A DNA stretch of 17,920 bases, from assembly GCA_964014485.1 (NCBI GenBank), contig CAXHAT010000161.1, positions 1 to 17,920 of the forward strand, read 5' to 3'. The stretch's first letter is position 1, and each line of letters opens with the position of its first letter. The position numbers and the translations under genes were made by a program. The notes under the pieces are model-generated. The model worked only from the letters and a program-made list of their open reading frames with translations. It did not search any database and was not told the DNA's origin. The DNA comes from an uncultured Deferribacteres bacterium (GTDB lineage: Bacteria > Zhuqueibacterota > Zhuqueibacteria > Zhuqueibacterales > Geothermadaptataceae). This document shows positions 1 through 17,920 of the stretch, one piece after another.

Positions 1-335
1 TGGCCTTTTTAAACTGTTGTTTTTATAAGCGTTTAAGCGGCGAAAAATTTTTGGTAAAATTTCCGTTGTGTAACTGCATGATTTCTTTATCTTTAAGCCA
101 TGTCAATTCCGACAGCGATTTCTGCTAGTTTTTTAGCAGGCGATTTTCCGGGCTTAAGCTTTTGAAAAAATGAGACTTAAGGTAAAAAGTGCTGTCTGTT
201 CCTTGAAAATAAAGAACTTAGCCCATGAAAATTGGAAAAGTATGTGTTAATTTTTTAGCAGAAAACGGAGTTGTCGAAAACGGCCATTTTGGGCCTTTAA
301 AAAACAAGCGTTTACGCTGTACGCTGGCGTACAGA
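1..335 (+). promoter_or_regulatory. CRISPR leader (probably truncated by the window edge)
   Basis: AT-rich, apparently non-coding stretch directly abutting the first perfect repeat. It contains several IHF-like motifs (WATCAA-N4-TTR-like). The degenerate repeats lie at the opposite end of the array. Confidence 0.85.
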
Positions 336-1298
336 GTGGAAGCCTACCGAAGATCACGAGGTGAATTGATACAATTGCCGGTGAGCTTCACCGAGCTTTC
401 GGCGCGTGGAAGCCTACCGAAGATCACGAGGTGAATTGATACTTGCGTTTTGCTTTGCAGCGTCAGAGTTATTGTGTGGAAGCCTACCGAAGATCACGAG
501 GTGAATTGATACATGTGTACACAGTCAGCCGACTTGATCTTGCGTCGTGGAAGCCTACCGAAGATCACGAGGTGAATTGATACATCCGCCGCTTATGCTC
601 GTGAAAGCCAGTCCCATCGTGGAAGCCTACCGAAGATCACGAGGTGAATTGATACGCAGAATTTTTGACCAGCAGAGCTGTAGGATCTTGTGGAAGCCTA
701 CCGAAGATCACGAGGTGAATTGATACTTTCTATTGGTCGTGCAGAGTTCGCACGCCAACCGTGGAAGCCTACCGAAGATCACGAGGTGAATTGATACTTT
801 TTAAACCACTGAGTGAGTGACCCGGTGCCGGGGTGGAAGCCTACCGAAGATCACGAGGTGAATTGATACACACATCCTTGTGCGGATCGAACAGCTTCCT
901 GCGTGGAAGCCTACCGAAGATCACGAGGTGAATTGATACTTTTTGTCTCGTGAGACGTGAGACATGGGTTTGGTGTGGAAGCCTACCGAAGATCACGAGG
1001 TGAATTGATACCCACCGACTCCTCATTAGCAGCAACATCCGCCACGGTGGAAGCCTACCGAAGATCACGAGGTGAATTGATACTTCATTGCTTGTGAGGG
1101 CGGTTACCGTGACGTGTGTGGAAGCCTACCGAAGATCACGAGGTGAATTGATACGTCCACACATCTTCGAACAGGATTGAGTCACCAGGTGGAAGCCTAC
1201 CGAAGATCACGAGGTGAATTGATACGATCGTTTGTGTTTCATACTTAACTTCGGCTGCAGGGTGGAAGCCTACCGAAGATCACGAGGTGAATTGATAC
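336..1298 (+). CRISPR. CRISPR array, 14 identical 37-bp repeats and 13 unique spacers of 33-36 bp
   Basis: Repeat GTGGAAGCCTACCGAAGATCACGAGGTGAATTGATAC starts at 336, 406, 476, 547, 619, 690, 761, 833, 903, 975, 1047, 1118, 1189 and 1262. The 3' end ATTGATAC resembles the ATTGAAAC-type 8-nt handle of Cas6-processed class 1 arrays. The leader on the left gives + orientation. Confidence 0.99.
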
Positions 1299-1590
1299 TT
1301 GGGCGGAAGATGGGGAACGGAGACCGGAGGACGTTTTGAACTTGCCGAAGATTTTACGCGCAGCTTGAATTCCGTCTTCCATTCTCCGTTTTCCCTTCCT
1401 CCACAATGCGTGAACCTGCCGAAGATCACGAGGTGAATTGAGCCTTTGACGGAAGATGGATGAGCGGAGATCGGAGGACGTTTTGAACTTGCCGAAGATT
1501 TTACACGCAGCTTGAATACCGTCTTCCATTCTCCGCTTTCCTTCCTCCACAATGCCTGAGCCTGCCAAATTTCATGAGGCGAATTTAAAC
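1299..1590 (+). repeat. Array trailer: two diverged 146-bp units, each a 109-nt hairpin plus a degenerate CRISPR repeat
   Basis: Units are 1299-1444 and 1445-1590. Degenerate 37-bp repeats lie at 1408-1444 (30/37 identical to consensus) and 1554-1590 (25/37). Repeat-like cores at 1333-1372 and 1480-1519 contain TGCCGAAGAT. The arms flanking each core are reverse-complementary. Confidence 0.9.
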
Positions 1591-1995
1591 TTTCCATATG
1601 GGGGCACTTCTGCGGATTAGAGTACGTCGAATCCTTCCCGTCTCGATTTTCTGCGATTCTTCCCCCCAACGACATTTTCTTGTTCGTCCGCTCGACTTTT
1701 TCCGAATGAACAATTGAGCGAATTGGGTTGAATCGATTTGAATGAGGAGAAAAACTTATCAATTTTGTTCACTATTCGACACTTTTTGTATGGGCTTATA
1801 AAACTGGCGAAAGAGGCCGGAATTGTCATGCTGGTAGCATCTTTTTTGATCCAATCCTTGAGCTTTTTAGCATGATTTGTACTGGACGCTAACAAGGATT
1901 CCTTCAGAATGACATTTACAAAAAAGTGTCAGGTAGAGAGTCAATTTTGAACTGTCGATTCAGTGTCATGTGTTGAAAGGGATGAGGAGAAGGCA

Positions 1996-3576
1996 ATGAT
2001 GAAAAGTCTGGCAATACTTGTTTTCGCAAGCTTTTTAGGAGCAGTTGTTTTGGGCTGCGGGATGGCTTCCGATACGGCTCAAAACGATGGCCCCAGGCCG
2101 ACGTTTACTTTTACGACTGACGAAGCTTTCGATCCTTCGGAAATAGCGCCCTACGACGGCGATCACGCCGAGATTTACAGTTACATAGATCGCAATCTTC
2201 AATCACACATCGAAAATTTACAGCGGTGGGTACGCCAAAAATCCATTAGTGCGCAAAACGACGGCATTCAGGAAATGGCGCGCATGGTTCGCGATGATTT
2301 GGCGGCGATAGGGTTTCAGGAAACCGAAATTGTACCGACGGACGGACATCCCGGCGTTTGGGGCTTTTACGACGCCGGTGCTGAAAAAACGCTTATGCTG
2401 TACATGATGTACGACGTGCAGCCAGTCAATCCCGAAGACTGGGAAACGCCGCCGTTCGCCGGAAATCTGGTGGAGAAAGAACTCGGAACCGTGCTCATGG
2501 CGCGCGGCGCGACCAATCAGAAAGGCCCGGAGCGCGCGCTGCTTAATGCAATTGAATCGATCATCAAAGTCACCGGCGGTTTACCGGTCAATCTTATGGT
2601 TCTGGCGGAAGGCGAAGAAGAAATCGGCTCGGTCAACTACCCGCAATTGGTCGATAAATTTGAAGATCGCCTGAAAACGGCGGACGGCGTCTTTTTTCCG
2701 TTCAATTCGCAAGATCCGTTCGGCGATATTCGCATGAGCCTTGGCGTCAAAGGCATTCTTTATTTTGAATTGAAAGCCAAGGGCGGAGAGTGGGGCGGCC
2801 CGCAGCGCAGCGAAATTCACGGTTCCTACAAGGCGCTCGTCGATTCTCCGATCTGGCGCTTTATTCAAGCCGCATCGACCATGACGACGGAAGACGGCAA
2901 CACGATTTTAATTCCCGGCTATTATGACGGCATTCGCCCGCCGACGGAAGAAGAACAGCGGCTGATCAACGGCGTTTTGAAAAACTGGGATGAAGAGAAA
3001 ATCCAAAACCTGCTCGGCGTGGAAAAATGGGCGGGCGGCGTTACCGGACGCGACGCCTTGCTGCGATATTTGTACGACGTGACCCTAAATATTGACGGCA
3101 TTTGGGGCGGCTACACCGGGGAAGGCGGAAAAACTATTTTGCCGCACATGGTCACGGCGAAGGTCGATTCGAGACTGCCAATGGGCTTGACCCCGGAAAA
3201 AACGCTGCAACTCGTACGCAATCATCTTGACGCCAACGGCTTTTCCGACCTTGAAATACGACAAATGTCCGGCTACCCTGCGTCGCAGACTTCCGTGGAA
3301 GCACCTCTGGTGCAGGCGGCGATCAGCGTGTTCAACAAGTGGCGCTCAACTTCCGAAGTTTGGCCGCGCCTGGCCGGGAGCGCGCCGTTTTATCAATTTA
3401 CCGAGCGTTTGAAATTGCCGCTGGTTTTTAACGGCCTGGGGCACGGCTCCGGCGCACATGCGCCCAACGAATACATGGTGATCAAGCCGAAGGAAGGCTC
3501 AAAAATCGCCGGATTGGCGGAAATTGAAAAAAGCTACGTTGATTTGCTCTACGCTCTTGCGAAGTCAGGAGAATAA
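1996..3576 (+). CDS. M20/M25/M40-family metallohydrolase (dipeptidase-like), predicted lipoprotein
   Basis: ATG 1996 follows the SD GAGGAG. Signal peptide ends in a lipobox-like VLG-C. Family motifs YDVQP, ARGA..KGP, EGEEEIGS and AHAPNE are present. Confidence 0.9.
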   Translation: MMKSLAILVFASFLGAVVLGCGMASDTAQNDGPRPTFTFTTDEAFDPSEIAPYDGDHAEIYSYIDRNLQSHIENLQRWVRQKSISAQNDGIQEMARMVRDDLAAIGFQETEIVPTDGHPGVWGFYDAGAEKTLMLYMMYDVQPVNPEDWETPPFAGNLVEKELGTVLMARGATNQKGPERALLNAIESIIKVTGGLPVNLMVLAEGEEEIGSVNYPQLVDKFEDRLKTADGVFFPFNSQDPFGDIRMSLGVKGILYFELKAKGGEWGGPQRSEIHGSYKALVDSPIWRFIQAASTMTTEDGNTILIPGYYDGIRPPTEEEQRLINGVLKNWDEEKIQNLLGVEKWAGGVTGRDALLRYLYDVTLNIDGIWGGYTGEGGKTILPHMVTAKVDSRLPMGLTPEKTLQLVRNHLDANGFSDLEIRQMSGYPASQTSVEAPLVQAAISVFNKWRSTSEVWPRLAGSAPFYQFTERLKLPLVFNGLGHGSGAHAPNEYMVIKPKEGSKIAGLAEIEKSYVDLLYALAKSGE

Positions 3577-3650
3577 ATTGGCAGGTGCTGTGGCGCCAGA
3601 AAAGCCGACGAATTGCAGATGCACAAAATAGCTGCAAATGGAGCGGGACG

Positions 3651-5456
3651 ATGGATGAAAAACATAGTGAATCGTTAGATGAGCGGCTCTCTCGCTTGGA
3701 GACCGCTGTAGCCGAGCTGCAAAGTGCGCTCAATCAATTACGTCAATCTCCACAACGGGAAGAGCGTCAAGAAGTCCCTTCTCCGCCCAAGACTCCTGAA
3801 CGCAAGCCTTCGGGAGCGCCGACAAGCCCTGAAAAACCGCAGGTGACGTTCCGTCCGCCGCCCAAGAAATCCTTCAATTTGCCGGAAAATATGCGCACGA
3901 GCGAATTTTGGCTCAACAAGATTGGGATCGGACTGGTGCTGTTCGGTGTTGCATTTTTGTTCAAGTATTCCGTTGAACAAGGATGGCTGACCCCGGCTGT
4001 TCGAATCGGCTTTGGCGTGGTTCTCGGGATTTGTCTGGTCGCGGCGGGGCTTCGCATTTCGGCAAAACGAAGGCATTTCAGCCAGGTACTGACCGGCGGC
4101 GGAATCGCAGCTTTTTATATCACCGGCTTTGCGGCTTTCCAGATTTTTTCTCTGGTCTCTCACCCAGTTGCGTTTTCATTTATGGCGGCGGCGACATTGC
4201 TTGCGTTCATACTTTCCCTCAGGCAAAATGGACCGGCGCTTGCACTAATCGGAGCCATAGGTGGCTTAGGCACGCCGTTTCTATTGTTTACGGGAGCCGG
4301 CAATATCCCGGGGCTTATCGGATACACATGCCTGGTGGTCGGAGGAACGAGCGCGATCTTTTTCTACCGAAGCTGGCGTTCGCTTTTATGGGTTTCCGTC
4401 GTTGGCGGATGGTGGGTTTATTTCATTGTTGTCTTCGGCGGCGGTCCTTCTTTTGGTAGTGATGAAACCGTCACAAATACGGATCGTTTGACGGTGCAGA
4501 TTGGCATTTTTTTAAACTGGCTTGCTTTTTGGGCGGCGCCGCTAATACGCGAAATCACAAGAGCCCAAAATCATAAAACCGGGCATGGAGAGACGCTTGA
4601 TTCGAGGGAGAAACCGATTTCACGCGCCCCTCTGTATCGACACCTGCACTTGCTCGCGATATCGACGCCGCTGGTTGCTTTGGGCGCGTCGATGGCGACT
4701 TGGGCGCTATCGAATCAGACCTGGGGATGGATTGTTCTGGGCTTCAGCATTTTTTACGGCTTGGTCGCCAACGGCCTCGCTCGTTTGAACGCCGTCAAGT
4801 ACCTGGGTTTTACACATGCTCTCGCTGGCGGAACGCTTTTGACATTCGCGCTCTTTTTGCTTCTGGACGGCAATTCGCTGCTTTTCGCCCTCGCAACCGA
4901 AGCGTCTGCGCTGCATCTGATAGCCCGCCGATTGTCAGACAAGCGCATTGCAGTGAGCGCACATTTTTTATCTGTACTAATCGGCCTTTGGCTTTTCCCG
5001 CGCCTGTTTTTTGAGCGAGCGGCGGAAACGGCCGTCCTGAATTTGCAGGCACAGACGGATCTTTGGGTTATCGGCATAACGTTCGCCGTTTTTGCATTCA
5101 CTAAAACGTCCACTCATAAAAAAGTGTACTTGTTGCTTACCCATGTTGCACTTCTGGGATGGCTGCTGAGAGAACTTTCTTCAATGTCGGACGGGCAGGG
5201 CTATGTGACGATTGCATGGGGAGTTTATGCCGTCGGTTTACTCGTTGTCGGACTCCGTTTGAACTTCAATCAACTGCGAACCGTTGCGATGGGAACCTTG
5301 CTTCTTGTGGTGGGCAAACTGTTCCTGGTTGACCTTGCGGAGCTTGAAACAATATGGCGCGTTCTTCTGTTTCTGGGCTTTGGGGGACTTTTCCTGGCGC
5401 TCAGTTACCACTACAGCGCGTTGTGGAAATCAGACGGCAAGCCGACTTCAGAGTAA
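3651..5456 (+). CDS. DUF2339-like multi-pass membrane protein
   Basis: Coiled-coil N-terminus (RLSRLETAVAELQ), Pro-rich linker, WLNKIGI..FLFKYS..GWLTPAVRI motif, many TM segments and C-terminal GKLFLVDLAEL..WRVLLF. ATG 3651 after GGAG is preferred over GTG 3585. Confidence 0.85.
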   Translation: MDEKHSESLDERLSRLETAVAELQSALNQLRQSPQREERQEVPSPPKTPERKPSGAPTSPEKPQVTFRPPPKKSFNLPENMRTSEFWLNKIGIGLVLFGVAFLFKYSVEQGWLTPAVRIGFGVVLGICLVAAGLRISAKRRHFSQVLTGGGIAAFYITGFAAFQIFSLVSHPVAFSFMAAATLLAFILSLRQNGPALALIGAIGGLGTPFLLFTGAGNIPGLIGYTCLVVGGTSAIFFYRSWRSLLWVSVVGGWWVYFIVVFGGGPSFGSDETVTNTDRLTVQIGIFLNWLAFWAAPLIREITRAQNHKTGHGETLDSREKPISRAPLYRHLHLLAISTPLVALGASMATWALSNQTWGWIVLGFSIFYGLVANGLARLNAVKYLGFTHALAGGTLLTFALFLLLDGNSLLFALATEASALHLIARRLSDKRIAVSAHFLSVLIGLWLFPRLFFERAAETAVLNLQAQTDLWVIGITFAVFAFTKTSTHKKVYLLLTHVALLGWLLRELSSMSDGQGYVTIAWGVYAVGLLVVGLRLNFNQLRTVAMGTLLLVVGKLFLVDLAELETIWRVLLFLGFGGLFLALSYHYSALWKSDGKPTSE

Positions 5457-5462
5457 CTCTTT

Positions 5463-6515
5463 TCAAGATTTGAGCAGATCAACAAGTTTTATTATTTCGT
5501 CTGTCGAAGATGACTGATAAATTGCCAGGACAATCGCCAAAGATTTTAGACTTTCTCTGCCTGAAACCGGCGGCTGTTCATTTTTTTGTATGGCTTTGGC
5601 AATCGCCTCGAACTGGCGAACATGAGGCGCTGCGACGAAATCTTGAAACGGCGAACCTGCTCCCGTGCTGGTTTTATCTGGGAGATCTGGAGAAGAAACT
5701 TGCTCCGCCGTCGTTTTGAATTCAAGATGGTCGCCGTTAAGAATTGCGCTGCCTTTTTCGCCGTGGATTTCCAAGCGCCGCGTCATTGGCGGCTGCACGG
5801 AAGTTGAGCCTTGAATCACGCCAATTGCATCGCTTTCAAAACGCAAAACAGCAACGGCGTTGTCCTCGCCTTCCAATCTTTCATGCGTAAAAGTCCCGAT
5901 TTGCCCAAAAACGCTTTGTACGTCGCCCATCATCCATTGTAACAGATCGATGGTGTGAATCGCCTGGTTGATCAATACCCCGCCGCCGTCAAGAGCGAGC
6001 GTGCCGCGCCAAGCGCCGCTGTCGTAATATTCCTGCGAGCGGTTCCACTTTACGTAAGCGTCACCCATAAATATCTTGCCGAGTTCTCCTGCGTCAAGGC
6101 GCTTTTTCATTTCGATAACATCAGGCAAAAAGCGATTTTGATAAATGACGGCCAGTTCCACGCCATTCACTTCGCACACATTAATGAGCGCCTTCGCGCG
6201 TTCAAGCGTCACTTCAATGGGCTTTTCAACAATGACGTGTTTTCCAGCTTTGGCGGCGGCAAGGCCGTATTCCAAATGCGCGCCGCTGGCCGTGCAGATT
6301 GCCACCGCGTGGAGATTTGCATCAGCCAGGAATTGTTCAAGATTTGAAAAGCCCGTGATGCCGTGTTTGGCTCCGAAGCGTTCCGCTTTTTCTTCTGATC
6401 GGCTGTAGACGGAGACCAATTCCAGTCCTTTGGATTGCTTGACGGCTTGTGCATGAATTTCCGAAATGTGCCCGCAGCCAACTATGCCGACGCCGAGTTT
6501 TTTCGATTCAGACAT
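5463..6515 (-). CDS. Gfo/Idh/MocA family NAD(P)-dependent oxidoreductase
   Basis: Rossmann motif GIVGCGHIS, then HVIVEKP, WRGT..DGGGVLINQAIHTID and EDNAVA. Confidence 0.93.
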   Translation of the reverse strand: MSESKKLGVGIVGCGHISEIHAQAVKQSKGLELVSVYSRSEEKAERFGAKHGITGFSNLEQFLADANLHAVAICTASGAHLEYGLAAAKAGKHVIVEKPIEVTLERAKALINVCEVNGVELAVIYQNRFLPDVIEMKKRLDAGELGKIFMGDAYVKWNRSQEYYDSGAWRGTLALDGGGVLINQAIHTIDLLQWMMGDVQSVFGQIGTFTHERLEGEDNAVAVLRFESDAIGVIQGSTSVQPPMTRRLEIHGEKGSAILNGDHLEFKTTAEQVSSPDLPDKTSTGAGSPFQDFVAAPHVRQFEAIAKAIQKNEQPPVSGRESLKSLAIVLAIYQSSSTDEIIKLVDLLKS

Positions 6516-7515
6516 CTAAATTTCCGCGCTTTTTCCATTCCTTGATGATTTGTTCCAAGACCCAATTCGTTCGCGCCGCACTTTCGCCGGTACTTGGGCA
6601 TTTCCCGAAGCCGCGCAATTCGTCAACAATCGTCTGAATGAGCGGCTGTTGTACATGCGGCGGGTTCTGTTGCTCAAAGATTTCCTTGTCGTTTTCGGTT
6701 TCCAAAATAACCGGCTCCGGGTTGAAAGTCGGAAAGATAATTCTACCGCGACTGCCAACAATTTCCGTCTCATCCAAACGGCGGTTACTTTGTGCGGCAA
6801 ATGACCAGAGTCCTGCTCCCAGTACGCCGGACTTAAATTCAAAACTGGCGCTGACAAGGTCTTCCGCATCGTATTTCCCGGCCTGATTTGTCACCGCCCC
6901 TTTTGCAGACCTTATCGGGCCTAGTAAATAGTCGAGGAAATCGAATTGATGAGAAGCCAGGTCGAAAAAATGCCCCCCGCCTGAAATTTCCGGCTTGACG
7001 CGCCAGTTCAGATTTTGCCCGGAAATTTCACCTGGTTTCAAAGGCTGAAAAAGGCGTATCGTAACGCCACGTATTTCCCCGATGGCATTCGAATCCACCC
7101 ATTCTTTGATTTTCAGAAACGCCGGCAGGCGTCGGCGATAATAAGCGACGAAGAGCGGCGAACGGGCTTTTTCGCAGGCTGAAATGATTGCACGACAAGC
7201 TTGATAGCGAGCCGCCATTGGTTTTTCAACGTAGACAGCTTTGCCCGCTTCGGCTGAACGAATCGCATACTCTGCGTGCGAACCCGGCGGCGTTGCAATG
7301 TAGATTGCGTTAATTTCCGAGTCGCCAATTAATTGTTCAGCGCTGTCGTACCATTTTGGAACGCCGTGCCGTTCGGCAAAGTCCGCCGCCTTGTCTCGAT
7401 TTCTTCGCATCACGGCAACAAGTCTGGAATGTTGAATTTTGTTGAAAGCTGGTCCGCTCTTGACTTCCGTTACATCGCCGCAGCCAATAATTCCCCATCT
7501 TATTTCGTTTTGCAA
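6508..7515 (-). CDS. Gfo/Idh/MocA family oxidoreductase
   Basis: WGIIGCGDVTEVKSGPAF, YIATPP, VYVEKPMA and GGHFFDLASHQFD. TTG start. Overlaps the downstream gene by 8 nt. Confidence 0.93.
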   Translation of the reverse strand: MQNEIRWGIIGCGDVTEVKSGPAFNKIQHSRLVAVMRRNRDKAADFAERHGVPKWYDSAEQLIGDSEINAIYIATPPGSHAEYAIRSAEAGKAVYVEKPMAARYQACRAIISACEKARSPLFVAYYRRRLPAFLKIKEWVDSNAIGEIRGVTIRLFQPLKPGEISGQNLNWRVKPEISGGGHFFDLASHQFDFLDYLLGPIRSAKGAVTNQAGKYDAEDLVSASFEFKSGVLGAGLWSFAAQSNRRLDETEIVGSRGRIIFPTFNPEPVILETENDKEIFEQQNPPHVQQPLIQTIVDELRGFGKCPSTGESAARTNWVLEQIIKEWKKRGNLDV

Positions 7516-7676
7516 TTCATCGCCGCCGATTTTTGGTTCTGATCACAACTTGGGTGAACTTATCAAACAATGCATGATTTAAACAATGAGCATTCCGAAT
7601 CGAATTCTCAAACAAAAAGCGCTAAACCGACATTAGACCCGGCATTCCGAACGTCAATTGTCGCATTTGAAGTCAT

Positions 7677-7702
7677 TTGTCGAGAAAGCGCTTTTTCGAC
7701 AA
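7677..7702. promoter_or_regulatory. 26-bp palindrome with LacI-family-like operator core
   Basis: TTGTCGAGAAAGC|GCTTTTTCGACAA has 12 of 13 symmetric pairs and a central AAAGCGCTTT. It lies upstream of the oxidoreductase pair. Confidence 0.5.
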
Positions 7703-7749
7703 TTTTAGTTCGGCAGCAAGACTTCTTTTGCGCCAGGTGAGATTTTTCT

Positions 7750-7883
7750 TCTCATTAGCCCCGGTTTTCAAGCCGGGGTTTTGGTAAAATCACACTTTTC
7801 TTCTCCCTCGTCGCGCAAGTGCGGCGGGGGAGAAGGGCGGAAGGACGCTCTTGTCACCGCCCTGAAGGACGGCGCTAATGAGA
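7750..7883. mobile_element. Non-autonomous REP-doublet/MITE-like palindromic element
   Basis: Perfect 10-bp terminal IR TCTCATTAGC/GCTAATGAGA extends imperfectly to about 29 bp. Left sub-terminal hairpin is CCCCGG-TTTTCAAG-CCGGGG. An internal GC-rich hairpin of about 15 bp spans 7800-7835. Confidence 0.6.
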
Positions 7884-7942
7884 TGAAGAAACTATTTCCA
7901 TCTCCAATTCTTGTATGCGGAATGTCGGTTAGACAATCCGGC

Positions 7943-7971
7943 TTGACAATACTTGTTTATTTTGATATATT
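7943..7971 (+). promoter_or_regulatory. Sigma70-type promoter for the folK gene run
   Basis: TTGACA (7943-7948), 17-bp spacer, TATATT (7966-7971), with extended -10 TG at 7963-7964. About 85 bp upstream of folK. Confidence 0.75.
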
Positions 7972-8055
7972 TTCGCCGATTTTTTTCTTTGATTTTTTTG
8001 AACTTAAATCACTTAAAATAAAGCCGCTTGGCTGTAAACGGGAAATCATTTCAAA

Positions 8056-8613
8056 TTGACCAATGTATTTTGCGGCGTCGGATCGAATATTGGGGATCGG
8101 GAAAAATATATTGCCGACGCGCTGGGCAAGCTTATAGAACACCCCGGGATTGTTTTGCTCAGACAATCAACCATTTTTGAATCCGAACCGATGGGATTCA
8201 AAGCGCAGCCTGACTTTTTAAATTGCGTCATTGAATTTTATACGACCCTTGATCCGCTCGAATTGTTGAGAACGCTGCAAGGAATCGAAAAATCACTTGG
8301 TCGTAAACGCGTTGTCAAGTGGGGGCCGCGGACGATTGATCTTGATATTTTGCTCTACGGCGATATGATGATAAACTTGGCCAGTTTGGTTGCGCCGCAC
8401 CCTCGCCTTTCAGAACGAAATTTCGTTCTTCTCCCTCTCAATGAGCTCGCTTCAAACACAACCGTCCCCGGGAAAAACCGCACTGTGTGCGAATTGCTCG
8501 CCGAGTGCCCTGATGATTCGGAAATTTCAATTTATACGCAGCGACGTCCTCTCTGGTCAGAGAAACGCGTAGAAAAACGGGAAACTCATGCAAACGCAAT
8601 ATATCGCTATTGA
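8056..8613 (+). CDS. folK: 2-amino-4-hydroxy-6-hydroxymethyldihydropteridine diphosphokinase
   Basis: GVGSNIGDR, QPDFLNCV, KWGPRTIDLDILLYG, PHPRL.ERNFVLLPL. Confidence 0.97.
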   Translation: MTNVFCGVGSNIGDREKYIADALGKLIEHPGIVLLRQSTIFESEPMGFKAQPDFLNCVIEFYTTLDPLELLRTLQGIEKSLGRKRVVKWGPRTIDLDILLYGDMMINLASLVAPHPRLSERNFVLLPLNELASNTTVPGKNRTVCELLAECPDDSEISIYTQRRPLWSEKRVEKRETHANAIYRY

Positions 8614-9220
8614 AGGCGTCATCGGCGCCGGAAAGACAACTTTGACCAAGAAGCTTGCAGCGCGCCTTGGCACAAGGACGCTTTTTGAACAGCATGACGA
8701 GAACCCGTTCCTTGCCGATTTTTATCGTGAACCCAAACGATTCGCCTTCCAGACGCAACTCTTTTTCCTCTTGAGCAGGTATCGGCAGCAGCAGGAAATC
8801 CCACAGTTGGATCTCTTTGAAAATGTATTGATATCAGACTACATTTTCGCCAAAGATCGAATTTTCGCTTCAATTACGCTAGATGAAAGAGAAATGCGTT
8901 TATACGACAAAGTGGCCTCGCTGCTGGAACGCGATATCGTCAAGCCGGACTTGGTGGTTTACTTGCAGTCGAGCACGGAGCGGCTCATGCGCCACATCGC
9001 GAAGCGAGGACGCGACTATGAGAAAAGTATGAGCGAAGATTATATCAGGACGCTTAATGAGGCGTACAACCAGTTCTTTTTCAACTTTTCAAACACGCCG
9101 CTTTTGGTGGTAAACACCAATGACATCGATTTTGTCGAGAATGAAAATGATTTTGTCGACCTGATGCAGCAATTGAAACGGCCCGTTTCCGGCGTGCAAT
9201 ATTATTCCCCACGCAAATAG
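8588..9220 (+). CDS. Deoxynucleoside kinase (dAK/dGK family)
   Basis: P-loop IEGVIGAGKTT, NPFLADFY, FQTQLFFL.SRY.QQ, SDYIFAKD, PDLVVYLQ, KRGRDYE. Confidence 0.95.
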   Translation: MQTQYIAIEGVIGAGKTTLTKKLAARLGTRTLFEQHDENPFLADFYREPKRFAFQTQLFFLLSRYRQQQEIPQLDLFENVLISDYIFAKDRIFASITLDEREMRLYDKVASLLERDIVKPDLVVYLQSSTERLMRHIAKRGRDYEKSMSEDYIRTLNEAYNQFFFNFSNTPLLVVNTNDIDFVENENDFVDLMQQLKRPVSGVQYYSPRK

Positions 9221-9228
9221 GCGGACGC

Positions 9229-9426
9229 ATGATTATTAAGGCAATTTTTTGGGCGATCATTATTTATTTTGGCTACAAGGTTTATCAGGGATACATCGCG
9301 AGCAAAAAGCAAGAAACCGACTCGAAGGTGAAAGGGGAGCCACAAAAAGACAAACTCAACTTGAACGATCTTGACGTTGAAGATGCATCTTACCGAGAAA
9401 TCGATAAGAATGACAAAGAAGACTAA
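9229..9426 (+). CDS. Small single-pass membrane protein (65 aa)
   Basis: Fills the gap in the operon. N-terminal TM helix and acidic tail DVEDASYREI. Confidence 0.75.
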   Translation: MIIKAIFWAIIIYFGYKVYQGYIASKKQETDSKVKGEPQKDKLNLNDLDVEDASYREIDKNDKED

Positions 9427-9449
9427 CCGTTTAGCGGAGGGTTTTGAAT

Positions 9450-9863
9450 ATGAAGAAAATTGTGAGCACAAAGAACGCGCCGAGTGCGATCGGGGCTTAT
9501 AGCCAGGGCGTCATTGTAGACGGCGGCGTTCAAATCCATAACAACCAGCCGAAGTTGGTTTTTACCGCCGGACAGATTCCGCTTGACCCCAAAACAGGCG
9601 AAATGCGCAACGACACAATAGAAGAAGCGACGGAGCAGGTGCTAAAAAACGTGCGCGGCGTTTTAGAGGCCGCCGGCAGTCGTATGGAGAACGTGATAAA
9701 AACGACTGTCTTCCTGCAAGACATGTCCGAGTTTGCCGGAATGAATGAAGTTTATTCTCGCTTTTTTAGTGAAAATCCCCCGGCTCGATCCGCCGTTCAG
9801 GCTGCGGCATTGCCAAAAGGCTCGCGCGTTGAGATAGAAGCGATTGCTACGGTTTCCATGTAA
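9450..9863 (+). CDS. ridA: RidA/YjgF/UK114 family enamine-imine deaminase
   Basis: APSAIGAYSQG, FTAGQIPLDP, VIKTTVFL, PARSAV (catalytic Arg), VEIEAIA. ATG 9450 is 9 nt after GGAGG. Confidence 0.92.
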   Translation: MKKIVSTKNAPSAIGAYSQGVIVDGGVQIHNNQPKLVFTAGQIPLDPKTGEMRNDTIEEATEQVLKNVRGVLEAAGSRMENVIKTTVFLQDMSEFAGMNEVYSRFFSENPPARSAVQAAALPKGSRVEIEAIATVSM

Positions 9864-10477
9864 TGACCAATATTCGCGTGACCAAAATAGGAGCGCTTTT
9901 TGTGATTCTGACAGCCGGGAACTCTCTCGGATATGCACAGAAGGCCAAAGAGTTGCGTGATGGAATCCAGGCCTTTGCACGCGAATTAATCGTCCAACGG
10001 GAAAGTTTTGAAAACACCTTTTTGCTGAGAAAAAACAACCTTGTCTTTGAGCAAAACGCTTCCACGATGACAGCCGACTCGTTGTCTGCACAGCCTCAAA
10101 AACGCAAGCCGAAAAAACCGAGAACGGCGCTTGTTAGAGCGGCGGTTTTCCCAGGCTGGGGGCAGATGTATACGGAAAAATATTTTAAGGCCGTGCTCGT
10201 TTTCGGCGTACAAGCAACGTTAGCAGGCTATTCCATTTATTACAATAACAAGGTTTCCAGCGCGCTCTCGGCGGAAGAGAAAGAAATATGGGTTGATCGG
10301 CGGAACACAAATTACGGGCGCCACGCGATTGTTATACTTCTCAGCATGCTCGACGCCTACATTGACGCCCATCTTTATGATTTCGATGCCGAGTCCGATT
10401 TTTCTCCGGCGCCAGAGCAAAAGTACATCGCTTCCCCGCAAAATTTGGTTAATCTTGGTTATAGATTTTCATTCTGA
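9863..10477 (+). CDS. DUF5683-like exported/membrane protein
   Basis: Signal peptide, PRTALVRAAVFPGWGQMY and LDAYIDAHLYDFD. TAATG stop-start coupling with ridA. Confidence 0.8.
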   Translation: MTNIRVTKIGALFVILTAGNSLGYAQKAKELRDGIQAFARELIVQRESFENTFLLRKNNLVFEQNASTMTADSLSAQPQKRKPKKPRTALVRAAVFPGWGQMYTEKYFKAVLVFGVQATLAGYSIYYNNKVSSALSAEEKEIWVDRRNTNYGRHAIVILLSMLDAYIDAHLYDFDAESDFSPAPEQKYIASPQNLVNLGYRFSF

Positions 10478-10487
10478 TCAAAACAAC

Positions 10488-10880
10488 ATGATCGCAAAAC
10501 ACACCGCTGCGCTTACGGTTCTATTTCTGACGTTCAATGTCTCATCCTCGCTGGGGCAGATAAATTTGACTTCTTTCGAGAAAGTCGCTCGGCCGGACTC
10601 TATGCGAAAATCTGTCGAAGACAAGTGGACTAGTCAGGATAAATTCAGCCATTTGACGGTGAGTGCGTTTCTTGTCGGCGGGCAATTTTTCGCTTTGAAG
10701 GAGTTTGCTGAATTGCAGACGGCTGAAGCGAGAAACGCCGCCGTAATTTCGACGGCCGTAATCGGTGTAGCGAAAGAAATTTATGACCATGTTTCGAAAA
10801 AAGGACAGCCGAGCCTTAAGGATATCGGCGCGGATTTTCTCGGCGTAGGACTTGCCGTTCTCATGCTTCATAATTATTGA
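10488..10880 (+). CDS. Hypothetical membrane protein, YfiM/DUF2279-like
   Basis: ATG 10488 follows the upstream stop. Signal-like N-terminus, then DKW..DKFSH, GVAKEIYD and SLKDI.AD..G motifs. Confidence 0.7.
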   Translation: MIAKHTAALTVLFLTFNVSSSLGQINLTSFEKVARPDSMRKSVEDKWTSQDKFSHLTVSAFLVGGQFFALKEFAELQTAEARNAAVISTAVIGVAKEIYDHVSKKGQPSLKDIGADFLGVGLAVLMLHNY

Positions 10881-10904
10881 CGACAACCATTTTGTGAGCA
10901 AATC

Positions 10905-12332
10905 TTGGGAACAAAAATAACTCGAGTTGACCACGAAGTTCTCGAAAAACCGCGCAGCAATTGCGGGGTCGTTGGCATCCATGGTACGGCGGAATCTTCA
11001 AAGCTGGCTTACCTGAGCTTGTATGCTTTGCAGCATCGCGGGCAGGAAAGCGCCGGGATCGTTTCGAGCGACGAAAAGCGCCTGCATCGCCACTCCGGCC
11101 AAGGGCTTGTCGCGGACGTTTTTCGCGACGATAGCATTTTTGACCGACTACCCGGAAATATGGCCATCGGGCACAATCGTTATTCAACCACCGGTTCTTC
11201 TAATTTACAAAACGCCCAGCCGTTTTTGGTCAATTCGAAAGACGGCCCAATGGCGCTTTCGCACAACGGCAATTTTGTCAATGCCCGCTCAATTCGGCGC
11301 GAGCTGGAGCGCAGCGGCGCAATTTTCCAAACGACGAGCGATTCTGAAGTCGTGCTCCATTTGTTGGCGCGATCATTAGCGCCGGACATGGTTTCCAAGC
11401 TGCGGGAGGTTTTTACCATTCTTCGCGGCGCTTACAGCCTGGCGCTGATCACCAAAGACGCCATTTACGGCGTACGCGATCCTAACGGGTTCCGTCCTTT
11501 TTGCATCGGAAAAAAGCGCTATGCAAACGTCGTTGTATCCGAATCCTGCGCGCTTGACCTTTTGGGCGGACGTTACGTTCGCGATGTTGAACCGGGCGAA
11601 ATTATTGTTCTGAACAAGGAAGGCGTACACTCCCACAAACTGGACATTCAAACGAAACGCACGGCCTGCATTTTTGAATTCGTTTACTTTTCTCGTCCTG
11701 ACAGTCGCATTTTCAACGATAATGTTGATCGGGCCAGACGCAGACTCGGGAAGAATTTGGCGCTCGAAGACAATCTTGACGCGGACATTGTGATTTCCGT
11801 CCCGGACAGCTCAAATACGGCGGCGGTTGGATATTCCAGGCGCAGCGGGATAAAATTCGAACTTGGGCTGATTCGGAATCATTATGTTGGCCGAACGTTC
11901 ATTCAGCCGGGGCAGGGTATGCGCGATTTCAAGGTCAGGGTCAAATTCAACACAGTGAACGGCGTTCTCAAAGGTCGTCGAGTGGTTTTGGTAGACGATT
12001 CAATCGTGCGCGGAACGACTTTGAAAAACCTCGTCGGCATGATCCGAAAAGCCGGCGCCGCCGAAGTGCATGTACGGATCAGCTCACCGCCAATCACCTC
12101 GCCGTGTTATTACGGGATGGATTTCCCGACAAAATCAGAATTGGTCGCCAATCGGATGAATCCGGATGAATTATGTAAGTACGTCGCCGCCGATTCACTA
12201 AAATATCTTTCAGTTCAAGGTTTGCTTAAATCTGTTTCACATGACAAAGGCGGCTATTGCACCGCTTGTTTTTCAGGAGACTATCCGATTTTGCCTGAAA
12301 AAATTGGAGATAAGCATGATATGGAAAATTAA
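10905..12332 (+). CDS. purF: Amidophosphoribosyltransferase (propeptide, Fe-S type)
   Basis: Propeptide then CGVVG, LQHRGQESAG, GHNRYSTTG, VDDSIVRGTT. Cys motifs CIFE, PCYYG and CTAC. Confidence 0.98.
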   Translation: MGTKITRVDHEVLEKPRSNCGVVGIHGTAESSKLAYLSLYALQHRGQESAGIVSSDEKRLHRHSGQGLVADVFRDDSIFDRLPGNMAIGHNRYSTTGSSNLQNAQPFLVNSKDGPMALSHNGNFVNARSIRRELERSGAIFQTTSDSEVVLHLLARSLAPDMVSKLREVFTILRGAYSLALITKDAIYGVRDPNGFRPFCIGKKRYANVVVSESCALDLLGGRYVRDVEPGEIIVLNKEGVHSHKLDIQTKRTACIFEFVYFSRPDSRIFNDNVDRARRRLGKNLALEDNLDADIVISVPDSSNTAAVGYSRRSGIKFELGLIRNHYVGRTFIQPGQGMRDFKVRVKFNTVNGVLKGRRVVLVDDSIVRGTTLKNLVGMIRKAGAAEVHVRISSPPITSPCYYGMDFPTKSELVANRMNPDELCKYVAADSLKYLSVQGLLKSVSHDKGGYCTACFSGDYPILPEKIGDKHDMEN

Positions 12333-12352
12333 TACCGGAGATAGAGCCCACG

Positions 12353-13387
12353 ATGTCTGAAGGGATTCAGGAAACCGCGTCGAGCCGAATTGAGCAAGTC
12401 GAATATGATAATTCGCTGCTGAACTCGACGCTTCATTTTTTTGATTATATTTTTTTACTCAGACCAACGCTATTTTTCCCGGTCTGGACGGTTTTTGCCG
12501 CAGGATTTATTGCCGCGATAAGATTCGAAACAGGACAGGCGCACGGAGTTGCGGATGCAGCGACTTACGGTATGTTTCTGATGGCTGGTCTTGGGCTGAC
12601 GTTACTTATGGGCGGCGTTTTTATCATCAATCAATTAGCCGACGAGGAAATTGACCGTTCAAATAACAAACTCTTTCTGATTGCTAACGGTTGCGTTTCG
12701 AAGAGCGCGGCGCGCATCGAAACCGGGATCGTCTCGCTGGTTGGTTTGGCGCTGGCGGGGATTGTGTCTTGGCGATTGGCTGTAGTTTTCGTGATTGTTT
12801 TTGCGGTTACCGGCGCGCTTTATAGTTTGCCCCCATTCAAATGGAAAGACAAGGCTTTGCCCGGGCTTTTGCTTAACGCCCTAGGCGCAATGCTCGTTTT
12901 TTTCGCGGGATGGCTCACGCACCTGCCTCTCGGTCAAGAATCGTTGTTCGCTTCGATTCCTTACATCCTTTCCGTTACGGCGGTTTATCTCTACACAACG
13001 CTTCTTGATCAAGAAGGCGATCAACAACACCAGAAAACGACCTTTGCCGTACAATTTGGCAAGAAGAACACCATCCGGTTCGGCGCCGTTCTCTTGTTTG
13101 CCGGGCTGATTCTTTCCTATCTCGACCAGGACGCCGTCATCTTTTATCCGGCTCTATTCGCATTCCCTCTCTTTCTCGTCGCCGCTTTTCGCGAAGAAAT
13201 TCGCGACGCTGACCGCGCTATTAAATACCCAATCTTTTTTCTCGCCCTTGCCGTTTCCATGATTTGGAATTGGTTTTTCGTGCTCATCATCGTCACCTAT
13301 TACCTGAGCAAGGCATATTATAAGTATCGGTTTGGCGTAAATTACCCCAGCTTTGAAAAAGACCCCGCGATTGCGCCCAAGAAGTAA
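12353..13387 (+). CDS. UbiA-family prenyltransferase
   Basis: LLRP start, Asp-rich NQLADEEIDRSN, YSLPPFKWK, second motif DQEGD..KTTFAV.FG, multiple TM segments. Confidence 0.85.
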   Translation: MSEGIQETASSRIEQVEYDNSLLNSTLHFFDYIFLLRPTLFFPVWTVFAAGFIAAIRFETGQAHGVADAATYGMFLMAGLGLTLLMGGVFIINQLADEEIDRSNNKLFLIANGCVSKSAARIETGIVSLVGLALAGIVSWRLAVVFVIVFAVTGALYSLPPFKWKDKALPGLLLNALGAMLVFFAGWLTHLPLGQESLFASIPYILSVTAVYLYTTLLDQEGDQQHQKTTFAVQFGKKNTIRFGAVLLFAGLILSYLDQDAVIFYPALFAFPLFLVAAFREEIRDADRAIKYPIFFLALAVSMIWNWFFVLIIVTYYLSKAYYKYRFGVNYPSFEKDPAIAPKK

Positions 13388-13418
13388 ATTGTAACGCCCA
13401 AGCGCGAGAGAATTCGTC

Positions 13419-13970
13419 GTGTCCGCAATATTTCAAAATTTTTTCACCATTTCAAACCTGATGAGCTTGGCCAGGCTGGTCATGGCTTGGCCAATCTTTG
13501 TTATCCTGAGCCGTAACACGGTAGAAGATAATTTTCTCGCCTATGGGTTGATGCTTCTTGCCGGCGTAACAGATTATTTCGATGGTTACTTTGCCCGCAA
13601 ATTTAACCAGGAAAGCGACATGGGTCGTATTCTGGACCCGCTTGCGGATAAAGTGCTGGTCGGCGCTATAGCGATTGTTCTCACCACAACGCACGGCATG
13701 CCGCTCTGGTTTTTGCTGTTGATAATCGGGCGTGATTTGGCTATTTTGTTCCTTGGATATTTCATGGTTTCAAAGACGAAGGAAATACCTGAGAGCAATT
13801 GGCCGGGCAAAGTTGCGGTGACGGCTTCAGCGCTTGTTTTGACCGTCTATGTTTTGCCGTTAGAGCCCTACCGAGCGTTCTTTCTTTGGGGCGGAACGGC
13901 GATGCTGCTTATTTCAACAGCCAGTTACGTGGTCAGGTTTTATCAATTCATCAGAGCAAAAGACAACTGA
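13419..13970 (+). CDS. CDP-alcohol phosphatidyltransferase (PgsA-like)
   Basis: TISNLMSLARL and the signature DYFDGYFARK...SDMGRILDPLADK. GTG start. Confidence 0.92.
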   Translation: MSAIFQNFFTISNLMSLARLVMAWPIFVILSRNTVEDNFLAYGLMLLAGVTDYFDGYFARKFNQESDMGRILDPLADKVLVGAIAIVLTTTHGMPLWFLLLIIGRDLAILFLGYFMVSKTKEIPESNWPGKVAVTASALVLTVYVLPLEPYRAFFLWGGTAMLLISTASYVVRFYQFIRAKDN

Positions 13971-13977
13971 GGCGATT

Positions 13978-14901
13978 TTGAGTAAATTTTTTTCCAAATT
14001 TCGATCCGGGTTGACGCGAACCCGTTCCAACCTAGTCGACGGCATTTCAAAAGCCGTCTCCGGTAAAACAAAACTTGATGAAGAGACGCTTGAACAGATT
14101 GAAGAATTGCTCATTGCCGCGGATGTTGGCGTTGAGCGAACATTTGAAATTATTGAAAGCTTACAGAAGCGAATTCGACTCAAAGAACGGCAGGATTTAG
14201 ACGCCGTTTTTTCTTGCCTGAAGGAAGAAATGGTCGAGCGTCTTGTTGAAGATTTTGAAGAAAAGAAAAACGGCAAAAACGATTCATCGACGCCAAAAGT
14301 TGTGCTTGTTACCGGCGTTAACGGCGTCGGCAAAACGACGACGATTGGCAAACTGGCGCATTTGAACGCTCAAGACGGCAAAAAAGTCGTGTTGGGCGCA
14401 GCAGATACTTTTCGTGCAGCCGCCTCTGCGCAGCTTGAAATTTGGGCGGAGCGCGCAGGCGTTGATATTGTGCGCAATAAGCCCGGCGCAGACCCGGCGG
14501 CGGTGGCGTTCGATGCAGTTACGGCGGCGGTTCAGCGCAAAGCCGACATAGCGCTGATTGACACGGCCGGACGCTTGCACACGAAGACGAATCTGATGGA
14601 AGAATTGAAGAAAATTCGTCGTTCCGTTTCCCGCGTTATTCCTGACGCGCCGCACGAAACCCTGCTCGTTCTTGACGCTACGACCGGACAGAACGGTTTG
14701 TCGCAGGCAAAGGTTTTTAACGAAGCCGTCGAATTAACCGGCGTGGTTTTGACTAAACTCGACGGCACGGCGAAGGGCGGCATTGTCGTTGCCATTCACG
14801 AGACCCTTGGCTTGCCGATCAAGTACGTCGGCGTCGGCGAGCAAATTGATGATTTGCAGTCTTTCGATGCTGAAGAATATGTTGAGGCGCTTTTTGCATG
14901 A
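13978..14901 (+). CDS. ftsY: Signal recognition particle receptor FtsY (short form without acidic A-domain)
   Basis: [47 protein letters not shown]. Confidence 0.98.
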
Positions 14902-16244
14902 ACGTTAAGCTGATTACGCTGGGCTGTCCCAAAAACCTCGTCGATTCCGAGTTTATGATGGGCGGCCTCGAAAACTTTGGCGTTCATTTTACCAATGACG
15001 AAAAAAAAGCCGACGTCATGATGATTAACACATGCGGCTTTATCGAATCGGCGAAAGAAGAATCAATCGACACGATTCTTGAAGCGGTGGCGCACAAGCA
15101 GCGCGGCGGATGTCAGAAAGTCATCGTAACGGGTTGTCTCTCTGAGCGATACGGCGATGAGTTGCGCCAGGAAATCCCGGAGCTGGACGGGATTTACGGC
15201 AACCGCGACATGCAAAAAATTGTGCAAGACATTGCCTTGCAATTGCAGCTTCGGCATGAGCTGATTGGCGAAAAAAGGCAGGTGACCACCGGACACTACG
15301 CCTATCTGAAAATCTCGGAAGGGTGTGAGCACCCTTGTACTTTTTGCGCCATTCCGGCGATTCGCGGAGGCTTTCGCAGCAAGCCCGTGGAGAGTCTTGT
15401 TGCTGAAGCTCGGGCGCTCGCGGAGACCGGGGTGAAGGAACTGATTTTAATCGCCCAGGACTCGACGCAGTACGGCCTTGATTCTTACGGCGAAAGGAAG
15501 CTCCCTGAATTGATGAAGTCGCTCTCGAAAGTTGACGGAATTGAGTGGATGCGGCTGATGTACGCCTATCCGCACAACATGACGGACGAGGTCATCGAAA
15601 CGATTGCAACGACTGACAACATTTGCAACTACGTCGATATGCCGGTGCAGCATACCAGCGATTACATGCTTAAACGCATGGCGCGGCGTACGACCGGCGA
15701 AAAACAGCATCGGCTGATCGAAAAAATGCGGGCGGCAATTCCCGAATTAGCGCTCCGGACATCAGTCATTGTTGGTTTTCCTGGAGAAACCGAGGCTGAC
15801 TTTGAGCACCTTTTGAATTATGTGACCGAAGGTTATTTTGATCACTTGGGCGTGTTCACTTACTCGACCGAGGAAGGCACGCCGGCCGCCAATTTCCCAA
15901 AACTTGTTTCTGAAGAAGTGAAACGGGAACGCCAGGATTTACTCATTCAGGCGCAGGAAGACGTTTCATTCGCACGAAACGAAAAATTCATTGGCAGAGA
16001 ACTTCGGGTGCTCGTAGACGAGTACGATCCGCACGAAAAATGTGTGCGCGCCAGAACGGAATGGGATTGCCCGGAAATTGATAATTCAATATTGCTGGAC
16101 GCCGGCAGGCGAATCGGCGGTTTTTATCGCGCCGTTGTCAAAAGCGCCGCGCCGCATGATTTAAGAGCGGATGTTATAGGAAGAGAGCCTGTTTCGAATG
16201 AAAAAGCTGCTCCCGTCCGTATTCCAGTGGCAATCTCAACATGA
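14898..16244 (+). CDS. rimO: Ribosomal protein S12 methylthiotransferase
   Basis: LGCPKNLVDSE, INTCGFIESAKEESI, radical-SAM CEHPCTFC, RLMYAYP and a C-terminal TRAM-like region. ATGA overlap with ftsY. Confidence 0.96.
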   Translation: MNVKLITLGCPKNLVDSEFMMGGLENFGVHFTNDEKKADVMMINTCGFIESAKEESIDTILEAVAHKQRGGCQKVIVTGCLSERYGDELRQEIPELDGIYGNRDMQKIVQDIALQLQLRHELIGEKRQVTTGHYAYLKISEGCEHPCTFCAIPAIRGGFRSKPVESLVAEARALAETGVKELILIAQDSTQYGLDSYGERKLPELMKSLSKVDGIEWMRLMYAYPHNMTDEVIETIATTDNICNYVDMPVQHTSDYMLKRMARRTTGEKQHRLIEKMRAAIPELALRTSVIVGFPGETEADFEHLLNYVTEGYFDHLGVFTYSTEEGTPAANFPKLVSEEVKRERQDLLIQAQEDVSFARNEKFIGRELRVLVDEYDPHEKCVRARTEWDCPEIDNSILLDAGRRIGGFYRAVVKSAAPHDLRADVIGREPVSNEKAAPVRIPVAIST

Positions 16245-16253
16245 GGTGATGCT

Positions 16254-17564
16254 GTGAAAATAGAAAGAATTCGATTTGCGATCTTGTTTTTTTTAGCGGT
16301 CCCGGTATTTCTTAGCGGGCAAGTCGAGTTTCAGACTCGTTCATACACCGCCCCGCCGCTGCTTTTTGTTGATGTTTGGAACACTCAGGCCGAACTGTCA
16401 GAAGAAAGCCGCGTTACGCTCTACATTAAGATTCCTCGTGAACATCTCACCTATGTAAAAACCGCCTCGGACAGTTTTGAAGCGAAAATCGAAACGACAG
16501 TCATCGTCCTTGATAAGTCCAATTTTCAAGTTGAAGGGTGGGATAAAAAGTACGTTTATAAGCTTGCCCGATTTGGTGAAACCAGAGAGCGCCACAAGTA
16601 TTACGAACTCGTTGAAACCGTCGACCTTGAGCCGGGACGCTACAAGATTAAGATCGCTGTACAAGACATGGAATCGGAGAGAACCGACACGGCGGAAATC
16701 AAACTTGAGGCGTATGATTTTCAGAAGTCGAACTTGACCGTCAGCGATGTGCTCGTAGGGGATTCCTTATGGGTGGACGAGAATGAAACGTCGCACATAG
16801 AACCGTTGGCCGGAAGACCTCGGACAAAAGAAGGGCCGCTCTTCGGACTTTTTCATATTTACGCCGCAGAAACTTTGGATAAGTTCGAAGTTGAAATTAA
16901 CGTGCACAACGTTTTGAATAAGCGGGTTTTTCAAGATCGAAAGGACTTCGACCGAATTGGACCTGCCACGCCTGTTGTTTTTTCCGTCGGTGATGAATTT
17001 TTGCCGATGGGCGACTACACCATCACTGTAAAAGTCCGGGCGGGCGGCGAACAGGCAAAGATCGAGCGGACGTTTAGAATGATGTGGGACGGTTTTCCAA
17101 TCACTGCCCAGGACATGAAAACCGCCCTCAAGCAACTGCGCTACATTGCCAGCAGTAAAGAAATCAAAAAAATCAAAAAAGCACACCCGGACAGTCAGCG
17201 GCAAGCGTTTGTCGATTTCTGGAAAAAGCATGATCCTGAGCCGAATACGGAAGAAAATGAGAAGATGCAGGAATACTACCGGCGCATCCAGTATGCGAAC
17301 GCTAATTTTCGCGGCATGATGGAAGGCTGGAGAACGGATATGGGCATGATTTACATCATACTCGGCCCGCCAAGTACGGTGGAACGCGATCATTACAATC
17401 TAACGGGCTATCGTTCAAGACTCTCGTCCAAAACCGTGAAGGCTTTACAAGTCTGGCATTATCATGGGATGAATCGCGCTTTTGTTTTTATTGATGACAC
17501 CGGGTTAGGCGATTTTCGCCTGGACAACCGGGACGCCCTCCACGATGTTTACATACGTCAGTAG
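16254..17564 (+). CDS. GWxTD domain-containing exported protein
   Basis: Signal peptide, FWKKHDP.P.T.EN, YYRRI.YAN..F and GWRTDMGMIYI.LGPP. Confidence 0.9.
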   Translation: MKIERIRFAILFFLAVPVFLSGQVEFQTRSYTAPPLLFVDVWNTQAELSEESRVTLYIKIPREHLTYVKTASDSFEAKIETTVIVLDKSNFQVEGWDKKYVYKLARFGETRERHKYYELVETVDLEPGRYKIKIAVQDMESERTDTAEIKLEAYDFQKSNLTVSDVLVGDSLWVDENETSHIEPLAGRPRTKEGPLFGLFHIYAAETLDKFEVEINVHNVLNKRVFQDRKDFDRIGPATPVVFSVGDEFLPMGDYTITVKVRAGGEQAKIERTFRMMWDGFPITAQDMKTALKQLRYIASSKEIKKIKKAHPDSQRQAFVDFWKKHDPEPNTEENEKMQEYYRRIQYANANFRGMMEGWRTDMGMIYIILGPPSTVERDHYNLTGYRSRLSSKTVKALQVWHYHGMNRAFVFIDDTGLGDFRLDNRDALHDVYIRQ

Positions 17565-17582
17565 CTGTACGTTTTGAGCTTT

Positions 17583-17920
17583 ATGGATTTAATCAAGCCT
17601 CGAAAACTGCCTAAAAACGCGACTATCGGCGTAGTCGCGCCCGCCAGCCCCGCCAAGCCCGAACGCCTGGAAAACGGCGTCCGCTATCTTGAAAAGCTCG
17701 GCTACCGTGTCGAGTTGGGTAAAAATGTGGAAAAAACAAACGGCTATCTCGCAGGATCAGACGAAGAACGTATTTCGGACGTCGAGGAGATGTTTGAACG
17801 GCCGGACGTCGATGCGATTTTTTGCGTGCGCGGCGGTTACGGCACGCCAAGATTTCTGCGTAAGCTCGATTATGACGTCATCCGTCGAAATCCAAAAATT
17901 TTTGTCGGCTATAGCGACTT
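17583..17920 (+). CDS. LD-carboxypeptidase (S66 family), truncated at window end
   Basis: Hand translation gives MDLIKPRKLPKNATIGVVAPASP...YLAGSDEERI...AIFCVRGGYG...NPKIFVGYSD. It is absent from the ORF track because there is no stop in the window. Confidence 0.93.
   Translation, partial: MDLIKPRKLPKNATIGVVAPASPAKPERLENGVRYLEKLGYRVELGKNVEKTNGYLAGSDEERISDVEEMFERPDVDAIFCVRGGYGTPRFLRKLDYDVIRRNPKIFVGYSD

Follow-up and report, generated by a model that had tools for sequence, protein, structure and literature searches.

Probable intervening-sequence-type hairpin cassettes with heptamer-repeat arms behind the last repeat of a CRISPR array

Introduction

What occupies the far end of a CRISPR array when the spacer-sized segments behind its last perfect repeat pair with one another, and what might such segments do once transcribed? 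The question is raised by an array in the window, the stretch of 17,920 nt that was analysed at its full length. The original prediction took these segments for paired pseudo-spacers folding into two rods, and proposed a structured RNA released from the array by Cas6. The locus also touches on an older observation: genes of the 23S_rRNA_IVP family (PF05635), a protein family of unknown function, have been seen near CRISPR-Cas systems since 2014 without an explanation. The passage on cas loci in Zhang, Doak and Ye (2014, PMC3936711) lists 18 such genes, often near cas4 or cas6 and with III-B among the types, and a survey from 2023 names 23S_rRNA_IVP in one of its figure legends (PMC10910872).

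We find that the module behind the array is best read as an IVS-like hairpin cassette (IVS, intervening sequence) that is hosted by a CRISPR array, and not as a new CRISPR-derived RNA. The earlier interpretation is supported in part: a genuine structure recurs and goes with the ends of arrays, but its arms are not paired pseudo-spacers.

Results

Layout of the array and its trailer

We assigned the plus strand as the crRNA sense because the repeat ends in ATTGATAC, the leader lies 5' of the array and degenerate repeats lie 3' of it. The final perfect repeat (1262-1298) is followed by two units of 146 nt, each consisting of a 109-nt rod hairpin and a decaying repeat. The features, all on the plus strand, are:

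1..335, plus strand: AT-rich CRISPR leader, 91-94% identical to the sequence 5' of the C60 and C111 arrays and to the C113 contig end
336..1298, plus strand: CRISPR array of 14 perfect 37-nt repeats and 13 spacers (33-36 nt)
1299..1333, plus strand: purine-rich arm A of module 1, with heptamers GGAAGAT GGGGAAC GGAGACC GGAGGAC; lag-7 self-match 0.54; pairs with arm B
1334..1372, plus strand: centre of module 1, R*, a repeat-like loop that loosely lengthens the stem; 25 identities to the repeat
1373..1407, plus strand: pyrimidine-rich arm B of module 1, complement of arm A; lag-7 self-match 0.54
1408..1444, plus strand: degenerate CRISPR repeat R', 7 mismatches, tag ATTGAGCC
1445..1553, plus strand: module 2, the second 109-nt hairpin; one A-U to G-C compensatory change relative to module 1
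1554..1590, plus strand: R'', the final and most decayed repeat, in register; identical to the consensus at 25 positions when aligned globally with gaps

This order of arm A, R*, arm B and degenerate repeat, given twice after the last perfect repeat, is the register that had been proposed, with coordinates that proved right (arm A ends at 1333 and R* starts at 1334). The unit period of 146 nt equals 2 × 73 nt, the repeats decay toward the end (R' with its 7 mismatches preceding the more decayed R''), and an 80-nt core of module 2 is 94% identical to module 1. With its 25 identities, R* resembles the repeat at a global alignment score reached by 1 of 2000 shuffles and at a local score reached by 31 of 2000. 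A Logan contig from a public DNA run (three DNA runs, one study) spans 1356-1743 with zero differences; as it is independent and identical over this range, the tandem arrangement is not an artefact of the assembly analysed here. A promoter-like match lies within the leader (203-232), and a peptidase gene downstream of the array in the window is co-directional with it. No Rfam family reached its gathering score in the window, and no rRNA was found there.

Folding and coding potential of the module

The stretch that opens with the last perfect repeat and takes in the whole trailer (1262-1600, 339 nt) folds at −116 kcal/mol, compared with −92.6 ± 4.8 in 100 shuffles, none of which was as good (z −4.9). 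The minus strand of the same stretch is nearly as stable (−113.6, z −3.9). Folded singly, the two hairpins reach −47.6 kcal/mol (1299-1407, z −5.6) and −41.5 kcal/mol (1445-1553, z −5.0), and the minimum free energies of all five copies in the genome range from −41.5 to −51.7 kcal/mol (z −3.6 to −5.6), with 35 consensus pairs. The 22-nt arm segments that had been said to pair at 20 of 22 positions, counting G-U, do so in the fold, as 8 and 12 pairs flanking a 2-nt internal loop.

Compensatory change is found at only one of the 35 consensus pairs (pair columns 27/99). Four of the five copies have a sense fold stronger than the antisense fold, and there are 27 G-U against 11 A-C appositions (p = 0.014, among copies that are related and whose arms are G-rich/T-rich); this excess could stem from the composition of the arms or from mutation bias. 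As proof of RNA-level selection the sense-strand G-U bias is further weakened by relatives of a second family (see below), in which the antisense fold is stronger than the sense fold, and for this reason an RNA-level role of the sense strand is not established.

Open reading frames over the module (107 and 160 aa on the minus strand, 45 aa on the plus strand) were rejected, their frames being broken by 7-, 8- and 14-nt length differences between copies. A 10-codon frame, MNLPKILRAA, stands behind GGAGG in R* and, read by eye, is kept in four of five copies with one synonymous change; it is missing from the diverged copy on C60, and its Shine-Dalgarno sequence is buried in the stem. There are 0 terminator-like sites in 1-2100, and no U-tract terminator follows the module.

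The arms are periodic in seven nucleotides

We compared the arms with real spacers by their self-similarity at fixed offsets. Averaged over the ten arms of the five copies, the lag-7 self-match is 0.574. Shuffles yield 0.345 ± 0.027, with 0 of 2000 as high as the arms themselves, and the 13 real spacers give 0.262. In the same arms the self-match is 0.53 at lag 14 and 0.45 at lag 15, with most other lags at 0.24-0.39. Length variation between copies points the same way. The identical insert length of 109 nt that had been emphasised earlier holds in the C161 array, which is the one in the window, and is limited to it, since modules in the other arrays measure 117, 124 and 102 nt; the larger differences between copies are multiples of 7, with a 7-nt GGAAGAT duplication in one arm of the C457 copy and a 14-nt duplication in the first C60 copy.

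Where spacer-like segments would be unique, aperiodic and unrelated, the inter-repeat segments here carry arms that are heptamer-periodic and mutually complementary. Judged by their sequence, arms A and B are not former spacers but degenerate tandem heptamer arrays, and the lag-7 contrast between arms and real spacers (0.574 against 0.262) removes the basis for calling them paired pseudo-spacers.

Copies in the genome share one ancestor

The genome examined (8.4 Mb, 465 contigs) holds five arrays of this repeat family, and the module stands at the ends of three of them. The C161 array has two copies; C457 has at least two, the contig stopping inside the second; C60 has one good copy and one diverged copy whose centre has been replaced and whose arms still pair (−41.9 kcal/mol). 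We did not find the module at the C111 and C185 trailers, nor at full length elsewhere in the genome, so that it is confined to the three array trailers. It starts at the first base 3' of the repeat in all five copies, four of which are closely related (82-94% identical).

The leaders of C161, C60 and C111, together with the C113 contig end, share 91-94% mutual identity. These shared leaders indicate that the module-bearing arrays descend from one leader-array-trailer unit, and the shared module therefore counts as one event. The spacers adjacent to the module differ from array to array. The C60 array is preceded on its 5' side by genes for Cas10, several RAMP proteins, a Csx1/APE2256-type protein and Cas6 (the last at C60:12504-13580), and Cas1 is encoded downstream of the module; this gene set identifies a type III system.

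A whole-genome BLAST search with the unit (E ≤ 10) returned the other modules, CRISPR repeats and otherwise nothing longer than 36 nt, with the longest of these short matches in heptamer-type tracts; a partly complementary promoter or gene, as in CreA-like RNAs, was not among them. Nothing pointed to the CRISPR-specific regulator, decoy or toxin-antitoxin that had been envisaged. The genome holds no arm-complementary site beyond short arm-like tracts.

Heptamer hairpins flank 23S_rRNA_IVP genes

This genome is rich in tandem arrays whose unit of 7 or 8 nt is present three times or more: we counted 271, of which 54 touch contig ends and 32 lie in close inverted pairs, a density of about one heptamer array per 30 kb. 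PF05635 has nine matches in the genome, seven of them above the curated cut-off, and a period-7/8 array lies within 300 nt of six of the nine genes. The flanks of those genes carry hairpins composed of a purine arm, a loop and a pyrimidine arm, with a unit sequence specific to each locus. At the C39 gene, rods of the module's own GGAGAAC-type heptamer family stand on both sides. A further rod of this type, on C21, appears to lie in frame inside a kinase linker. The genome also has an RNase III gene, at C21:44448-44834.

These findings come near the refuting outcome named earlier, a generic hairpin scattered genome-wide: the hairpin class is scattered and tied to 23S_rRNA_IVP genes, while the exact 109-nt sequence occurs only at arrays. 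No IVP open reading frame was found in 1299-1962 or at the C457 and C60 trailers. Because the IVP gene is missing here and present at C39 and at equivalent sites in relatives, we class the module as an ORF-less derivative, not a full IVP cassette.

Array trailers in related genomes

Neither the repeat nor the module had a match in the family (nine other genomes) or in the order (28 genomes). Across the phylum (166 other genomes) there was no module-length match, with arm-like matches of 22-45 nt in 13 genomes. Exact patterns gave 0 matches in genome_contigs and metagenome_contigs (two patterns each) and in viral_contigs, phages gave no match, and plasmids gave one 29-nt match at chance level. 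Since the repeat and module have no matches in other genomes, we used the Cas6 protein to trace relatives, finding homologues in 12 genomes besides this one among the 167 of the phylum, a count that includes a fragment in G024 left out of the trailer comparison. The trailers compared in the relatives are:

G002 array (same family; Cas6 42% identical): preceded by cas6 and large RAMP genes; 24 good repeats, then one with an altered 3' end
G002 trailer: six AT-rich heptamer hairpins of 104-111 nt with variant repeats between them, period about 147 nt
G011 (second family, same order): 144-nt hairpin directly after the last repeat, with GGGCAAT/CTTGCCC arms
G013:C7, G016:C59, G016:C143 and G017:C99 (second family): GGGGCAA/CTTGCCC hairpins directly after ...ATTGAAAC, heptamer family as in G011
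G013:C17: purine arm only (partial)
G016:C45 and G016:C21: no hairpin
G017:C123: contig runs out

Among 15 trailers in six genomes, including this one, nine have a hairpin of the same build, one is partial, four are without and one is unclear. This tally leaves out arrays that reach contig ends (G019:C154, G016:C123, G016:C150); G014, G010 and G023 have no array in the 5-10 kb beside cas6, and a small array in G087 lay outside the analysis. The relatives' hairpins begin right behind the last repeat, with the same build and a different sequence, so that the module recurs in related arrays as an architecture and not as an exact sequence. Together with its presence at three of five array ends in this genome, this recurrence bears out the claim that the trailer is more than a decaying array end.

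A co-oriented IVP gene accompanies three of the nine hairpin trailers (G002, G011 and G016:C143). In G002, where two hairpin inserts are cleanly delimited (111 and 104 nt), a seventh unit holds a PF05635 ORF between its two arms (E = 1.1e-25). In G011 the first hairpin is followed by a repeat, further arms, the co-oriented IVP gene and another hairpin, and in G013:C7, G016:C59, G016:C143 and G017:C99 full or 17-nt partial repeats lie between hairpins. The same design thus brackets PF05635 genes both at other loci of this genome and at the trailer ends of arrays in relatives.

The IVP proteins of G011 and G016:C143 are 87% identical, whereas that of G002 shares 32-34% identity with this pair over 44 aa and is closest to the C9 copy of the present genome (43%). 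The G002 protein thus belongs to a lineage separate from the G011/G016 pair, which implies at least two colonisations. At least two cassettes of different descent, and with the present genome a third heptamer family, occupy the same array position. By a rough estimate that starts from the density of one heptamer array per 30 kb or so, three chance placements within a few bases of the terminal repeat are very unlikely. The hairpin centres differ in their relation to the repeat: the G002 centre matches it in reverse orientation only (33 of 2000 shuffles), and the G011 centre has no similarity to it (312 and 1366 of 2000 shuffles).

The module covers the guide position of a predicted extraneous crRNA

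In Class 1 systems an extraneous crRNA (ecrRNA) arises at the last repeat, according to the part of PMC13187072 on these systems. In the present array the structure, which starts at +1 relative to the repeat, occupies the guide position of the predicted ecrRNA. Over the 33 nt that follow the last repeat, the predicted probability of being paired is 0.84 for C161 and 0.82 for C60. The mean of 97 real spacers is 0.59; none of them reaches the C161 value and one reaches the C60 value. Pairing values for C457 and C185 are invalid, the former being cut short by the contig end and the latter falling on a real spacer. The module-free C111 trailer, at 0.47, is not unusually paired, and we rejected on this value the proposal that all five arrays hide an ecrRNA guide. 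As no base separates the repeat from the rod, the fold model predicts that the guide of an RNA cut by Cas6 from the last repeat would be base-paired.

Discussion

Proposed origin and fate of the cassette

We think it probable that 1299-1590 consists of two tandem, ORF-less, IVS-type hairpin cassettes with inverted arms of degenerate 7-nt repeats, lodged in the last spacer slots of the array. Each copy would fill a spacer slot, with a decaying repeat behind it; the unit of hairpin and repeat was probably doubled by unequal recombination between repeats, and the doubled unit would have been inherited by three arrays from one leader-array-trailer ancestor. The module may be transcribed as the 3' tail of the pre-crRNA. 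A Cas6 cut in the last good repeat would then yield an RNA with an 8-nt tag and a guide locked in an imperfect duplex of about 30-40 bp, and with its guide so locked the tagged RNA should be unable to serve as an ecrRNA. RNase III is likely to accept the rod as a substrate, as it does the stems of 23S rRNA intervening sequences.

A pre-crRNA is strongly transcribed, untranslated and processed like pre-rRNA, which would make it a tolerant host for such a cassette. Most likely the cassette simply hitch-hikes on an RNA of this kind, any benefit to the array being secondary. Counting against the cassette reading, the three module-bearing trailers all lack an IVP gene within or beside the module, and, R* being repeat-like and the arms spacer-sized, a spacer-repeat-spacer scaffold still fits this lineage. 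The two arrays of this genome that have no module, the single compensatory pair among 35 and the missing terminator weigh on the same side. The exact placement behind the repeat could reflect an insertion preference, capture of an outsized 'spacer', birth of the array beside a cruciform, or selection.

A wider proposal, which we regard as tentative and rather doubtful, is that IVS-type cassettes, with or without an IVP gene, specifically colonise the slot behind the last type III repeat and live on pre-crRNA transcription, Cas6 and RNase III excising them and the resulting cap disarming the ecrRNA. If true, this would give a physical basis for the CRISPR association of 23S_rRNA_IVP genes, and intervening sequences would have, in CRISPR arrays, a second natural host RNA.

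Alternative explanations

The pairing of the guide region raises the question of whether the hairpin is kept for the array's sake, whatever its origin, as an adaptive cap that would trap ecrRNA from the last repeat, keep exonucleases off the pre-crRNA 3' end or stop array read-through from affecting downstream genes. We consider this unlikely. The architecture does recur with quite different sequences in two families and at nine of 15 trailers, its left junction always falls exactly at the 3' end of the repeat, the guide region is far more paired (0.84 and 0.82) than real spacers (0.59), and the copies show one compensatory change and several G-U-tolerated changes; moreover, the downstream genes are co-directional (cas1 and others on C60, the peptidase gene in the window), and the section of PMC12080349 on type II-C arrays provides a precedent. 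These points must be set against two arrays of the same genome that have the same repeat and leader and do without the module, and against further hairpins past the IVP gene in two of the three IVP-bearing relatives, where no action on ecrRNA is possible. The same hairpins also stand at many non-CRISPR sites, one of them apparently within a coding region, and no U-tract terminator is present. A further account is a single inverted duplication in the trailer, under no selection and with no link to IVP cassettes. We judge such a neutral relic extremely improbable: the close relatedness of four of the five copies (82-94% identical) does leave little power to show selection, but hairpins of independent sequence occupy the same position in other genera, the arms show heptamer periodicity, and even with its centre replaced the diverged C60 copy folds at −41.9 kcal/mol.

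The original prediction would make A and B old complementary spacers around a decayed repeat, acquired for example from one protospacer in both orientations, from which Cas6 releases a CRISPR-specific RNA of about 146 or 73 nt with its 5' end at AUUGAUAC or AUUGAGCC. Arms of 34-36 nt and a repeat-like R* do keep the 73-nt register, the 10-codon frame behind GGAGG in R* persists in four of five copies, and acquisition of spacers in opposite orientations is documented for the type I-E system of E. coli in the relevant part of PMC4027179. That model is nonetheless improbable given the heptamer periodicity of the arms, which real spacers lack, and the related heptamer tracts found on both sides of an IVP gene and at other sites in the genome. 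In the relatives, arm lengths and centres fall out of register (the G011 insert measures 144 nt), and the G002 centre matches the repeat in reverse orientation only; no protospacer was found in viral contigs, phages or plasmids and no target in the genome, and the short frame is not in the diverged C60 copy. The order of events might also be reversed, a cruciform-prone hairpin having come first and off-target Cas1-Cas2 integration alongside it having seeded the array, which would place the hairpin at the oldest end. Cas1-Cas2 prefers repeat borders and cruciform-adjacent sites in vitro, and the hairpins always stand at the trailer, or oldest, end and abut a repeat; full or partial repeats, however, also lie between hairpins and past the IVP cassette, and the three arrays that share leader and module by descent amount to one event. 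We hold such nucleation to be highly improbable.

Comparison with known systems

Intervening sequences of 23S rRNA that carry an S23p / PF05635 ORF are among the closest known systems. Dispersed tandem repeats provide a second point of reference: the STRR of heterocystous cyanobacteria are dispersed, intergenic tandem 7-nt repeats with a locus-specific unit, features shared with the arrays described here. The present arrays differ in being paired as inverted arms, and to our knowledge STRR heptanucleotide repeats have no link to CRISPR arrays. Unlike MITE- or REP-type repeats of one sequence, full-length copies of the module occur only at three array trailers.

With 23S rRNA intervening sequences the cassettes share complementary ends that pair into a long stem, the optional presence of a small four-helix-bundle ORF, and a host RNA gene that is strongly transcribed, processed and untranslated; in relatives, a PF05635 gene lies between or beside the arms. 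An IVS of Coxiella burnetii 23S rRNA that carries the S23p ORF is described as excised by RNase III in the pertinent portion of PMC4990558. In the strict sense an IVS is an insertion in helix 25 or 45 of 23S rRNA, whereas the host here is a CRISPR array, the window copies are ORF-less, interleaved with repeats and tandemly multiplied, and cutting by RNase III is a prediction.

Hairpins at CRISPR arrays have precedents. A hairpin sequesters the ecrRNA guide in type II-C arrays in the account given by Feussner et al. (2025, PMC12080349), and leader-repeat hairpins of II-A and Cas13 systems are covered in a portion of PMC13187072. As in those systems, the structure described here sits exactly where an extra repeat would yield a useless guide RNA. 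The II-A, II-C and VI-B hairpins, in the passages describing them, are short (8-12 bp), made of local sequence and placed at the opposite end of the array, whereas we observe a 30-40-bp rod of a dispersed element class at a type III array, with a predicted role against ecrRNA. The fate of Class 1 ecrRNA is termed unexplored by the cited authors.

The trailer also resembles CreA, crRNA-like regulators and CreTA, as far as the sections of PMC9458426 and bioRxiv 10.1101/2023.03.03.530964 on their layout go, in having degenerate repeats that flank a non-spacer insert near CRISPR-Cas. It differs from CreA and CreTA in that no partial target or toxin gene was found, the RNA would be a self-paired rod and not a free guide, and the system is type III and not type I.

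With respect to the IVP genes themselves, the passages concerned in PMC3936711 and PMC10910872 report the gene alone, and our literature search found hairpins with heptamer arms described neither around IVP genes nor in CRISPR trailers; the hairpins, their trailer position and their interleaving with repeats are features added here. The locus and its relatives show where the association resides: the cassette directly abuts the last repeat, is co-oriented with the array and is often interleaved with leftover repeats. Excision of the rod from pre-crRNA as in rRNA, neutralisation of ecrRNA, and the origin and movement of heptamer-armed cassettes thereby become testable. For annotation, such trailers are easily mistaken for odd spacers or for a novel CRISPR-derived RNA.

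Repeats adjoining the CRISPR trailer in the window and in related genomes

A MITE-like dispersed repeat with inverted ends lies just 3′ of the CRISPR trailer that carries the two copies of the 109-nt heptamer-armed rod hairpin (the module).

Window 1768–1941: MITE-like dispersed repeat
Window 1769–1787 and 1921–1939: inverted ends of this repeat

By BLAST, window 1768–1914 (~147 nt) gave very many matches on numerous contigs at ~70–90% identity, the 473 match lines being the total over three queries together. A 27–29-nt piece is seen again ~32 nt further along, and metagenome contig depth peaks at >1000 over window 1802–1855.

Two loci from related genomes of the same order carry CRISPR-repeat sequence. 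At L060 (G016:C143:7000–8260), an IVP cassette, that is, a 23S_rRNA_IVP (PF05635) gene with its heptamer-armed hairpins, has on either side a 17-nt copy of the CRISPR repeat's 3′ end; these two copies could be a target duplication or repeat leftovers, and a full CRISPR array is absent from the 8-kb contig (G016:C143). At L062, the last 88 nt of G017:C123 hold three tandem ~30-nt units (AGGGCCA..ATTCCCCCAC) 3′ of the last repeat, which are without the heptamer build and at which the contig stops.

Tandem arrays and single arms outside the trailer

In the window's own genome, 54 of the 271 period-7/8 tandem arrays reach contig ends; such repeats therefore break assembly, and the true count exceeds 271. 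The repeat spacing of a 33-repeat CRISPR array on another contig, C111, returns every 997 nt, or 14 units, which suggests, from coordinates only, that 14 spacer-repeat units were duplicated in tandem inside the array or else were misassembled.

C9:1–55, C29:1–55, C30:1–63 and C250:1–54: examples of the period-7/8 arrays at contig ends
C111:22786–25100: 33-repeat CRISPR array

Elsewhere in the phylum, purine-rich tracts resembling the module arms lie no more than ~10 nt past the stop codon of the upstream stop-to-stop frame at three of nine loci examined (L028, L031 and L034), and ~85 nt beyond the stop at a fourth (L027). From these four loci, gene 3′ ends may be a preferred site for single arms.

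A heptamer-armed rod of the module's own GGAGAAC family is also found at C21:24300–24560 in the window's genome, where, on reading the sequence by eye, it appears to lie in frame within the linker of a putative sensor kinase/receiver protein.
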